Virus record (IMG/VR): IMGVR_UViG_3300045988_160259
Location: 32,001 to 96,000 of that record
DNA from: a virus
Strand: one strand, 5' to 3'
DNA: 64,000 bases
Shown: in pieces, positions 1-64,000 of the stretch
Layout of the letters: every line of letters starts with the position of its first letter
Numbering within the stretch: the first letter of the stretch is position 1
Notes under the pieces: generated by a model
What the model saw: the letters and a program-made list of their open reading frames with translations, nothing else
What the model was told of the DNA's origin: nothing
The model's database searches: none
Program-made: the position numbers and the translations under genes

Positions 1-1077
1 CTCTGCAACCATATCAGACCATTCTGATTCATCTAAATTTAAAGTTTTCATAATGGAAGCGTTACTAAGATCCATAACTTGCTTCATGGCCTTGCATGTC
101 TCCATATCAAAGCCGTTGACTTCGCCTTCTCGAAGATTAAGTTCTTTTATTTTCTTGATTTTACCAGTCCATGTGTTTTCACCCTTTTTTGCGTTTTTAT
201 TATGCTTTAACGAAATACAACTATCCTGGGCCAAACTTGTTATAACAGAAGTTATTTTTCCTTTACTTTCTTGCAGAGATTTTATTGTCGCAGAATTGCG
301 CTCGATTTGTGAAATATCAGACATTAATTTTGCTACAGTATCATCGATCTTTGACTGCTGCAAAAAACCACGTACAATAGAAATGGCAGAAGAAGTTCTC
401 ATCATATCTTCATTTGCATCTTCGCTTGAATCAAGAATTCCCAATAATTGAGAATATAGAAATGGCTGATCTGCGACATCTTCCTTTTCAAATGGATCAT
501 AACTTAACAATCGAATTACATCATTTTTGTTTTTTAAAAAGCTGTCATATGTATCAAGTCCAACATGCTCATTAATTACATCTTTCTCGCTTTTATTTTC
601 TTTTATAGGGTCTGGATCAGCATGTTGTTTAAAAATATCAGAATCAAAAAAAGTTAAACCTATATAATTTGTCATTTGTATATTTTTAATATACGAAGTC
701 CAAACATTGAATTTTTGCTTTCCTGTAACAGTGTTTTCTGATTCTGCAATTGACGAATTCCAAACCGTATCAAGAAACGGTTTTTGTAAATATTTTAATG
801 CTAATATAACACTCTCTTTTGTTGGTTCATGTTCATGTCCTTGTTTATCTACACGTAATGCAATTTTTCTAGCACAATCTCTACAAATAGGAGTACATGT
901 TTCACTACCATACATAGGATCAGTATTTACATAAAATTTTGTTTCTCTGTCTTTGTGTTTCTTACACATTAAACAAAATGCTGTTTTGTTATAGTTATCT
1001 AATTTATTTTGTAATTCAACAACTTTTTCTCTTGCTTGAGCAGCCGTTAATTTCGGTGCAGTTGCTTTTGTAGCCAA
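1..1077 (-). CDS. hypothetical protein with Cys4 zinc-ribbon (C-terminal part lies outside window)
   Basis: Reverse strand reads open from TTG at 1077 (in-frame TAA just upstream, AGGAGG at 1088-1093) to window edge; CLMC...CRDC motif; missing from ORF track only because truncated. Confidence 0.6.
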   Translation of the reverse strand, partial: MATKATAPKLTAAQAREKVVELQNKLDNYNKTAFCLMCKKHKDRETKFYVNTDPMYGSETCTPICRDCARKIALRVDKQGHEHEPTKESVILALKYLQKPFLDTVWNSSIAESENTVTGKQKFNVWTSYIKNIQMTNYIGLTFFDSDIFKQHADPDPIKENKSEKDVINEHVGLDTYDSFLKNKNDVIRLLSYDPFEKEDVADQPFLYSQLLGILDSSEDANEDMMRTSSAISIVRGFLQQSKIDDTVAKLMSDISQIERNSATIKSLQESKGKITSVITSLAQDSCISLKHNKNAKKGENTWTGKIKKIKELNLREGEVNGFDMETCKAMKQVMDLSNASIMKTLNLDESEWSDMVAE

Positions 1078-1107
1078 TTAACAGCCACCTCCTTTTGCTT
1101 TAATTAA

Positions 1108-1521
1108 TTAAGCACTTTCTGCAAGAGCAGATAAAGTGCTTTCTAAATATTCTACGTATTCATAATTTATATTTACTTGCAAATTATTTTCCGTAAACCA
1201 AGTAGCAAATTCTCCGGTATCGATTCTGTATAAAAAATCCAAAAAGTCAAATGGAGAGAATTTTGTATATCCATAATTGTCATGGAATAATTTATGTACC
1301 TCTTTGTTTATACATGCTCCATACCCATATAACATATGCAAATCTTTTAACGTTAATTTTAATTCATCGAAATCTTCTTTGTTATAATCACATACTTGCT
1401 GTTTTACTTCTATTCCTGTTATTTTAAAAACTTCATCAACAATATCTCTAAATGCTGTTGTATGATGTACATTATCAAATTCACCGCCAGTTATAACGCA
1501 TTTATAATTACAAAATTCCAT
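1108..1521 (-). CDS. HNH nuclease domain protein (C-terminal half of a homing-endonuclease-like gene)
   Basis: ORF track; CVITGGEFDNVHH ... NKEVHKLFH fits HNH motif; overlaps upstream ORF by 31 nt in another frame. Confidence 0.75.
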   Translation of the reverse strand: MEFCNYKCVITGGEFDNVHHTTAFRDIVDEVFKITGIEVKQQVCDYNKEDFDELKLTLKDLHMLYGYGACINKEVHKLFHDNYGYTKFSPFDFLDFLYRIDTGEFATWFTENNLQVNINYEYVEYLESTLSALAESA

Positions 1522-2393
1522 TGTGAATCATTGAACCAACCTTTTGTATCAGATCTTAACTCGACATAAGTAGAATTAATTCCACCTTTCCAACGACCAT
1601 TTTCTTCGCCAACTAATGGATTTAAATGTCTTGGATTTTTATCTCCAGCCCATTTTCCCTTTTGTCTTTCGCTTATCATTTTGCATTGTTCTGGGCTACG
1701 TCTTTTACCTTTCCACCATCCATTATGAGTCTTAAAATATTCTCTTTTTGTTTCAGAAATTTTCTTTCTGGATTCTTCAGATAATGCTCGCCCTTTCAAC
1801 TTTTCACTATTTTTTATACTTCTAGACAAATTAGCTCTAACTTGTGCATCGTAATTCTTGCCTTGCAAACCAAGAAGCGCTGCATGACATTCTATAGATC
1901 TAACGGTTCTATTTGGCAAAAATAAATTATGCAATTCTTCGCCAGTAAAATCTTTATATTTTTCTAACAATACATTATTTTCTTCATCCGTCCATTTTTC
2001 GGAAACTGTATAATTGGGATCAAGAAAACCAGATTCTTTTTTGCTGCATTCTCTACATACATTTCTTAAACCATCAATACAAGATAGATCGATAGGAAAA
2101 TATAATTTATTATTTGCTAAATCTCTATTGCATTTTTTACAATGTCGTGTCCCTGAATAAAATAAATCTTTATTTTTGTTTTTCTCAATAATCTTCAGAC
2201 GCTTTTCTTTATTAATTATTTTTTGACATTCTTTACATAAAGCATTTAATCGTCCAAGTTTTTTATTTGCATAAGAAAAGAATTCATTTGTATTCGGGAA
2301 TTCTTTTCCACATTTTGTACAAATTCTTGTTTTTGATTCAATACTTGTTCCATGAGTATATCCCATTTTTATTGTCTCGCTTTCCACTCGCAT
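1491..2393 (-). CDS. zinc-finger / Myb-SANT-like / NUMOD3 DNA-binding protein (N-terminal half of homing-endonuclease-like gene)
   Basis: ORF track; repeated CxxC pairs, WTDEENNVLLEKY Myb-like helix, NUMOD3-like repeats LSEESRKKISE and RSPEQCKMISE. Confidence 0.7.
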   Translation of the reverse strand: MRVESETIKMGYTHGTSIESKTRICTKCGKEFPNTNEFFSYANKKLGRLNALCKECQKIINKEKRLKIIEKNKNKDLFYSGTRHCKKCNRDLANNKLYFPIDLSCIDGLRNVCRECSKKESGFLDPNYTVSEKWTDEENNVLLEKYKDFTGEELHNLFLPNRTVRSIECHAALLGLQGKNYDAQVRANLSRSIKNSEKLKGRALSEESRKKISETKREYFKTHNGWWKGKRRSPEQCKMISERQKGKWAGDKNPRHLNPLVGEENGRWKGGINSTYVELRSDTKGWFNDSQWNFVIINAL

Positions 2394-2598
2394 AACAATT
2401 AAAAAAGAGTAGGAGAGTAGTGCGAGTGTCTACTATGCCAAAGCTCATGACTTCTCTGGTTTCCTACTCCAAAAAAAATTAATCACGCTCCACTGACAGA
2501 GCAATAAACACCAAACTGCTTATGATTACTTATTCTCCAATGAATTTAAAGAGAATAAAAATATAAAACATGAAACAAAATAAAGAAAGGTGATTTAA

Positions 2599-3081
2599 AT
2601 GTGTAAAACTATAACAACATCAGATGGTAAAGTATTAGAACCAATAACTCCATCTGAAGATCTCCAAAAACTACAGGAATTTTCTGATAAATTAATATCT
2701 GACACGAGTTATCAACAAATGCTGAATAGCAATATTAACATAAATATGTTTAAGAACATGCCCAAATTTCCATCTCCAGAAGAACGTTTAAAATTCCTTA
2801 CTGACAAAATGGACTCTATGCAATCTGAGCTTGAAAGTCAGACAGAAGCTATGAGAAAAATTCAGTGCGAAAACATGAAATTGAATGCACAAACTGAGAT
2901 ACAGAATAAAACATTAGATTCTAATTTGAAAGAATTGAATGAACTAAGAAATGTAAATGCAGAATTGAAAGCAATGAATAAAAATCTTGAAAATAGCAAT
3001 AGACACTATTGGCGAAATACTGCAATTATTTCATTTGTAATTGTACTAATATTTTATTTATTAGGTTTTATAACGCCTTAA
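2599..3081 (+). CDS. coiled-coil protein with C-terminal transmembrane anchor
   Basis: ORF track; AAAGGTGA 6 nt before ATG; heptad-rich middle, C-terminal NTAIISFVIVLIFYLLGFI; only plus-strand gene in this neighbourhood. Confidence 0.6.
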   Translation: MCKTITTSDGKVLEPITPSEDLQKLQEFSDKLISDTSYQQMLNSNININMFKNMPKFPSPEERLKFLTDKMDSMQSELESQTEAMRKIQCENMKLNAQTEIQNKTLDSNLKELNELRNVNAELKAMNKNLENSNRHYWRNTAIISFVIVLIFYLLGFITP

Positions 3082-3176
3082 AACAATAAAGCACAAAGCA
3101 GAATCCCAGCACATCCGCCAAGAATTCCACCAAACAATGCAGGATTAATCCTGTAAATTCCAGTCATACCTTTCAT
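3078..3176 (-). CDS. 32-aa glycine-rich hydrophobic peptide
   Basis: ATG at 3176 preceded by AAGGAGA; MKGMTGIYRINPALFGGILGGCAGILLCALLF; remainder of ORF-track ORF 3078..3308 is a translation of the tRNA-Leu gene. Confidence 0.5.
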   Translation of the reverse strand: MKGMTGIYRINPALFGGILGGCAGILLCALLF

Positions 3177-3204
3177 ATGTATGTCTCCTTTTATAAAAAA
3201 ATAA

Positions 3205-3287
3205 TACCGGCAGCGAGACTCGAACTCGCACTGCTCATAACAATCTGGGCTTAAACCAGATGTGTCTACCAATTCCACCATACCGGC
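3205..3287 (-). tRNA. tRNA-Leu(UAA): tRNA-Leu (anticodon UAA), long variable arm
   Basis: Manual cloverleaf: acceptor GCCGGTA/TGCCGGT (2 GU), anticodon arm TCTGG-TTTAAGC-CCAGA, T arm GCGAG-TTCGAGT-CTCGC. Confidence 0.85.
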
Positions 3288-3322
3288 ATACGGAGGCACT
3301 GCCTCCATTCGCTAATTATATA

Positions 3323-3412
3323 CGGAGCCTGTAGGATTCGAACCCACGCGCCGCTATTAACGGCCTATCAGTTTTCAGGACTGACCTCTTCAACCAACTT
3401 GAGTAAGACTCC
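3323..3412 (-). tRNA. tRNA-Ser(UGA): tRNA-Ser (anticodon UGA), long variable arm, C at position 33
   Basis: Acceptor GGAGTCT/AGGCTCC, anticodon arm TCAGT-CCTGAAA-ACTGA, T arm GTGGG-TTCGAAT-CCTAC; loop has C instead of the usual U33. Confidence 0.8.
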
Positions 3413-3421
3413 AAACAAAAA

Positions 3422-3505
3422 TGGGCAGAGCAGGAGTCGAACCTGCGGTGTTTCTAATGTAACGGATTTACAGTCCGTCGCTATCGCCACTAAGCACATC
3501 TGCCC
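3422..3505 (-). tRNA. tRNA-Tyr(GUA): tRNA-Tyr (anticodon GUA), long variable arm
   Basis: Acceptor GGGCAGA/TCTGCCC, anticodon arm ACGGA-CTGTAAA-TCCGT, T arm GCAGG-TTCGACT-CCTGC. Confidence 0.85.
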
Positions 3506-3547
3506 ACAAAAATAGGAGAGTAAACCGAAATATTGGATTCACTCTCC
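3506..3547 (-). terminator. rho-independent terminator after DUF262 gene
   Basis: GGAGAGT/ACTCTCC 7-bp hairpin (3515-3547) followed on minus strand by TATTTTTG. Confidence 0.6.
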
Positions 3548-3581
3548 ATAATAAAAATCATATTAAGTTATATCACAAAAC

Positions 3582-4556
3582 TTATAAATTCTCTACAATA
3601 TTATTCCAGTACTGCAGACGAGCTTTAACACCTGCTGACGAAGTAGTTCCAGACTGTACAAGTTGTTTATATTCTTCGTTAACATCATAGTTTTCAATGA
3701 ATTCATCTACGGCAGCACTAAATTTACGGAAGTCTTTGCTGTCTTTTAAGCATTTATATCCACCATAAAGAATCATTGGAATAGAAGTAGATTTTACTTT
3801 AATTGTATCACCCGTATTCAGAGCATCTAATACATCAGTCAATGTACTAATATCAGCAGCGTTAATATTTTCAGCATACCAAATAACAAAACTGTCGATA
3901 TCCTTTGCTCTAAAAGATGTAAAGTCATTTTCTTCATCTGTATTAATCAGCATAAGTGTCTCACGTACCAGGTCACGCTGAACATCTTTCTTATACTGTG
4001 CTGCGCTAAGAACCTTTTCAAAAAATTCATGATCTGCAAGACTGAAAATGACATCACTAACTTTTTCGCTTTCGATAGCGGTACGTTTCTGAGTGTTATT
4101 CAACGGTTTACCATTATTCTGACGAGTAAACATTTCACGAATATCTTCCCCAGTACAATCAGTAAATACGTAGATTGTCATCTCGTAATCATTCAGTTTA
4201 TCTTGTACTGCCTCATCAAGCTGTGCATATTTTTTACCAGCAATTTCATATACCTCGCCATCAACTGTAACTGGTTTTAAATTTTTAGCTAATCTAAAAC
4301 CATCTTTTTTAAAAAAGTCTCTTACTGTGGTAGCTCGCTGAACACCATCAAAAATTCTTCTTACATCATCAGATCCGACCTCACATCTAATTGGATCAAT
4401 CGGATATGGACGAAGCATAGAGTCAATCAGTAAACTTTTCTGACGATTACCCCACTGATTTTCCTGGCGTTGAAACTTGTGTTTCATACTGTATTTTCCT
4501 TTTGCGATATCTTTAGTAAAGTTCTTTGCACTCTGTCTTTTTACTACATAGTCCAT
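3582..4556 (-). CDS. DUF262 (ParB/Srx-fold nuclease-like, GmrSD N-terminal type) domain protein
   Basis: ORF track; FQRQENQWGNRQKSLLIDS ... FDGVQRATT matches the DGQQR signature of DUF262; no DUF1524/HNH half present. Confidence 0.7.
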   Translation of the reverse strand: MDYVVKRQSAKNFTKDIAKGKYSMKHKFQRQENQWGNRQKSLLIDSMLRPYPIDPIRCEVGSDDVRRIFDGVQRATTVRDFFKKDGFRLAKNLKPVTVDGEVYEIAGKKYAQLDEAVQDKLNDYEMTIYVFTDCTGEDIREMFTRQNNGKPLNNTQKRTAIESEKVSDVIFSLADHEFFEKVLSAAQYKKDVQRDLVRETLMLINTDEENDFTSFRAKDIDSFVIWYAENINAADISTLTDVLDALNTGDTIKVKSTSIPMILYGGYKCLKDSKDFRKFSAAVDEFIENYDVNEEYKQLVQSGTTSSAGVKARLQYWNNIVENL

Positions 4557-4765
4557 ACAAAATTACCTCCTGTATTTGATAATTTCACATTATCACAATA
4601 GGAAAATTTTGTAAAGGTACAGCACGTCCTTTTTATAAATATTTTTGCGATTTTTTGTATTTTTTGACGTCGCACATTTTCTCAGGTATGTGCCAATACC
4701 GATTCCTAGACGTCTGTCGGAGATTGCAGTTTGCGTGTTGCTACACGACCACCCATATTTTACTA

Positions 4766-4794
4766 TTGACAGATTTTTCCTCTTGCCATATAAT
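4766..4794 (+). promoter_or_regulatory. consensus sigma-70-type promoter
   Basis: TTGACA (4766-4771), exactly 17-nt spacer, TATAAT (4789-4794). Confidence 0.6.
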
Positions 4795-4799
4795 CTATA

Positions 4800-5200
4800 T
4801 GTGGGAGTTCACCCAGGCGTTTTGTTTACGGCTGGATGAAATGTTAAGGATTTTTCAGAGTCGCACCGGAGCAGTGATGCTTCGTTATATAGATACCCTT
4901 GCTAAGAAAGGAGGGTGATGCGATACGAATCATGTTTGGAATGTAATTAATGATACATATAGACTGATCAATGAGAGTAGCGTACTTTCAAAGACCGTCG
5001 CTGGTATTATTTCCGGACTAACTATTGAGCTTTTTCGAGATTTTAAACAAACAAAAAGAAACCACTAAATAAGTGATTTCTTCTCGTTTTACCAAAATCA
5101 GCCGTTTCCCCTCGGCTCTGAGAAATCCATCTGGATGGACATCCCAATTTTATATTCGATTTATTGAAAGCCACTTGACAATCAAGTGGTTATTTTTATT
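4800..5200 (+). ncRNA. candidate orphan transcript (no credible ORF) between consensus promoter and terminator
   Basis: Bounded by promoter 4766-4794 and terminator 5171-5200; GC-elevated; only 4-10 codon ORFs with canonical starts. Confidence 0.35.
5171..5200 (+). terminator. rho-independent terminator
   Basis: CCACTTG/CAAGTGG hairpin (5171-5189) followed by TTATTTTTATT. Confidence 0.7.
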
Positions 5201-5377
5201 ATTGTAATCGTGATTCAAAATAATTATTTTTATATTAAAGTATAAAACTTGCTTTATTTTCTTATATACTTGTATAATGTAATATACCTTATTTCAAACA
5301 AATTGTCAAGATGGGTATTGACAATTTACAAATTTGTAGTAAAATATCAGAATGTGATTTTGAAAGGTTGTTTCATA

Positions 5378-6448
5378 TTATAAATCAGACAAGGATTTTT
5401 GTTCGACTTTCCTTATACCGTCTTCACAAAAATATTTTTCAAACTCTTCATCAACTTCAATATCCTTATACACACTTACCATGTCAAGAGAAGACCATCC
5501 TATAAGCATCTGAATAACGTTATCCGGTAGACCACTGCGAGAACAAGCAGTCGTAAAGAAATGTCTGAGACTGTGAAAGTAGAAGTCAATTCCTAAAATT
5601 CTACTAAATGTTTCAGCCCAACTATTCAGTGTCTTTGCACTCATTGGTTCATCTATATATTCTCCATTCTTTTTCTTTGGGAATAGCCATTCTGATTCAA
5701 TTCCATGTTCTTTTCTATAATTCATCCATAAATCAAAATATGGTTTAAATGGTTTTGAAAGAACATATGCTGTTAGCATTTTTCCACGACTTCCACGCCC
5801 TTTAGTTTTTATTTTTTCTGGAGTTTTATATAGAGATCCATAAATGATATTTTTGTCATCGAAGTAATTTACCTTAAATCTCGGTAATTCACTTTTTCGA
5901 CGTCCAGAATTCATTGCTAAAGATAACATACAAGCCTTATCAAATTGTTGCTTTTCTACAAGATAATCAAGTAAATTTTGTAATTGTTCTTCCTCTAAGA
6001 CAGTTTTTACCATAACTTTTTCATTTACCGGATTTTCTATTTTTCTAACAATTGGACGATAATTTTCAAATTCATCATCCAACATATTTTCAACATAATT
6101 AGAAAGTGATGAGAGAGTGGATTTTACTCGTCTCATTCTAGCAGGACTCCATTTCCATTCCGTTAAACAGTAACTTTGATATTTTGAAATATCTCTCTTA
6201 GACAATTCTACAAAAAATTTGTTGTTGCAATGCTGTAACAAATATACCCAAAATATTTTTAGGTCATTCTTATACTGATCGATCGTTGATCCTGCTCTGT
6301 CAACCGATCGGAGATAATCAAGAAAATCATTTCCTAAATCTATATTCTCTGGATTAACCTGAGCTAATAATTCATTTGTTACAATACTATTGCGTTGGAC
6401 TTTTCTACCTGCTATTTTTCTCACTTCCTTCCAAAATAAAAGAAGCAA
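5378..6448 (-). CDS. tyrosine recombinase / phage integrase family protein
   Basis: ORF track; C-terminal HSLRHFFTT ... LIGWSSLDMVSVY fits the R-H-R-Y catalytic signature. Confidence 0.85.
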   Translation of the reverse strand: MLLLFWKEVRKIAGRKVQRNSIVTNELLAQVNPENIDLGNDFLDYLRSVDRAGSTIDQYKNDLKIFWVYLLQHCNNKFFVELSKRDISKYQSYCLTEWKWSPARMRRVKSTLSSLSNYVENMLDDEFENYRPIVRKIENPVNEKVMVKTVLEEEQLQNLLDYLVEKQQFDKACMLSLAMNSGRRKSELPRFKVNYFDDKNIIYGSLYKTPEKIKTKGRGSRGKMLTAYVLSKPFKPYFDLWMNYRKEHGIESEWLFPKKKNGEYIDEPMSAKTLNSWAETFSRILGIDFYFHSLRHFFTTACSRSGLPDNVIQMLIGWSSLDMVSVYKDIEVDEEFEKYFCEDGIRKVEQKSLSDL

Positions 6449-6470
6449 AATAGTATAAACTATTCTGCTT

Positions 6471-7121
6471 CTAAACTAATTTCATAAAATTGCTACATGG
6501 TTGATTTGTATTTTCTGTTATTTCGATGCAAATATTCCGCAATCCTTCAATTTCTTTCCCCTTTTTAACTCTTACGACAGAAAATATATCCCTTCCTTTC
6601 AACCAAGGATTAGGTTCATTGGAATAACCGTTATATAAAGGTTCTCCAACAACAACCATTCTATTTAACTCTGATTTAATTTCTTTCATTCTTTTTGAAT
6701 CTTCTTCTTTTGAATATTTGTGTTGTTCTTCATCATACTCAATAATCATATTTAATTCTGGCATGAAAAAATCAATTCTATAATTTAAAATTTGATATTG
6801 CGATATAATTATTTCGGATGGAAACATTTCTCTTAATAAACACTCAAATTTATATTCAAATCTTGGATTCATAGCAGAATATATGTATTTGGTATTTAAA
6901 ATATTTAACCCTTTATTAGTTAAAAAATAACACCGATATTTTTTATTCCTTGAGTTCTTATAGCTATGTAAAATAAAATCAGATTGCAAGGCTTGGTTTG
7001 TTTTAATAATATTATCAATATCTCTTAAAACTTGATCGTGCCTTTTTCCAAACTTTTCTGCAATATCATTGCTACTTGCTACCACTTGCCCTTTTTCTTC
7101 TTTTAAAATAATTTCGTTCAT
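6471..7121 (-). CDS. Rha-family regulatory protein fused to a restriction-endonuclease-like (DUF559/Vsr-like) domain
   Basis: ORF track; VVASSNDIAEKFGKRHDQVLRDI (Rha N-terminus); YRIDFFMPELNMIIEYDEEQH (PD-(D/E)xK-like). Confidence 0.7.
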   Translation of the reverse strand: MNEIILKEEKGQVVASSNDIAEKFGKRHDQVLRDIDNIIKTNQALQSDFILHSYKNSRNKKYRCYFLTNKGLNILNTKYIYSAMNPRFEYKFECLLREMFPSEIIISQYQILNYRIDFFMPELNMIIEYDEEQHKYSKEEDSKRMKEIKSELNRMVVVGEPLYNGYSNEPNPWLKGRDIFSVVRVKKGKEIEGLRNICIEITENTNQPCSNFMKLV

Positions 7122-7154
7122 TATATTTTGGTTTCTCCTTTTGCTAAGAAATAT

Positions 7155-7203
7155 ATTTTTTAGAAAAGGAGAATTGGTTGGTAATTATCCAACAAAGTTC
7201 TCC
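7155..7203 (-). terminator. rho-independent terminator downstream of tRNA-Trp
   Basis: Nested hairpin GGAGAA..GTTGG..CCAAC..TTCTCC (7168-7203) followed on minus strand by TTTTCTAAAAAA. Confidence 0.6.
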
Positions 7204-7354
7204 ATTGCTGGTGTGATAGGAACATACCCTATACATTCGTTCCACCAATAGAGATGAGATAGGAGAGCATTAACCATCCTATATTACTCATTACCAGGTT
7301 ATCCACCCGTCTCTAATCATTTATTCTCTGCACTCATTTGCAGAAAATTGTAAA

Positions 7355-7426
7355 CAGGAAGCCAGGGATTCGAACCCTGATTAACAGTTTTGGAGACTGT
7401 CGTGTTACCAATTACACTAACGACCT
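7355..7426 (-). tRNA. tRNA-Trp(CCA): tRNA-Trp (anticodon CCA) with two adjacent acceptor-stem mismatches
   Basis: D arm GTGT/ACAC, anticodon arm ACAGT-CTCCAAA-ACTGT, T arm CAGGG-TTCGAAT-CCCTG; acceptor AGGTCGT vs GCTTCCT leaves T4-T69 and C5-T68 unpaired. Confidence 0.65.
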
Positions 7427-7430
7427 GTAT

Positions 7431-7463
7431 TTGAGTGTGTAAGCTGCAGTCTTACACACTCAA
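7431..7463 (-). other. 13-bp perfect hairpin between CDS stop and tRNA-Trp 5-prime end
   Basis: TTGAGTGTGTAAG (7431-7443) / CTTACACACTCAA (7451-7463); no T-run, so processing site or structural element rather than classical terminator. Confidence 0.6.
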
Positions 7464-7468
7464 CAAAA

Positions 7469-8071
7469 TTATAAATAAAAACTTTTCAAAATCTCAGATA
7501 GACGATCCTTACTAACCTGTTCAGATGACCAATATGAAATAGAACTATATCCATTCTTATCATGCTTGCTACATGTAAATCCTTGTCCATCATCAGAGAA
7601 ATCTACATCCATAGAATCGTCCTTGGATCGTGAATCACAGTCGTAGTCATCACAATCATGGTGGTCGATCATATGGTCAGAGTTATCACTAGATTCTTCT
7701 TTCGTGATTTCAAATTCATATTTCATATCCGATTCAAAATATTTAACGCATTTAGAATTTGCATTTTCATCAAAAAATACAAATTTTGGGGATAGCATAC
7801 AATATCTTCCATCCAATTTTAGCTTCTCGCAAAATATTTCATCACACACAATACTGATAACATATTCGTCTTCATAGTTATCCCACTCAGGATCTGCTAA
7901 CTCAACAAATTTTAGATCATAATCGTAAAATACCAATTCTCTCAAAATTTCTTTTGCATTATCATACTTAGCAACAAAACTTACGTTTCGATCACAATCA
8001 TGTAGTAGCTCATAAGTCTCGACAACTACTTCGACTAATTCTTCGATACTTTTGCATTTCAATGTATGCAT
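7469..8071 (-). CDS. hypothetical acidic protein
   Basis: ORF track; co-oriented with neighbours, D/E/C-rich C-terminal half. Confidence 0.7.
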   Translation of the reverse strand: MHTLKCKSIEELVEVVVETYELLHDCDRNVSFVAKYDNAKEILRELVFYDYDLKFVELADPEWDNYEDEYVISIVCDEIFCEKLKLDGRYCMLSPKFVFFDENANSKCVKYFESDMKYEFEITKEESSDNSDHMIDHHDCDDYDCDSRSKDDSMDVDFSDDGQGFTCSKHDKNGYSSISYWSSEQVSKDRLSEILKSFYL

Positions 8072-8089
8072 ATAATCACCACCGATCTA

Positions 8090-8362
8090 TTAGAGAACAG
8101 CCTCTTTAAGAGCAGTAGCTGCCTTGAATTTCGGTGCTTTATAAGCAGCAACCATAATTGGTTCACCAGTCTGAGGATTACGTCTCTTAGATTCTGCCTT
8201 TTCTACAACCTTGAATTTTCCAAATCCTGCGATATTTACAGATTCTCCCTTAGCCATTGCATCTTTAATGGTAGCGAAAACGGCATCTACATATTTTGCT
8301 GCATCTTTCTGGGTTACTTCTAAGTTTGCTGCTACGGTTTTAATAATATCTTGTTTGTTCAT
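8090..8362 (-). CDS. hup: HU-family nucleoid DNA-binding protein
   Basis: MNKQDIIKTVAANLEVTQKDAAKYVDAVF ... GFGKFKVVEKAESKRRNPQTGEPI is a classical HU sequence; start moved to ATG 8362 (AAGGAGA upstream). Confidence 0.9.
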   Translation of the reverse strand: MNKQDIIKTVAANLEVTQKDAAKYVDAVFATIKDAMAKGESVNIAGFGKFKVVEKAESKRRNPQTGEPIMVAAYKAPKFKAATALKEAVL

Positions 8363-8824
8363 TTTAATATTCTCCTTTTGTTCAAATAAATTTTGCACTT
8401 ATGAAGTGCTTGTCTAATTTTTTATAATGTGTTATTCTTTATAAGTACGGAGCATCTTCCGTACTCTTGGACTGCCGGTTTTTCCAATGATAGAAAGTTT
8501 ATCAACGGAAGGCAGGTGATTTAGTATGGCGATGGTTTATTCACCAGAAACACCAGTGCATGTCAAAAGCTACTCACGTTTTCGTTATAATAAATGGGAA
8601 CAAGTGAGAGAGCATTGGCGTCACGAACCTAACCGTTAGGTAGGTACCTGCATCCTGATGACAGGATTGAATTCTCTGATAAAGTTCACTTCTAGAAATC
8701 AAGATGGCCGTCAGTCCTTCTTCTGTATTGTTTTAGTCATCGGCTTTTCCCGAGTTTTATACGTTTTGTTGTATAACAACGGAAAGTCATGAATTCTAGG
8801 TAGCCGATGACCTTCTTTATATGT

Positions 8825-8852
8825 AAGTACAGACGTATCTGTACTTATTTTT
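8825..8852 (+). terminator. plus-strand rho-independent terminator convergent with metallophosphoesterase gene
   Basis: AAGTACAG/CTGTACTT hairpin followed by ATTTTT on plus strand only. Confidence 0.55.
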
Positions 8853-9930
8853 AGTTTAATTCAACAGGATAAAAAGCCTGTACCCCTTTATCTGTACAAA
8901 TACATACCATCTGAGATGGTTTTCCTGTTAATCTTTTTTCCACAGTGTGCTGATCTCCACATCCAGCTAAAGATCCACCTCGAATCATTTTTACTCCATT
9001 CACTTCATCAAGAGCACACGTATGTAAATGTCCATATAACACAGCGTATGGAATGTATCCAATCGCCAGACACAAATTTTGTACACCAGATTTCCCAAAT
9101 GGATCAAAATCACCATGCACACCAACATATGTTTTTCCACGGATAGATATATCAACAATTCCCGAATCGAGATTTCTTGTCAAAATATGAAAATTATTGA
9201 TATGCTGTAAAGATAAATCAACTGCCCAACTAATCAAATCATCTAACCGTTCGTCATGAATTGCATCTTCTTTTCTATCAATTCTTGTATGGTTTCCAGA
9301 CACGTTTGTCATGAATACGACTTTAAAATATTTGGTCAACTCATAACAAAATGAAGAGATGAGTTCCGTTGCAATTTTAATCTGTTCAATTACATTTTCA
9401 CGATTAGTTACTTGGATTGTTTTATGAATATTTCCTGATATGAGATCTCCTTGTAGAGATACATAACACCTTTCAGAATTATGTAGTTTTTGGATAGAAA
9501 TGATGTTATCTAATAATTGTTGCATTCTGTCTTTAGCAATATCAGTATTATATTCTCCAAAGAATGAATGAAATGTCTGACCGATATGTAAATCACTTAA
9601 AATTACAAGCATATCATTATCAGATGATATAGAAACGTCATTATGTTTAGAAAAATTTACTTTTCCAAGATCGCTCAATTGTTTTTCTAATAGATCTAAT
9701 TTTTGCTCAATTCTAGCATCAATATAATTTTGCTTTTGCCAAGCGTTTCTTTCATCTCTAAATTGAATTTTTAATCGCTCTAATTCTCTTTGTGCAAACC
9801 GAATATCTTGCAACTGTTTATCAGAATCAACAAACATATCACGATTTGCATTCAGCATTCGATCAAATGTCGCTTTATCCTTCCGAAATTTTGATTCTCC
9901 ATAATGAGTTCCAAGTAACTCATTAAGCAC
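8851..9930 (-). CDS. calcineurin-like metallophosphoesterase (SbcD/Mre11-like fold)
   Basis: ORF track; VILSDLHIGQ, GDLISGNIH, GNHTR, GHLH motifs; reading frame stays open and protein-like for 36 more codons upstream without a canonical start. Confidence 0.8.
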   Translation of the reverse strand: MLNELLGTHYGESKFRKDKATFDRMLNANRDMFVDSDKQLQDIRFAQRELERLKIQFRDERNAWQKQNYIDARIEQKLDLLEKQLSDLGKVNFSKHNDVSISSDNDMLVILSDLHIGQTFHSFFGEYNTDIAKDRMQQLLDNIISIQKLHNSERCYVSLQGDLISGNIHKTIQVTNRENVIEQIKIATELISSFCYELTKYFKVVFMTNVSGNHTRIDRKEDAIHDERLDDLISWAVDLSLQHINNFHILTRNLDSGIVDISIRGKTYVGVHGDFDPFGKSGVQNLCLAIGYIPYAVLYGHLHTCALDEVNGVKMIRGGSLAGCGDQHTVEKRLTGKPSQMVCICTDKGVQAFYPVELN

Positions 9931-10049
9931 GTCAGCTACATCGTTCCAGGAACCGATTAAATCTTTATCATTGGTAACTCTATAGATGAGTTGATCATCT
10001 GTTTCGCCAGGTAATCTTTTATAGGAAGTAATAGTAGGTCACTCCCTTC

Positions 10050-10253
10050 TTACTCAACATCAACTGGCTCATCCAGCTCCTCTTCGTCCTTGACCTTAAT
10101 ATTGATTTCTACTGGCATGTTTGCGAAGTCACGTAGAAGAGTAGAAAGTTGCTTATCTTCTCCATCAACATTAATTACCATTGTCTGTGGATTTAAAATA
10201 CCAGTAACTTTCATTGAAGTTGTCGATGTTTTCTTATAAGTAAATGCTGCCAT
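10050..10253 (-). CDS. hypothetical protein
   Basis: ORF track frame, start moved to ATG 10253 behind AAGGAGA. Confidence 0.6.
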   Translation of the reverse strand: MAAFTYKKTSTTSMKVTGILNPQTMVINVDGEDKQLSTLLRDFANMPVEINIKVKDEEELDEPVDVE

Positions 10254-10318
10254 ATCGTATAATTCTCCTTTTAATCCTAAAAATTTGTATAAAAAATAGA
10301 AGAGTAGCAAACTCTTCC

Positions 10319-10996
10319 TTAAATAATTTCATCTAAACTTGTGATAATTTTATCAGCAACACCATATTTAATAGCTTCTTTCGCAGATAAATACCAGTCA
10401 TTTTCAAAGTTTTCATTAAATACATCTTCTGGAATCTTTGTTCTAGATAAAACAAAGTCACCAAGTTCTTCGATTTGTCGTTGATAATTTAAAATTGCTG
10501 CAACTACATCATTGTATGTCCCAGCAAATTGACCAGCTCCCTTATGGATGAGGAATTCTGCCGTTGGAAATGTAAAACGCTCATGACATGCTAAATAAAT
10601 AAAGCATCCACTTGATGCAGCAATACCAACATTAATTCCAATAACTTTTGTTTGGCTTAGTTGAATTGTATCAACCAAACAGTTATTTACTTCTAAATCG
10701 CCACCAGGACTAAAGAAGATTACTTTAATTGGTTTACGTTCTTCTACTGGAATATTATTTTTCTTATCTTCCGAATTCCACTGCATAATCATCTTTGCAT
10801 ATTCCAAAGTCATGGTTGTAATTTCATCATCAATCCAAATAATTCTATCATCGTAATTTTTATAAAATTGTAATAGCGTAGGATCTGGCAACTGTAAATT
10901 TTCTACATTACTTGGAATTGCAATATCTAAATATGTTGCTTCTAATTTTTTCTTGAGTTCCTTTTTCTCCATTGGCAATATGCCTCGTGCTTTCAT
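10319..10996 (-). CDS. clpP: ClpP-family (S14) serine protease
   Basis: ORF track; FSPGGDL, GIAASSGCF (Ser), LIHKGAG (His), SAKEAIKYGVADKI align with ClpP landmarks. Confidence 0.85.
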   Translation of the reverse strand: MKARGILPMEKKELKKKLEATYLDIAIPSNVENLQLPDPTLLQFYKNYDDRIIWIDDEITTMTLEYAKMIMQWNSEDKKNNIPVEERKPIKVIFFSPGGDLEVNNCLVDTIQLSQTKVIGINVGIAASSGCFIYLACHERFTFPTAEFLIHKGAGQFAGTYNDVVAAILNYQRQIEELGDFVLSRTKIPEDVFNENFENDWYLSAKEAIKYGVADKIITSLDEII

Positions 10997-11014
10997 AATA
11001 TTTCCATAAAAGGA

Positions 11015-12253
11015 TTAATCTAATAAATCTGCCATAGCTGCAGTTTCACTTCGTTCTGTTTTCTGAAGCTGTACATAACCAAATTTTGTATGTCCTGCAA
11101 GTTTTTGTACAGTGGATAGTAAACCATTATTCATTCTAAAAAGAGTAGAATCTGTTTGTTTAAAATCTCCGTTCATCCAAAGAGCAGATCCTTCACCAAC
11201 TCGTCCAATAAGAAGCTGGACATGTTCTTTTGTTAGATTTTCTGCTTCACTAACGTAGATAATCGCATTTTTAATATCTCGTCCTCGAATATAACCGAGA
11301 TGTTCAACTTCAATATTTCCTGCCATAATCTGCATTTCCAGACCATTTTCTCCACCAAGGTGATCTGCTAACGGCATTGCAAAGGGCAAAATCTTCTCAA
11401 ATTTAGTACCAGGTAAGAAACCAACCTCATTTGCATCTTTTACGCCAATTGCATTTCTGACATAAATTAATTTCTCAAATTTTCCTTCTTCGATTAATTT
11501 GATAGCATTTGCAATCATGAGATAGTCTTTTCCACTACCAAATCTACCTGAGATAACTTTGATTGTCTCTTCTTTGTCCTGTAGCATATCAAATGCTAAA
11601 ACCTGTTGTGGGTTTCTTGGTTTGATTTTGCCCATAAAATGACTATTGATTTGTTTATAAGAAATAGGATGATATTCTTGTCCATTCCATTTTCTGTAAT
11701 CAACAACCTCACCATCATTCTTTCGAATTATCAGATATTCATTCAGAAGTGAATCATATTGATTTTCATTTAAATGTAAATAAAAATAACTCATTTCCTC
11801 ATCAGAAAGAGTTACATCTTTGTATCCTGTGTATTCATCAATATTTTTAACAAGATTTATTTCATTTACACCTTTAGTTGGTAGTTTAAAAATATTTTTT
11901 GAAATAAATTTACAATTGAGATCGTCTGTACAAACAATGACAGGAGATACATTTCGATTATATAAAACTGCTGATGCAAGAATAATGTTATCAGGTGTTT
12001 CCTCTAAGTAATATCCTGCAAGAATTTTTTTTACATCTGTGTTAGTTGCGACAACCTCATATTCTCCATAATGCTCATCCAGCATATGAGCCGTTTGTCT
12101 GGCTTTGTATTTAACTTCATTATCTTTATGACCTGAAGTCTTAATACTTTCAATCTCTTCAAGCGTCTTCTGTGAGATAATAAAGGGTTCTTTAAAAGCT
12201 TCCCTTTGCAAATTCAGAAGAGCATTGGTATCTAGGAATAATTTAAATTCCAA
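11015..12253 (-). CDS. phoH: PIN-domain / PhoH-like ATPase
   Basis: ORF track; N-terminal FLDTNALLNL PIN-like, central GRFGSGKDYL Walker A, C-terminal PhoH-like region. Confidence 0.85.
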   Translation of the reverse strand: MEFKLFLDTNALLNLQREAFKEPFIISQKTLEEIESIKTSGHKDNEVKYKARQTAHMLDEHYGEYEVVATNTDVKKILAGYYLEETPDNIILASAVLYNRNVSPVIVCTDDLNCKFISKNIFKLPTKGVNEINLVKNIDEYTGYKDVTLSDEEMSYFYLHLNENQYDSLLNEYLIIRKNDGEVVDYRKWNGQEYHPISYKQINSHFMGKIKPRNPQQVLAFDMLQDKEETIKVISGRFGSGKDYLMIANAIKLIEEGKFEKLIYVRNAIGVKDANEVGFLPGTKFEKILPFAMPLADHLGGENGLEMQIMAGNIEVEHLGYIRGRDIKNAIIYVSEAENLTKEHVQLLIGRVGEGSALWMNGDFKQTDSTLFRMNNGLLSTVQKLAGHTKFGYVQLQKTERSETAAMADLLD

Positions 12254-12286
12254 TAATTGATACCACCTTTCTCATTAAATTTCGCA

Positions 12287-12499
12287 TTAGCGATGATATA
12301 ATTTTTTTCTATAATTTTCGAGAAGTCTCATATTATGAGGAGTCTCACACAAATAGAATTTTTTACGTTTATGACATGATTCCGAATGGGATACGCCACC
12401 TTCCGCATAAGGAACTCCATGCTTTACTAAATATTCTTTCTCTTGTTTAGTAATGAGTACTATATTAATGCACACCTTTCGTTTTAAATTTCTTTGCAT
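12287..12499 (-). CDS. hypothetical small basic protein
   Basis: ORF-track ORF 12287..12577 trimmed to ATG 12499 because its N-terminus translates the tRNA-Ile gene. Confidence 0.5.
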   Translation of the reverse strand: MQRNLKRKVCINIVLITKQEKEYLVKHGVPYAEGGVSHSESCHKRKKFYLCETPHNMRLLENYRKKLYHR

Positions 12500-12518
12500 T
12501 TGCCACAAAGATAAATAG

Positions 12519-12592
12519 TTGGGGTGGTAGGACTCGAACCCACGACCGTTCGGATATAAGCCGAATGCTCTCGCCAACTGAGCTACACCGCA
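12519..12592 (-). tRNA. tRNA-Ile(UAU): tRNA-Ile (anticodon UAU)
   Basis: D arm GCTC/GAGC, anticodon arm TTCGG-CTTATAT-CCGAA, T arm GTGGG-TTCGAGT-CCTAC; acceptor TGCGGTG/CACCCCA has one C-C mismatch. Confidence 0.75.
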
Positions 12593-13463
12593 ATAATGCT
12601 ACATAAGTAGCAAAATAAGTACGCTGAGATTAAACGTATCTTCGGAAACCTTTACCGACATTATTTTTTCTTCGGTTATCCACTATATGTTGCTTACGCA
12701 CACACATAGTATCTTCCACAACCGCCTTTTGAGAAGAGGCTTATCTTCTTTACTGTATGACTACTCAAGTTTCATCATTCCATTAACACTGCCGTGCTAT
12801 AAATCTCCGCTAAGAGAACTGTGCAGAATCCGCTTAACACATCCAGATATTGCGTATCTTTCAGTGTGTGTATTACCTCCGAAGAGATTACACATTTTGG
12901 CTGCTTACACCATACAGAGGTACAGACTTTCGCTTTATAATTTGTTTGCCTTTTGCATCAAACCAATTTTTATGTTCTTCCTGAATATACTAATTAATAG
13001 AAACGAAATTGAATACAGAAGACGCGCTGCACCAGATGTTTCGTTATCTTTTGGATAACAAAATCCATCACGCCTTCGTAGCTTTCGGTTATAATCCCTA
13101 CTCACATCCTGCATAAGCTAATTTGGCATCTCTACCAATTCACTTACCCAAATGGACATCGCACTTGTCTAATAAGGACTCGCACTATATATCCTTCTAA
13201 TTCCCCATCATATCTTCATAGGTTCGCGTGAGCTATTCTGTTGCGCAGAAAAATGATTCTCAGCGGTTGCCCCTGAATCACCTTGTTGCTCCCTATTTCC
13301 TGACACTATTTCCACACAGGACTTACTCGTTTTACCGGTATGAAACGGCACTTTTTGAGTGCCTGGGATGTTAGTTTTGCATAGATTGACCAATTTTCAT
13401 GGCGACGAGTTGTAAATTCGCCTTTAATACGCTCACACGCATCTATCTGTGCTATGCCACGAG
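12593..13463 (-). ncRNA. candidate large structured non-coding RNA embedded in tRNA cluster (GOLLD/ROOL-class context)
   Basis: About 870 nt without credible ORF, visibly higher GC than flanks, many hairpins including GNRA-capped (12682-12710) and C(UUCG)G (12877-12886) when read on minus strand; flanked by tRNA-Ile and a CAU tRNA-like element. Confidence 0.45.
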
Positions 13464-13536
13464 TTGCGGGACTACGAGTCGAACGTAGCTTTAGAGAATA
13501 TGAATCTCTCGTGGAACCGATCCAGCATATCCCGCG
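13464..13536 (-). tRNA. tRNA-like element, anticodon CAU, initiator-type C1-A72 end, degenerate D arm
   Basis: CGCGGGA ... TCCCGCA-A acceptor, anticodon arm AGAGA-TTCATAT-TCTCT, T arm CTACG-TTCGACT-CGTAG; the D stem forms only 2-3 pairs. Confidence 0.55.
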
Positions 13537-13624
13537 ATAATACTGGCAAACTATTATATCTGCCAGTAAAAAATAAAACATAAAAGAAAGAGGAGATAAT
13601 TATGAAATTAACATAAAGAATTAA

Positions 13625-13657
13625 CCTTTTTAAAAGGGCGGCAGAGAGTAACCGCCC
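13625..13657 (-). terminator. rho-independent terminator
   Basis: GGGCGG/CCGCCC hairpin followed on minus strand by TTTTAAAAAGG. Confidence 0.65.
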
Positions 13658-13663
13658 ATGTAA

Positions 13664-13960
13664 CTAATTAAAATAATTATTTAATTTTCTGTTATAATAT
13701 CTAGTGATTTTTGGTTTTGCCCAAATTTTCGGTTCACATTTGATATTTTCGTAAGTATGGATTTCATGTTCTGGAATATATTCACATTCCAAACTCAACC
13801 CATCTAAAAGTTTTACCACTGTATTTTCAGTGGGAGTAGTAGAAGATAAGTAGGCAAATACACATTTCTCCATTCGCTTAACAACTTTACGAACGATTGC
13901 TACATTAATATCTTCTTTGCTAGCGATTTCTTTGATAATATTTTCTTGTGTAATTGTCAA
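13664..13960 (-). CDS. hypothetical protein, possibly a divergent HU/IHF-fold DNA-binding protein
   Basis: ORF track (TTG start behind GGGAGGA); helix pattern ENIIKEIASKEDINVAIVRKVVKRMEKCVFAYL and a beta-arm-like C-terminus resemble HU topology. Confidence 0.5.
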   Translation of the reverse strand: MTITQENIIKEIASKEDINVAIVRKVVKRMEKCVFAYLSSTTPTENTVVKLLDGLSLECEYIPEHEIHTYENIKCEPKIWAKPKITRYYNRKLNNYFN

Positions 13961-14077
13961 AATATTATTCCTCCCAGCTGTACGAATTCGATTAGAGAAT
14001 TGTATTAAGATATTTCATCAGGCAATAGCCTATTTATTTATTCTCCATATAGGCACAAAAGAAAACCCATGTGATGT

Positions 14078-14111
14078 GGACTATTTTATTTTTGACTGTT
14101 TAAAATAGTCC
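14078..14111 (-). terminator. 11-bp perfect hairpin downstream of RNA-polymerase-like gene
   Basis: GGACTATTTTA / TAAAATAGTCC; T-rich tract only after a short gap on minus strand. Confidence 0.5.
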
Positions 14112-14152
14112 ACATATAATGGTCGAAAAAAATGCCTTAAGATATGCGGAAT

Positions 14153-16918
14153 TTATCTTTTACGCTTTCTTTCACGGTCTAATTTCTTACGATATTCACG
14201 TTGACAATCATCACATCTTACTGATTTTGACTTAGAATCAACCTCAATCCATTCTCCACAATCCATGCATTGAATAAACTTTGTCGATTTAATTTTGATA
14301 TTATTATTCAAATTATTTACTACATATTGTCCATAACAAAACCAGAAGAGTTGTTTTCCTCTCTTTTCGTTTCCATATAAATATTGAATCAACATATCAG
14401 CAATAACATCTTCTGAATATCCAAAATCTAAAAATTGATTTCGAATAGAACAAGCAACATAATGAAGATTATCAATATATTCATCTTTCATATTTACCAT
14501 ATAACGGTATTCTTTATTGAGCTTATCATATAAATTAGAAACTTCTTTTGAACATACAATATTTACATTGTGCATCATTTTTTGATAATCTAACTTCCCT
14601 AATTTCATTCCTCTTGTGTTTATAGATTTATTAGGGATTTTGTCATATAATTTATTAACAAAACTTTGATTGCGCATACTAACTTGATCAGCTTCTTTAT
14701 CTTTTGCATATTCAAAGAATGCAGGTAACTTCGCGTTCGTAAATTCCTTGATTTCATCATTAATACGATCGGGAAAAGCAGGTTTGTACAAAGTTTTGGC
14801 GTAATCGATCACAAAATTATTCTGACAACATAAGCGTTTTACACAATCAATAGCATGTTGCTTTTCTTCTTCTGACCCATTAATAAATACATCGTTATTC
14901 CAGATCTTTGAAATATTATTACTATAAATTCCAATATTGCCACCGGTAAATGCAGCATTAAGCCCATCATAAATGTTTTGGTTATTCAAAAGTTTTGGCT
15001 CTGCTTTGCGCATATTATAATAAAGAGGAACAATTCCTTCCATATTTTTCTCTGCGATATTCACAAAATTTAGATCTGCAACAACTAAAGATTTATCTCC
15101 ATCCACATCGAACTGTAAAATTTTACTGATCAAATCACGAGTACTGGTATAAACTCCGTTTGTTGTAAACCATTGTCTGATTCTTCGAGATCGTTCCCCA
15201 TATTTCTCATGCGCAACGTTCAAACGAATAGCATGTTCTTTGTAAAGATGTGGGCTGCGGAGACAATCAAGCTTCTCATTTTTGTTAAAAAGCCAACAGA
15301 ATACTTCTTTGTCATTTAGCAACCCTTCTGGGGTATCTATATGTTTAAACCAATATTCACAAGCCGCATAAAAATCCGGTAAAAGGAATGTATATTTCCC
15401 ATGGACTTCAAGTTTCCCGCTGCGATATTTCTTCACAAGACTATTTTTTACTTCACGAATTACATCTTTAGCATAGGTATCATTCAATAATGCAGGATAA
15501 AGTTTTACAGCTTTTTGAAATGGTGTCATATTTGTATTATATGGGGTGATACCTAAAATCTCTTTGACTGTTTTTTCTGAATTGCAAATATTGGTAATTT
15601 TATCAACTGACCTTTTCGTAAGTAAATCAATCTCTTCATCTGTAATATCAGTTAATGTCTGCAACATTTGATAGTTAATTTTTGCATCTTTAATTCTATC
15701 TTCTTCAATATTACACCGACCAGCCTGACAATTATATTTTTTAAAATTATCCTTATACTCATCCCAAGAATCATAAAACTTATACATCTTGAATTGACTT
15801 TTGGTAAAGATAATCCGAATATCATCATCAAAAATATTATACTCTTTGCCGTATATATCTTTGATAGTAGGAGATCCATCATTTACTTCAATAAACTTTC
15901 TGAAATCAAAAACTCCTAATAATCCTTTTACCCATGGCGCACGAAACATAGTATTTTTAGTCATAACTGATGGAAGCATCATACCAGCTCCATCAGTATG
16001 AGGAATCGGTACATCACCAGTTTTTCTTGTAATTGAATAATCCGACTCATCAATAAAATCAAAAGTCCCTGGTACATTCGTTTCAAAATCATCAATTACT
16101 ATACAACGGTCAATATCAAAATCAGTCCACTGGTCAGTTGCAGAATTTGCTAATGCCATATAAGCTAAATGTTTATTTACATTATTACCACCCTTTGAAT
16201 TGATCTTTTCTATTGTAAGGCCACACATAATAGTTTTTTCAACCTTATCCCAAACAGATTCTTTAATAAATACTGCTTTTTTCTTCCTGATTTGCCCAGC
16301 AGAAGAAGTAAAATATCTATATTTTTCACCTTTATATGTAAAACCATAAAAAGAAATATCTTTAAATACATCAAAATAGTAAATTTGAACCACAATTAAA
16401 GCATCCGTCAGTTCATCTTTTTTTATACCGATAGAGCGAGTAAGAGATGATTCAAATACAGAGATAATATTTTGATCTGTTAATTCTTCTTCTCTTAAAC
16501 GTCTTAGCGGGATTTGATTATATGGAATATTTTGTGAAATACAATAACCAATTTTATTAGACAACTTCTCTTTATTAAGAACTTTATTTTTTAGAAGTGT
16601 TAAAAGTTTTTCTTTTGATGCTTTTGCTTTCTTTCGTTTATGTTCTATAATCAAATTTAATCTGACATAATTTTTAACCATATCATTAGTTAGAAGACGA
16701 TAATCTTTTTCTGTATACGCTTTGAATTCTTTAATCTCTTCTAATGTATAACCATTTAAAAGTAGTTCATTTTCTGAATTGGAAAGCATATTATTCACAT
16801 AATTTCGTTCGCTTCTGTATTTACAATTCATTTCATGCAAATATTTTTCATGATTACTGTAAAAATGTCCCGTATCCACAGAATACATATTAATTTGTGT
16901 ATCTAAAATAACTATCAT
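14153..16918 (-). CDS. single-subunit two-barrel RNA polymerase candidate (YonO / cellular RdRP-like)
   Basis: ORF track, 921 aa; CLRSPHLY (like beta-prime RAPTLH) then QFDVDGDK (DxDGD metal site, nt 15095-15109); upstream SSAGQIR, HTDGAGMM, FRAPWVKG, TKSQFKMY resemble RdRP/YonO blocks; C-terminal CxxC...CxxC. Confidence 0.65.
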   Translation of the reverse strand: MIVILDTQINMYSVDTGHFYSNHEKYLHEMNCKYRSERNYVNNMLSNSENELLLNGYTLEEIKEFKAYTEKDYRLLTNDMVKNYVRLNLIIEHKRKKAKASKEKLLTLLKNKVLNKEKLSNKIGYCISQNIPYNQIPLRRLREEELTDQNIISVFESSLTRSIGIKKDELTDALIVVQIYYFDVFKDISFYGFTYKGEKYRYFTSSAGQIRKKKAVFIKESVWDKVEKTIMCGLTIEKINSKGGNNVNKHLAYMALANSATDQWTDFDIDRCIVIDDFETNVPGTFDFIDESDYSITRKTGDVPIPHTDGAGMMLPSVMTKNTMFRAPWVKGLLGVFDFRKFIEVNDGSPTIKDIYGKEYNIFDDDIRIIFTKSQFKMYKFYDSWDEYKDNFKKYNCQAGRCNIEEDRIKDAKINYQMLQTLTDITDEEIDLLTKRSVDKITNICNSEKTVKEILGITPYNTNMTPFQKAVKLYPALLNDTYAKDVIREVKNSLVKKYRSGKLEVHGKYTFLLPDFYAACEYWFKHIDTPEGLLNDKEVFCWLFNKNEKLDCLRSPHLYKEHAIRLNVAHEKYGERSRRIRQWFTTNGVYTSTRDLISKILQFDVDGDKSLVVADLNFVNIAEKNMEGIVPLYYNMRKAEPKLLNNQNIYDGLNAAFTGGNIGIYSNNISKIWNNDVFINGSEEEKQHAIDCVKRLCCQNNFVIDYAKTLYKPAFPDRINDEIKEFTNAKLPAFFEYAKDKEADQVSMRNQSFVNKLYDKIPNKSINTRGMKLGKLDYQKMMHNVNIVCSKEVSNLYDKLNKEYRYMVNMKDEYIDNLHYVACSIRNQFLDFGYSEDVIADMLIQYLYGNEKRGKQLFWFCYGQYVVNNLNNNIKIKSTKFIQCMDCGEWIEVDSKSKSVRCDDCQREYRKKLDRERKRKR

Positions 16919-16926
16919 TCCTTTCT

Positions 16927-17165
16927 TTAATTAACTAGAATATTTCCAAATATATCCAAACGCTGTTTTTGATTCCCTTTGCAACAACTTAATATGGATG
17001 AAGTTTGTTCTAAACTTATATCTAAAGTATTTGAAATTTCTTTTGTAGAAGACCATGTCTTTATAAAATTTTCATCTAGATCATACTGCTCTATCTTTTT
17101 ACCTTTTAAGATTGAATTTTTTCCACAACAAATATATATTGGACTTTCTATTACATTATCTTCAT
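16927..17165 (-). pseudogene. out-of-frame NUMOD1/IENR1-like DNA-binding module continuing the LAGLIDADG gene
   Basis: Frame -1 relative to the 17166..18125 ORF reads ...GKKIEQYDLDENFIKTWSSTKEISNTLDISLEQTSSILSCCKGNQKQ; no start codon of its own. Confidence 0.5.
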
Positions 17166-18125
17166 TTACAAAACAAATGTATATCCATGATATTCACAAC
17201 GTTCATGATACAAACACTGAGTAAAAGAAGTTCTGGAGATATGTTCTCCTAAGATCGATTTGCTTTCTCTTTCTAATTTTCTACGATTATCACATGTACC
17301 TATGTATTCTCCGAATTTATATATATTAAACGCTTCATTACAAACTGAATTTCTATGTTTATATGAATAATCCATAGATTTCTGTTTATTAGATATTTCT
17401 TCTTTAAGTAAAAGGTATTTTTGATACTTTCGTTCAAGATAGATTGTTGATCCTTCATACAACCAATCTAAGATTTTTTCTACTATATTATTACCATCAA
17501 TTAATAATGTATAATTATCATGCCCATTATCCCATCTGCTATGAATATCACCTACAAATTTAACTACATTTTTATTTAAATATTCCTTTGTTTTGTTAAT
17601 AAATGCGGAAGTTCCTGTAAAAGTAATTTGAAAATGTATATAATTTTTTCTGAATTTACTTTTTGATTTTCTTACACTTCCAGATATACTTCCATCTCCA
17701 TCCAAATAACCTCTAAGAAAATGATGAATTAAATTATTTGGAACAATTTCTTCGGAAGGAAATATAATTTTAAACGTTTTTCTTGGCGGACAACCCAACT
17801 TGATTAAATCATCTACTATTTGGTCACTTCGAAAAGACAACCTACACATATCTCTGGTAAAATTGTAGTCTCTATTTTGATATTTAAAAAATTCATTCCT
17901 TTCGTAAATATGTCTTTTTATAGGGCATTCATTATTCATTTCTTCTGCTATGGTTTTTAATAAAGCTACATCCTTGTATTTTAAATCTAGTTTTGCCCAC
18001 TTGCTAGATCCACTATTTGAATAAACACATCCATCTGCATATAATAATCCAAGAATATATGCTTTTCTTTCTGTGTCAATTTTATTAAAATAATTATCAT
18101 TTATATTATATTTTCTATTTTTCAA
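17166..18125 (-). CDS. LAGLIDADG homing endonuclease (double-motif)
   Basis: ORF track; YILGLLYADGCV and FLRGYLDGDGSI motifs; C-terminal NUMOD1-like repeat. Confidence 0.85.
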   Translation of the reverse strand: MKNRKYNINDNYFNKIDTERKAYILGLLYADGCVYSNSGSSKWAKLDLKYKDVALLKTIAEEMNNECPIKRHIYERNEFFKYQNRDYNFTRDMCRLSFRSDQIVDDLIKLGCPPRKTFKIIFPSEEIVPNNLIHHFLRGYLDGDGSISGSVRKSKSKFRKNYIHFQITFTGTSAFINKTKEYLNKNVVKFVGDIHSRWDNGHDNYTLLIDGNNIVEKILDWLYEGSTIYLERKYQKYLLLKEEISNKQKSMDYSYKHRNSVCNEAFNIYKFGEYIGTCDNRRKLERESKSILGEHISRTSFTQCLYHERCEYHGYTFVL

Positions 18126-18216
18126 TTAACTACTTGGAGCTTTGCAAATTTAAGTCATGACACTCACATCTCCTTTCGCTTTTTAAAAATTATCACCTAT
18201 ACTATATATTCTCTAT

Positions 18217-18621
18217 TTATTCCTCCAAAATCTTATATTCTCCATCATCAACACAGATAATAATTCCATACTGATGTAGCTCTAAATCATTAAACATACC
18301 ACAAACTTGAAGATAGTCTTCAGAAATGTTTTTCAATTTAATACAATGAATTTCACCATCATATTTAATTGCACCAAGCATTTCATTCTTTTCATTGATT
18401 GCAAAAACAACACAATAATTGCAATCTTGAGTATCTACAAGCTCATAACAAAAATCATAGATGTCATCATCATTTTCAAGTAAAACATTCATTTTCTCAC
18501 CACATCCGCATTCACAAACTGGCGCACATAACATGTTATATTCAGGATCTAATCCAAAATCCTTAAGTTTCAAGTTTTTAAAATTCCATACAAAATCTAT
18601 AATATTTGTATTAATATTCAT
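18217..18621 (-). CDS. hypothetical Cys-rich protein
   Basis: ORF track frame; start moved to ATG 18621 behind AGGAGGA; ATGA overlap with upstream stop. Confidence 0.7.
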   Translation of the reverse strand: MNINTNIIDFVWNFKNLKLKDFGLDPEYNMLCAPVCECGCGEKMNVLLENDDDIYDFCYELVDTQDCNYCVVFAINEKNEMLGAIKYDGEIHCIKLKNISEDYLQVCGMFNDLELHQYGIIICVDDGEYKILEE

Positions 18622-19058
18622 ACTAAATCCTCCTGTGTTACACATTCATAAGCAAAGCCTTCATTTGTAGTATAGTAAATGTGTTTTATGCCTAAATCCT
18701 TGATGGCAGCCATACATGACGGACATGGCCTAGACATACCATAAGGTTTATCATTTCGTTTTCGATATATATATAATTTTACTTTGGAAAAATCTATATC
18801 CAGATGTCGGATGGAATTGATACAGCTAATTTCTGCATGTATTTTAGGAAGAAGTGTTTCCTGATCAACGTCAGTAATTCTATATTTGTTATAATATTTC
18901 TGTACTGGATGTGTTTTGTTGGTATTACAACCAATGCCAATAATATTTCCCTTATATACTGCTACACAACCAATATGTACGTTTTTATAATCAGAAATAT
19001 CTGCAGCCTGTCTTGCTTTAGATAAATATCTACGATCAGTTTTAGTAAACAAACTCAT
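18618..19058 (-). CDS. dCMP / cytidine deaminase family zinc enzyme
   Basis: ORF track; HAEISC ... PCPSCMAAI zinc-binding signature. Confidence 0.85.
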   Translation of the reverse strand: MSLFTKTDRRYLSKARQAADISDYKNVHIGCVAVYKGNIIGIGCNTNKTHPVQKYYNKYRITDVDQETLLPKIHAEISCINSIRHLDIDFSKVKLYIYRKRNDKPYGMSRPCPSCMAAIKDLGIKHIYYTTNEGFAYECVTQEDLV

Positions 19059-19287
19059 CCACTTCCTTTACTGTGGACTGATTAGTTTTAAATTTTTGTG
19101 TTTGAATAATATTTCTTCGACACTGTTCATCAAATTTTCTGTCTGCAATAATCTTTTCTGCGAAGTGCGATCCATGTGATAGGGTAGTAGAATTCGGATA
19201 TGGAGAAAGTTCTGTAAACTGAATTACTCCTCCAAATCTTGTATTATCTCTTAAACTTCTGGTGCAAAATCTTGTGTTCTCTTTCAT
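19042..19287 (-). CDS. hypothetical protein
   Basis: ORF track; co-oriented, short overlap with the next gene. Confidence 0.5.
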   Translation of the reverse strand: MKENTRFCTRSLRDNTRFGGVIQFTELSPYPNSTTLSHGSHFAEKIIADRKFDEQCRRNIIQTQKFKTNQSTVKEVDEFVY

Positions 19288-19391
19288 AATTAATGTCTCC
19301 TTTGATTTTCATAATTTTTAAATACATTTCTATCACTCCTTAGTTATAGGGATGATTAATAGTTCCTAATTTTATGTTCTCTAAACATTCA

Positions 19392-21251
19392 TCAACATTT
19401 CATCTTTTTAACGCTATCTCCAAGTTCATCAATAAACGGACTAGGATTCATCAGATTATCATTGTATGATGCAGTAGAAGAGAGATATAATTCATTCTCT
19501 GCTCTTGTAATTCCGACATATAATAACCTGCGTTCGTCATCGAGATTATCACTTTTTGCATGTGGGAGCAGTCCATCATTTAATCCAACAATAAACACGA
19601 TTGGATATTCCAACCCTTTTGCTCTATGAATTGTTGAGAGATGTACTTTATCATTATTCTCCATTGCAACTTGTCTATTGATGTCATCTAAGTACAATAT
19701 AAACTCATTTAAATCAGAATACTTTTCTGCAATATTCTGAAAAGCATCCATATTTTCAATCTGTTCCGAAAATCCACCATCATCAGCCTGTTTACCCTTG
19801 CTAACAAAATCATCGATTTTAAGATAGAATCTCAAGTATTCAATCATCTTACCAACCGACTCGAATTTTCTGTTCTGTAGTGTATTAATAACTTCATATA
19901 ATTGATCAATTCCATTTTTGAAACGCCAATTTCTACGATCAATCGTAAACATTGCGTTGTACAAAGAAGTGTTTTTCTTCGTAGCATTTTCCTTGACTTC
20001 AGCGAAAAATTTCTGATATAACCAACGATTTGGTTTATTATACACATACGAAAATGCTGAATTATCTCCTTCGTGCAATGCCAATTTAAGATAGGAGATC
20101 AGTAACTTAATCTCTGGTAGTTCCGTAAACATGACCCCATTAACAACGTCATATGGAATCATATTTTTAGACATGACAGTTTGCAATATTGTCAACTGGG
20201 CATTTGTCCTTGCTAGAACAGCCATGTCTCTATACTCATTGTTCTCTCTTTTCTCTGTGATCTTTTTACAAATCCAAGAGGCTTCGTCATATTCACTTAC
20301 AAATTTTCTATATTCAGGGAGCTGATTCTTTCCTTTAGAAGCAATACTTTCTACGTAATTCTTATCCTTACTGTCAGGAATATGCTGCGCCAACATATTC
20401 GCCATACGTACAATATCTGTACTACATCTGTAATTCGTGTTTAAATGGACGATTTTCACATCAGAATAGTCCTGATCAAATTGCATAATGTATTCGCTGC
20501 GTCCACCACGAAAAGAATAGATTGCCTGTAAAGGATCACCTACAATCATAGTGTTTTTATTATTAATTCTTTTAAGAAGAAGAGACTGTGCCATAGACAC
20601 ATCCTGAAACTCATCTGATAACACGTAAAGATATTTATTCTGATAAAATTTTAAAATATCTTGGAATTTGTCAAAACACTGATTTGCCATATTCAGGAAA
20701 TCATCAAATTCAATATAGGACTTATCCTTTTTATAATCTTCGTACATTTTATAAATCTTTTTCATCCGATCATCAGGATACGGATCGTCATCTGAATAAA
20801 TCAAACTATCTGTTGACCCTAACATATTTGTCTTTTGAATTCCCAAAAATCTCAGTATTCCATTATAAGGAACATCATCTTTGTTCTTGCATAATCCAAG
20901 TAAATCACAACAAATTTCTTTCAGTGCTTTTTCTTTTTCCCAAGATGCAGTCCATACCTTGTATTTTCCATATCCATATGTAGAAGTAATAATTTTAAGA
21001 GCGAGAGAGTGAAAAGTTTCTACATTTACACCCGTTACTCCAAGTTTTCCTAATCTCTGCTCAATGCTTTCTTTTGCCTTTTTACTGAACGTGACAGCCA
21101 AAATAGTAGTGGGATCAATTCCATGATTCTTAACCATGTTTAAAATTCTATATGTAAGTACAGATGTCTTTCCAGATCCAGCTGCAGCAATGACAACCAT
21201 ATTCCCGTCTATGGTGTGAATGGCTTCTTTTTGGTTTGTATTAAATTCCAT
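19392..21251 (-). CDS. UvrD/PcrA/Rep-type superfamily 1 DNA helicase
   Basis: ORF track frame; start moved to ATG 21251 (AAGGAGA upstream); AAAGSGKTSVL Walker A, DEFQD, TIHRAKGLEYP, VGITRA motifs. Confidence 0.9.
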   Translation of the reverse strand: MEFNTNQKEAIHTIDGNMVVIAAAGSGKTSVLTYRILNMVKNHGIDPTTILAVTFSKKAKESIEQRLGKLGVTGVNVETFHSLALKIITSTYGYGKYKVWTASWEKEKALKEICCDLLGLCKNKDDVPYNGILRFLGIQKTNMLGSTDSLIYSDDDPYPDDRMKKIYKMYEDYKKDKSYIEFDDFLNMANQCFDKFQDILKFYQNKYLYVLSDEFQDVSMAQSLLLKRINNKNTMIVGDPLQAIYSFRGGRSEYIMQFDQDYSDVKIVHLNTNYRCSTDIVRMANMLAQHIPDSKDKNYVESIASKGKNQLPEYRKFVSEYDEASWICKKITEKRENNEYRDMAVLARTNAQLTILQTVMSKNMIPYDVVNGVMFTELPEIKLLISYLKLALHEGDNSAFSYVYNKPNRWLYQKFFAEVKENATKKNTSLYNAMFTIDRRNWRFKNGIDQLYEVINTLQNRKFESVGKMIEYLRFYLKIDDFVSKGKQADDGGFSEQIENMDAFQNIAEKYSDLNEFILYLDDINRQVAMENNDKVHLSTIHRAKGLEYPIVFIVGLNDGLLPHAKSDNLDDERRLLYVGITRAENELYLSSTASYNDNLMNPSPFIDELGDSVKKMKC

Positions 21252-21267
21252 TTTTATATCTCCTTTG

Positions 21268-22347
21268 CTAATTAATTTGAAGTGTGTATTCATCTTCAAC
21301 TTTACGTTTATTAATTCTCTTCCCAAGATATTCGGTTTCATTGTTTATTGTCATTTCGCACAACCCCTTAAAACACAGGGAATAATCATCTTTGCTTTCA
21401 TAGATCGTATATTTTCGAGGTGATTTATCAAAACGTTTTTGAGCATTGCCAATAATCATCTCTGTGAAAGTATCATTAAATTTTTTGATAATATTGGATT
21501 GATGTGGAAATTGATTTAGAACAAAACTACATTTGTCAAGATCGATGTAATAAGCTTCATATGACTTATAGACAAGTTTGATTTTGCGTTTATATAATTC
21601 ATCTTTGATGGCTTCGTTAAATCGTTGTGATTTTTTGCTGTAATATCTTTCTGATGCATTTGTGATATTTGCTTTTTCATCAGCAACCTTAATACAAGCA
21701 GCATAAAAATCCATATCTTCTTTGGACGCCTCTCTAGTTTCCAATTTAATATTTGCATGAACAACTCCATCCGAATCGATTTCAATCATCTCGTCTGATA
21801 CTTCAGAAGTGATCTTGTACACATCACGCCAGATGATAAGACCTGCGGATTTAAGATAATCCAGAGCATTCATAATATAATACTCAATCATATCATCTGA
21901 TTTATTATAAAATTCATTAATAGTATCCAGTTCGTATTTAATAGCTCTGCTAGTTTCCTCTTTATTATATTTACAGAGATTATAATTTTGGTTGACCATA
22001 TTGATTTCTCTGGCCCATTTGCCAAGCGTGATATCAATTTTTCGATTCTGATCATGTCCATTAATAATTTTTTCCAGTAATAGTGGAACAATATATTGAT
22101 ATAGAGAAGTATTCATCTTCTTAAAATTAGCTGGTAAGATATATGGATAGACTTCTGTAATTTCATATTCTCTTTTACCAAGATCAACAATTTTACAGTA
22201 TTTGGACATTTTTTCCAAAAGAGTCCTTTTGTTCTTTGTTAGGAGCTTACCATTTTTGATGTACGACTCCTTAACAGCAGGGCTTGCATACTTGTTTACG
22301 AGATCAATTTCTTTAATTTTCCCTTGTTTTACAACCATTTTTTCCAT
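21268..22347 (-). CDS. hypothetical protein
   Basis: ORF track; 359 aa, no motif recognised. Confidence 0.75.
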   Translation of the reverse strand: MEKMVVKQGKIKEIDLVNKYASPAVKESYIKNGKLLTKNKRTLLEKMSKYCKIVDLGKREYEITEVYPYILPANFKKMNTSLYQYIVPLLLEKIINGHDQNRKIDITLGKWAREINMVNQNYNLCKYNKEETSRAIKYELDTINEFYNKSDDMIEYYIMNALDYLKSAGLIIWRDVYKITSEVSDEMIEIDSDGVVHANIKLETREASKEDMDFYAACIKVADEKANITNASERYYSKKSQRFNEAIKDELYKRKIKLVYKSYEAYYIDLDKCSFVLNQFPHQSNIIKKFNDTFTEMIIGNAQKRFDKSPRKYTIYESKDDYSLCFKGLCEMTINNETEYLGKRINKRKVEDEYTLQIN

Positions 22348-22390
22348 TTTTTAATTTTTCCTCCTTTAAAATTCCCTTATTTTTTCTGGA

Positions 22391-22461
22391 AAAAGTTCCT
22401 CTCAAAAACGGGTACCAAAAGTTCCTAATATATAATATATATAGGGAAGAAATGGTACCCG
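22391..22461. repeat. operator-like repeats upstream of gene 21268..22347
   Basis: AAAAGTTCCT at 22391-22400 and 22417-22426; inverted repeat CGGGTACC (22409-22416) / GGTACCCG (22454-22461). Confidence 0.6.
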
Positions 22462-22551
22462 CATTTCACCCAATATTTATAAGCAAAAAAATGCTCTATT
22501 TTATAATCTGTTTATAATTGGTTAATGAATACTTTATAATTGTATTAGTAC

Positions 22552-22668
22552 CTGGTGGCTGCTTTAGCAGACGCCAGAGCAAGGAGAGCTACTGCATCTC
22601 CGCGCTAGTAGCGTGGCACACTATTGTCAATCCAACCGTGCAACCGAGAAACTACCGTAGCCACTTTT
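22552..22668. ncRNA. candidate small structured RNA (strand uncertain)
   Basis: GC-rich island in AT-rich spacer; hairpins CTGGTGGCTGC-TTTA-GCAGACGCCAG, GGAGA..TCTCC, GTGGC..GCCAC followed by TTTT. Confidence 0.3.
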
Positions 22669-22710
22669 GATAATTCATTCTCTAATAGAATAATGGTTTT
22701 ATCAAATTGT

Positions 22711-23481
22711 TCACTCATCCAGAATTGCATCAACCATCTCTTCAAATAAACTTCTATATTCTTTGTCATAAGCTAGTGCATCCATGGTCATACAATTCTT
22801 TAGATTATTATTATGACAATAGTCATCTATCATCTGATTTAAATCCTTATCTGTATATTGTTCTCCAAACTCTTTAAATAATTTTCTATATAATGTTTTG
22901 TAATCATCAATTCCATATTTCATCATAATCCGCTTGAATTTAGGCATCATAATACTTACCCAATATGGCATTTTCTTGTTTGATATTGTTCCAAATGTAT
23001 TCATATTATTTTCTAATAAGGTCAATCGTTCATTTAACTGAGCAATATCTGTGTCATATCTTTCATATAGTAAATTAACTGCCTGAGTCATATTATTTTG
23101 GGCTTGAATAAGATTTTCAAGAGCTTTAATAATTGGCTGTAAGTTTATAGATGTAAAAGTATTATTTCTATATTTTTCTACAATATCCCATACCCAATCC
23201 ATAAATTCGTCTGCTTTCTTTTGATGGGACCATCTGCAAATTTCCATGACACCTTTATGGGAATAATAGTAAGTTTCATGTCCTAAACCATCTGACAAGC
23301 AAATGGACAGTTTGTCCAATCGGTCGCTATGTCTTTTATGAATTTTACCAATAGCATTTGTTGGATCTTTATATTCCAACGCTTGCCCAATTTGTTCTCT
23401 TGTCAATAAAATGTCATCATTCATATTTCTGTAAAAGCTGCAGTCCAGTTCTCCAAACTTCTCTGTTGTAATCAGTTTCAA
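22711..23481 (-). CDS. antirepressor-like / Bro-N-type DNA-binding domain protein
   Basis: ORF track; N-terminal LLTREQIGQALEYKDPTNAIGKIHKRHSDRL resembles phage antirepressor N-domains. Confidence 0.5.
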   Translation of the reverse strand: MKLITTEKFGELDCSFYRNMNDDILLTREQIGQALEYKDPTNAIGKIHKRHSDRLDKLSICLSDGLGHETYYYSHKGVMEICRWSHQKKADEFMDWVWDIVEKYRNNTFTSINLQPIIKALENLIQAQNNMTQAVNLLYERYDTDIAQLNERLTLLENNMNTFGTISNKKMPYWVSIMMPKFKRIMMKYGIDDYKTLYRKLFKEFGEQYTDKDLNQMIDDYCHNNNLKNCMTMDALAYDKEYRSLFEEMVDAILDE

Positions 23482-23662
23482 ATTATTATTTATAGTAAAT
23501 ATCTCCTTTTTTATTTATGATTTGCTTTGGTATTCACTTATTCTCCATACGATTTGAACCATTTTTGTGTTTTATGATTTGTCAATTTTTGATTTTGAGC
23601 ATAAAAAAATAGCAGACAAGATTTCTCTCATCTGCTATAGGAATGTATTTTCATATATTATT

Positions 23663-24439
23663 TTATTCTTCTTCTCTTGCATTAATTGTATCAAAGGATA
23701 ACCAGAACACATCAGGCTTAGAAATAATCCTTGCATCAATGTATGCCATCTTCATGGAAAGACATGTTCTTGCTTGGTAACACTTTCCATCTATTTCATT
23801 AAGCACCAATGCAACGTCAGGAATATTATTTTTGTTGAAATATAATGGAATCATTAGCTGAATCCTGTTATTGTAGTAATGAGGAATAGCAAGCTTATAA
23901 TTCGCAGTAACCTTTTGAATTGAAGAATCGATTACTCCTTTTAGTGTTTCCAATGCAAGATCACTTGTCCGAATACGTTCTGGTAAACGCTGCGCTGTAT
24001 TAAGGTCATCTAAGATGTGTTCATAATGAACATTAACGGGATAATGCCAGTTGAATATGAGTTTGCCTGGATCAGAAAAGTAATCAGCTCTTTCTGGTAA
24101 ATCAATGATTTTTAAATCGCCTAGCTCATAACGATCTTTGAATCCTTTAAATATCCAACTTGAATAGCCTAATCTATTATTAGGTTCTGCATATACATAA
24201 ATTGGTTCGTTATAATTATCATATAGGCCTGTATTAAAAATACAATAATATTTTGCTGTAACGATTTTCCCTTCACTCTGCAGTTTTTGGAAAGTATGTT
24301 TCATATAATTTTTTAAAATTGAATAATCGTTTATATTTCCAAAAGACCACGGCTCTGACTGTGCTCTTTTTGCTAATTCCGCCATCTGAGCATTGTAATC
24401 TCCCCAATAGAAAAAGCTATATAAATCATTCATGCCCAA
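23663..24439 (-). CDS. DUF3825-like protein
   Basis: ORF track; layout EPWSFGN..ILKNYMKHTFQKL ... NYKLAIPHYYNNRIQLMIPL ... MAYIDARIISKP..WL matches my recollection of DUF3825. Confidence 0.55.
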   Translation of the reverse strand: MGMNDLYSFFYWGDYNAQMAELAKRAQSEPWSFGNINDYSILKNYMKHTFQKLQSEGKIVTAKYYCIFNTGLYDNYNEPIYVYAEPNNRLGYSSWIFKGFKDRYELGDLKIIDLPERADYFSDPGKLIFNWHYPVNVHYEHILDDLNTAQRLPERIRTSDLALETLKGVIDSSIQKVTANYKLAIPHYYNNRIQLMIPLYFNKNNIPDVALVLNEIDGKCYQARTCLSMKMAYIDARIISKPDVFWLSFDTINAREEE

Positions 24440-24733
24440 CAGTCCTTTATATTTTTGATATTAATAATTTTAGCATAATTCGAACAAACATTCAAATGGT
24501 AAATTCTGTATATTATATAGGTATATATGAAATAGAAGATCGTTTTATGCTGGAGTTTAAAAGTAGCCCCATGGTGTGTCTGGTATGAGAGGATACAGAT
24601 CATTTCTTGGGTATGATCGTAGGAGAGTATGTGAGATTATTTGTTTAGAACAAATTTTAATGTGCTTAGTGGATAGTTGTTAGGGTATGGATATAAAATT
24701 GATTTAAAATCTGTAGAAGTATCTTTTTGTATA

Positions 24734-24775
24734 GGGTAGGTGATTTTTATGGTCATCTACCCTTATTTTATTTGA
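24734..24775 (+). terminator. plus-strand terminator-like hairpin convergent with gene 24788..25306
   Basis: GGGTAGGTGA / TCATCTACCC 10-bp stem (1 GU) followed by TTATTTTATTT on plus strand only. Confidence 0.5.
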
Positions 24776-24787
24776 GTTATTTCCTAT

Positions 24788-25306
24788 TTAAAATGTGATG
24801 CTGACACTAAGTTTGATTCTGTACATATAATTGTTTGCCAGTAAAGTTGATCCGAGACAACAGGGAATTGATATTTCGGTGCGTTTTTCTAATTTATTAT
24901 ATCCTACTACAGATATACGAATATCATCTTCTGCAGCAAGTCTTTGTAATTCTTTTAAATATTCATCATATGCAGATTGGTTTGTAATAACATAAGAGAT
25001 TACGCATGATGTTTCTTGTACTTGTCCAGAAAATAATCCTCTTCTATGCATGGTTGTTCTTGTTTCACAGACTCGTCTGACATATTCTGCAGCTTCTGGT
25101 TCGCCCGAATAGGAATCCGGATAATAGCAAGAGATATATTTATGATTGCCTATAGTTGTGTACTCATTATGCTGTGCTTTGGAGCGTAAAAGATCTTTTA
25201 CACCAGAATAATCAAGTCTGGCATTTGTTTGTGCTTCAGATGTTGCTTTGACCTGGATCTGCTTCTGTGTTGGGGTAAGGCTGGACAATTCATCACGAAA
25301 TGACAT
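24788..25306 (-). CDS. hypothetical protein
   Basis: ORF track; first gene of the minus-strand arm. Confidence 0.7.
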   Translation of the reverse strand: MSFRDELSSLTPTQKQIQVKATSEAQTNARLDYSGVKDLLRSKAQHNEYTTIGNHKYISCYYPDSYSGEPEAAEYVRRVCETRTTMHRRGLFSGQVQETSCVISYVITNQSAYDEYLKELQRLAAEDDIRISVVGYNKLEKRTEISIPCCLGSTLLANNYMYRIKLSVSITF

Positions 25307-25319
25307 GATTTTCCTCTTT

Positions 25320-25740
25320 TCTTGTATTGGTGGACAGTTTATAGGGTATAGGTGTTTGAATGGATTCTAGGTCGATTATAATACTGTTTTGTCTTTAGAT
25401 CAATAGTAAGGATGATTTGTGATGATATGATATGGTTTAGATAGGTGAGTGTTGAAATAGTGAAGGAGAGAGGAAGAGTGCAATTTTTAATCCGTAAAAT
25501 GTTTATCGTTTGAGGCCAGAATTTATATGGGGTATTTTTGATTGAGGGTAAAAAAGTGGAGAGTAAAATTTGAAGGGCAGAGTGATTTTAAGGCTTGATT
25601 ACTGAGGTTTACGATAAGGGGTACGATATGGGGTTTTGGTGCGTGGAAGGGGAATTTTGGGCTTGGTTATTGGGGAAAGTGAGAATGAATTTTGGGATGG
25701 AAGATTTTGGAGTTGGTGTGTGGATGAACCGACTGTACAC
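25320..25740. other. C-depleted, G-tract-rich divergent intergenic region (candidate origin or regulatory hub)
   Basis: C is very rare on plus strand, with runs of about 65 nt lacking it; GGGG tracts at 25618, 25630, 25649, 25672; AATTTTGGG at 25653 and 25688 plus variants. Confidence 0.5.
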
Positions 25741-25829
25741 ATACTGCGCGTATAAGCGGCGTTTGCTGGTTTTAACCACCCCCGATTCACCACCAACTCA
25801 AACTTCGGAAAATGCGGATTTTCCGCAAT

Positions 25830-25857
25830 TTGACAAACTTTTTTGTTTGCGTAATGT
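25830..25857 (+). promoter_or_regulatory. possible promoter of plus-strand arm
   Basis: TTGACA (25830-25835), 16-nt spacer, TAATGT. Confidence 0.35.
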
Positions 25858-25912
25858 GGATGGTGTCAAGCGACAAGAAACATCCACCGCTTGACGCAAA
25901 CAAAATTTTTTT
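25842..25912 (+). terminator. long nested stem-loop followed by T7 run
   Basis: TTTGTTTGCGT (25842-25852) pairs with ACGCAAACAAA (25894-25904), then ATTTTTTT; inner GTGGATG/CATCCAC and CAAGCG/CGCTTG are interleaved. Confidence 0.45.
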
Positions 25913-25944
25913 AATCCCGACATAGGGAAGAAAGGTTGGTAATT

Positions 25945-26466
25945 ATGATTAAATTTGAAAACAACAACAGTATCGTAGCAGATAACAGCATCGTTTTAAA
26001 CGGTGTTCGTGAGTATAAACTCACAGATGATGAGACGATGAAACTGATGTCTATCATTGACGGTATGATCTCTCAGAGATCTACCACAGGAGTATCTACT
26101 CCATCCACTCAGCTCTCACGGTCTGATGGAAAAGTTGGCGGTATCACTCGTGCCAGCAAAACGCCTTACGAGGCGAAAAAGGCTTTCAAGCCTCAGTACG
26201 AGGTGAAGAAACTTGCAGACGCTGACGGTAAGTCTCTGTTCTGCATCAGCCGTAAAAACGGCTGGACGAGAGCTGAAAAAGCGTTGACGAACGCTGCTAT
26301 CAAAGCTCTCCCGGAGATTATTACAATCTCCGTGCCGTATGAGAAAGACGGCAAGACCAGGACTTTCTCAGCCTGGGGTTATAAGACCAAAAAACGGGCT
26401 GAGGAGATGCTGGAGCAGCTCCCGACTGAGTTTTCAGCAGACGAGCTGAACAACTGGGGTAAGTAA
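25945..26466 (+). CDS. hypothetical protein (GC-richer than genome average)
   Basis: ORF track frame; ATG 25945; its stop codon lies in the loop of a GNRA-capped hairpin (26456-26473) and no terminator follows. Confidence 0.7.
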   Translation: MIKFENNNSIVADNSIVLNGVREYKLTDDETMKLMSIIDGMISQRSTTGVSTPSTQLSRSDGKVGGITRASKTPYEAKKAFKPQYEVKKLADADGKSLFCISRKNGWTRAEKALTNAAIKALPEIITISVPYEKDGKTRTFSAWGYKTKKRAEEMLEQLPTEFSADELNNWGK

Positions 26467-26473
26467 TTACCCC

Positions 26474-27688
26474 AGCTCGACTAGGCGAGGTTAAACAGCT
26501 GTTAAGCCTAGTGCGTCCCGGTAGTAATACCGGGGGTCAGATACGCTATAGTATCTATATATTATATACGTAACATGTTCTTTGCTACGTTCTGTCTTTC
26601 CAGCGTTATAGCTGGTTTCGACATATGAAATATTCCAAAAAAATTAAATAAATCCCTGATACCCCGTAGAGGAAAGTTAGGCGTTTCTCGAACGGTTTAC
26701 GTCATGGGACGGCATCAAAAGACGCAATTTAAGGCGTCCTGTTTATGCTAGACATACGTCAGATAAACCGACTGACGCAGTTATAAACAGGAAAACTGCC
26801 AATAAAGGAGGTGTGCGTGATGCAAGAACATGAGTAAATCTAGGTTTTGCGGACAAGTCTTTTATTAGGACAAGGAAGCATGTCATACGTTGGATATAGG
26901 CTTTCAGGGGGGACAAACTGGTGGGAGCCAGTCTAGGTGGAGAGGTCAATCAAACTATCTCGGCATAGAATAGTTCGGATAAACCGAAGATGAAGACCGA
27001 AGAAAGTGGTGGTCTTAAGGTCGGCGTATGTATAGGCTAATACAGCTATACGTTCTCATCCTAGTACAAAAATGGCAAGTGATTGACACAACTTGTCATC
27101 ATAAAAGCGTCTCAAGAGACGGTATTCTCAGTCATGATTTAGAGAAATCGTTTCCAGGATAAAGCGTTCTAACGCCAACGAGGTATAGAACGTGGTTGAC
27201 GCGTTTTCAGTATGGCTGAAAGTAATAAAAACTGATGCCCGCTACTGGTAAACAACGAGATCACGGACTAGAAAATAGTGGTATTGACCGTAGAAGCTTG
27301 GATGAAAAATGTGACTTGGATATTTGTCTTGAGAGACGCAGGTAGCACACAAGAGCCGGTGGTGACACCGATACGAAGTGTTTCGTGTGTAGCGTTGATT
27401 GCATCTGTCTGCAATCGTGTGTGAGGTCTGAGCGGTACAATCCCCGACAGTAAATCCTAACTCTAAAGTTCTTTTAAGAACATTGACGGACGTTCTAAAG
27501 TTGATCGAACGTATTGTAATTTAATACGAGTCATCAACAAAACCGTGATTCTCATAATCGGTTTGTGTAAAGAGGTTGAGACAAGTGGAGAACATGCGGC
27601 TGTATCTAGTTTGAGTGACATAAATAGCAGCGTGGCATGGCAGGTACACCGAATAAAGTAGAAAGGTCGGTGTGAGTAAACCCTCCAC
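26474..27688 (+). ncRNA. candidate large structured non-coding RNA / structured 3-prime UTR ending at a hammerhead
   Basis: About 1.2 kb without credible ORF, GC-elevated. Helices include 26517-26534 (GUAA loop), 26738-26791 (9-bp closing stem over nested 6-bp hairpin), 27357-27370 (GUGA loop), 27373-27386, 27397-27416, and long-range 27584-27590 with 27683-27689. Confidence 0.5.
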
Positions 27689-27742
27689 TCCTGTACATAT
27701 GGTATAAGTCCATGTGCTGATGAGACATGAGTCGAAACAGGA
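27689..27742 (+). ncRNA. hammerhead ribozyme, type III topology
   Basis: TCCTGTA / CATATGG-TATAAGT-CCATGTG-CTGATGA-GAC-ATGA-GTC-GAAA-CAGGA: complete CUGAUGA and GAAA cores, UA cleavage dinucleotide, stems I (7 bp), II (3 bp), III (6 bp, open). Confidence 0.85.
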
Positions 27743-27770
27743 TAAATATAATATATTAGGAGGTATTACA

Positions 27771-28025
27771 ATGAGTAATATGAATGAGTTTCTTGCTAAA
27801 AAACGTGCTTTTTATGAGAGCAAGGGTTTTTCGAAAGAAGATGTTAAAAATGCGGTCGAAATCTGGAAGGATTACAAGGAAGATCTCGAACGCATCGAGG
27901 ACGAACTCATAGAAGAAGGGAAACCTGTAAATGGATCTGATTACGAATTACGGCAAGAGGATTCATGGCAATGGTATTCTGGACTTCTTGATGAAATAGA
28001 AGAGAAATATGAGGAGGTTAGATAA
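27771..28025 (+). CDS. hypothetical acidic protein
   Basis: ATG 27771 with AGGAGG at 27758-27763; the first 19 codons of the ORF-track ORF overlie the ribozyme and were trimmed. Confidence 0.7.
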   Translation: MSNMNEFLAKKRAFYESKGFSKEDVKNAVEIWKDYKEDLERIEDELIEEGKPVNGSDYELRQEDSWQWYSGLLDEIEEKYEEVR

Positions 28026-28296
28026 AAAGCGTCAAGAATGATCTGCGGAAACTTGCAGCAATGTATGATTCCAGAATTCAACAACGGAAATACCTGGAAG
28101 ATAACACAATGGAAATCCGTGTATGTAATGTAATCGCATTCGGGCTTCCTACGCAAGTAGAAGTTGCATTCTATTTGTAAAACGAAAACAGCAGAACCGA
28201 AAAGGCGTTTTTGCAAAGGCAAAGCAGGAACGTCTTTTTTGATGCAAAATTTTTCAATTTCACAAGGCAAAATCAAAATATAAGGAGGAACAAACT

Positions 28297-28698
28297 ATGT
28301 TCAAAAAATTAACAGCAACACTTCTCACCCTTACCACCATCTTTTCCGGAATCGCAGCTTACAACACCACCAAAGCAGCAGAACCAGTAAAGGCAGAATC
28401 ACGTCAGAATGCAACGGAAATCACAAGTGAAACTCAGAAGCTCGATTACAGCCAGGAACAGGACTACAGCTACGCAGATTCATTTATTGCTGACGTAGTA
28501 GATTGGAATACTGACGGCGAAGAACTGGCACTTATGACAAGTGACGGCTATGAATTTTACGCCTATAAATCACAGAATGAGTATGACTTTAACAAGGCAT
28601 ACGTGGCCTTGGATGACATCACCGACGTGGAAAAGGCAGAAGGCAAAATCCGTATCTACACAAAAGATGGAACAATCTATCAGGTGTTCGGAGAATAA
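28297..28698 (+). CDS. secreted protein (signal peptide)
   Basis: ORF track; AAGGAGG upstream; MFKKLTATLLTLTTIFSGIAAYNTTKA signal-like N-terminus. Confidence 0.75.
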   Translation: MFKKLTATLLTLTTIFSGIAAYNTTKAAEPVKAESRQNATEITSETQKLDYSQEQDYSYADSFIADVVDWNTDGEELALMTSDGYEFYAYKSQNEYDFNKAYVALDDITDVEKAEGKIRIYTKDGTIYQVFGE

Positions 28699-28741
28699 AA
28701 GAAAAAAGAAACTACACAGAAAAAGCAAAGGAGAAAAAGAA

Positions 28742-28915
28742 ATGAGAGATAAAATTTTAAAAGCAAGTTATATCCTGGCATGGATCGGCGCAATCTGGTT
28801 CCTGCTCAGTTCAGAAAGCAGTCTTTGGTATCTAGTTCCGGGAGCTTTATGTCTTACTTATGCCGTAGCTTTTGGCGAAGCGAACAACGGAAACTGGATC
28901 ATTTCGCAGCACTAA
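28742..28915 (+). CDS. 57-aa two-helix membrane protein
   Basis: ATG 28742 behind AAGGAGA inside ORF-track ORF 28541..28915; two hydrophobic segments. Confidence 0.6.
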   Translation: MRDKILKASYILAWIGAIWFLLSSESSLWYLVPGALCLTYAVAFGEANNGNWIISQH

Positions 28916-28994
28916 GAAGTATAAATGCATAACTTATAATTATGCATAATATATACATAATCAAATATTAAATAAAGAAAGGGAAATTAAAATC

Positions 28995-29489
28995 ATGAGA
29001 AAAGTATTTGAAATCAAAGTGGCAAGTAGTGCAAGCTTTTATTCTTATCTTGCATTATCCGGAATCGACTTCAAAACAAAAGAGAAACCAGACGTAGTAA
29101 TTTTCACTTGCGACATGACCGACACGGAATTTATAGATGCAGTCCAGTATTGCAACAAGCTGGCGGAAGAACGGAAATTCAAAGAGTCTGTACGGAAATA
29201 TAAGAAACTCCATGAGGAATATATTGCTTTGCAGCAGGTAAAGGAAGCATTAGACGATCTGTTCCGTGACATCAGCCGTCAGGCATTTTACGAACAGAAA
29301 GAAGCGGGAAGGGAACTGGCGGAAATTTGTGTAAAAACTATTAAAAAGACAACGCTAGAATTTATCCTTACTAAGAAAGAAATTATTGACATTGTAACAA
29401 AAATCGGATTCGATGCGATGATGAACAATGATCGGTTGACAGAATTTCTTTTTCCTGGTTGGAATGAAAGCTTTTATAAAATCCGGTAA
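28995..29489 (+). CDS. hypothetical protein
   Basis: ORF track; AAAGGGAAA upstream. Confidence 0.7.
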   Translation: MRKVFEIKVASSASFYSYLALSGIDFKTKEKPDVVIFTCDMTDTEFIDAVQYCNKLAEERKFKESVRKYKKLHEEYIALQQVKEALDDLFRDISRQAFYEQKEAGRELAEICVKTIKKTTLEFILTKKEIIDIVTKIGFDAMMNNDRLTEFLFPGWNESFYKIR

Positions 29490-29511
29490 AGCAAACTGTA
29501 TTTTATTTTGG

Positions 29512-29540
29512 TTGACAATATGTGATATATGCCATATAAT
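29512..29540 (+). promoter_or_regulatory. consensus sigma-70-type promoter of the HigB/HigA-like module
   Basis: TTGACA (29512-29517), 17-nt spacer, TATAAT (29535-29540). Confidence 0.7.
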
Positions 29541-29570
29541 AATACTGTAAAAGTACGACGGAGGAATTAT

Positions 29571-29921
29571 ATGGAATTTGATGTAGACCTATACGAAACA
29601 AAGGATAAAAAGAGACCAGTGGAAGAGTTCATCTTATCATTGGATAATAAAATGCAAGCGAAAGTTTTTGGAATGATTCGTTTGCTTGAAGAAAAGGGAA
29701 CTGCGTTAAGGGAACCGTACAGCAAGCCATTGGACGACGGAATTTTCGAGCTTAGAATAAAACAGAGTTCGAATATTACCAGGGTGTTATATTTCTTCTA
29801 TGTTGGAGGGAAAATAATATTGACAAATGGTTTTGTAAAAAAGACTCAGAAGACGCCGCCTTCTGAAATTGAGAAGGCAAAACAGTATAGAAAAGACTAC
29901 TTAGAAAGGCAGGTGAGATAA
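29571..29921 (+). CDS. RelE/HigB-type toxin (phage Gp49-like, DUF891)
   Basis: ATG 29571 behind GGAGG; KRPVEEFILSLD..KVFGMIRLLEEKG..LREPYSKPLDDGIFELR..RVLYFF..ILTNGFVKKTQKTPPSEIEKA. Confidence 0.85.
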   Translation: MEFDVDLYETKDKKRPVEEFILSLDNKMQAKVFGMIRLLEEKGTALREPYSKPLDDGIFELRIKQSSNITRVLYFFYVGGKIILTNGFVKKTQKTPPSEIEKAKQYRKDYLERQVR

Positions 29922-30214
29922 TGGGTAACTTTGATACATTATTAGAAAAGAGATTAGAAGATCCGGATTTCAAAAAAGAATGGGACGAAATTCAGCCAGA
30001 ATTAGATGTGATCCGGGCAATTGTTGATGCAAGAACATCTCAACATTTAACACAAAAAGAATTGGCTGCAAGAACTGGAATTAATCAAGCAGATATTAGC
30101 AAACTTGAAAATGGAACTAGAAATCCTTCATTGAATCTTTTAAAAAGGCTTGCAGCCGGAATGAATATGGAACTTAAAATTGAATTTGTTCCATTACGGA
30201 AAAGCTCCGTATAA
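29921..30214 (+). CDS. XRE-family HTH antitoxin (HigA-like)
   Basis: ORF track; ATGA overlap with toxin stop; LTQKELAARTGINQADISKLENGTRNPSLNLLKRLA. Confidence 0.85.
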   Translation: MGNFDTLLEKRLEDPDFKKEWDEIQPELDVIRAIVDARTSQHLTQKELAARTGINQADISKLENGTRNPSLNLLKRLAAGMNMELKIEFVPLRKSSV

Positions 30215-30255
30215 ATATTCATTATTGATACGGAGGATAATATTTTTAAAGAATG

Positions 30256-30285
30256 CAGCATCTCAGAAATGAGGTGCTGTTTTTA
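30256..30285 (+). terminator. rho-independent terminator
   Basis: CAGCATCTC / GAGGTGCTG hairpin followed by TTTTT. Confidence 0.75.
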
Positions 30286-30369
30286 TATACAGAAAGGAGA
30301 TGATGCACAATCGCAGAACGCAAAATAGAATCATGGTCACTAAACCGCCGTATAGAATCTTTAAGGCAA

Positions 30370-30573
30370 ATGGATCGTAGATTAGCAGAATTAAACATTT
30401 CAAGTCGTGATACGATCTGGAAAGAATATGGCGGAGGACTAAGAGAAAATGAAAATGCAACGCTTGAAAATTGGAAGCGAATTGCCGAAGATGACATACT
30501 ATATGATAATGCTATATATTGTTATATGGTATGTACGCTAGAACCATATACATTATGTGGTTTCGAAAACTGA
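30370..30573 (+). CDS. hypothetical protein (5-prime end uncertain; possible frame break)
   Basis: ORF track; the frame is open back to 30304, but the only SD-linked ATGs (30300/30303) are in another frame. Confidence 0.4.
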   Translation: MDRRLAELNISSRDTIWKEYGGGLRENENATLENWKRIAEDDILYDNAIYCYMVCTLEPYTLCGFEN

Positions 30574-30674
30574 ACACAGAGCATAGAAAAGCAGGTTGAA
30601 ATATACCTGTTATTTTTATGCTCAAAATTAAAGGGAAATTCAAAATAATAAAACATAAAAAGGAGAATAAAATT

Positions 30675-31610
30675 ATGTGTAAGAAATTTAAAGAAGTAAC
30701 AGGAAGAGAAAACAAAGGGAATGTAGGAATGTTAAAAGGTTTACTCAAAGATGCAGTTGATAGAAATGCACCAAACGAGGTTCTCTCAGTTCCGGTTGAT
30801 TTGTTGGAAATTGATCCATCTTATCAGATCGAAGCAAGAACGGACAGAAGTTTAAATTATCTTGTTTCGAATTGGGATGATAACCAGTGTCAGCCGTTAC
30901 AGGGCGTCCCGCACTGGGAAGAAGGCAAAATCTACCTTTTTGATGGTTATGGCAGATGGATTGCTTCACAGATGATTGTAAATCCTAAAGATGACTTACG
31001 GGTTATGGTTGCATTAAATGCACCGCAAGATCCAACGGAAAGAAGAATATACGAAGCTAAAATGTATGCCTTCCAGAATAAATTTGTTGCAAAAATGACA
31101 GCTCCGCAGACACACGGCGCTAGATTAATCATGCATGATAAAGCAACAGAAATTCTTGAGCAGCTCAAAGGTAAGTACGGTTTTGAATTTGTACAGAGTT
31201 CTGGCAATCGCGGTGCATCAGTATTAGGAAGCTACACAGAGGCACTCGATCTTTGCAAGAAGGGAGAAAACGTAGCAGATTATGTTTTTGATATTTGCAA
31301 ACGTGCAGGCTTTGACAGAAAAACAAATGGATACAGTACATATGTGATGAGAGCATTACGAGATGTATATAAACTGTATCCTTATACCAGAACTGAAAAC
31401 GCAGAAGTTCTTGTCAAATATTTAAGAGGTATTGATCCTCTTTTCCTGAAAGCGAATGCAGTTACAAAATATCCGCTGCTTGATTTTAAGATTGCAACCA
31501 GTTTATTCCTGGAAGATATTCTTGTAGAAAAGGCAAAACGGAAACATGTAAGAAAAACAGAAGGCAAACATGTATTTATGATTCAGCCAGAACCTGTACA
31601 GGCAAAATAA
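30675..31610 (+). CDS. ParB/Srx-fold N-terminal domain protein
   Basis: ATG 30675 behind AAGGAGA; VPVDLLEIDPSYQ ... YLFDGYGRWIAS resembles the ParB-N box. Confidence 0.65.
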   Translation: MCKKFKEVTGRENKGNVGMLKGLLKDAVDRNAPNEVLSVPVDLLEIDPSYQIEARTDRSLNYLVSNWDDNQCQPLQGVPHWEEGKIYLFDGYGRWIASQMIVNPKDDLRVMVALNAPQDPTERRIYEAKMYAFQNKFVAKMTAPQTHGARLIMHDKATEILEQLKGKYGFEFVQSSGNRGASVLGSYTEALDLCKKGENVADYVFDICKRAGFDRKTNGYSTYVMRALRDVYKLYPYTRTENAEVLVKYLRGIDPLFLKANAVTKYPLLDFKIATSLFLEDILVEKAKRKHVRKTEGKHVFMIQPEPVQAK

Positions 31611-31614
31611 ATAA

Positions 31615-31665
31615 TACACATCTTACATAATACATAGCAAGCAATACATATACATATTTTACATA
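31615..31665. repeat. cluster of TACATA hexamers downstream of ParB-like gene
   Basis: TACACA at 31615; TACATA at 31624, 31631, 31645, 31651, 31660. Confidence 0.7.
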
Positions 31666-31719
31666 GGGAGTTCGGAATAAGAAAGCACCACCTTATCCCT
31701 CCACATATATATAGGAAGA

Positions 31720-31757
31720 AACACCGTCAGCCTAGCTAACTGATGGTGTTTTCTTTC
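31720..31757 (+). terminator. rho-independent terminator
   Basis: AACACCGTCAG / CTGATGGTGTT hairpin followed by TTCTTTC. Confidence 0.6.
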
Positions 31758-31795
31758 ACTCAAAAAAACACAAACGAGAAAGGAGAATAACGATT

Positions 31796-31885
31796 ATGTC
31801 AATGGATGATTTACGGAATCTGCTTTCGGATGATGAATATGCAGGACTTGAAGAGTATTTGTCCGAAAGCGAAAGTGAAAATTAA
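31796..31885 (+). CDS. 29-aa acidic peptide
   Basis: ATG behind AAAGGAGA; MSMDDLRNLLSDDEYAGLEEYLSESESEN. Confidence 0.45.
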   Translation: MSMDDLRNLLSDDEYAGLEEYLSESESEN

Positions 31886-31972
31886 GTAGTTAGACAGTGC
31901 AGAGAAGGTAAGTTACCTTGTCTGTGCTGATGTGATTATTTGATTCAATCACAAGAAAGAGAGGAAAATAAA

Positions 31973-32374
31973 ATGGAAAAACGACATAATCCAGCTGGCT
32001 TTGATTATGAAATCATTGCCCAAAAGAAAGAGTACGCACTCATCAAAATGGAAAGTACAGAAGAGTACAAGATCGTATCCGACATCTGTGCTGATGGAAG
32101 CTGGGCTTACACTGTCTGCTCATGGATGTATGGAAAATATGGTAGAGAAGAATATCTTATTTTACAGGATGCTCTTGATGCATTTCGGTATAAAACGGAA
32201 AGTGATTACATCCCACGGTCACGGCTGGAAGAGTTAGCAACTCAATGGAAAGACAAAATCATTCAGGATTGCTGGATGACAGAAGAAGAACAGAACGAAT
32301 ACTTCATCGGTGAACAAGATATGGATGATGCAGAATTAGAATTTTTCGGATTATTAAAAGGAGATGATGAATAA
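31973..32374 (+). CDS. hypothetical protein
   Basis: ORF track frame; start moved to ATG 31973 behind GAGAGGAAA. Confidence 0.7.
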   Translation: MEKRHNPAGFDYEIIAQKKEYALIKMESTEEYKIVSDICADGSWAYTVCSWMYGKYGREEYLILQDALDAFRYKTESDYIPRSRLEELATQWKDKIIQDCWMTEEEQNEYFIGEQDMDDAELEFFGLLKGDDE

Positions 32375-32643
32375 TGTCGAGACGACGAAAGCCAAAGGAA
32401 GTTCTGGATTTTGAAAGGGAATATTTATTTCCTAATGGATTCAGAGAAACAAGAGTAAACGGAAGAGATGGTACTGGATCGCATTTGCATTATTTAAACC
32501 GTGCAACTCACAAGAGAATTGAAGTAAATACACGACTGAATAGAGAAGTAAAAGCAAGACTGATTAAAGAGAATAACCTTGTGTCGAATAAAAAAGTGAA
32601 AGGAGCGAAAAGAATTGAGAACGCAACAATGTGCTGTATTTGA
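32374..32643 (+). CDS. hypothetical basic protein
   Basis: ORF track; AAAGGAGA upstream; ATGA-type coupling. Confidence 0.65.
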   Translation: MSRRRKPKEVLDFEREYLFPNGFRETRVNGRDGTGSHLHYLNRATHKRIEVNTRLNREVKARLIKENNLVSNKKVKGAKRIENATMCCI

Positions 32644-32917
32644 TCCAGATCATTACAACATAATTGACATAACCAATTATGAAAAATACCGTCAACACAT
32701 CGAGCAACAGCGCGAAATGGAAATCCAGAAAGCGAAAGCCAAACGCAAAAGAGAACGGCAGCGAAAAAAACTTATAGCACAAAGAATCTTTTGCGTGATG
32801 CTTATGTGCGTTGGGTATCTACTTATTAGATATGCAAGCGATACCTGGCCGTTAGGGGTAACGTTCATTTTATTTGGGCTGCTAGTAATCACAGAAAGGA
32901 AAGCGATTTTATGGTGA
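32615..32917 (+). CDS. hypothetical membrane protein
   Basis: ORF track (TTG behind AAAGGAG); basic coil, then two hydrophobic segments. Confidence 0.55.
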   Translation: MRTQQCAVFDPDHYNIIDITNYEKYRQHIEQQREMEIQKAKAKRKRERQRKKLIAQRIFCVMLMCVGYLLIRYASDTWPLGVTFILFGLLVITERKAILW

Positions 32918-33105
32918 TTTGGATAAAAATCTTTGATCGGTACGAACCCGTACTATATGTACAGAAAGACACTTTGCGGCATATGACCGTCTTGTATGTA
33001 AGAACAAAAAATACAATGGTTGATGTATATATGAGTCTTGACGGTCGATTATTTGCAACAAGAAAATCTGTAAGAGAAGGAGGCAAGGGAATGTGTACAT
33101 TGTAG
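32911..33105 (+). CDS. hypothetical protein
   Basis: ORF track; GAAAGGAAAG upstream. Confidence 0.5.
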   Translation: MVIWIKIFDRYEPVLYVQKDTLRHMTVLYVRTKNTMVDVYMSLDGRLFATRKSVREGGKGMCTL

Positions 33106-33275
33106 CAAGTAATGGTGTAGAAACACAAGCCAGAAAATTAAAATCAACTGTTTCTGTTCCGAAAGCGAAAATGCTAGTAAGAAATTTACAGGATACAGAT
33201 TATCTCGGTTTAGAATACTGGTTGGAAGATGATAATGGGAATAAAATTGAAACGGATGTAATAAAACATGGTTGA
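33093..33275 (+). CDS. hypothetical protein
   Basis: ORF track (GTG behind GGAGG). Confidence 0.5.
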   Translation: MYIVASNGVETQARKLKSTVSVPKAKMLVRNLQDTDYLGLEYWLEDDNGNKIETDVIKHG

Positions 33276-33368
33276 TGTACAAACAGCAACTATTCATAAA
33301 CCAGAAAAAGTTTTTGGTTGTTTCTATGGATTCATCGGATGAAAGAGAAATTTCAGAAAGGGAGAATA

Positions 33369-33596
33369 ATGGTTAAGTTTGATTTTTATGCAATATATGT
33401 TGAAACAAGCGAAAGAAGTGGTGAAGTTGTAGATGTGTTTTCTTCTTTCGAAGAATGCATGGGACATCGGATGGAGCACGCTAATTGGTTCCGTCCGAAG
33501 GGTGACATATGGATTTTACATATCAACAACGGAAAGAACTTTAGACCATCTGAAAAATGGTATGTAAACGCAGATGGCTCAGTTGAAAGCTACTAA
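33369..33596 (+). CDS. hypothetical protein
   Basis: ORF track frame; ATG 33369 behind AGGGAGA. Confidence 0.65.
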   Translation: MVKFDFYAIYVETSERSGEVVDVFSSFEECMGHRMEHANWFRPKGDIWILHINNGKNFRPSEKWYVNADGSVESY

Positions 33597-33613
33597 GATT
33601 GGAGGACTAAATC

Positions 33614-33838
33614 ATGGCAAAAGAATTTATTTACAGCAAGACAAGAGAAATTGGAACTATTGGTAAAAACACAGTAGAAATCGGACATTACACTGTTGAT
33701 GGCAAAGAAATGCCTGATAAGGTATACATGGTCACGAAGTTTTCACGGAAAGATGGAACTGAAAGCACGAAGGCAACTGCGATCTGTAGTGTGGTAGACG
33801 CAAATGAACTTGGCAAGCTGCTGATGAAGGTAAAGTAA
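33614..33838 (+). CDS. hypothetical protein
   Basis: ORF track; GGAGGA upstream. Confidence 0.7.
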   Translation: MAKEFIYSKTREIGTIGKNTVEIGHYTVDGKEMPDKVYMVTKFSRKDGTESTKATAICSVVDANELGKLLMKVK

Positions 33839-33851
33839 GGGGGAATACATA

Positions 33852-34073
33852 ATGGAAAACTGGATTAAGAAAATGAATGAGATGTTCGAAGCAAATGAGT
33901 ATACGGATGATAAGAGAGTGACCGTAGATTATTGTGAAAACGCAAAATGTATTCTTGTCAATGTTTGCGGAAATACGGTTGTTATCAAAGCTCTTGATAG
34001 ATTCAATGACTTCGGTTTAATGATGAAATGTATTGCAACAGTTCGGAATCTTTATGAACCTTATAATGATTAA
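33852..34073 (+). CDS. hypothetical protein
   Basis: ORF track; AGGGGGA upstream. Confidence 0.7.
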   Translation: MENWIKKMNEMFEANEYTDDKRVTVDYCENAKCILVNVCGNTVVIKALDRFNDFGLMMKCIATVRNLYEPYND

Positions 34074-34134
34074 AATACAGTAAGGCAGGTAGAGAATAAT
34101 AATCTATCTGCCTTATTTAATTGGAGAAAAAAAG

Positions 34135-34374
34135 ATGACAAAACGACAGGAAGAAATTATTAAAGATAACTTGCGGTCTTATAAGGCAAACTTCGATTTT
34201 ATTGAAATTGAAGATGCTGATTATGGTAGTGGATTTTATGTTTTTACCAGCGAAGAGAGAGCAAAAAACAGAGATTGGGCGCAGTATTGTTATAACATTG
34301 ATTACTTGAATGGTTGGTTGTACGGATGTGTCCAGGCTGCAAATGGGGTTATGAAGAGAAAACAGGAGATCTAA
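34135..34374 (+). CDS. hypothetical protein
   Basis: ORF track; TGGAGAA upstream. Confidence 0.65.
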   Translation: MTKRQEEIIKDNLRSYKANFDFIEIEDADYGSGFYVFTSEERAKNRDWAQYCYNIDYLNGWLYGCVQAANGVMKRKQEI

Positions 34375-34377
34375 AAA

Positions 34378-34599
34378 ATGGAAAATGTAAGAAGATTTAA
34401 AGGTGAAATGAAAGAAGCATGGGAAGCTGCTGGGTGGCGTGAAAGATTTGCCGTTGATAATGGAAATAAAAACATTGTTTATGTGAATGGTCATAAATGT
34501 TTACGGTTTACATATTCCAGGTACAAAGAATATCAGGATGCAAACGGGGCCATTTATGACACAGTAAAAAACAGTGGATCGGATAGAAAGGCAGGTTGA
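34378..34599 (+). CDS. hypothetical protein
   Basis: ORF track; AGGAGA upstream. Confidence 0.65.
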   Translation: MENVRRFKGEMKEAWEAAGWRERFAVDNGNKNIVYVNGHKCLRFTYSRYKEYQDANGAIYDTVKNSGSDRKAG

Positions 34600-34606
34600 T
34601 ATATAT

Positions 34607-36307
34607 ATGGGTAATTTGAAAAAATTCGTAGGAGATTATGCATATTCTTATATTAAAAACATTGCAGTAGATCAAGAGAAGCTTCACAAAGCATTAGTAA
34701 CGCCGCAGAATGCAAGGAATGTGTTTTCTGAATTAGACGAGTTCCAAATAAAGTCCATCTGTGCTGAAATAAGTGCAAATGATACATTTGGAACAATAAG
34801 GGAAACTACGCAGGAAGAAATCATTGAAGATTTTAAGAAGGCTGGATATGACACTGTAATTTTTGATGATGAAGAGAAAATAGCAGAATGCAAAAAGTAT
34901 TATGCAGCAAGAGAAGTAATTTGCACTTATAATAATCTTTCTGGTCGTATGAGTCAGTATCATATGTTGGTTGCAATTAAAAAGGATATTGACAAGATAC
35001 AGAGAAGTAAAACGCCACAAAGGGAAGATGAATATGGCGTATCTATTCTTAATATTCAGATAGCAAAAAACGGAAGCCATATGTCTATTAAGAATCGCTA
35101 TAATCACACCGTAAGCGAATGCGATAGTACACTTAATAATAATCTGGATTTGTTAGTTCCTGGATTACAGGCAAAGGTTCTTGGATATTATAACATAGCT
35201 TCTCTTAATAAGAATAAAACCTATTATAGAAACATTGCTAAAATAAACGGAGTTTATCTAAAATATGTCACAGAAGTTGAAAATGTGTATTTTGGCAACT
35301 TTGTTCTTGATAGTAAAAACGGAGTAAGATTTGCAGACAACGGAAGATATTATGTGAATACTGATCGTGATAATCTTTGTGTTCTTGATTTTCATGATAA
35401 AAAGGTAATCAAGCTTTTCGGTGAAAGAAATCAAATTAGTAAGGGATCTTTATTGACAAGAGCAATGAAAGAGAATTTGTTACATAGTGGTAACAAAGAG
35501 CATATAAACGAACTCAATATTGTTTTCTACAATGCTTTGAAAGAATTATTACGGTGTAGAAGAAAAGCATTGCAATTCATTGCTTGTTGTTATGGTTACG
35601 ATTTTCAAAAGCCATTCACAGTAACCGGTCTACTTGGAAAGTTTACAGCAAACAGTATTAAAAAGATAACAGGAAGTAATAGCGGAATATTATTAGTCTG
35701 CAAAGGAACGGAGGTTTGTTGTGTTGAATTAAATACAGGGAAATTTGAAGTAGAAGTACCAAGAGACAAATATAAATATTCAATTGATGATTATTATGCA
35801 AAATATAATTTTGAAGAAGATAGAAAAAGTGGAAAACTTGGAGTGTTTATCATTCAGCAAGATGCAAAATATAAAAGGGGAGTAGAAAGAACTTATAGTT
35901 CTTCTTATTATTATAGCAATAGCAGCTCAGATGAATTTGATAAAAGTGGTTATAATATCACAGAAGCAAGACAAGCGTTAAAATATCGTCTCAATAACTA
36001 TAAGGCAGATAAACGAAAAAGAGAAGTTGATTCAATTAGTTACGAAGCAGATCTGAAAGAGATTCAAGAAATGTTTCAGATATTAAAGAAAAAACTTGTT
36101 CTTAGATTAAGTGAAGCAAAAACCAGTGAAGATTATAAAAATATTCAAAGTGTATTTGGTTATAGTTTTACTTGGATGGTAAGAGATATGGAGGATTTTG
36201 AAACAAAAGTTATGCAAAATAATTTCAGCACTGTAAAAGAGGCAACTAATAGTATTACAGACTTGAAAGAGAAAATTAAAGAGAAAATAAAAATTATAAG
36301 GGAGTAA
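34607..36307 (+). CDS. hypothetical protein (566 aa, largest plus-arm orphan)
   Basis: ORF track frame; ATG 34607 chosen so it does not overlap the previous gene; no motif recognised. Confidence 0.8.
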   Translation: MGNLKKFVGDYAYSYIKNIAVDQEKLHKALVTPQNARNVFSELDEFQIKSICAEISANDTFGTIRETTQEEIIEDFKKAGYDTVIFDDEEKIAECKKYYAAREVICTYNNLSGRMSQYHMLVAIKKDIDKIQRSKTPQREDEYGVSILNIQIAKNGSHMSIKNRYNHTVSECDSTLNNNLDLLVPGLQAKVLGYYNIASLNKNKTYYRNIAKINGVYLKYVTEVENVYFGNFVLDSKNGVRFADNGRYYVNTDRDNLCVLDFHDKKVIKLFGERNQISKGSLLTRAMKENLLHSGNKEHINELNIVFYNALKELLRCRRKALQFIACCYGYDFQKPFTVTGLLGKFTANSIKKITGSNSGILLVCKGTEVCCVELNTGKFEVEVPRDKYKYSIDDYYAKYNFEEDRKSGKLGVFIIQQDAKYKRGVERTYSSSYYYSNSSSDEFDKSGYNITEARQALKYRLNNYKADKRKREVDSISYEADLKEIQEMFQILKKKLVLRLSEAKTSEDYKNIQSVFGYSFTWMVRDMEDFETKVMQNNFSTVKEATNSITDLKEKIKEKIKIIRE

Positions 36308-36312
36308 AAGTT

Positions 36313-36657
36313 ATGCAGATTATTGATAGAACAGTAATGGCAGATGGAACAAAAATACAGCTTGAAGATTGGCATAGTGAAAATTCAGAAAAATATCCAG
36401 ATTTACATGGATATACAATTGGTGCTTATCCGATAGCGAAAAATGCAAGTAGATTTGGTTGGATAAGAAAAGGTAAAAAGTTCAGACTTTCTATTGCCAG
36501 AAATGAATATGCAAATTACACAGATGATATGATACTTGCAGATTATGAAGCGTTGAAAAATGGAACTAAATCGTTTGCTGATTTGCGAGAACATTTTTGG
36601 AACAGAGAAAAGGATGCGTTTTACTTGGGTTTGACAGATAAAGAGTCAGAGTGGTAA
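36313..36657 (+). CDS. hypothetical protein
   Basis: ORF track; AGGGAG upstream. Confidence 0.7.
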   Translation: MQIIDRTVMADGTKIQLEDWHSENSEKYPDLHGYTIGAYPIAKNASRFGWIRKGKKFRLSIARNEYANYTDDMILADYEALKNGTKSFADLREHFWNREKDAFYLGLTDKESEW

Positions 36658-36671
36658 AGGAAAGTGATTAT

Positions 36672-36995
36672 ATGGCAAAACAAATATATTACTTGCATAG
36701 TTGTAATGAATGGAAAGAGTATTCCAGTATGAGGCTTTTATTCATTGGCACATCTCAACAGAAGTTAAAGATGAAAATCTCGAAAGAGATTGAAGAAGGC
36801 AATATGGAATATAAACCTGTTACTACAAGATACGATTATGTTGATGGAGAATTTAAGTTAGTTGACAAAGAAAATACTCCAAAAGAGCAAGCAAAACTAT
36901 TCAGACAGGATTGGAAAACAGAAACAAGAGATGCTATTAAGTCTAAATTAAAATATGGAGATTTTGATTATACATATAATAATGAAGAAATGTAA
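36672..36995 (+). CDS. hypothetical protein
   Basis: ORF track frame; ATG 36672 behind AAAGGAAAG. Confidence 0.65.
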   Translation: MAKQIYYLHSCNEWKEYSSMRLLFIGTSQQKLKMKISKEIEEGNMEYKPVTTRYDYVDGEFKLVDKENTPKEQAKLFRQDWKTETRDAIKSKLKYGDFDYTYNNEEM

Positions 36996-37030
36996 TCAAA
37001 GGAAATTGTAATTTAGAAAGGAAAATTATC

Positions 37031-37225
37031 ATGTGGGTATTTGAAGCAACGTATGAAAATATGGATTGCGATAGTTCTATCAAATCGGTAAAACGGAAAA
37101 TCGAATTTGATGGTGATAACTTTTTCAATACTGGAGATGAGTGCTACCGTTATGCGTTAGAACAAGCATTGAAAATGAAACAGAAAAATGAATGTTTGGG
37201 TTGCCTAGAATTTATAGCATGTTAG
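37031..37225 (+). CDS. hypothetical protein
   Basis: ORF track; AAAGGAAA upstream. Confidence 0.6.
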   Translation: MWVFEATYENMDCDSSIKSVKRKIEFDGDNFFNTGDECYRYALEQALKMKQKNECLGCLEFIAC

Positions 37226-37241
37226 AAGGGAGAGGTGAAAA

Positions 37242-37388
37242 ATGAAGAGAAATAAACCACGGTGGAAAAATCTTGATATGTGGGAACGGTTAGCAAGAAG
37301 ATGTAAGCAGAACGGAGCTTCTGAAGATACTGTCGAACATATCAGAGAGCATGGAAAACAGAGAGAAATCGAAAAAATTAATAAATGA
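37242..37388 (+). CDS. 48-aa basic protein
   Basis: ATG behind GGGAGAGGTGA; below the ORF-track size cut-off. Confidence 0.5.
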   Translation: MKRNKPRWKNLDMWERLARRCKQNGASEDTVEHIREHGKQREIEKINK

Positions 37389-37471
37389 AATATTAGTTTC
37401 ATGAGCAGAGAATAATAAGGCAGATGCAGAAATGTATCTGCCTTAACTACTAAAAAGGAGAGATATAAAAA

Positions 37472-38152
37472 ATGGGAATTATGTATAACGAAAATGTAGA
37501 AGAAAATAAATTATATAAAGCATATGGAATTACAGTTTATGGAAAAGTAAATAAATATTCGTGGTCGATTTATCCAGACAAAGCAGATGAAGATTGTATC
37601 ATCTTCTTACGGCTTGAGAAAAATGGAGAAGAGTTTTTCAGAATTCATCTCGGTAACAATTGTATCATGAAAGAGAACTTTGATCGGACAATTGACAATT
37701 TCCTTTGGCATGTAAATAAAGAAAATCCAGATCGGTTTGATCTTGAAAACGGAATTTTCAACACTTTATGTCAAGCAAATTCTTTATTTAATCATATGAT
37801 TGAGCAGCATAAGAGAAGAGAGCAGAAAGAGGTGGATGATAAACATAAAAGAGAAGAACGCGAAAAGGAAATTAAAAATATGATCAAATACATTTCTGCT
37901 GAATGCGAAAATAAAGATTGGCTGTTTTATACAAGACATTATGGTTCCTATGGTGAATGTATTGTTTTTGCGCCTAAGAATGACAAGGCAAGAGAAGCGA
38001 TTCTTAACGCTCTTGAATCTGATAACAATGAAAAGTTGAAATTTTATGTGGAGTTTAGCGACAATTATCCAGATAATAAAGATCTTGACGTAAAAGCGAA
38101 CGGACAAATTGATGAAGTTTATCAGATGTTTAAAGAAGGGAAGGTAAAATAA
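37472..38152 (+). CDS. hypothetical protein
   Basis: ORF track; AAAGGAGAG upstream. Confidence 0.75.
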   Translation: MGIMYNENVEENKLYKAYGITVYGKVNKYSWSIYPDKADEDCIIFLRLEKNGEEFFRIHLGNNCIMKENFDRTIDNFLWHVNKENPDRFDLENGIFNTLCQANSLFNHMIEQHKRREQKEVDDKHKREEREKEIKNMIKYISAECENKDWLFYTRHYGSYGECIVFAPKNDKAREAILNALESDNNEKLKFYVEFSDNYPDNKDLDVKANGQIDEVYQMFKEGKVK

Positions 38153-38153
38153 T

Positions 38154-39332
38154 ATGATGAAATTTACAATGAATGCGAAAGAACTGAAAACCATGATGGA
38201 CAAGGCAGTGACAGTAGTAAACAAAAAAGTGCCAGTCCCGAGTCTTAAAAGATTATACTTTTCGGTTGACAACAAGGGAGTTTTAAAAATTCTTAGTACA
38301 GACATTGAGCATTATATTGAAGTAAGAACACAAGATGCGTATCATACGGAACCAGGTATGTTCGGAATCGACATTGAAGATATTAAAATTATTTCAAAAA
38401 TGTCAGGAGAAATTACCATGGAAGATATTACAACCGGTGAAGAAGAGAAAATCAATATCAAGTGTGGAAAGAAAAATGTTTCTATTCCACGATTTGAAAA
38501 CACAGATGTATTTCTTCCGGTATTAGACAATGCAGAAAATATTTTGGATGTAAAAGAGAACTGGTTATCTGAAACGATTTCTAACTTGTCTGTATTCGTG
38601 TCAAATAGAGAAGAAGTCAATCAGATGATGAGTGTATTTAATTTCAACACAAAGGAAAAACGTGTAGAAGCATTATGGAAATATATGATCGGAATGCGGC
38701 AGTTGGAAGATAATACGATCCTTAAAGAAACAGAAAATCCGTTTGAAACAGTAAAACTGCATTGCAGATGCGTTCCAGTATTCAAAAAATTATTAGACAA
38801 AAAATCAGAAATGGAGGTTATCATCTCTCAAAACGATAAGTATGTAAAAGTAGAAAGTGAAAACTTTACATATATTACAAAAAGAATTGATGGTGAATAC
38901 TTCAAAGTAAATCAGATGTTGTCGGATGAATGGGATTATAAATTTACTGCAAATGCAAAAGAGCTATTAGAGGCAATGAAGTACGACGCAGACCTTTTGA
39001 AAGAATCGAAATTGCCAGTTATGTTTCATGCAGAAAATGGAAATTTATATTCATATGCAAGCACAATGAGATATGAAGCCTTTGATGAAATTGAAGTTAA
39101 AGAAAAACCTATAAAAGATTTTTATATTGGTTTTAATCCGAGTTTTCTTGTGGATGTAATGAGTATTGTAGACTCTGAATATCCAGTTTTTTATGGTACA
39201 AAAGAAGTTTGCCCATGGATTATTAAAGGAGACACATATAGTTTCTTGATTTTACCAGTCAGTATTAAAGATGAAAAACTTAAAGCAGAAGAGAAAATTG
39301 CAAAATACATTGAAATAAACAAAACAGCATAA
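38154..39332 (+). CDS. dnaN: DNA polymerase III beta-type sliding clamp
   Basis: ORF track; MKFTMNAKELKTMMDKAVTVV..VPSLKRLYFSVDNKGVLKILSTDIEHYIEV and C-terminal YSFLILPV follow the DnaN pattern; three-domain length. Confidence 0.8.
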   Translation: MMKFTMNAKELKTMMDKAVTVVNKKVPVPSLKRLYFSVDNKGVLKILSTDIEHYIEVRTQDAYHTEPGMFGIDIEDIKIISKMSGEITMEDITTGEEEKINIKCGKKNVSIPRFENTDVFLPVLDNAENILDVKENWLSETISNLSVFVSNREEVNQMMSVFNFNTKEKRVEALWKYMIGMRQLEDNTILKETENPFETVKLHCRCVPVFKKLLDKKSEMEVIISQNDKYVKVESENFTYITKRIDGEYFKVNQMLSDEWDYKFTANAKELLEAMKYDADLLKESKLPVMFHAENGNLYSYASTMRYEAFDEIEVKEKPIKDFYIGFNPSFLVDVMSIVDSEYPVFYGTKEVCPWIIKGDTYSFLILPVSIKDEKLKAEEKIAKYIEINKTA

Positions 39333-39345
39333 TGGAGGAATAATT

Positions 39346-39573
39346 ATGATTTGTATGTTAATTAAACAAGTAGGGGCAGGATATGAAGTTGATGGTCAGT
39401 TTATGGGATATGGAAACAGGAACATTATAGAAGCATTTGCGATGGAAGGAATTGACCTTAAAAAAGAAATGAACGATATGAAAATCGGAGAAGTGAAAGT
39501 TTGGAATATTGGCTGGTATCCAAATGATCGGATTCATAGAAGATATTTACCAGGAGAATTAGCAACCTGTTAA
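39346..39573 (+). CDS. hypothetical protein
   Basis: ORF track; GGAGGA upstream. Confidence 0.65.
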   Translation: MICMLIKQVGAGYEVDGQFMGYGNRNIIEAFAMEGIDLKKEMNDMKIGEVKVWNIGWYPNDRIHRRYLPGELATC

Positions 39574-39630
39574 AAGAACGATTTCAAGAACGGAAGATGG
39601 AGAAATATATAAATAGAAAGGAATAAAAAT

Positions 39631-39825
39631 ATGGAAGAAAAGGATATGAGAATTTGTCCAGTGTGCGGAAAAGAAGTAGAAAGAAATGATATGAATTTCA
39701 CAAGAGACTGTCATGGGATTACTTTTAGATTGGTGTGCTATAGTTGTTGGGAGAAATTAATGGAAAAAGGATATGATGGTCAATATTATAGTGAAGCAGA
39801 CGAATGTATTGATGAAGACTATTAG
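39631..39825 (+). CDS. zinc-ribbon protein
   Basis: ORF track; CPVCGK ... CYSCW. Confidence 0.65.
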   Translation: MEEKDMRICPVCGKEVERNDMNFTRDCHGITFRLVCYSCWEKLMEKGYDGQYYSEADECIDEDY

Positions 39826-39837
39826 AAGGTGAAAAAT

Positions 39838-40170
39838 ATGATTAGTACATTGGAAAGAGAAAATAGCATTGATGGAATGTTGTTTGGAAAAATGAAAGAA
39901 CTTTCAGATTGGTATGGTCTTACAGGTGTAGGATTTATATGGCATGGAGAATGGAACGATCCTGAAATTGAGTATAAAGGAAAGCAAATCAATGCAACAA
40001 TTGTTGAAGACACAATGTGGGAACGTTGGATTCGTGATGATGACGGAAGATTAATTAACGGAAGAGAAAGCGATGATGGCGGATTTAAAAAGTTCATGTT
40101 AGATAACAAGGATGAAGTTTATGAGTTGATTGAGTTAGCAATGGAAAGCGAGGAACAAATCAGAAATTGA
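39838..40170 (+). CDS. hypothetical protein
   Basis: ORF track frame; ATG 39838 behind GAAGGTGA. Confidence 0.65.
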   Translation: MISTLERENSIDGMLFGKMKELSDWYGLTGVGFIWHGEWNDPEIEYKGKQINATIVEDTMWERWIRDDDGRLINGRESDDGGFKKFMLDNKDEVYELIELAMESEEQIRN

Positions 40171-40214
40171 TAGTGGTCTTGGATTATGTCCGAATTTAAA
40201 AAGAGAATAACAAA

Positions 40215-40247
40215 GGGACAAGAGAAATCTTGTTCCTTATTTTTTAT
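40215..40247 (+). terminator. rho-independent terminator
   Basis: GGGACAAG / CTTGTTCC hairpin followed by TTATTTTTT. Confidence 0.7.
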
Positions 40248-40261
40248 GAAAAGGAGAACTT

Positions 40262-40468
40262 ATGATGTTACGGTATGGAGAAAAATTAGATTTAGACAAA
40301 AATCTTTGGGACGCAATCGTCACATATATGAATGATGATATTCGAGAAGATGTGCATTTTGATCTTGCGCCATGTAGTGAAGAAGAATTCCTCGCTGCAT
40401 ACGCGAAGAGAGATCCGGAATTTGAAAAACTGCTGCATGAAGAGTTTGGAATAGAAATGGAGGAGTAA
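40262..40468 (+). CDS. hypothetical acidic protein
   Basis: ORF track; AAAGGAGA upstream. Confidence 0.65.
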   Translation: MMLRYGEKLDLDKNLWDAIVTYMNDDIREDVHFDLAPCSEEEFLAAYAKRDPEFEKLLHEEFGIEMEE

Positions 40469-40469
40469 G

Positions 40470-40826
40470 ATGAGAGCATACAAGCTTTTAAGAAAATTAT
40501 CAGACGGAAATCTGTATCCACTCTTTATACATAAAACGTATTCTACGCCAATCAATGAATGGATGCAGGCTGAGTGTTATCCTACAAAGGGATTTGCGGT
40601 TAGATGCGGTTGGCATTGTTGCTTTAGACCATTTGCTCCTCATTTATCAATGAAGCTTGCAAACGGAGAGCAGCGTGTATGGGTCGAATGTGAAGTAGAA
40701 GATTGGGCAAGCTATAACAGACCAGAAAGCCAGGGCGGAAGTTGGATTCTTGCACAGAAAATGAAGATAATCAGAGAGCTTACAGTGGAAGAAGTCGGTA
40801 ACATTTTGCTAGATAAGACGGCATAA
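40470..40826 (+). CDS. hypothetical protein
   Basis: ORF track; GGAGGAG upstream. Confidence 0.7.
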   Translation: MRAYKLLRKLSDGNLYPLFIHKTYSTPINEWMQAECYPTKGFAVRCGWHCCFRPFAPHLSMKLANGEQRVWVECEVEDWASYNRPESQGGSWILAQKMKIIRELTVEEVGNILLDKTA

Positions 40827-40896
40827 TTATTTAAAATAATATAATGGACGTATAATGTAAAGAAATGCGTGTTTCATTGGAAAGGAAAGGTAAGAT

Positions 40897-41472
40897 ATGA
40901 GTAGAAAGTATGATATTAGAATTTGTAAATGTGGACGGATTCATGCTATCCCAAATGAGAGGATTGAAAAGGCATTAGATGCTGATAAAAACTTCCTTCT
41001 TATTTGTGCAGCATGTGGAAATGCAACTCTGATTGGTGCAGATATTTCGCCTGATTGGGACGATCCATCAAAAGATTGTTATGAAATGTATTCGGCAGAT
41101 TTTTCTTCATACGAAGATAAAGTAATCAATACAGATACATTTAAGGAAAATGAGAAAGAAAAGGCAGTAGAAGAAATTTTTTACAGTCACGGGATCAAAG
41201 TTCCTATGAAAACAGGTCAGTATGCAACAGACTACTTTAACGGCAGATTTTCTGATAGATGGTATCCTGATTTTTATAAAATTCAGAGAACGGATATTAC
41301 AGTAAAGGAAATCATGGACTTTATTGATGAATATATACACGACAGAACTACAGTAAATATGAATAGATTTATCAATGAAACACCCGACGATGTACTTGAC
41401 GAGTTATCCAATTATCTGATTGATGGGTTAGATTGGAAGGGAACTAAATTTGAAAAAGAGTGGCACAAGTAA
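40897..41472 (+). CDS. hypothetical protein with N-terminal zinc-ribbon
   Basis: ORF track; CKCGR ... CAACGN. Confidence 0.7.
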   Translation: MSRKYDIRICKCGRIHAIPNERIEKALDADKNFLLICAACGNATLIGADISPDWDDPSKDCYEMYSADFSSYEDKVINTDTFKENEKEKAVEEIFYSHGIKVPMKTGQYATDYFNGRFSDRWYPDFYKIQRTDITVKEIMDFIDEYIHDRTTVNMNRFINETPDDVLDELSNYLIDGLDWKGTKFEKEWHK

Positions 41473-41511
41473 GAAATTCGCATTTCTTTAGAAGATTAGA
41501 GGAGACGATAT

Positions 41512-41796
41512 ATGTTAGGATATAAAATCTATTTCAATGGAAACGAATTTGTAGCAGATAATACTGCAATGGAAGTTCAGAATATGCCATTTGATTCAAC
41601 TACGATGTGGTTTGCGAACAAGAAATCCGCAAATGATGCCGTAGAAAAGTATAATGCAAATGATTTAAAAGATGTCAAAAAATGTAAGGAATGCGGAGAA
41701 TATTTTTGGCAAACAGATGAAGAAAGAATATGGTTTACTGATAGGAATATGAAAGCTCCTTGCAGATGTTATTCTTGCAGAAAAAAGAAACACTGA
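41512..41796 (+). CDS. protein with C-terminal zinc-ribbon (zf-trcl-like)
   Basis: ORF track; CKECGEYFWQTDEERIWFTDRNMKAPCRCYSCRKKK. Confidence 0.65.
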   Translation: MLGYKIYFNGNEFVADNTAMEVQNMPFDSTTMWFANKKSANDAVEKYNANDLKDVKKCKECGEYFWQTDEERIWFTDRNMKAPCRCYSCRKKKH

Positions 41797-41827
41797 AATC
41801 GAATTTCAAAGGAAAGGAAAGAAAACG

Positions 41828-41995
41828 ATGGACGAATATATTAAAGAAATTGAACAAATTGCAGCTAAATATACAGAAAGTCAGTCTGATGGATATTCAC
41901 AAATTATGAGAATTTGTGATGCAATGAAAGAAGAACAGAGATATTGTTTAGGGTATATTTCTAAAGAGGGAATTGAATCTCCGCAAATTGATTAA
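41828..41995 (+). CDS. 55-aa hypothetical protein
   Basis: ATG behind GGAAAGGAAAG; below the ORF-track cut-off. Confidence 0.5.
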   Translation: MDEYIKEIEQIAAKYTESQSDGYSQIMRICDAMKEEQRYCLGYISKEGIESPQID

Positions 41996-42037
41996 CAATG
42001 AAACTAAGATTTCTTAGTATGATTGGAGGTAAATAAG

Positions 42038-42322
42038 ATGTTTAAAGTTGGCGATTTAGTATATGTATCTAATCCAGATACAGAATACGAAAAGGAATAT
42101 GGAGAGAGAACACATAGAAGCTTCTTTGGTACAGTAACAGATGTTACAGAATATACAGATGAAATTTGTGTAGAAGTGAAATTCCCTGCAACACCAAACG
42201 GATGTGCAATGGAATGGAGTTATGATGCAAATGAATTGTCACTTGCAAAGGAACTTAAAGATATGACTATTGAGGAGTTGAGCAATAAATTCAACCTTCA
42301 GATTTTTGCAGAGTATCTGTAA
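42038..42322 (+). CDS. hypothetical protein
   Basis: ORF track frame; ATG 42038 behind GGAGGT. Confidence 0.7.
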   Translation: MFKVGDLVYVSNPDTEYEKEYGERTHRSFFGTVTDVTEYTDEICVEVKFPATPNGCAMEWSYDANELSLAKELKDMTIEELSNKFNLQIFAEYL

Positions 42323-42357
42323 TGTTTAGCAACTAAACAAAATAATGCAACCGTAAA

Positions 42358-42398
42358 GGCAGTTAGGAGAATAAATACCTAGCTGCCTATTTTATTAC
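42358..42398 (+). terminator. rho-independent terminator
   Basis: GGCAGTTAGG / CCTAGCTGCC hairpin followed by TATTTTATT. Confidence 0.7.
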
Positions 42399-42416
42399 AG
42401 AGAAGGGAGAATAATT

Positions 42417-42614
42417 ATGAGAGACTTACGGCCAGGAGATAGAATTCATTGTCAGGGCATTATTTGTACAATTAAAGAGATTGCATGGCAGGAGCCGTGG
42501 GAATGGAGAGAGGCATATTACTTAGAGTTTCGTGATACAAACGGAGTTTATAGGTCGTGGAAACAGAATTACGATGGCGGATTTGCGGAGTTGATGGAGA
42601 TAGAAGCAGAATGA
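42417..42614 (+). CDS. hypothetical protein
   Basis: ORF track; AGGGAGA upstream. Confidence 0.65.
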   Translation: MRDLRPGDRIHCQGIICTIKEIAWQEPWEWREAYYLEFRDTNGVYRSWKQNYDGGFAELMEIEAE

Positions 42615-42637
42615 TTGTGTGAGAGAAGGAAAATAAT

Positions 42638-42982
42638 ATGAGATATCTAACATTTTATTCAGAATATCCGATTTATGAACCAGCAGAAGGTGGTTATTAT
42701 TATGCTGGAAATGAGGTTACTAAGTCAAATCGAATGTCTAAGCGGAAATGTAGAGCTGAATTTGAAAAGATCTGGAAGGAATGCTTGAAAGAAAACAGAG
42801 AAAATGGATTTAAAGATGATCTATCAAATTATAAAGAGATCACGCAATTTTATATTTATCCATGGATTCGTTTAGGAGATACAGAAATTTGCAGAGAAGG
42901 ATATTTAATAGGTGAAGGTGAAAGTATTGTAATTGAACGGAAACTTGGAAGTCAAAGAAAAGGATGGGAGCTTTATTGTTAA
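42638..42982 (+). CDS. hypothetical protein
   Basis: ORF track; GAGAAGGAAA upstream. Confidence 0.7.
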   Translation: MRYLTFYSEYPIYEPAEGGYYYAGNEVTKSNRMSKRKCRAEFEKIWKECLKENRENGFKDDLSNYKEITQFYIYPWIRLGDTEICREGYLIGEGESIVIERKLGSQRKGWELYC

Positions 42983-43011
42983 AAAATAGCAATTTCAAAG
43001 GGATGTAATAC

Positions 43012-43215
43012 ATGAAAAAATATTATTCGATAGAAGAAGCAGTCAACAATGTTTCTGAAAAATTTAAGCTTGGCTTAAAAGATGCAAACGAAATGGATGA
43101 TAAGGAATTCGATAATGCGAGTGAATACATATTAAAATATGTGAGGTTCGTAAGCCATCCGGATTATATTCAGTTTGTACCGCAATCACTCGAGACTGGT
43201 GAATACATTTTATGA
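43012..43215 (+). CDS. hypothetical protein
   Basis: ORF track; weak SD AAGGGA. Confidence 0.6.
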   Translation: MKKYYSIEEAVNNVSEKFKLGLKDANEMDDKEFDNASEYILKYVRFVSHPDYIQFVPQSLETGEYIL

Positions 43216-43250
43216 CGTAGAACGGAGAATAACATAACGAGATAGATAAA

Positions 43251-43278
43251 AGCAGAGAACGCCATCTCTGCTTTTTCT
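43251..43278 (+). terminator. rho-independent terminator
   Basis: AGCAGAG / CTCTGCT hairpin followed by TTTTTCT. Confidence 0.7.
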
Positions 43279-43306
43279 ATAAATACATACAAGGAGGTGT
43301 GTAGCT

Positions 43307-43399
43307 ATGCCGTACATGAAATACGGAAACTGGTATATCCCAGGATGCAGCATTGCTTTTCCAACTGAACAAGAAGCCTGGGAATATATCAATGAATAA
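43307..43399 (+). CDS. 30-aa peptide
   Basis: ATG behind AAGGAGGTG; MPYMKYGNWYIPGCSIAFPTEQEAWEYINE. Confidence 0.45.
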   Translation: MPYMKYGNWYIPGCSIAFPTEQEAWEYINE

Positions 43400-43477
43400 C
43401 AAATGGGGCAATGGAAATTCCATGTAAGTCCCCAACTCCTTGAGTAATTATTATAACAGAAAGTGAGAGCGATGTAA

Positions 43478-43717
43478 ATGAATAAAACAGAATGTGAAAA
43501 TTGTAAAAGAGTTATGGAAGAAGGAATTCGAAATGCAAATCAGGCGATGAAAGAATTTACAGAAGCAAATGAAACCGATAGCAGAGTGCATTTTGAAATT
43601 TTACGGATGAAAGCTGAAAATCACAGAGGATATGCAGAAGGTATTCTTCAGGCACTTGTATGTATTGGTTTTAAGCATGATCGGATGAGAGAATTAGAAG
43701 ATTTGCTCGGAATTTAG
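43478..43717 (+). CDS. hypothetical protein
   Basis: ORF track. Confidence 0.6.
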   Translation: MNKTECENCKRVMEEGIRNANQAMKEFTEANETDSRVHFEILRMKAENHRGYAEGILQALVCIGFKHDRMRELEDLLGI

Positions 43718-43728
43718 GAGGAACGGAA

Positions 43729-43881
43729 ATGGAACATTGGGAAAATGACCATGAAGACAAAATCTTATCATATCAGGAAAGTAAAACAGATGAATGTGAC
43801 AGCTGTGAGTATAAGCAGAATTGTAGAAGTCAATGTATGGAAATTGCTGCAACATACAATTCTAATTTAAAAGCGAGGTAA
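43729..43881 (+). CDS. 50-aa Cys-rich protein
   Basis: ATG behind AGGAGGA; below the ORF-track cut-off. Confidence 0.5.
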   Translation: MEHWENDHEDKILSYQESKTDECDSCEYKQNCRSQCMEIAATYNSNLKAR

Positions 43882-43971
43882 CTGAACGTGGCAAGATTTG
43901 ATATGGTAGAACCCATAAATTAATATTAGATGAAACAAGATTTTCATTTGAAGATCGGAGGGAAAAACATT

Positions 43972-44289
43972 ATGAGGAAATATGAAGTTATTGAGGATAA
44001 TGGCGGTGGATTAACTTTAGTTGTTTTTAATAAAAATGGTAAAGTCGATTATTTACATAGCGGATATGAATATGGGAAACATGGAAGGTTAATATGTGAT
44101 TTAGAAGCATTAAAAAATGGAGATAATCCAGTTACGGATTGGGATGGTAATGAAGATAATCCACAAGCAGTATATGATAACATAGTATCTTTTGAATATG
44201 GATGGGAAATTGTGGCTGACAATGATGGCATGTACCCTGATAAAATGGGATGTGCTGCTTGTTTTGAATTTGGAATAAAAAAGGAATAG
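43972..44289 (+). CDS. hypothetical protein
   Basis: ORF track frame; ATG 43972 behind GGAGGG. Confidence 0.65.
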   Translation: MRKYEVIEDNGGGLTLVVFNKNGKVDYLHSGYEYGKHGRLICDLEALKNGDNPVTDWDGNEDNPQAVYDNIVSFEYGWEIVADNDGMYPDKMGCAACFEFGIKKE

Positions 44290-44300
44290 AGGTGTTGTAT

Positions 44301-45149
44301 GTGGAGAATAAAAAACAAGTAGCAATATACATACGTGTAAGCACACTCGATCAAGCCCGTGAAGGATATTCTTTAGATGCACAAGAAAAAACGCTTAGGA
44401 AATGGTGTGAGGAACGGAAATATAATATTTATGATTTGTATGCAGACAAAGGAATTTCAGGGAAGGATATTGAACATAGACCAGATATAAATAGATTATT
44501 ATATGATGCAAAAAATGGGAAATTTGATTTAGTTTTATTTTGGGCACTTAGTAGATTTACAAGAAGTGTATCGGATTTATATTCGACAATGGAAAAATTC
44601 CAACAATGGAATATATCTATGGTTTCATATACTGAAGCTTTTGATACATCTACTCCAATGGGTAGAGCAATGATTGGCATTGTTGGTGTATTCGCACAGC
44701 TAGAAAGAGAATTAACAAGTGAAAGAGTTAGTGCAGCTATGGCAGAGAGAGCTGCACAAGGAAAACGCACTTGTTCTGAAATATTGGGATATGATTTGGA
44801 TGGAAAGGATTCATTTAAAATCAATAAAAAAGAAGCAGAATATGTACGTTTTTGTTTTTCTGAGTATTTGTTAAGAAAAAATTTATCAGAAGTTGCGAAA
44901 GAAGCAAAAGAAAGAGGATTTAAAGGTAAGAGAGGCAAAATCCCAACAGCTTATAGTGTTCAAAAAATTCTTACACGAACACAATATTGTGGGTACAATA
45001 TTTTTTGTGGAGAAACTTATAAGGGAAATTTTGAGCCAATTATAGATGTTGAAACATATAATAAAACTTTATCGTTACTTAAACGACAAGGGAAAAATAT
45101 TGGTAGGAGAAGAATAAAACCATTAATAAAAATTGAGACAATGAAATGA
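44301..45149 (+). CDS. serine recombinase (resolvase catalytic domain plus partial recombinase domain; no zinc-ribbon or coiled-coil)
   Basis: ORF track frame; GTG 44301 behind AGAGGTG (44292 also possible); VAIYIRVSTLDQ catalytic Ser, ALSRFTRS, GVFAQLERELTSERV. Confidence 0.85.
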   Translation: MENKKQVAIYIRVSTLDQAREGYSLDAQEKTLRKWCEERKYNIYDLYADKGISGKDIEHRPDINRLLYDAKNGKFDLVLFWALSRFTRSVSDLYSTMEKFQQWNISMVSYTEAFDTSTPMGRAMIGIVGVFAQLERELTSERVSAAMAERAAQGKRTCSEILGYDLDGKDSFKINKKEAEYVRFCFSEYLLRKNLSEVAKEAKERGFKGKRGKIPTAYSVQKILTRTQYCGYNIFCGETYKGNFEPIIDVETYNKTLSLLKRQGKNIGRRRIKPLIKIETMK

Positions 45150-45180
45150 GGATTTACTGTAAAAATTGGAGGAAACTATT

Positions 45181-45486
45181 ATGAAATATGAATGGAAATA
45201 TGGAGAAAATGACAATCAAAAATACTATGATGTAACAGTTGGAAAAGATTATCTTTGCGTATTTGCAAATAAATGGAATCCTAATACTTGGCTTGGTTCA
45301 TACAATAGTATTTGCATCCATAACAAGACGAAAAATGATAGAGTAAGGAAAAAACGAGGTCTTGCAAAAGGTTGTCATCCATCAGAATTAAGAGAAGATT
45401 TTATGTTGTGTAGTGCAAATCCAGAATACATGATGAAAAAGGTTGAATATTGCTATGCACATAATCTTATGGAAGTAAGTCAATAA
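45181..45486 (+). CDS. hypothetical protein
   Basis: ORF track frame; ATG 45181 behind GGAGGA. Confidence 0.65.
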   Translation: MKYEWKYGENDNQKYYDVTVGKDYLCVFANKWNPNTWLGSYNSICIHNKTKNDRVRKKRGLAKGCHPSELREDFMLCSANPEYMMKKVEYCYAHNLMEVSQ

Positions 45487-45506
45487 AAAGAATTGGAGAA
45501 ATTTAT

Positions 45507-45671
45507 ATGACATTTAATAATGCAAAAGGATTACATAACGAAGATGAAGTGACTATTAAAGAAACAGGTGAAGTTGTAACTGTATTACAAACTTACCAAT
45601 CGGAGAATGGAAAATATATTATTTTAGAATGTGACGATGGTAATAACTATTATAATGAAAAAGTAAAATGA
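45507..45671 (+). CDS. 54-aa hypothetical protein
   Basis: ATG behind TGGAGAA; below the ORF-track cut-off. Confidence 0.5.
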   Translation: MTFNNAKGLHNEDEVTIKETGEVVTVLQTYQSENGKYIILECDDGNNYYNEKVK

Positions 45672-45698
45672 AACGATGATTTCAGAAACGGAGTAAAA

Positions 45699-46172
45699 AT
45701 GAAGACAGTAAAAGAAATAGACAAACAGATTCAAAAGGAACATGATTATATTGTTCAGTTATATGCTCAAATTAACTCTTATGAACAGAGTGTGGAACAT
45801 TTAAAAGCAGAACGGCAAGATGCTGAAAAGAAAGAGAATGAAATGTTTATTGATAATTGGCTTAATGAACATTTTGGAATCCAGAACCAGAAAGAAGCAA
45901 GACAGAAATCAATCTTTATTGTTTTTGATAAAAATGCTAATTTTGTAAAAACTGTAACAACTGGATATGGCGAAGACTTTCGTTACGTTAGTCCTGTAGA
46001 AGATGAAGATACAATGGAATACTGGTTGAGAAAAAACAAATTGTACGCTCATAGAGCTTCGTCATTCTGCGATAGAAACAGAAATTGGTACGATTTGTCT
46101 TTTAAAGATCAGCTTGAAAATTTATGTTGGGAATTTGATAAGAATGGAAAATTAAAAAAGACACAATGGTAA
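45699..46172 (+). CDS. hypothetical protein
   Basis: ORF track; ACGGAG upstream. Confidence 0.7.
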   Translation: MKTVKEIDKQIQKEHDYIVQLYAQINSYEQSVEHLKAERQDAEKKENEMFIDNWLNEHFGIQNQKEARQKSIFIVFDKNANFVKTVTTGYGEDFRYVSPVEDEDTMEYWLRKNKLYAHRASSFCDRNRNWYDLSFKDQLENLCWEFDKNGKLKKTQW

Positions 46173-46209
46173 ACAATGAATCGGATATTTAGAAAGGTGT
46201 GAGATTGAT

Positions 46210-46485
46210 ATGATTAAATTGAACTCAGAGATTTTAGAAGTGTTATGTATGGTTTACCATTATAAACACTATAGAAGTGCAATGGCAAGATTATACCCTG
46301 AACAGAAGATAAACTGGTATGAAGATACAAGAAAATTTTATTTTGGATTAGATTTACCAGAAGGATTCAATAAAAATGAAATGGATTTTGATAGAGTGAT
46401 GCAATTTATTCCAGATTTTAAACCATATAAAGAGTGGATGGAAACAAACGAGGATGAGTTAGATAAATTCGTTTGGAAATGTTGA
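46210..46485 (+). CDS. hypothetical protein
   Basis: ORF track; AAAGGTG upstream. Confidence 0.65.
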   Translation: MIKLNSEILEVLCMVYHYKHYRSAMARLYPEQKINWYEDTRKFYFGLDLPEGFNKNEMDFDRVMQFIPDFKPYKEWMETNEDELDKFVWKC

Positions 46486-46522
46486 TAATGAAACGTAGAT
46501 TTCAAAATTAGGAGCGATAGAA

Positions 46523-47065
46523 GTGCAATACATAGAAACTGAAAATATGCTCAATGAGATAGATTGGGACGATGGAAGAAAATTCAAATGTCATTCATAT
46601 TGGAATGATGATACTTCTTTTGCATTGGATATTGGTGATGGAGAGCTGATTGACAAAGAAGGTAATTCATATTTTATTCACTGTGAATACAATTGTGATA
46701 ATGGAATGTGGCATTACATTTTTGAAATATGGTTTGAAAATGATAGTTGTAGTATTTATGACATTCCGAAGACTAACAGAAGTAAATATCTTTCGGAAAC
46801 AGAACTTGAAGAGCTGCGAGGAATTATTTATAACTTATGCAAGGATAAAATAAACACGGAGGAAAACTACATGGATATTGAAGAAATGATGATGGATTTT
46901 ATATTACATGATGCAAACGATGAACAGATTGAACAGTTTTTCGGATATGCAGAACATGGGTTTAGCAAAGATGACATTGAAGATAATTTAAGTCAGATGC
47001 CAGATGATGTATTTGACGAACTTGTAAAAGAATTTGGACTTCCTACTGATGGAGTTAAATTATAA
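46523..47065 (+). CDS. hypothetical acidic protein
   Basis: ORF track (GTG behind AGGAG). Confidence 0.7.
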   Translation: MQYIETENMLNEIDWDDGRKFKCHSYWNDDTSFALDIGDGELIDKEGNSYFIHCEYNCDNGMWHYIFEIWFENDSCSIYDIPKTNRSKYLSETELEELRGIIYNLCKDKINTEENYMDIEEMMMDFILHDANDEQIEQFFGYAEHGFSKDDIEDNLSQMPDDVFDELVKEFGLPTDGVKL

Positions 47066-47101
47066 ATAGAATAATTATTAATTACATGGGAGTGAATCTA
47101 T

Positions 47102-47407
47102 ATGACAAGAGAAAAAGCAACTAAAATTGTAACAGAATTTTTAAAAGACATGAATCCTGATATGTGGAATGGCAACGGAAATAAGCCAGAATCGTTTGAT
47201 GAACATGGTTGGCAGTATTCATTAACAAACGAAGTGAATCTTGAAATTACATTTGTTAATAACGAAGAAGATGGATGGTGTCATTATTGTGATTTAGTAT
47301 ATGTATCTGACAATTCTTCGTTTGATATGTTAAGTGGGTATGGAATTGATTCCGTACAGAATATTATTAATACAGTGCTGGATTTATGTAGAGATTATGA
47401 GTTGTAA
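47102..47407 (+). CDS. hypothetical protein
   Basis: ORF track; GGGAG upstream. Confidence 0.7.
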   Translation: MTREKATKIVTEFLKDMNPDMWNGNGNKPESFDEHGWQYSLTNEVNLEITFVNNEEDGWCHYCDLVYVSDNSSFDMLSGYGIDSVQNIINTVLDLCRDYEL

Positions 47408-47435
47408 TGAAACGGAAAGCACCATGAGGAATAAT

Positions 47436-47657
47436 ATGTCAGAAAAGTTGGTAGAACATACATATGGAACTCATATTTACATGAAAATGAGATTAGACAA
47501 TAAAAGAATCGAAGAAATAGATGTGTACTTACGAAGTGATGGAGAGCATTATGTTACAAGTGCAGATCACGGAATGGAATTGTGCAGTGGAGAAAGTTTT
47601 AAACAGAAACAAAAGCTGCGACAGGAAATTATAGATGCTTTTAATGAATTGTATTAG
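47436..47657 (+). CDS. hypothetical protein
   Basis: ORF track frame; ATG 47436 behind GAGGAA. Confidence 0.6.
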   Translation: MSEKLVEHTYGTHIYMKMRLDNKRIEEIDVYLRSDGEHYVTSADHGMELCSGESFKQKQKLRQEIIDAFNELY

Positions 47658-47675
47658 ATGGTGGAGGAAAGCAAT

Positions 47676-47855
47676 ATGAAAATAAAAGATTTATTAGAAG
47701 TACTAAATACTGATAGCGTTGTTCTTGCAAGAGAAAATGATATTCTTGTTGATTGTGAAACACCATATATAAATCAGGCACTTAGAGAATATATGGATGA
47801 AGAAATCGAGAGAATAACACCATTAAACAATGCAATAGAAATTATATTGAAATGA
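47676..47855 (+). CDS. hypothetical protein
   Basis: ORF track frame; ATG 47676 behind GGAGGAAAG. Confidence 0.6.
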   Translation: MKIKDLLEVLNTDSVVLARENDILVDCETPYINQALREYMDEEIERITPLNNAIEIILK

Positions 47856-47881
47856 CAGTTTAAAAAGGAGAGTAGATAAGA

Positions 47882-48208
47882 ATGGTAGCAATTAATGCAA
47901 TTACAAGAGAAAGTATGGATATGATTGTGGATGAGATTATGAACGTGATGGATTCTGATTATTTGAGTGAAGAATCGAAAGGTGCTGAGATAGAAAGAGT
48001 ATTGGTTAATAATGGATTAGCAATGGTGATTGAAGAAAATGATAATGAATGGATATCTAAAAATGATGAATTACCAAATGCATATGAAGAAGTAAAAGTT
48101 CTTTTAGATGATGGAAATATTACCAAAGATATGATTGTAAGAGGAAAATATGGAAATTTGGAATGGAGAGATCATGCCGATAGATTTGTTAAAGCATGGA
48201 GAAAATAA
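47882..48208 (+). CDS. hypothetical protein
   Basis: ORF track; AAAGGAGAG upstream. Confidence 0.7.
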   Translation: MVAINAITRESMDMIVDEIMNVMDSDYLSEESKGAEIERVLVNNGLAMVIEENDNEWISKNDELPNAYEEVKVLLDDGNITKDMIVRGKYGNLEWRDHADRFVKAWRK

Positions 48209-48215
48209 AATAGGG

Positions 48216-48398
48216 ATGAAACGGAAAGTATCAGGAGGAAAACATTTGAATAAGGAAGAAAGTTTGGCTTTTTTACAAAATTGTATAGAGAAAGTAAAAA
48301 GAGCAACAGCACAGGATATTCAATTCTATAAAGAAGTTTATGACAGAGAATATGCTTATAAAGAGAAATGTTTTGAGAACAAAGGAGATAAAAAATGA
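48216..48398 (+). CDS. hypothetical protein
   Basis: ORF track frame; start uncertain (48150, 48174 or 48216). Confidence 0.5.
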   Translation: MKRKVSGGKHLNKEESLAFLQNCIEKVKRATAQDIQFYKEVYDREYAYKEKCFENKGDKK

Positions 48399-48547
48399 GA
48401 GGAATTACATGTGCATTAATTAGTTTGACATGTTGGTACATGGGAAGTCATATGTCAAGAGTTAACTTGACAATTAAAGTAGCTTTAGCTCTTACATCAT
48501 TTGGTATGTTGCTGTGTGCGATTGTATTTATGGCGTTTGGAATATAA
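48395..48547 (+). CDS. 50-aa membrane protein
   Basis: ATG behind AAAGGAGA, ATGA overlap with previous stop; two hydrophobic segments. Confidence 0.55.
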   Translation: MRGITCALISLTCWYMGSHMSRVNLTIKVALALTSFGMLLCAIVFMAFGI

Positions 48548-48642
48548 TTGAAACGGAAATTTCAATAGAAGAAAGAGAGAATAAATATTTAACTGAACGT
48601 TTTTCTTTATTGATTGTGGACATGAATTGGAGGTTGACTACT

Positions 48643-48849
48643 ATGAATGAACTTGGTAAATTATTAGTAGAAGTCGATAAAATTGAAGACGATGATAAGT
48701 GGTTAGAAGCAGAGCATGATACAGTCCAACAATATTGTGAAGATAAAAATTATGAAATGACAGAAGACGAAATGGAAACCATTCGATCGAGAGGATTGGA
48801 AGAGTCTTTTGAAAGTTGGATAGAATTTAAAGAAATGATGGAGGAATGA
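48643..48849 (+). CDS. hypothetical acidic protein
   Basis: ORF track frame; ATG 48643 behind GGAGGT. Confidence 0.65.
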   Translation: MNELGKLLVEVDKIEDDDKWLEAEHDTVQQYCEDKNYEMTEDEMETIRSRGLEESFESWIEFKEMMEE

Positions 48850-49019
48850 TTATAAAGAAGTACAGTGTGACATTTACAACATATAAAGAATATGAAGTAG
48901 AGGCAGAAAATGAAACTGAAGCACTTAGAATAGCGGAAGAAAAATTGGAATCTGATAGATGTATTCCAATAGCAGATACTCATTATGATGAAAGTGATGT
49001 TGAAGAAATTGAGGAGTAA
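48846..49019 (+). CDS. 57-aa hypothetical protein
   Basis: ATGA overlap with previous stop; GGAGGA upstream. Confidence 0.55.
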   Translation: MIIKKYSVTFTTYKEYEVEAENETEALRIAEEKLESDRCIPIADTHYDESDVEEIEE

Positions 49020-49022
49020 AAT

Positions 49023-49184
49023 ATGGAAGAATATATCTTAGATGAATGCAGAAAACATATTCTAAAATTTCATAATATGTCTGATACAGAGATTTATAAT
49101 TGGATGTGTGATAATTATAAAGGATGTAGAGATTATGAAATGATACGAAGATGCAGTTTCGTAATATTTAACGAAAGCAGGTGA
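49023..49184 (+). CDS. 53-aa hypothetical protein
   Basis: ATG behind GAGGAG; followed by a hairpin plus T-run at 49171-49210. Confidence 0.5.
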   Translation: MEEYILDECRKHILKFHNMSDTEIYNWMCDNYKGCRDYEMIRRCSFVIFNESR

Positions 49185-49275
49185 CGAAAAAGTTATCTGC
49201 TTTTTTCGTATAGAAACGGAGAATAATAAGATAGAGTTTGACAAACTAATAAATTAAAAGATTGGAGGAATTGAA

Positions 49276-49461
49276 ATGTTTACAGAAGAATATTTTTCAA
49301 AATGGTTTGATATTATTCCAGAGCATGATGCAAGAACATTATGGAATGACGGAGATAGAAGTTTTCTCGTATTGAATATAGAAGATGGGATAGATAGATA
49401 TGCGGATTGCTTTGAAAGTTTTGAAGAAATAAAGAGAAGTTTTCCTGATGCTTTATTTTGA
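49276..49461 (+). CDS. hypothetical protein
   Basis: ORF track; GGAGGA upstream. Confidence 0.65.
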   Translation: MFTEEYFSKWFDIIPEHDARTLWNDGDRSFLVLNIEDGIDRYADCFESFEEIKRSFPDALF

Positions 49462-49517
49462 CTGGATAAAGCAAAATAGTAATGGAGATTTCATATTTAG
49501 AATCGGAGACTGATTTT

Positions 49518-49985
49518 ATGATTAAATTTATAGAAAAAGAAAGATATTATGATGATAGTCCATATACAGGAAGTTGCTATTATTACCCTACATATATGGT
49601 AAAAGATGGAGAAGAATTCTTTGTATTCAATCGAAGAGAACCTGACGATGAATGGAAGATAAAAGAGGACAAGGCAAGAAAGAATCAGTTGATAGAAAAC
49701 GAAGGGAAATATTTTAAATTTAACGGATTTTATAATAATCCACTAGAAATGTTGAAGGAGATTATTGAAAGAAAACATCATTTTACAACGCCAAAGGACA
49801 TGTACTATGGTAATTTAGATATACATAGATATATAGATTTCCATGGTAATAGAAATGAAGTTAGTGCAGCTTTCCATTATAGAATTTATGATATAGAGTT
49901 AGCATGTACAATTCAAAAAGTTGTCAAGCTAATCAATAGTGAAGATTGGAACATGGCAAAAGCAATATTGAATAAAAGACAATGA
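49518..49985 (+). CDS. hypothetical protein
   Basis: ORF track frame; ATG 49518 behind CGGAGA preferred over the SD-less 49482. Confidence 0.65.
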   Translation: MIKFIEKERYYDDSPYTGSCYYYPTYMVKDGEEFFVFNRREPDDEWKIKEDKARKNQLIENEGKYFKFNGFYNNPLEMLKEIIERKHHFTTPKDMYYGNLDIHRYIDFHGNRNEVSAAFHYRIYDIELACTIQKVVKLINSEDWNMAKAILNKRQ

Positions 49986-50013
49986 AAAGCACATTTTATT
50001 AGGAGGTAGAGTT

Positions 50014-50178
50014 ATGAATGAATTATATATAAGCGACAGTAGTATTTATTTTAAAACAAGCGAAAACACATATGATGAAGCAATGGATGAATTTCTAAGT
50101 AAATGCGCTTCTGCTGGAATTGATATTTACATTGAAAACGCAGTACTTAGAGATTCTGACGGAAACGATGGTGAATAA
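50014..50178 (+). CDS. 54-aa hypothetical protein
   Basis: ATG behind AGGAGGT; below the ORF-track cut-off. Confidence 0.55.
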   Translation: MNELYISDSSIYFKTSENTYDEAMDEFLSKCASAGIDIYIENAVLRDSDGNDGE

Positions 50179-50201
50179 AGTATTCAGGTTGAGGTGTTAG
50201 T

Positions 50202-50450
50202 GTGAACAAAAAGAAATTACTGCACATTATTATGAGTAGTCTTACTGAGAACTGGTGTTGCTCTGGTGTAGACGGAGATGAAAAAGCTTACGCTTGGACA
50301 GATAGTGAAATTGCAGCTGATGCATTAACAGAAATTCTTTATGATCTTGGGTGTGAAGAATTCCATGAACTGAACTCAAAGAGGCCAGATTATAGAAGAG
50401 ACAATATAGTTATAGATGGATGCTGGAGAGCAGTATTTACAGAAATGTAA
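50202..50450 (+). CDS. hypothetical protein, paralogue of 55246..55548
   Basis: ORF track (GTG behind GAGGTG); shares L..I...L.-N-.C.SG.D...-AYA-TDSEIAA--L-E-LY--G with 55246..55548. Confidence 0.7.
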   Translation: MNKKKLLHIIMSSLTENWCCSGVDGDEKAYAWTDSEIAADALTEILYDLGCEEFHELNSKRPDYRRDNIVIDGCWRAVFTEM

Positions 50451-50463
50451 ATGAGGTGATTAA

Positions 50464-50715
50464 GTGAAACAGTATACAATATATGTTTGTGAGACATGCG
50501 GATATGAGAGCAAAGATGCTAAAGAAATTATGCAACATGAAGCAGATCATCTAGGTCTTACAGTTAAAGAAATGGAACAATATAGAGCTTTGAAGTCTTT
50601 TGCAAATTATATGGGTTCTGTTGTATCACATACAAAAAATGAAGCAACAGATAAAGCATTCGATGATGCAATTCAGAATTTATTGGATTTTGAAAAAGAG
50701 CATGGAATTAAATGA
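50464..50715 (+). CDS. C2H2-type zinc-finger protein
   Basis: ORF track; YVCETCGYESKDAKEIMQHEADH. Confidence 0.65.
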   Translation: MKQYTIYVCETCGYESKDAKEIMQHEADHLGLTVKEMEQYRALKSFANYMGSVVSHTKNEATDKAFDDAIQNLLDFEKEHGIK

Positions 50716-50742
50716 AAAATACATTTTTAGGAGATGTATCTT

Positions 50743-51063
50743 ATGGATATTATAAAGAATTGGTTTGAGGATAACGGCTATGAAGTTGATGAATATGAAA
50801 CAACACTACAAGCGAAAACAGATACAATTTTATTCCTGGTTGTAGAACCACATAGTGATACAAATGGAAAATGGTTATTGCGAGCAGCTGCATTAGCATC
50901 TTTTGACAGATGGGCAAATTCGACAGCCGTTGAGGAATTCTTTGATACGGAAATAGGATTGCGTAATTATTTAGAAAATAATCAGCTTTACATCTATAAA
51001 GATGTATTGAGAAGTTTATCAGAAGAATATGAGGAAATGTACAGAGTTAATTATGAAGATTAA
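50743..51063 (+). CDS. hypothetical protein
   Basis: ORF track frame; second ATG (50743) has better spacing to AGGAG. Confidence 0.65.
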   Translation: MDIIKNWFEDNGYEVDEYETTLQAKTDTILFLVVEPHSDTNGKWLLRAAALASFDRWANSTAVEEFFDTEIGLRNYLENNQLYIYKDVLRSLSEEYEEMYRVNYED

Positions 51064-51084
51064 TTATTTTGGTGAGGTGATAAT

Positions 51085-51246
51085 ATGTTGAAATGTTTAA
51101 TTGATGTTTCTGTTCCAGAAGATAGTAAATGCTCTAAATGTTGCTTTTACTGTGATGAAAAGGATAGTTGTGAATGCAGATGCGTTGGACTTGAAGAATG
51201 GAAAACAGAAGAAGAAATTGAAAATAATTGTATAGAATGTGAATAA
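51085..51246 (+). CDS. 53-aa Cys-rich protein
   Basis: ATG behind GAGGTGA; 11 Cys. Confidence 0.5.
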   Translation: MLKCLIDVSVPEDSKCSKCCFYCDEKDSCECRCVGLEEWKTEEEIENNCIECE

Positions 51247-51273
51247 CAATATATTTGATCGGAGGTTGATGAT

Positions 51274-51657
51274 ATGAACAAATTACAAACCATGAGAGAT
51301 AGAATTATAGAGATTGCAGAAGAGAACGGATGGAAAGTTGATATTGAATCAAATGATGGTGACGATTTTTCTTATGAATTTTCAAAGTACAGTCCGGCAG
51401 ATCAAGATTTTAGTTTTGAAGCGGAAATGAAAGATAACAATGTACATACATTACTAAATGATATTGAAGAATATTATGATAATTATGATTGCAGCTATGA
51501 GGCATATTTGTGGCTAGATAATACGGGACATGGACTTAATGGCGCGCCATATGATATGAAAGATGTTTATGAAGATATGGAAGCGTGTAAAAAGATGGTT
51601 TATGAATTATTGAAATTGTTAAGCGAAGAGGACTGGGAGGAATATTATGAAGATTAA
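51274..51657 (+). CDS. hypothetical acidic protein
   Basis: ORF track; GGAGGT upstream. Confidence 0.7.
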   Translation: MNKLQTMRDRIIEIAEENGWKVDIESNDGDDFSYEFSKYSPADQDFSFEAEMKDNNVHTLLNDIEEYYDNYDCSYEAYLWLDNTGHGLNGAPYDMKDVYEDMEACKKMVYELLKLLSEEDWEEYYED

Positions 51658-51940
51658 ATATTACGAATTAAATTGCGGAGTAAAGGCAACAGAAGAAGAA
51701 ATCAAAAATGGTACAGAAAATGGATGTGAAATTAGTAGAGGTCTTATAGATACGGAGTATAGTATAGCAATCAAAGCAGACCATTATCCAACTTTTGAAG
51801 AGGCAGAAGAGTTTATAAAAGATGATTTGAAAAGATTTGGATATGATGGTGTTTATGGAATTACACCATTATCAGAAGAGGAATTACATTCGTTTTTTGA
51901 TACTGAAAATATTGATAAATGGAAAGTATTAAGTAAATGA
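51647..51940 (+). CDS. hypothetical protein
   Basis: ORF track; GGAGGA upstream inside the previous gene's end. Confidence 0.65.
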   Translation: MKIKYYELNCGVKATEEEIKNGTENGCEISRGLIDTEYSIAIKADHYPTFEEAEEFIKDDLKRFGYDGVYGITPLSEEELHSFFDTENIDKWKVLSK

Positions 51941-51968
51941 AAACCGCATTTCAAGGAGGTTCTATTTT

Positions 51969-52055
51969 ATGGTTATGATAAGGCAAAGATGTAACAAATG
52001 TGAAAGACATCTTTATTCTGCAAATAACATGCGATTTTGTATATGGTGTATTTGA
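51969..52055 (+). CDS. 28-aa zinc-ribbon-like peptide
   Basis: ATG behind AAGGAGGT; CNKC...CIWC. Confidence 0.4.
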   Translation: MVMIRQRCNKCERHLYSANNMRFCIWCI

Positions 52056-52076
52056 TTCATGGAAAGAGGTTTGATT

Positions 52077-52301
52077 ATGAATAATATTGACAAACAGAAG
52101 GAAAGAGCAAGTAATACAGAAGAATTATTAGATCATTTGATTGAAATCATTGAAAATAATGATAGTAGATTTTCGCTTGAATGGTCAGTAGGTGGCGAAA
52201 CAATTACAATGGAAATTTATGATAAATTAAAAGATATTGGTTATGCAGCGAAGATTTATCCGATTGAATATGATGAGAATGATGAACCAATTAACTTATA
52301 A
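52077..52301 (+). CDS. hypothetical protein
   Basis: ORF track frame; ATG 52077 behind GAAAGAGG. Confidence 0.6.
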   Translation: MNNIDKQKERASNTEELLDHLIEIIENNDSRFSLEWSVGGETITMEIYDKLKDIGYAAKIYPIEYDENDEPINL

Positions 52302-52321
52302 AATATTGCCAGAATAAAATA

Positions 52322-52382
52322 TTGACAAACGGATATACTTTGTATATACTATTATTAAAGGTATATCCGTTGTATATACAAC
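52322..52382 (+). promoter_or_regulatory. promoter and palindromic operators of the mazEF-like module
   Basis: TTGACA (52322-52327), 17 nt, TATACT (52345-52350); inverted repeat ACGGATATAC (52329-52338) / GTATATCCGT (52361-52370); palindrome TTGTATATACAA at 52370-52381. Confidence 0.7.
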
Positions 52383-52398
52383 GTAGGAGGTCTAAAAA

Positions 52399-52698
52399 AT
52401 GGCAATCGCAAACAGAAAGGAAAGCATATTCATTTCACAAACAGCCATAAGAAGATGGGGCAATAGTCAAGGCATTCGCCTATCAAAAGAAATCATTAGT
52501 AGCGCAGGATTAAAAGAAAACGACAATGTAGAGATTAGTGTAGACAACGGAATTATTACCATTAAAAAGGCAAAACCAAAATATTTAAATTTAAAGGAAA
52601 GGCTTGAAGCATTCTATAATAAACCAATTGATGATATCTATGTAGAGAGCAGTCAAGAGGTTGATGTAGGTACTCATGTAGGTGACGAAGTTTGGTAA
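52399..52698 (+). CDS. mazE: MazE/AbrB-fold antitoxin
   Basis: ORF track; RRWGNSQGIRLSKEIISSAGLKENDNVEISVDNGIITIKKA is SpoVT-AbrB/MazE-like. Confidence 0.85.
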   Translation: MAIANRKESIFISQTAIRRWGNSQGIRLSKEIISSAGLKENDNVEISVDNGIITIKKAKPKYLNLKERLEAFYNKPIDDIYVESSQEVDVGTHVGDEVW

Positions 52699-53018
52699 CT
52701 TATACTCAAGGTGATATTATTACAATGGATTTCAATCCGCAGCAAGGACATGAACAGTCAGGAAGAAGACCAGCGCTTGTAATAAGCAATGATATTTTAA
52801 ATTATCATAGTTCCATGGCAATGGTGTGTCCAATCACAAATACAAATAAACATCATCCGTTTCATATCGAGCTGGACGACAGAACGCAGACAACGGGCGT
52901 GATATTATGCGACCAGGCAAAAATGCTTGATATTGGAGCACGTAATGGAAAATTCAAAGAAAAATGCCCAGAAGACATATGGAAAGAAGCCAGAGATTTA
53001 GTAACAAGCTTTATGTAA
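52692..53018 (+). CDS. mazF: MazF/PemK-family endoribonuclease toxin
   Basis: ORF track (TTG overlapping the mazE stop); GDIITMDFNPQQGHEQSGRRPALVIS ... VCPIT ... ILCDQAKMLD. Confidence 0.85.
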   Translation: MVTYTQGDIITMDFNPQQGHEQSGRRPALVISNDILNYHSSMAMVCPITNTNKHHPFHIELDDRTQTTGVILCDQAKMLDIGARNGKFKEKCPEDIWKEARDLVTSFM

Positions 53019-53044
53019 AAATGTAAATGAATATGCGAAACGAA

Positions 53045-53080
53045 GGAATCATACAGAATAGTGTATGGTTCCTTTTTTGT
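53045..53080 (+). terminator. rho-independent terminator
   Basis: GGAATCATAC / GTATGGTTCC hairpin followed by TTTTTTGTT. Confidence 0.8.
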
Positions 53081-53133
53081 TGGAGAATAATAGAAAAAAA
53101 TGAAACAAGGATTTCAGAAGGGAGAATCAAAAT

Positions 53134-53589
53134 ATGAAAACAAATGAAAGAAAGTACCTGGATATTAGTACAGCACATCTGACACAGGGAACCTTTGGAA
53201 GATTGAATAGTATGCATTTGCCGTATGCTTATAATTATGACGAAGGAGTCTTTGTTACGGTTCCAAGCAAAAATGAAATTGGCGCCATAATCATGCCAGA
53301 CGATTTACAGATTGTACTCCAGTACGCATGGGATAACGATATTGATTTAATTCGTATGGATAGGGATGCGGAAGTTTGTGATAATCTTCCAGTATATGAA
53401 TGGAGTATGGAGAATTTACAGTCAGCAGAAAGAATCTGGTCATGTATCTCTGATAGATATGATGATGAAGAATATAAATTAGACACATTACCAGATATTG
53501 TTGCGGCAATTGAGGGTACTGATGCAGAAACGTTAAAAGATGTATTGAATAAACTTTGTGACCGAATTGAAGATATGGAGGGAGAATAA
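53134..53589 (+). CDS. hypothetical protein
   Basis: ORF track; AGGGAGA upstream. Confidence 0.7.
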   Translation: MKTNERKYLDISTAHLTQGTFGRLNSMHLPYAYNYDEGVFVTVPSKNEIGAIIMPDDLQIVLQYAWDNDIDLIRMDRDAEVCDNLPVYEWSMENLQSAERIWSCISDRYDDEEYKLDTLPDIVAAIEGTDAETLKDVLNKLCDRIEDMEGE

Positions 53590-53945
53590 TGATAGTTATG
53601 GTTACGTTAAAAGAAGTTTCAAGAACACGAAATTATAGAAATTACGCTCTTGTTTATAACGGTGATACATATAGATTATCTGTATATTTTGGAGAAAAAT
53701 CTCATGATAAATTATGGGAGTGTGACAAAAAAATTCCAGAAGATGTTGTATCTTTTGTGAAGAATATTATTACAAAAGAATTGACAGAATTTCAGGCAAG
53801 AGTTGAAGAAATTGTAGATGTGTTTGAAGATTGGATTATGGAAGCAAGACGAAAAGGAACTTTTCCTCCAGACTATGAATTTACAGAAAATGATATTATG
53901 GAAATTAAAAAACATGTAATTGATATGATTTATAATTACAAATAG
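53589..53945 (+). CDS. hypothetical protein
   Basis: ORF track; ATGA coupling, GGAGGGAGA upstream. Confidence 0.7.
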   Translation: MIVMVTLKEVSRTRNYRNYALVYNGDTYRLSVYFGEKSHDKLWECDKKIPEDVVSFVKNIITKELTEFQARVEEIVDVFEDWIMEARRKGTFPPDYEFTENDIMEIKKHVIDMIYNYK

Positions 53946-53991
53946 AAACTATTGGAAGATAAAACAAAAAATTCAAAAGGATGGTGATTGC

Positions 53992-54243
53992 ATGGAAAAA
54001 TTATTAAAAGAGGTAGAAGAACTTAATGCTAATGTACCGGATGGTATTTTAAAAGATGCGGATACAATTCTTGTAGATATGGTTCAAGAAAATGACTTCG
54101 AGATCACAGGGATTGCGCAGGATATTTTTAATATTTGGAGAAACAGTTCGGACAAGAAAGCAGTTGAGCAGATGTTCTTTGAGTTTACAGATATGGAATT
54201 TAAAGATTTTCTTGAAAAATGCAAAAAAGAAATAACACGATGA
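53992..54243 (+). CDS. hypothetical protein
   Basis: ORF track; AAGGATGGTGA upstream. Confidence 0.65.
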   Translation: MEKLLKEVEELNANVPDGILKDADTILVDMVQENDFEITGIAQDIFNIWRNSSDKKAVEQMFFEFTDMEFKDFLEKCKKEITR

Positions 54244-54269
54244 AAGCACATTTTGTTAGGAGGTAAATT

Positions 54270-54473
54270 ATGGCAGACTTAATACATTTATTTAAGGTAA
54301 AACAAAAAGTTAAGTATCATGATCCAGACACAGGTAAATGGCATAATGGAGAAATAAAAGAAACACACTCAGATCATGTAATTGTAGATATTCCGGATAT
54401 TTCAGATCATTGCTGGTTCGAGGAAGATTTAAATTTGGAATATCTTTATCCAGAATATAATTTTGATATGTAG
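54270..54473 (+). CDS. hypothetical protein
   Basis: ORF track; AGGAGGT upstream. Confidence 0.65.
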   Translation: MADLIHLFKVKQKVKYHDPDTGKWHNGEIKETHSDHVIVDIPDISDHCWFEEDLNLEYLYPEYNFDM

Positions 54474-54524
54474 CAGATGACAATATGTTGTCTGTTTTTT
54501 AATTGCAGAAAAGGAGAATAGATT

Positions 54525-54743
54525 ATGAGACAGTCAGATTATACAAAACATAGAGCGTTATTACGACATGAAAGTTATGTAAAACAAAAAGCAAAGTGGA
54601 GAGATAAAGCAATTGAATGGCAAGCAGATATGTACAATCAGAATTATTCGATCGAAGAATTATCTAATTGGAACGATTTTTTTGAAAAGAAAGGACGGAT
54701 GTATGGGTTACTTGTAGAATTTAGAGAAAACGGAATTTGTTAA
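54525..54743 (+). CDS. hypothetical protein
   Basis: ORF track; AAAGGAGA upstream. Confidence 0.65.
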   Translation: MRQSDYTKHRALLRHESYVKQKAKWRDKAIEWQADMYNQNYSIEELSNWNDFFEKKGRMYGLLVEFRENGIC

Positions 54744-54789
54744 ACATAAATTATATTCTTATCAAAGAACGTGAAAGGATGAAGATAAA

Positions 54790-55218
54790 ATGACATTTGA
54801 AGAAGCAAAACAGAGAAATGATTACAAATACATATTGAACGGAATTGAAAATTGTATTGAAAATATAAGAAATAATTGGATGGATAATATGTATGAAAAT
54901 GGAGATCCACAGAGAGGTATTGCCGTACTGATAATTGGATATGTTGATGTTGAAGTGAATTTATTCACAGAGGAACAGATTTCCCGTTACGATGATCAAA
55001 TAGGAAATAAGACACCAGTTATTGATTATTTCGTTTGTATAAAATACGGAGAGAACGATGATGAATGGGAATCGGATAATTACTTAGACTATCAATTACA
55101 AGTAAACTGGAATGCAGATAATTGGGCAGAACAACTTGAAAAAGATATGTTTACTGCGCTTGATGAGTATGTAAACAAAAAGGGATATAGTTATGATCGC
55201 GTAAATGTGATCAAATAA
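54790..55218 (+). CDS. hypothetical protein
   Basis: ORF track; GAAAGGA upstream. Confidence 0.7.
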   Translation: MTFEEAKQRNDYKYILNGIENCIENIRNNWMDNMYENGDPQRGIAVLIIGYVDVEVNLFTEEQISRYDDQIGNKTPVIDYFVCIKYGENDDEWESDNYLDYQLQVNWNADNWAEQLEKDMFTALDEYVNKKGYSYDRVNVIK

Positions 55219-55245
55219 AAGTCGAATTTGATTGGAGGATTATAA

Positions 55246-55548
55246 ATGAATGAAAAGCAAAGAATGTTAAAATACATTTTAACACATTTAGGTGATAATT
55301 TTTGCGGATCTGGTATTGATTCTTATGGACGAGCATATGCATTCACAGATAGTGAAATTGCAGCCAATAGTTTAGAAGAAACTTTATATAATATGGGGTA
55401 TGAAGCCAGCAAATCATCAAAAGAAAATTTAAAATCTGATTATGTAATCCAAGAAGGCATTCAAAATGGAGGATGGTATAAAAGGTTTGTCCAACGATGT
55501 GCCGAAAAATATTCATCAAATGGAGGTAAAGAATATGAGAACAGATAA
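55246..55548 (+). CDS. hypothetical protein, paralogue of 50202..50450
   Basis: ORF track; GGAGGA upstream; N-terminal similarity to 50202..50450. Confidence 0.7.
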   Translation: MNEKQRMLKYILTHLGDNFCGSGIDSYGRAYAFTDSEIAANSLEETLYNMGYEASKSSKENLKSDYVIQEGIQNGGWYKRFVQRCAEKYSSNGGKEYENR

Positions 55549-56014
55549 AAAGTACATGATGATTGTAACAGAAGAAGATGACAGATACGATGCAGAAGAT
55601 GGTTATGATTGTGATTTTTATGCAGATCATCCATGGGAAGGGAATTTAATTGATATTGTATATGGCAACAACATTGATGAGTTACGGGGTAATGGCGAAA
55701 ATGAAGGAATGTTTTATATGTTATATTTAGCTGAAAACGGAGAGAGAATTGGTTATGGGTGTGTTGATTTTGACACTATCGAAGAAACGATTTCGAGATA
55801 TGAACTAGAAAAATGTAAAGATATGAACACTACATGGACAAAAGATGATATTATAAATGCATTGGTCGAAGATGGTATAGAACCAACCAATGCAAATATT
55901 GTAAAAGTTATTACAGCGGAGTTTGTTCAAAATTTCAAGGATAGAATTATTGAGCTTGGAAATGAGATGATTTCGTGGCAGGTCAGTGATGTTTTTAAAA
56001 AGAAGGGAGAATAA
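55535..56014 (+). CDS. hypothetical acidic protein
   Basis: ORF track frame; ATG 55535 behind GGAGGT. Confidence 0.7.
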   Translation: MRTDKKYMMIVTEEDDRYDAEDGYDCDFYADHPWEGNLIDIVYGNNIDELRGNGENEGMFYMLYLAENGERIGYGCVDFDTIEETISRYELEKCKDMNTTWTKDDIINALVEDGIEPTNANIVKVITAEFVQNFKDRIIELGNEMISWQVSDVFKKKGE

Positions 56015-56016
56015 TT

Positions 56017-56280
56017 ATGGTAAACAAATATGATAACATACAGGACACAACAGATAAAATCTATGAATTTTGCAAAGACTACATTTTTGAGCATGGTTAT
56101 GCTCCGTCTTATGACGAGATTGGAAAAGGTGTTGGAATTAAAAGCAAAGGCACTATCCATTGTAATATGCATAAATTATTGAAAGAAGGTAGAATTGCAA
56201 CAGATTTAAAAGAACTTGCGTCCAGAGGGTTCCGTATTTCTGGTTATATTATTATGCCGATAGGAGTGGATAAAAGATGA
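56017..56280 (+). CDS. LexA N-terminal-like winged-helix DNA-binding protein (no peptidase domain)
   Basis: ORF track; IYEFCKDYIFEHGYAPSYDEIGKGVGIKSKGTIHCNMHKLLKEGRI. Confidence 0.65.
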   Translation: MVNKYDNIQDTTDKIYEFCKDYIFEHGYAPSYDEIGKGVGIKSKGTIHCNMHKLLKEGRIATDLKELASRGFRISGYIIMPIGVDKR

Positions 56281-56462
56281 GTAAGACAAGAGAAACACCA
56301 TGTTTATACTATATTTGCGCAGGACAATGTAGTAAGGGGAGAGAAGCAGATCACAATCATTATTGTCAACATTGTGATAAGTATAAACCACGAGCAAAAG
56401 TACGACACATCAATCAAAAGAAAGAAAAATTGAACAAAATCAGAAAAGAGGAACGTTATTAA
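56277..56462 (+). CDS. Cys/His-rich basic protein
   Basis: ORF track; ATGA coupling. Confidence 0.6.
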   Translation: MSKTRETPCLYYICAGQCSKGREADHNHYCQHCDKYKPRAKVRHINQKKEKLNKIRKEERY

Positions 56463-56490
56463 CCGGTACAGAAATGTGCCGGTTTTTTAT
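56461..56490 (+). terminator. rho-independent terminator with GAAA tetraloop
   Basis: AACCGGTACA-GAAA-TGTGCCGGTT followed by TTTTTT. Confidence 0.8.
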
Positions 56491-56570
56491 TTATTGTATG
56501 AAATTATATAAAAGAATAATTGATGAAGTAGTTATTGCGTGATATTATAAAACAAAAAAGGAGAAATTAT

Positions 56571-57161
56571 ATGTTTGGTTTTATTTATTGGATTGCGTAT
56601 TTTATATCTTGGTTCAAAGATCATCAGATGGTTGAAAGAAGCAAAGAAAAAAATAAAAGAGAAATGTTGAAACATGGACGCAGAGATTATTGGGATTGTC
56701 ATGGACAAGAATATTTCGAAGACGAACCATGTTTTAGATCAAATAGAAATGGACATGATGTTTTAGTATCAGCAAAAACATTAAAAACAATATATGATTA
56801 TACAGAAATGGAGGAGAAGAAAAAAGAAGAAAAGATCAAAAAGCAAATTGAAGAAAATAAAGAAAAAGGTATTCCATTTTGGACTGATCCATCCAATTGG
56901 GTAAAATTCGAGATTGCTACGAAAAGACCATATGAAGTTGTAGCAAGAGGGCAGAAATATTATAAACATTATTTAAAACCATGTGGTCAAAACAAATACG
57001 TTTATATACCAGGACAATGTGAAGAAAAAGAAATTTCTTATAGAGATTTCTTTTATTGGTGTTCTGATATGTCAGAATATAATGAATCTGAAAGGTTCAA
57101 AGCAGAAATCAGAGAAAAGGCAAAAAAACTAGAGGAGGAACGGCAGAATGCAAATAAATGA
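56571..57161 (+). CDS. membrane-anchored hypothetical protein
   Basis: ORF track frame; ATG 56571 behind AAGGAGA; N-terminal MFGFIYWIAYFISWF. Confidence 0.7.
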   Translation: MFGFIYWIAYFISWFKDHQMVERSKEKNKREMLKHGRRDYWDCHGQEYFEDEPCFRSNRNGHDVLVSAKTLKTIYDYTEMEEKKKEEKIKKQIEENKEKGIPFWTDPSNWVKFEIATKRPYEVVARGQKYYKHYLKPCGQNKYVYIPGQCEEKEISYRDFFYWCSDMSEYNESERFKAEIREKAKKLEEERQNANK

Positions 57162-57612
57162 ATATAGATTAGTGCAAAATAAATATAATCATCCGAGTTT
57201 GGATCTTTTGAGTGTACATTCATGTAGGATAAATAATTTAAGATCATACGATAATATTTTTCGATTTTTTAAATTATGTTTAAAGATGGATAAATTGTCA
57301 GAAGAGTATTTATATGTGATATCGTATGACGCTATATTAAATCCGTTGGGCGTTTATCAAATATCACATGGTTCATCTACTCATGCAGAAATGTATGAGA
57401 AAAATTTGTTTGAGTTTTTATTATTAACAGGGGCAGATCAATTTGTTTTAATCCATAATCATGTTAATGGAACTTTAGAAATAAGTAATAATGATATAAA
57501 AACGACAATTGACATATTGGCGCTTGCGTCAAAATTAAAAATTGAATTTATAGAACACATGATTATTAGTAAAAATGGATACAAATTGATAAGGGAAACA
57601 GAAAATTATTAA
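57148..57612 (+). CDS. radC: RadC-like JAB/MPN domain protein
   Basis: ORF track; LIHNHVNGTLEISNNDIKTT matches the RadC HNHPSG..PS..D motif. Confidence 0.75.
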   Translation: MQINEYRLVQNKYNHPSLDLLSVHSCRINNLRSYDNIFRFFKLCLKMDKLSEEYLYVISYDAILNPLGVYQISHGSSTHAEMYEKNLFEFLLLTGADQFVLIHNHVNGTLEISNNDIKTTIDILALASKLKIEFIEHMIISKNGYKLIRETENY

Positions 57613-57627
57613 GGATGGTGAATAATA

Positions 57628-58653
57628 ATGAATGGCAGACTTGAGAACAAATTAAAAATTGAAAGAAGAATACAAATTATGCTTTCTGGAATGCCTTATG
57701 AAGTTACAGAGTTTTATTATAACATCTCAACTCATACCGAGGCTACAACATGTTTGGAATATATAAAAAAAATCAAAAGGTTTTTATTATATTTATACGC
57801 AGAAACTGGACAAATAGATTTTTCATCTGTTACAGATACAACAATAACAAAATTTTTAAAAACAATAGAAATAAAAGAAGAAAATGGGAAGGTACGTAGT
57901 ACATCTTTTTCAACGTGGAAACAATTTCGCGCAGCATTAAATACTTTTTTTCAATATTTATATGAAAAAAATAAAATTAGCAATAATCCAGTAGTATTGG
58001 TGAAACCACCAAAACAGAAGGATAATGTCAAAAGAAAATTTCTTTCAGAAAAAGATTTATATCTTACATTAAGAGCGGTTGAATGGGGCGCTGGAAATGA
58101 GCTGTGTGTTAATAGACAAAACGAATGGAAAGATAGAGATAGAGCCATTTTATTAATGTTTATAACAACCGGTATGCGTGAAAGTGCCTTATGCGATATG
58201 AATGTTTCGGATTTAGACTTTCAAAATAATGAATTAGTAGTAATTGATAAAGGATATAAAAAGAATACTTATACTATGACGCCTGAATTAAAAAAGGCGC
58301 TTTTTTTATGGTTAAAAAAACGAAATGATTTGTTGGGAGATCAAAAAGATATTGATGCGTTATTTATCTCAAACAGAAGAACACGAATGACAACTCGTGC
58401 AGTAAGTTATTTAGTAAATAAATATACAAAAGAAGGAATAGGGCAAGAAGTATCTCCTCATCGTTTGAGAGCAGCATATGGTAATATTCTATTACAGAAA
58501 ACAAATGGAGACCTTCATTTCGTTAAAAACGCAATGAAGCATGAAAACATTGCTACAACAGAAATATACATGGAGAATAAAGAAAAAGAAACAAACGATA
58601 GAGCTGCAAAACTTATTTCTATGTCAGTAACAAAGCTAGATTCATGGGAATAA
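57628..58653 (+). CDS. tyrosine recombinase (XerC/D-like integrase)
   Basis: ORF track; TGMRESAL, HRLRAAYGN, MKHENIATTEIY catalytic landmarks. Confidence 0.85.
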   Translation: MNGRLENKLKIERRIQIMLSGMPYEVTEFYYNISTHTEATTCLEYIKKIKRFLLYLYAETGQIDFSSVTDTTITKFLKTIEIKEENGKVRSTSFSTWKQFRAALNTFFQYLYEKNKISNNPVVLVKPPKQKDNVKRKFLSEKDLYLTLRAVEWGAGNELCVNRQNEWKDRDRAILLMFITTGMRESALCDMNVSDLDFQNNELVVIDKGYKKNTYTMTPELKKALFLWLKKRNDLLGDQKDIDALFISNRRTRMTTRAVSYLVNKYTKEGIGQEVSPHRLRAAYGNILLQKTNGDLHFVKNAMKHENIATTEIYMENKEKETNDRAAKLISMSVTKLDSWE

Positions 58654-58725
58654 AACATATAATTTAATAATTTTGCAATACGGTAAATAGAGAATATATT
58701 AATAAATAAAAGAGAGGTGTTGTCT

Positions 58726-58821
58726 ATGACATTAGAATATGCAGTAGGATATTTTGGAGTTTGGATTTTTGTTGCAGTGATTATTATTGCAATAGTTTCT
58801 TCTTGGATTGACAAAAAATAA
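58726..58821 (+). CDS. 31-aa single-pass membrane peptide
   Basis: ATG behind AGAGAGGTG; MTLEYAVGYFGVWIFVAVIIIAIVSSWIDKK. Confidence 0.45.
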   Translation: MTLEYAVGYFGVWIFVAVIIIAIVSSWIDKK

Positions 58822-58904
58822 TTTATAAAAAATATTATTAAAAAATGAATGAGGTGGGGCGGTATACTTCCTGTTTGCCGTCTCATATAAGAAAGGAAAT
58901 TATT

Positions 58905-59870
58905 ATGGTACAAATTTTAGAATTATTTGGTGGAATCGGAAGCCCACGGTGCGCATTACGGAATATTGGTATTCCTGTTAAATCAATTGATTATGTTGAA
59001 ATTGACGAAGCAGCAGTCAGATCATATAATGCAATGTTCGCAAAAGATCTTCCGTATAAAACGCAAACAGTGGTCGGATACAATCTTCGTCCAGATATTC
59101 TGATACATGGTTCTCCCTGCCAGGACATGTCTGTTGCTGGACATCAAGGCACAGCCACCGGAAATGGAAGGACAAATCATGGAGCTGGCGCAGAAGAAGG
59201 GTCTGGGACAAGATCGAGTCTTATGTGGGAAACAATTAATATTATTAAACAGATGGGAGAATGGAAACCCAAATATGTGATTTGGGAAAATGTTAAAAAT
59301 GTCAGAAGTAAATATATGGTACATAATCACGACAGATATATGGAAGAATTAAGTAAACTTGGATATACAAGTACATATGAACTATTAGACGCAAGAGAGT
59401 TTGGTATTCCGCAAGCAAGAGAACGCTATTTCACTGTAAGCTGTTTAAAAGGAAAGAAATTTGATTTTTCTGATCTGATTAGAACGCCAATGAAAAACAT
59501 TCATGAGTTTTTGGAACAAAAAGTTGATCCAGTATATGAGGTAACACAACCGAGCATTCTGGAATGTATTGGCGCATCCGGAATTAGAAGAGCAACTGTA
59601 ATTGACCAATATGCTTATACAATCACGACTCGCCAGGATCGGACACCTGCACAGGTAATCGACTTACATAATGGAAAGTATAGATATCTTACGGAACGGG
59701 AATGTTGGAGACTTATGGGTTATACGGATCAGGATTATGAAGCAGCCGCATCTGTACAACAGAAACGAGGAAGATATAGAATGGCATTATATAAACAGGC
59801 TGGCAATAGTATTTGTGTTCCAATTTTTGAAAGCCTGTTCAGAAAAATTTTGTTGGGCGAAACTGCATAG
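58905..59870 (+). CDS. dcm: DNA (cytosine-5)-methyltransferase
   Basis: ORF track frame; ATG 58905; ELFGGIG (motif I), GSPCQDMS (IV), WENVKN (VI), QAGNSICVP (X). Confidence 0.9.
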   Translation: MVQILELFGGIGSPRCALRNIGIPVKSIDYVEIDEAAVRSYNAMFAKDLPYKTQTVVGYNLRPDILIHGSPCQDMSVAGHQGTATGNGRTNHGAGAEEGSGTRSSLMWETINIIKQMGEWKPKYVIWENVKNVRSKYMVHNHDRYMEELSKLGYTSTYELLDAREFGIPQARERYFTVSCLKGKKFDFSDLIRTPMKNIHEFLEQKVDPVYEVTQPSILECIGASGIRRATVIDQYAYTITTRQDRTPAQVIDLHNGKYRYLTERECWRLMGYTDQDYEAAASVQQKRGRYRMALYKQAGNSICVPIFESLFRKILLGETA

Positions 59871-59939
59871 AAAAACTATGTTATTGCTGAGGAATATGAT
59901 ATAATATAAATAATTATATAAAAGTTGGAGGAAAATAGA

Positions 59940-60248
59940 ATGGGAGAATATTATAATACAATTATTTTACGACATGCTGAAGGATCTTATACGAAAAAGC
60001 AATTCAAAAATTACTCTGAAGGAGATTGTATTTATGGACCAAATACTGATCCAGAAGAATTAAAACGATGGGCATACGATCAGCTCAATGAAGCAAAAGC
60101 AGAATTGGCAAAATATAAATGTACATATGACGAGCATTCTGATTGCGTTGATGTAGAAGAATATGCACTTGAATATTGTGACACAAATACAGATGGAGAA
60201 TTTGTGAATGGTTCAGATTACGATTTAGCGGAAAGAGAGGAAGTGTAA
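59940..60248 (+). CDS. hypothetical protein
   Basis: ORF track frame; ATG 59940 behind GGAGGA. Confidence 0.65.
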   Translation: MGEYYNTIILRHAEGSYTKKQFKNYSEGDCIYGPNTDPEELKRWAYDQLNEAKAELAKYKCTYDEHSDCVDVEEYALEYCDTNTDGEFVNGSDYDLAEREEV

Positions 60249-60296
60249 TATGTCAAAACCTATGAGTTATTGTTCTGAATTGTGGAGGTGATTAAA

Positions 60297-60887
60297 ATGG
60301 ACATAAAAGAAATAGTAGAGTTCATAAAACTGATTCCATCAGTCGTAAAAATGATTAAAAAGGGTAGAGAATATAATTACAACATGTATATACAAAAAGT
60401 ATATAACGAGACAAGAGATATCGTAAATAATTATTTTAAAATATTAAATGATACAAAACATTTCTTGGAAGATCGTCAGAAAACTTTAGACGAAATAATA
60501 ATATTCTTAGAAAACAAAAGAGTTGATTTTCGGACAATTAGATGCGAAGTTAGAACAATTGTTAGTATGGATAATTTTTATTTAAAGAATGAAGATTATT
60601 CTAATTTTATGAGAGGAGTATTAGGAGTACTACAGGGTGGTTTAGAAAGTAATATATTAACAGATAGAGGAGTTGAGAATGTATACCATAATCATACTAT
60701 AAATGATATTATTGAAGAATGTAAAAGAAAAAAAGAATACGAAAATGATTCAAATTTGATTAAATTAAATTTGGAATTAAATGATGCCATAGAGGAACAA
60801 GAAATAGAACTTCAAAAATCTTGGAATTTGGTATGCGAAAGTTATATCAAAATTAGTCGAAAATTACCAAATAGATTAAATAATTAA
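60297..60887 (+). CDS. hypothetical protein
   Basis: ORF track frame; ATG 60297 behind GGAGGTG. Confidence 0.7.
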   Translation: MDIKEIVEFIKLIPSVVKMIKKGREYNYNMYIQKVYNETRDIVNNYFKILNDTKHFLEDRQKTLDEIIIFLENKRVDFRTIRCEVRTIVSMDNFYLKNEDYSNFMRGVLGVLQGGLESNILTDRGVENVYHNHTINDIIEECKRKKEYENDSNLIKLNLELNDAIEEQEIELQKSWNLVCESYIKISRKLPNRLNN

Positions 60888-60905
60888 AAGTTAAGAGAAT
60901 TTAAT

Positions 60906-60950
60906 ATGTAGAAACTAATACAATAATGTGTACAGTTTCTACATATTTTT
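60906..60950 (+). terminator. rho-independent terminator
   Basis: ATGTAGAAACT / AGTTTCTACAT 11-bp stem followed by ATTTTT. Confidence 0.8.
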
Positions 60951-60966
60951 GATTAGAGGTGATACA

Positions 60967-61350
60967 ATGTTAGATGCAATAGAGTTTAAAGCCGATAGGT
61001 TTAAAAAAAGAAGATAATTATAATCTGATTGAATTTACCGAAAACACAGTTATTTTGTGTAGTGATTACAAACTTATGGATACACTAACGAAAGAAATAA
61101 TCAATACAGTGAATGGTAAAGCAGAATATAACGATTATTACTGTGATGATGAAGACGAGGGGGAAAGCAAAATTAGATTTATGTTTTGGTTTACAGCGAA
61201 TAATTGATATAAATGGACAGAAGATTACAATTGGTCTGGAGCCAGCAATCATTTACAAAGCAAATAAACCAGAAGACATATGGCTTTTTTACTTAGCAAG
61301 GATGTGATGAGATTGAATCATTTCCTAAATATGAAGAATATATTTACCCT
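60967..61350 (+). pseudogene. gene fragmented by successive +1 frame breaks
   Basis: ATG 60967 behind AGAGGTGA stops after 16 codons at an A7 run (61003-61009). Protein-like reading continues in frame +1 to 61207, then another +1 frame to 61307, then joins the 61351 ORF frame, which is open from 61297. Confidence 0.5.
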
Positions 61351-61572
61351 ATGTTGATATTTAAAGGTAGTAAAAGTACATGGAACGATGGCAAGGATGC
61401 TGTATACCAAACTATATGTAATGGAAGATATGGTTGTTATAATGGAAAATGGATTGATTTTGCCGAAAAATTATTTTACGAAGAAACAGCGAAAAGATTT
61501 TTCGATCAGATGAATATAAATTCTAATGAAACCAAGTTTTCATGTGGAGTGGAAAGGAGAATATATAAATGA
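61351..61572 (+). CDS. hypothetical protein (possibly the last segment of the fragmented gene)
   Basis: ORF track; no SD; frame open and protein-like upstream to 61297. Confidence 0.45.
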   Translation: MLIFKGSKSTWNDGKDAVYQTICNGRYGCYNGKWIDFAEKLFYEETAKRFFDQMNINSNETKFSCGVERRIYK

Positions 61573-61775
61573 GAATTATTAATGCATATGGATACGATGT
61601 GACAGGCTCAGAAGATATTTTAAATGAAATAGAGACTGATTTAAAAAATAAACAAGTGACGATTAATTGGAGCAATTTTAAGAATGGAGATGTTCTTTGG
61701 AATCATAATGGAAATACAAAATTCTTTGTTGCAATAGATCATGAAAACAAAATGGTTGTATTGGATGAGAAGTAG
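61569..61775 (+). CDS. hypothetical protein
   Basis: ORF track; AAAGGAGA upstream. Confidence 0.65.
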   Translation: MRIINAYGYDVTGSEDILNEIETDLKNKQVTINWSNFKNGDVLWNHNGNTKFFVAIDHENKMVVLDEK

Positions 61776-61817
61776 AATAAGAAATCTAAGTTTCAAGACA
61801 AGAAAGGAAATTATGAG

Positions 61818-62006
61818 ATGAGTACAGCAACATGTATTAAGGACTATGATGGTGTTGGATTTTTAAAAGAAAATAAAGACGGACACGAAGAAATTCATAT
61901 CAAAAAAGGTGATATAATTGAATGGGATAATCAAGGATATCTTTGGTTTGATAACGTATGTTTCGGACATATGGATGCTTATCCTGGTCAATATTTTAAA
62001 TTTTAA
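61818..62006 (+). CDS. hypothetical protein
   Basis: ORF track; AAAGGAAA upstream. Confidence 0.6.
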   Translation: MSTATCIKDYDGVGFLKENKDGHEEIHIKKGDIIEWDNQGYLWFDNVCFGHMDAYPGQYFKF

Positions 62007-62041
62007 AAACTAAGTAAATTTAACTTTCAAATGGTGATAAT

Positions 62042-62275
62042 ATGGAAAAATTGAAATTGTACAAAGTGACAAAGGCAAGTTCAGATGGTACATTTAATAT
62101 TGGTGATATAATTTGGCTTTCTAATAATGAAGATTTAAATAGTTGCAAAGGCCTCGGATTTCTTTCGAAAAGTGAGTGGGATAATCCTGGAAGTAATGAT
62201 TTTGAAGTTGAAGAATGTACCGATTATTATTTAGACGTGACCGATCGGAGTGAAAAAGTAAGGAGAAAAGTTTAG
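62042..62275 (+). CDS. hypothetical protein
   Basis: ORF track; GGTGA upstream. Confidence 0.6.
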   Translation: MEKLKLYKVTKASSDGTFNIGDIIWLSNNEDLNSCKGLGFLSKSEWDNPGSNDFEVEECTDYYLDVTDRSEKVRRKV

Positions 62276-62491
62276 ATGATATATCTGATTGCATACAAGA
62301 AAAAAGATGGAAACGATTTTATGGGTCAGCCTTATATTCTAGGAGATTTTAATAATCTTGATGAATGTAAAGCGAACGCACAGCAGCTTATTGGAGATGG
62401 GTATTGCTATGTTACGGTATTCGAATGCGAAGAGAATGCGCCAGAAGAAATCTCGTGGGATTATGTAAAAAGAAACAAAATGGAATTTTGA
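62276..62491 (+). CDS. hypothetical protein
   Basis: ORF track; AAGGAGAA upstream. Confidence 0.6.
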   Translation: MIYLIAYKKKDGNDFMGQPYILGDFNNLDECKANAQQLIGDGYCYVTVFECEENAPEEISWDYVKRNKMEF

Positions 62492-62534
62492 ATATGAAGT
62501 ATAAAATGACAATTTATTTGAATTGGAGGAAATT

Positions 62535-62711
62535 ATGAAATTTAAAGCAGGAGATAGAGTATTTCATAAAAATTTAAGATTATTTGGTACATTTGTTGGA
62601 TATGCATGGGAATCGGATAAAGAAGCAGATGTGGATTTTGAAATGGAAGATGGATATATAGAACAGAGACATGTTTCCATTAATCAATTAGAAAAAATTA
62701 ATAATGATTAA
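62535..62711 (+). CDS. hypothetical protein
   Basis: ORF track frame; ATG 62535 behind GGAGGA. Confidence 0.6.
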   Translation: MKFKAGDRVFHKNLRLFGTFVGYAWESDKEADVDFEMEDGYIEQRHVSINQLEKINND

Positions 62712-62733
62712 ATAAATGAAAGATGTGATATAA

Positions 62734-62925
62734 GTGAGAAAAGCTATTATCTATATGGAAGTTGCTTGTGGTCACTGCGGAGGTATTATAAATCGAAATT
62801 ATAAGAATAGTACAAGTGTAAAATGGTTAAAAAATGCCACGAGTGATTGGAGATATACAAAAGAGTATGGAAATGTTTGCCCAGATTGCTTAAGAGAACT
62901 AAATCTAGAAAAAGCGCATGAATAA
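62734..62925 (+). CDS. zinc-ribbon protein
   Basis: ORF track; CGHCGG ... CPDC. Confidence 0.55.
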   Translation: MRKAIIYMEVACGHCGGIINRNYKNSTSVKWLKNATSDWRYTKEYGNVCPDCLRELNLEKAHE

Positions 62926-62969
62926 AAACAGAATAATTATATGTTATGATGTGGAGGAGTGTAAAGTAA

Positions 62970-63248
62970 ATGACTGTAAAAGATATATTAACAATAACAA
63001 GTGGAAATACTAAATTCTACATTCAGGGAACAACTGAAAGCGACGAAATCGTACAATTGGCACATGGAAAAGTAAATGATATTAAATTTCCATTAGTCCC
63101 ATATGGAAAATATAAAGTGAAACATATTTCTGTAGATGAAAATTATTTATATATTGTATTAGATAGTAATTTAAATTTTGCTAAGATCAATTTAAGTTTT
63201 ACAGATATTACATGTTCTGGATTTTCAGGATATATAGAAAATGATTGA
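62970..63248 (+). CDS. hypothetical protein
   Basis: ORF track; GGAGGAG upstream. Confidence 0.65.
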   Translation: MTVKDILTITSGNTKFYIQGTTESDEIVQLAHGKVNDIKFPLVPYGKYKVKHISVDENYLYIVLDSNLNFAKINLSFTDITCSGFSGYIEND

Positions 63249-63258
63249 GGTGATATAA

Positions 63259-63423
63259 ATGGAAATTCCTAAATACATACAAAACAAAATAAAACAACAG
63301 ATTGATGCTTGTGATAAAGCAAGAAAATTAGAAAAAGAAACAGATAATTGGTGTTGCCTTTCTGGATTTGATCCTTATAGCAAAGATTATAAGGAAACAA
63401 AAGGAAGCTCGCAGATGCAGTAG
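63259..63423 (+). CDS. hypothetical protein; a protein-like continuation lies in the -1 frame to 63476
   Basis: ATG behind GAGGTGA; stops at TAG 63421. The -1 frame, open from 63393, reads KLADAVAPLNADKIREIADKIKL. Confidence 0.5.
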   Translation: MEIPKYIQNKIKQQIDACDKARKLEKETDNWCCLSGFDPYSKDYKETKGSSQMQ

Positions 63424-63528
63424 CACCTTTAAACGCAGATAAAATTAGAGAAATAGCAGACAAGATAAAATTATGATTTCTTCCTACTTTAAACGGAGAA
63501 TAATCTAATAGAAAGTGAGGCAACATAT

Positions 63529-64000
63529 ATGGAAAACGAATATAAAGTAGAAGAAACAAAATTTGGAACAAAAACAAGTCATCCGGCATATGGAACGATC
63601 ATGTTTAATAGAGTTAACGGTTATAAAAGAAGTTTGTTTGGAAGTAGTATTGAACATAGTAACGTGATTACAATGGAAGTAAAACATGCTGATATAGAAC
63701 GTGGATTAAATAGAGATTGGGTTTATGGTAAAAGTCCTATTGTAGAAATAGAGATGAGTTATTCACAGTTTGCAGAAGCAATTACATCTTTTGGTCAAGG
63801 GAATGGAATACCTTGTACTATTAGATATACAGAAAAAGATGGCAAAATTCCTGAATGTGATTTTATCAGCAAAAGGAAACAGTTCGCTGATGAATTCAAA
63901 AGTAAAACAGAAGATACAATGAATGAATCACAGCAGTTAATCCAAGATGTAACCGATTTATTTTCTCAGAAAAAAGCACTAACAAAGGCAGATAAAGAAT
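63529..64000 (+). CDS. hypothetical protein (3-prime end outside window)
   Basis: ATG 63529 behind GAAAGTGAGG; my translation is open to the window end; absent from ORF track because truncated. Confidence 0.65.
   Translation, partial: MENEYKVEETKFGTKTSHPAYGTIMFNRVNGYKRSLFGSSIEHSNVITMEVKHADIERGLNRDWVYGKSPIVEIEMSYSQFAEAITSFGQGNGIPCTIRYTEKDGKIPECDFISKRKQFADEFKSKTEDTMNESQQLIQDVTDLFSQKKALTKADKE

Follow-up and report, generated by a model that had tools for sequence, protein, structure and literature searches.

A type III hammerhead ribozyme at 27689–27742 and a pistol ribozyme at 26475–26541, both on the plus strand, lie at opposite edges of one gene-free region of the window, by which we mean the whole 64-kb stretch of phage DNA that was analysed. 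We judge it likely (with a probability of roughly 70%) that the two bracket a conserved non-coding RNA (ncRNA) and that the hammerhead is an end-processing module that at the same time generates the 5′ end of the mRNA downstream. Taken alone, the hammerhead is an additional member of a well-known class and of moderate interest; the context, more than the ribozyme itself, is the interesting part, in that a heterologous pistol/hammerhead pair surrounds an RNA that is not in Rfam. The elements of the locus are as follows.

25945–26466, plus strand: gene for a 173-aa protein with no assigned function, preceding the pistol and ncRNA in every related locus (synteny)
26475–26541, plus strand: pistol self-cleaving ribozyme (Rfam RF02679, 69.5 bits against a gathering threshold of 34.5, full-length)
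26537–27695, plus strand: predicted excised ncRNA of 1159 nt with 5′-OH and 2′,3′-cyclic phosphate ends, a conserved structured family
27689–27742, plus strand: type III hammerhead ribozyme (sequence, minimum free energy [MFE] fold, subfamily covariation, models R1 and R2, chance test)
27758–28025, plus strand: Shine–Dalgarno (SD) sequence AGGAGG (27758–27763) and 84-aa ORFan gene with its ATG at 27771, which would come first on the 3′ cleavage product

The hammerhead and its subfamily

The 54 nt at 27689–27742 (plus strand) read UCCUGU-A-CAUAUGG-UAUAAGU-CCAUGUG-CUGAUGA-GAC-AUGA-GUC-GAA-ACAGGA, in which all invariant core positions (C3–A9 and G12–A14) are present in type III order and the A15.1–U16.1 pair is formed by A27737 and U27694. 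The first-pass annotation of this DNA had described the same element, and on re-reading the sequence we found its 54 letters and their coordinates correct to the base, along with its account of every invariant core position, of the A15.1–U16.1 pair and of H17 as A, its 7-bp stem I with one GU pair, GAC/GUC stem II closed by AUGA and open 6-bp stem III, and its placing of the ATG at 27771 some 75 nt past the predicted cut. Its view of the 3-bp stem II as the weakest element did not hold, given that 3 bp are invariant in the subfamily described below and that 2-bp stems II are common among natural hammerheads (PMC3088659). The parts of the ribozyme are:

27689–27694/27737–27742, plus strand: stem III, 6 bp, open, including A15.1–U16.1
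A27695, plus strand: H17, not G
27696–27702/27710–27716, plus strand: stem I, 7 bp with one U·G pair
27703–27709, plus strand: loop 1, 7 nt
27717–27723, plus strand: core CUGAUGA
27724–27726/27731–27733, plus strand: stem II, 3 bp
27727–27730, plus strand: loop 2 (AUGA), closing stem II
27734–27736, plus strand: G12–A14 (GAA)

Sequence, fold and full-length alignment to two covariance models (R1 and R2, see below) agree on the type III topology, in which loops cap stems I and II and the 5′ and 3′ ends lie in stem III. The cut is predicted at A27695^C27696, 7 nt past the 5′ end of the motif. When the 54-mer is folded in isolation its MFE structure is exactly the hammerhead three-way junction (−15.1 kcal/mol, z = −2.2); in a 201-nt context the MFE structure is an alternative that lies 3 kcal/mol below the hammerhead fold and pairs CUCCUG (27688–27693) with the AGGAG of the SD (27758–27762). 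A relaxed descriptor (stem I ≥ 5, stem II ≥ 3 and stem III ≥ 4 bp, loops ≤ 12 nt) matched once in the whole 64-kb window, at 27689–27742, and found no site in 300 random 64-kb sequences of the window's dinucleotide composition. On these grounds the element is a genuine type III hammerhead, for which self-cleavage is predicted.

Relatives of the element were sought with the pattern TANAAGT-N7-CTGATGA-N3-ATGA-N3-GAAA, which fixes the loops and the core, leaves the stem positions that it spans free, and does not extend to the 5′ strand of either stem I or stem III. Matches came from 13 contigs of viruses and 14 of genomes or MAGs. Two of them were chance occurrences inside coding sequence; the rest, spread over some 25 unrelated viral and MAG contigs, all adopt the type III hammerhead fold, stem I being 7 bp and stem II 3 bp long. 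An ungapped alignment of 21 distinct members (A1) shows the covariation expected of a conserved fold: 93.8% of its pair cells are standard pairs as against 74.9% after shuffling (none of 500 shuffles reached the observed value), and pairing falls to 32–49% when the partner is slid by one to three columns. Both sides change in 12 of the 17 pairs (five of seven in stem III, six of seven in stem I and one of three in stem II), with stem II occurring as GAC/GUC, GGC/GCC or GGC/GUC (A–U, G–C and G–U). Against this variable background, all 21 sequences keep CUGAUGA, GAA and the U–A pair (A15.1–U16.1) and have either A or C as H17, and the loops UANAAGU and AUGA, together with the two G–C pairs that close loop 1, are invariant. 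No conserved Watson–Crick pairing between loops 1 and 2 was found across the alignment; the invariant loops are compatible with a putative conserved tertiary contact between them.

Model scores are in agreement. A type III covariance model (R1) gives the window hammerhead 73.9 bits, while a second model (R2), whose training set was 19 other type III hammerheads of phages with no member of the candidate subfamily among them, gives it 33.9 bits (E = 1.9e-6 in a 170-kb search), aligns it end to end and matches nothing else in the window, with the qualification that some of its training sequences were gathered with GAC/GUC fixed at the base of stem II, which mildly favours the candidate. Rfam cmscan called no hammerhead at gathering, at E ≤ 10 on 1.8 kb, or on a 91-nt slice. 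The library was equally silent on positive controls, calling none of 32 loci, of which 12 were IMG/VR loci with textbook type I and III hammerheads and 20 were further loci (one example, L064, reads CCUGUC-CGCAGGU-GUGU-GCCUGCG-CUGAUGA-GACC-AAAA-GGUC-GAAACAGG), although the same runs did call pistol, tRNA, GOLLD, ROOL and drum. Because the same library misses 32 loci with evident hammerheads, its silence here is uninformative.

The distribution of the subfamily raises the question of what its members do in general. Elsewhere they lie 16–50 nt past one ORF and 5–100 nt ahead of the next, with no ncRNA, and those on DPANN and CPR MAG contigs are found 5–9 nt before an ATG. When loci that share the subfamily were compared with the window ncRNA, the ribozyme alone matched, and thus the subfamily is not tied to the ncRNA; nor, since its other members sit between protein genes without one, is ncRNA maturation its general role. 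The setting of the subfamily at these other loci is purely intercistronic, which matches the proposal that phage hammerheads cut polycistronic RNA into units (PMC3088659). We conclude that its generic activity is the cutting of a transcript, recruited at the window locus to set the 3′ end of the ncRNA.

Sequence identical to the window was found on one ENA contig and several Logan contigs, and its source seems to be a gut phage of large size. Near and distant searches of the INPHARED phages returned no relative apart from one pistol-only match, and IMG/VR yielded neither a locus with both flanking proteins nor an exact 26-mer of the hammerhead. Among the eleven genomic contexts of 173-aa-protein homologues that we examined, the closest clade (L151–L154, with homologues 71–83% identical) keeps the hammerhead. 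Between the window and L151 the ribozyme differs at 0 of 54 positions, and from L153 at one of 54, where the U·G pair of stem I has become C–G; over the same comparisons the ncRNA differs by 6.5–6.7% and the DNA of the upstream gene by 15–20%, which suggests that the hammerhead is under purifying selection. L153 lacks the 84-aa gene, and its hammerhead is followed directly by a homologue of the window gene at 28297–28698; as the hammerhead is kept despite this change downstream, the ribozyme travels with its upstream neighbour. In another related locus, L158, a hammerhead-like element has A in place of the core nucleotide G8.

The pistol ribozyme and the RNA between the two predicted cuts

The pistol begins 9 nt past the stop codon of the 173-aa gene, at the edge of the ORF-free stretch opposite the hammerhead, and was absent from the first-pass annotation. 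Its pseudoknot covaries, being CUAG/CUAG in the window and CCGAG/CUCGG in L155, and pistols occupy the 5′ boundary of the ncRNA in at least 12 related loci (L151–L160, L166, L168–L170). The cut is predicted at G26536^U26537, in the G–U linker that joins P3 to the 3′ strand of P2 and 5 nt before the 3′ end of the motif; this corresponds to G53–U54, which we take from known structures to be the pistol cleavage site. The placement is also based on published substrate-strand design (PMC4604425). With one cut 5 nt before the 3′ end of the pistol and the other 7 nt past the 5′ end of the hammerhead, both catalytic domains would be left on the flanking fragments.

The region between the ribozymes does not appear to encode protein. 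TAA, TAG and TGA are all frequent in each of its six frames, and therefore it is non-coding in any code; a gap that is coding under a reassigned stop codon was considered and rejected on the same observation. At E ≤ 10, Rfam returned the pistol and chance-level matches alone over 26542–27688, with no GOLLD, ROOL or other family, and no convincing plus-strand terminator or promoter was found between pistol and hammerhead. All the homologous loci examined have a gene-free gap of 1.2–2.1 kb at the equivalent place. The ncRNA is 94% identical to those of L151 and L153 over its full length and shares collinear islands with that of L155; profile matches extend through L155–L161 (E from 1e-17 to 1e-284), and a BLAST network connects the ncRNAs of L156–L164. 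Three hairpins stand out within it:

26757–26777, plus strand: hairpin A, stem CGUCA/UGACG, loop GAUAAACCGAC; loop invariant and stem covarying in 13 distinct homologues
26993–27016, plus strand: hairpin B, stem AAGACC/GGUCUU, conserved loop (G)AAGAAAGUGGU
27072–27099, plus strand: hairpin C, stem AUGGCAAG/CUUGUCAU, conserved loop UGAUUGACACAA

In all three the loops, of 11–12 nt, are invariant and the stems covary in more than 10 distinct sequences. A scan in which motif A had to precede motif B brought in 12 further loci, drawn from IMG/VR, JGI metagenomes and MAG contigs; one locus from the scan, L176, seems to match fortuitously. Judged by this pattern of conservation, the ncRNA represents a true family of structured RNAs, with about 20 related gut-phage loci. 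Our search of the literature found no description of this family or of a phage ncRNA flanked by pistol and hammerhead ribozymes, which is not proof that none exists.

As for the genes on either side, the 173-aa protein has 47 homologues at 42–87% identity; it gave a sub-threshold Arm-DNA-bind_4 match alone against Pfam and none against PHROGs. In its AF2 model the C-terminal domain is predicted with confidence, and Foldseek returned no match to the model from the PDB at E < 0.1. A homologue search with the 84-aa protein returned itself alone.

How might these pieces work together? We propose that a plus-strand transcript would take in the 173-aa gene, the 1.2-kb non-coding region and the genes that follow it; that in the nascent RNA the hammerhead would fold and cut itself after A27695; and that the pistol, 1.2 kb upstream, would cut after G26536. 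The product released would be a structured RNA of 1159 nt (26537–27695) with a 5′-OH and a 2′,3′-cyclic phosphate, in which UCAGA and UCCUGUA alone would remain as scars of the two ribozymes. The same hammerhead cut would give the downstream mRNA a 5′-OH end at C27696, followed by the hairpins of stems I and II, the SD at 62 nt and the ATG at 75 nt. The hammerhead would thus be a protein-independent end-processing module, a maker of the 3′ end of the ncRNA and of the 5′ end of the next cistron. Co-transcription, cleavage in vivo and the definition of the ncRNA ends as the selected function are what we infer here. The first-pass annotation had already suggested that the cut parts the upstream RNA from the downstream mRNA, and this is the best-supported reading of the cleavage that we predict.

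Interchangeable end modules and competing explanations

Comparison of the related loci places the two boundaries of the ncRNA consistently. The 5′ boundary falls a few nucleotides before the first conserved hairpin of the family (GAUACGACAUAGUAUC type) and the 3′ boundary just before the ribosome-binding site of the next gene. Most loci have a pistol at the 5′ boundary; in eight (L162, L164, L165, L167 and L171–L174) its place is taken by a tRNA-like element that has an acceptor stem and a T arm of the canonical form GGUUCRANYCC. At the 3′ boundary the window and L151–L154 have the hammerhead, L155 has a plain 11-bp hairpin, and L158/L159, L162, L164, L166/L169, L167, L168, L170, L171/L172 and L175 have a tRNA-like cloverleaf. 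The acceptor stems of these cloverleaves covary (AGCCAUC/GGUGGCU, AGUCACU/AGUGGCU, AGCCACC/GGUGGCU), and two of them are called tRNA by ARAGORN, not by the Rfam tRNA model. Beyond the window clade no hammerhead was found at the 3′ end of the ncRNA with descriptors for types I, II and III or with models R1 and R2; since the hammerhead is confined to the closest ncRNA clade (window, L151–L154), the cut is not essential to the ncRNA family.

The end modules swap at the same positions, being either a ribozyme or a tRNA-like element or hairpin. In the MALAT1/mascRNA system a tRNA-like structure brings about 3′-end processing via RNase P. By analogy, the 3′ tRNA-like modules would be processed by RNase P and the 5′ modules by tRNA 3′-processing enzymes. 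Such modules would yield 5′-P and 3′-OH ends, and their equivalence with the ribozymes would be one of end position, not of chemistry. The same window offers a parallel: 28 nt beyond a GOLLD RNA (12621–13078, minus strand) lies a tRNA-Ile, again a large RNA and then a processing signal. We lean, by a narrow balance, towards a broader reading in which the pistol and hammerhead are two self-removing end modules of an undescribed class of ornate gut-phage ncRNAs of 1.1–2 kb, always located after an ORFan of 160–180 aa, with ends made by ribozymes or by tRNA-like elements according to lineage.

A rather unlikely explanation, though the strongest of those that compete with ncRNA end processing, is that the hammerhead serves the 84-aa gene as an intercistronic processing site and that the 3′ end of the ncRNA is a by-product. 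This would accord with the purely intercistronic position of every other subfamily member (16–50 nt past one ORF, 5–100 nt ahead of the next), and with the halovirus hammerhead HHphage, which precedes a start codon by 13 nt and for which a transcript 5′ end was mapped to within 3 nt of the cleavage site (PMC3088659). An mRNA with a 5′-OH and a hairpin cap should resist 5′-end-dependent RNases, and the cut may free the SD from the upstream CUCCU, as CUCCUG at 27688–27693 pairs with AGGAG at 27758–27762 in the MFE structure of the uncleaved RNA. That pairing, however, is not conserved in L119 or in the L125 group, and a riboswitch-like, anti-SD reading of it was rejected since other subfamily members do not conserve it. 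More tellingly, L153 keeps the hammerhead beside the ncRNA without having the 84-aa gene, and in homologues of the ncRNA the same slot is filled by tRNA-like elements or a hairpin. Processing for the downstream gene and maturation of the ncRNA would in any case use the same cut, and the one does not exclude the other.

RNAs with 5′-OH and 2′,3′-cyclic phosphate ends are substrates of RtcB, and ribozyme-flanked circRNA systems use such joining. The ends predicted for the 1159-nt RNA are of this kind and both ribozyme bodies would be excluded from the product, so that a host or phage RtcB-type ligase could in principle close it into a circle. We consider this very improbable. In the MFE structure of the 1159-mer the 3′ UCCUGUA is unpaired and the 5′ end lies in a local hairpin, with no end-to-end pairing, terminal complementarity or panhandle to bring the ends together; and since homologues with tRNA-like or hairpin ends would be unjoinable by RtcB, circularity cannot be a property of the ncRNA family. 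Perreault et al. (2011) sought circular or spliced products of prophage hammerhead pairs and found none (PMC3088659).

Least credible of all is that the motif is a decayed, inactive relic or a structured spacer that matches the consensus by chance, for although a competing fold is predicted in the 201-nt context, stem II is short and the nearby phage L158 has the element with the altered G8, all 13 core positions are intact, orthologues carry 0–1 changes where the flanking ncRNA differs by 6.5%, the 21 subfamily sequences combine covarying stems with an invariant core and invariant loops, none of the 300 random windows held a match, and stems II of 2–3 bp are normal (PMC3088659).

Relation to known ribozyme systems and significance

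The hammerhead of sTRSV has a stem II of 4 bp and a stem I of 6 bp. With sTRSV(+) and the other type III hammerheads (RF00008) the window element shares the order of its parts, the CUGAUGA…GAAA core, the A15.1–U16.1 pair and an H17 that is not G; stem III is likewise open, hairpins close stems I and II, loop 1 has 7 nt, and loop 2 has 4 nt and is of NUGA type. It differs in having a stem II of 3 bp, a stem I of 7 bp and the subfamily-specific loops UANAAGU and AUGA, and in being encoded by a dsDNA phage rather than by a circular RNA replicon.

Two self-cleaving ribozymes flank a central RNA in synthetic cassettes such as ribozyme–gRNA–ribozyme constructs and the Tornado circRNA system. The same double self-removal, leaving 5′-OH and 2′,3′-cyclic-phosphate ends, would take place at the window locus, here with a natural pistol/hammerhead pair and probably without ligation.

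Hammerheads of prophages and phages provide a closer comparison. Tandem prophage hammerheads cut polycistronic transcripts of about 2 kb in vitro (PMC3088659), and, as in the window, these ribozymes occupy intergenic sites on the coding strand just before a start codon, have a short stem II and are proposed to divide long transcripts into units (Perreault et al., 2011; PMC3088659). At our locus, in contrast, the partner is a pistol, and the bracketed unit is a conserved ncRNA of 1.16 kb, not genes. Pistol, hammerhead and twister ribozymes are known to be associated in their gene neighbourhoods (Weinberg et al., 2015; PMC4604425; PMC6765202). The window shows the same closeness, within a few kilobases of phage DNA, but here the two ribozymes are at opposite ends of one RNA, each oriented for its own removal, and the natural tRNA-like substitutes point to end definition.

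Large structured RNAs followed by a processing signal are seen both in MALAT1/mascRNA and in the GOLLD and ROOL RNAs, which are encoded near tRNAs in phages (PMC12286853). The homologues of the window ncRNA that end in a tRNA-like cloverleaf resemble this arrangement, with cleavage by RNase P presumed from the analogy. Unlike the signal of MALAT1/mascRNA, that of the window clade is a self-cleaving ribozyme, which would need no host enzyme and would leave a cyclic phosphate instead of a 3′-OH.

Thousands of hammerhead, twister and pistol ribozymes occur, often clustered, in bacteria and phages, and according to reviews their purpose is still undetermined (PMC6765202). The locus described here is an unusually clean natural experiment, in which two ribozyme classes are found at the two ends of one RNA and each is replaced by tRNA-like elements in sister lineages, and it turns the purpose of phage ribozymes into a directly testable claim, namely that RNA ends lie at 26537 and 27695. 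It also brings to light a family of large structured phage RNAs that Rfam does not contain and that is a possible candidate for structural study of the kind applied to GOLLD and ROOL. If the reading is true, a natural function of phage pistol and hammerhead ribozymes would be the precise, host-independent maturation of a structured RNA, and phage ribozymes would be evolutionarily exchangeable with substrates of RNase P and RNase Z.

A conserved structured RNA and its 5′ neighbourhood

A long RNA with covarying hairpins lies between a pistol ribozyme and the type III hammerhead at window 27689-27742, and is preceded by an ORFan gene and an intergenic repeat array:

Window 25580-25715: degenerate direct repeats of 25 nt, three copies, of the GAATTTTGGG... 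type
Window 25945-26466, plus strand: 173-aa ORFan gene
Window 26475-26541, plus strand: pistol self-cleaving ribozyme (Rfam RF02679, 69.5 bits)
Window 26537-27695, plus strand: conserved structured ncRNA

The ncRNA, which matches no Rfam family, ranges from 1.1 to 2 kb across its members, and in three of its hairpins (26757-26777, 26993-27016 and 27072-27099) the 11-12-nt loops are invariant while the stems covary. At least 12 related loci keep a pistol ribozyme at this position; in the window it begins 9 nt past the stop codon that ends the 173-aa gene. An ORFan family of 160-180 aa is always encoded ahead of the ncRNA, and the 173-aa protein could be a protein partner for it. This protein carries a conserved LFCISRKNGWTRAEK motif, and at its C-terminus (residues about 85-160) a beta-beta-alpha-beta-beta-alpha domain is predicted with confidence (pLDDT > 90). 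It has no match in Pfam, PHROG or PDB folds. The direct repeats, which might be promoter or origin elements, occupy the divergent intergenic region separating minus-strand and plus-strand gene blocks.

The window also encodes a second large RNA and several tRNAs:

Window 12621-13078, minus strand: GOLLD RNA (196 bits)
Window 12519-12592, minus strand: tRNA-Ile(UAU), 28 nt downstream of GOLLD
Window 3204-3506, minus strand: tRNAs Leu, Ser and Tyr
Window 7354-7427, minus strand: tRNA Trp

tRNA-like elements at the ncRNA ends

In related phages, tRNA-like cloverleaves take the place of the hammerhead at the 3′ end of the ncRNA or of the pistol at its 5′ end. Their T arms are canonical and their acceptor stems covary. 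They lie at:

L159: 6228-6304
L162: 5786-5884 and about 4720-4770
L164: 5900-5999 and about 4720-4810
L167: 3178-3274
L170: 2925-2999

None was called by the Rfam tRNA model, and ARAGORN called only two.

The hammerhead subfamily on other contigs

The same hammerhead subfamily is present on DPANN and CPR contigs (L137-L145, L147, L148 and L150; Woesearchaeota, Pacearchaeota, Saccharibacteria and other MAGs), where only 5-9 nt separate stem III from the ATG and this arrangement sometimes occurs twice within 360 nt (L145). Two other contigs bearing the subfamily also encode a drum or a ROOL RNA:

L119: 6039-6163, plus strand, drum RNA (78.5 bits)
L135: 10842-11427, plus strand, ROOL RNA (370 bits)

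Among IMG/VR contigs L125-L136, mostly from sample 3300045988, sequences are identical as far as the hammerhead core and diverge right after GAAAC, with stem III cut short to only 3-4 bp in L125 and L136; the ribozyme appears to be located at a recombination or module boundary. In a related phage, a further element, perhaps a variant of the hammerhead or an inactive one, lies 3′ of a MYG1-like exonuclease gene:

L158: 8456-8507, plus strand, resembling a type III hammerhead; its core reads CUGAUAA (G8 to A)

It scored 30.9 bits with R1 and 33.7 bits with R2, covariance models of type III hammerheads, the latter trained without this subfamily. The Rfam library called no hammerhead family on 32 loci where textbook hammerheads of types I and III are present (L006, L013, L025, L064 and 28 others), and hammerhead negatives from the library used here should not be trusted.

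A predicted competing fold at the Shine-Dalgarno sequence

The 5′ strand of hammerhead stem III is part of a segment, CUCCUG (27688-27693), that can pair with AGGAG in the next gene's Shine-Dalgarno sequence (27758-27763). This pairing is the minimum free energy fold in a 201-nt context, at -50.0 kcal/mol versus -47.0 kcal/mol for the hammerhead fold. Cleavage by the hammerhead would abolish the pairing of CUCCUG with the Shine-Dalgarno sequence.
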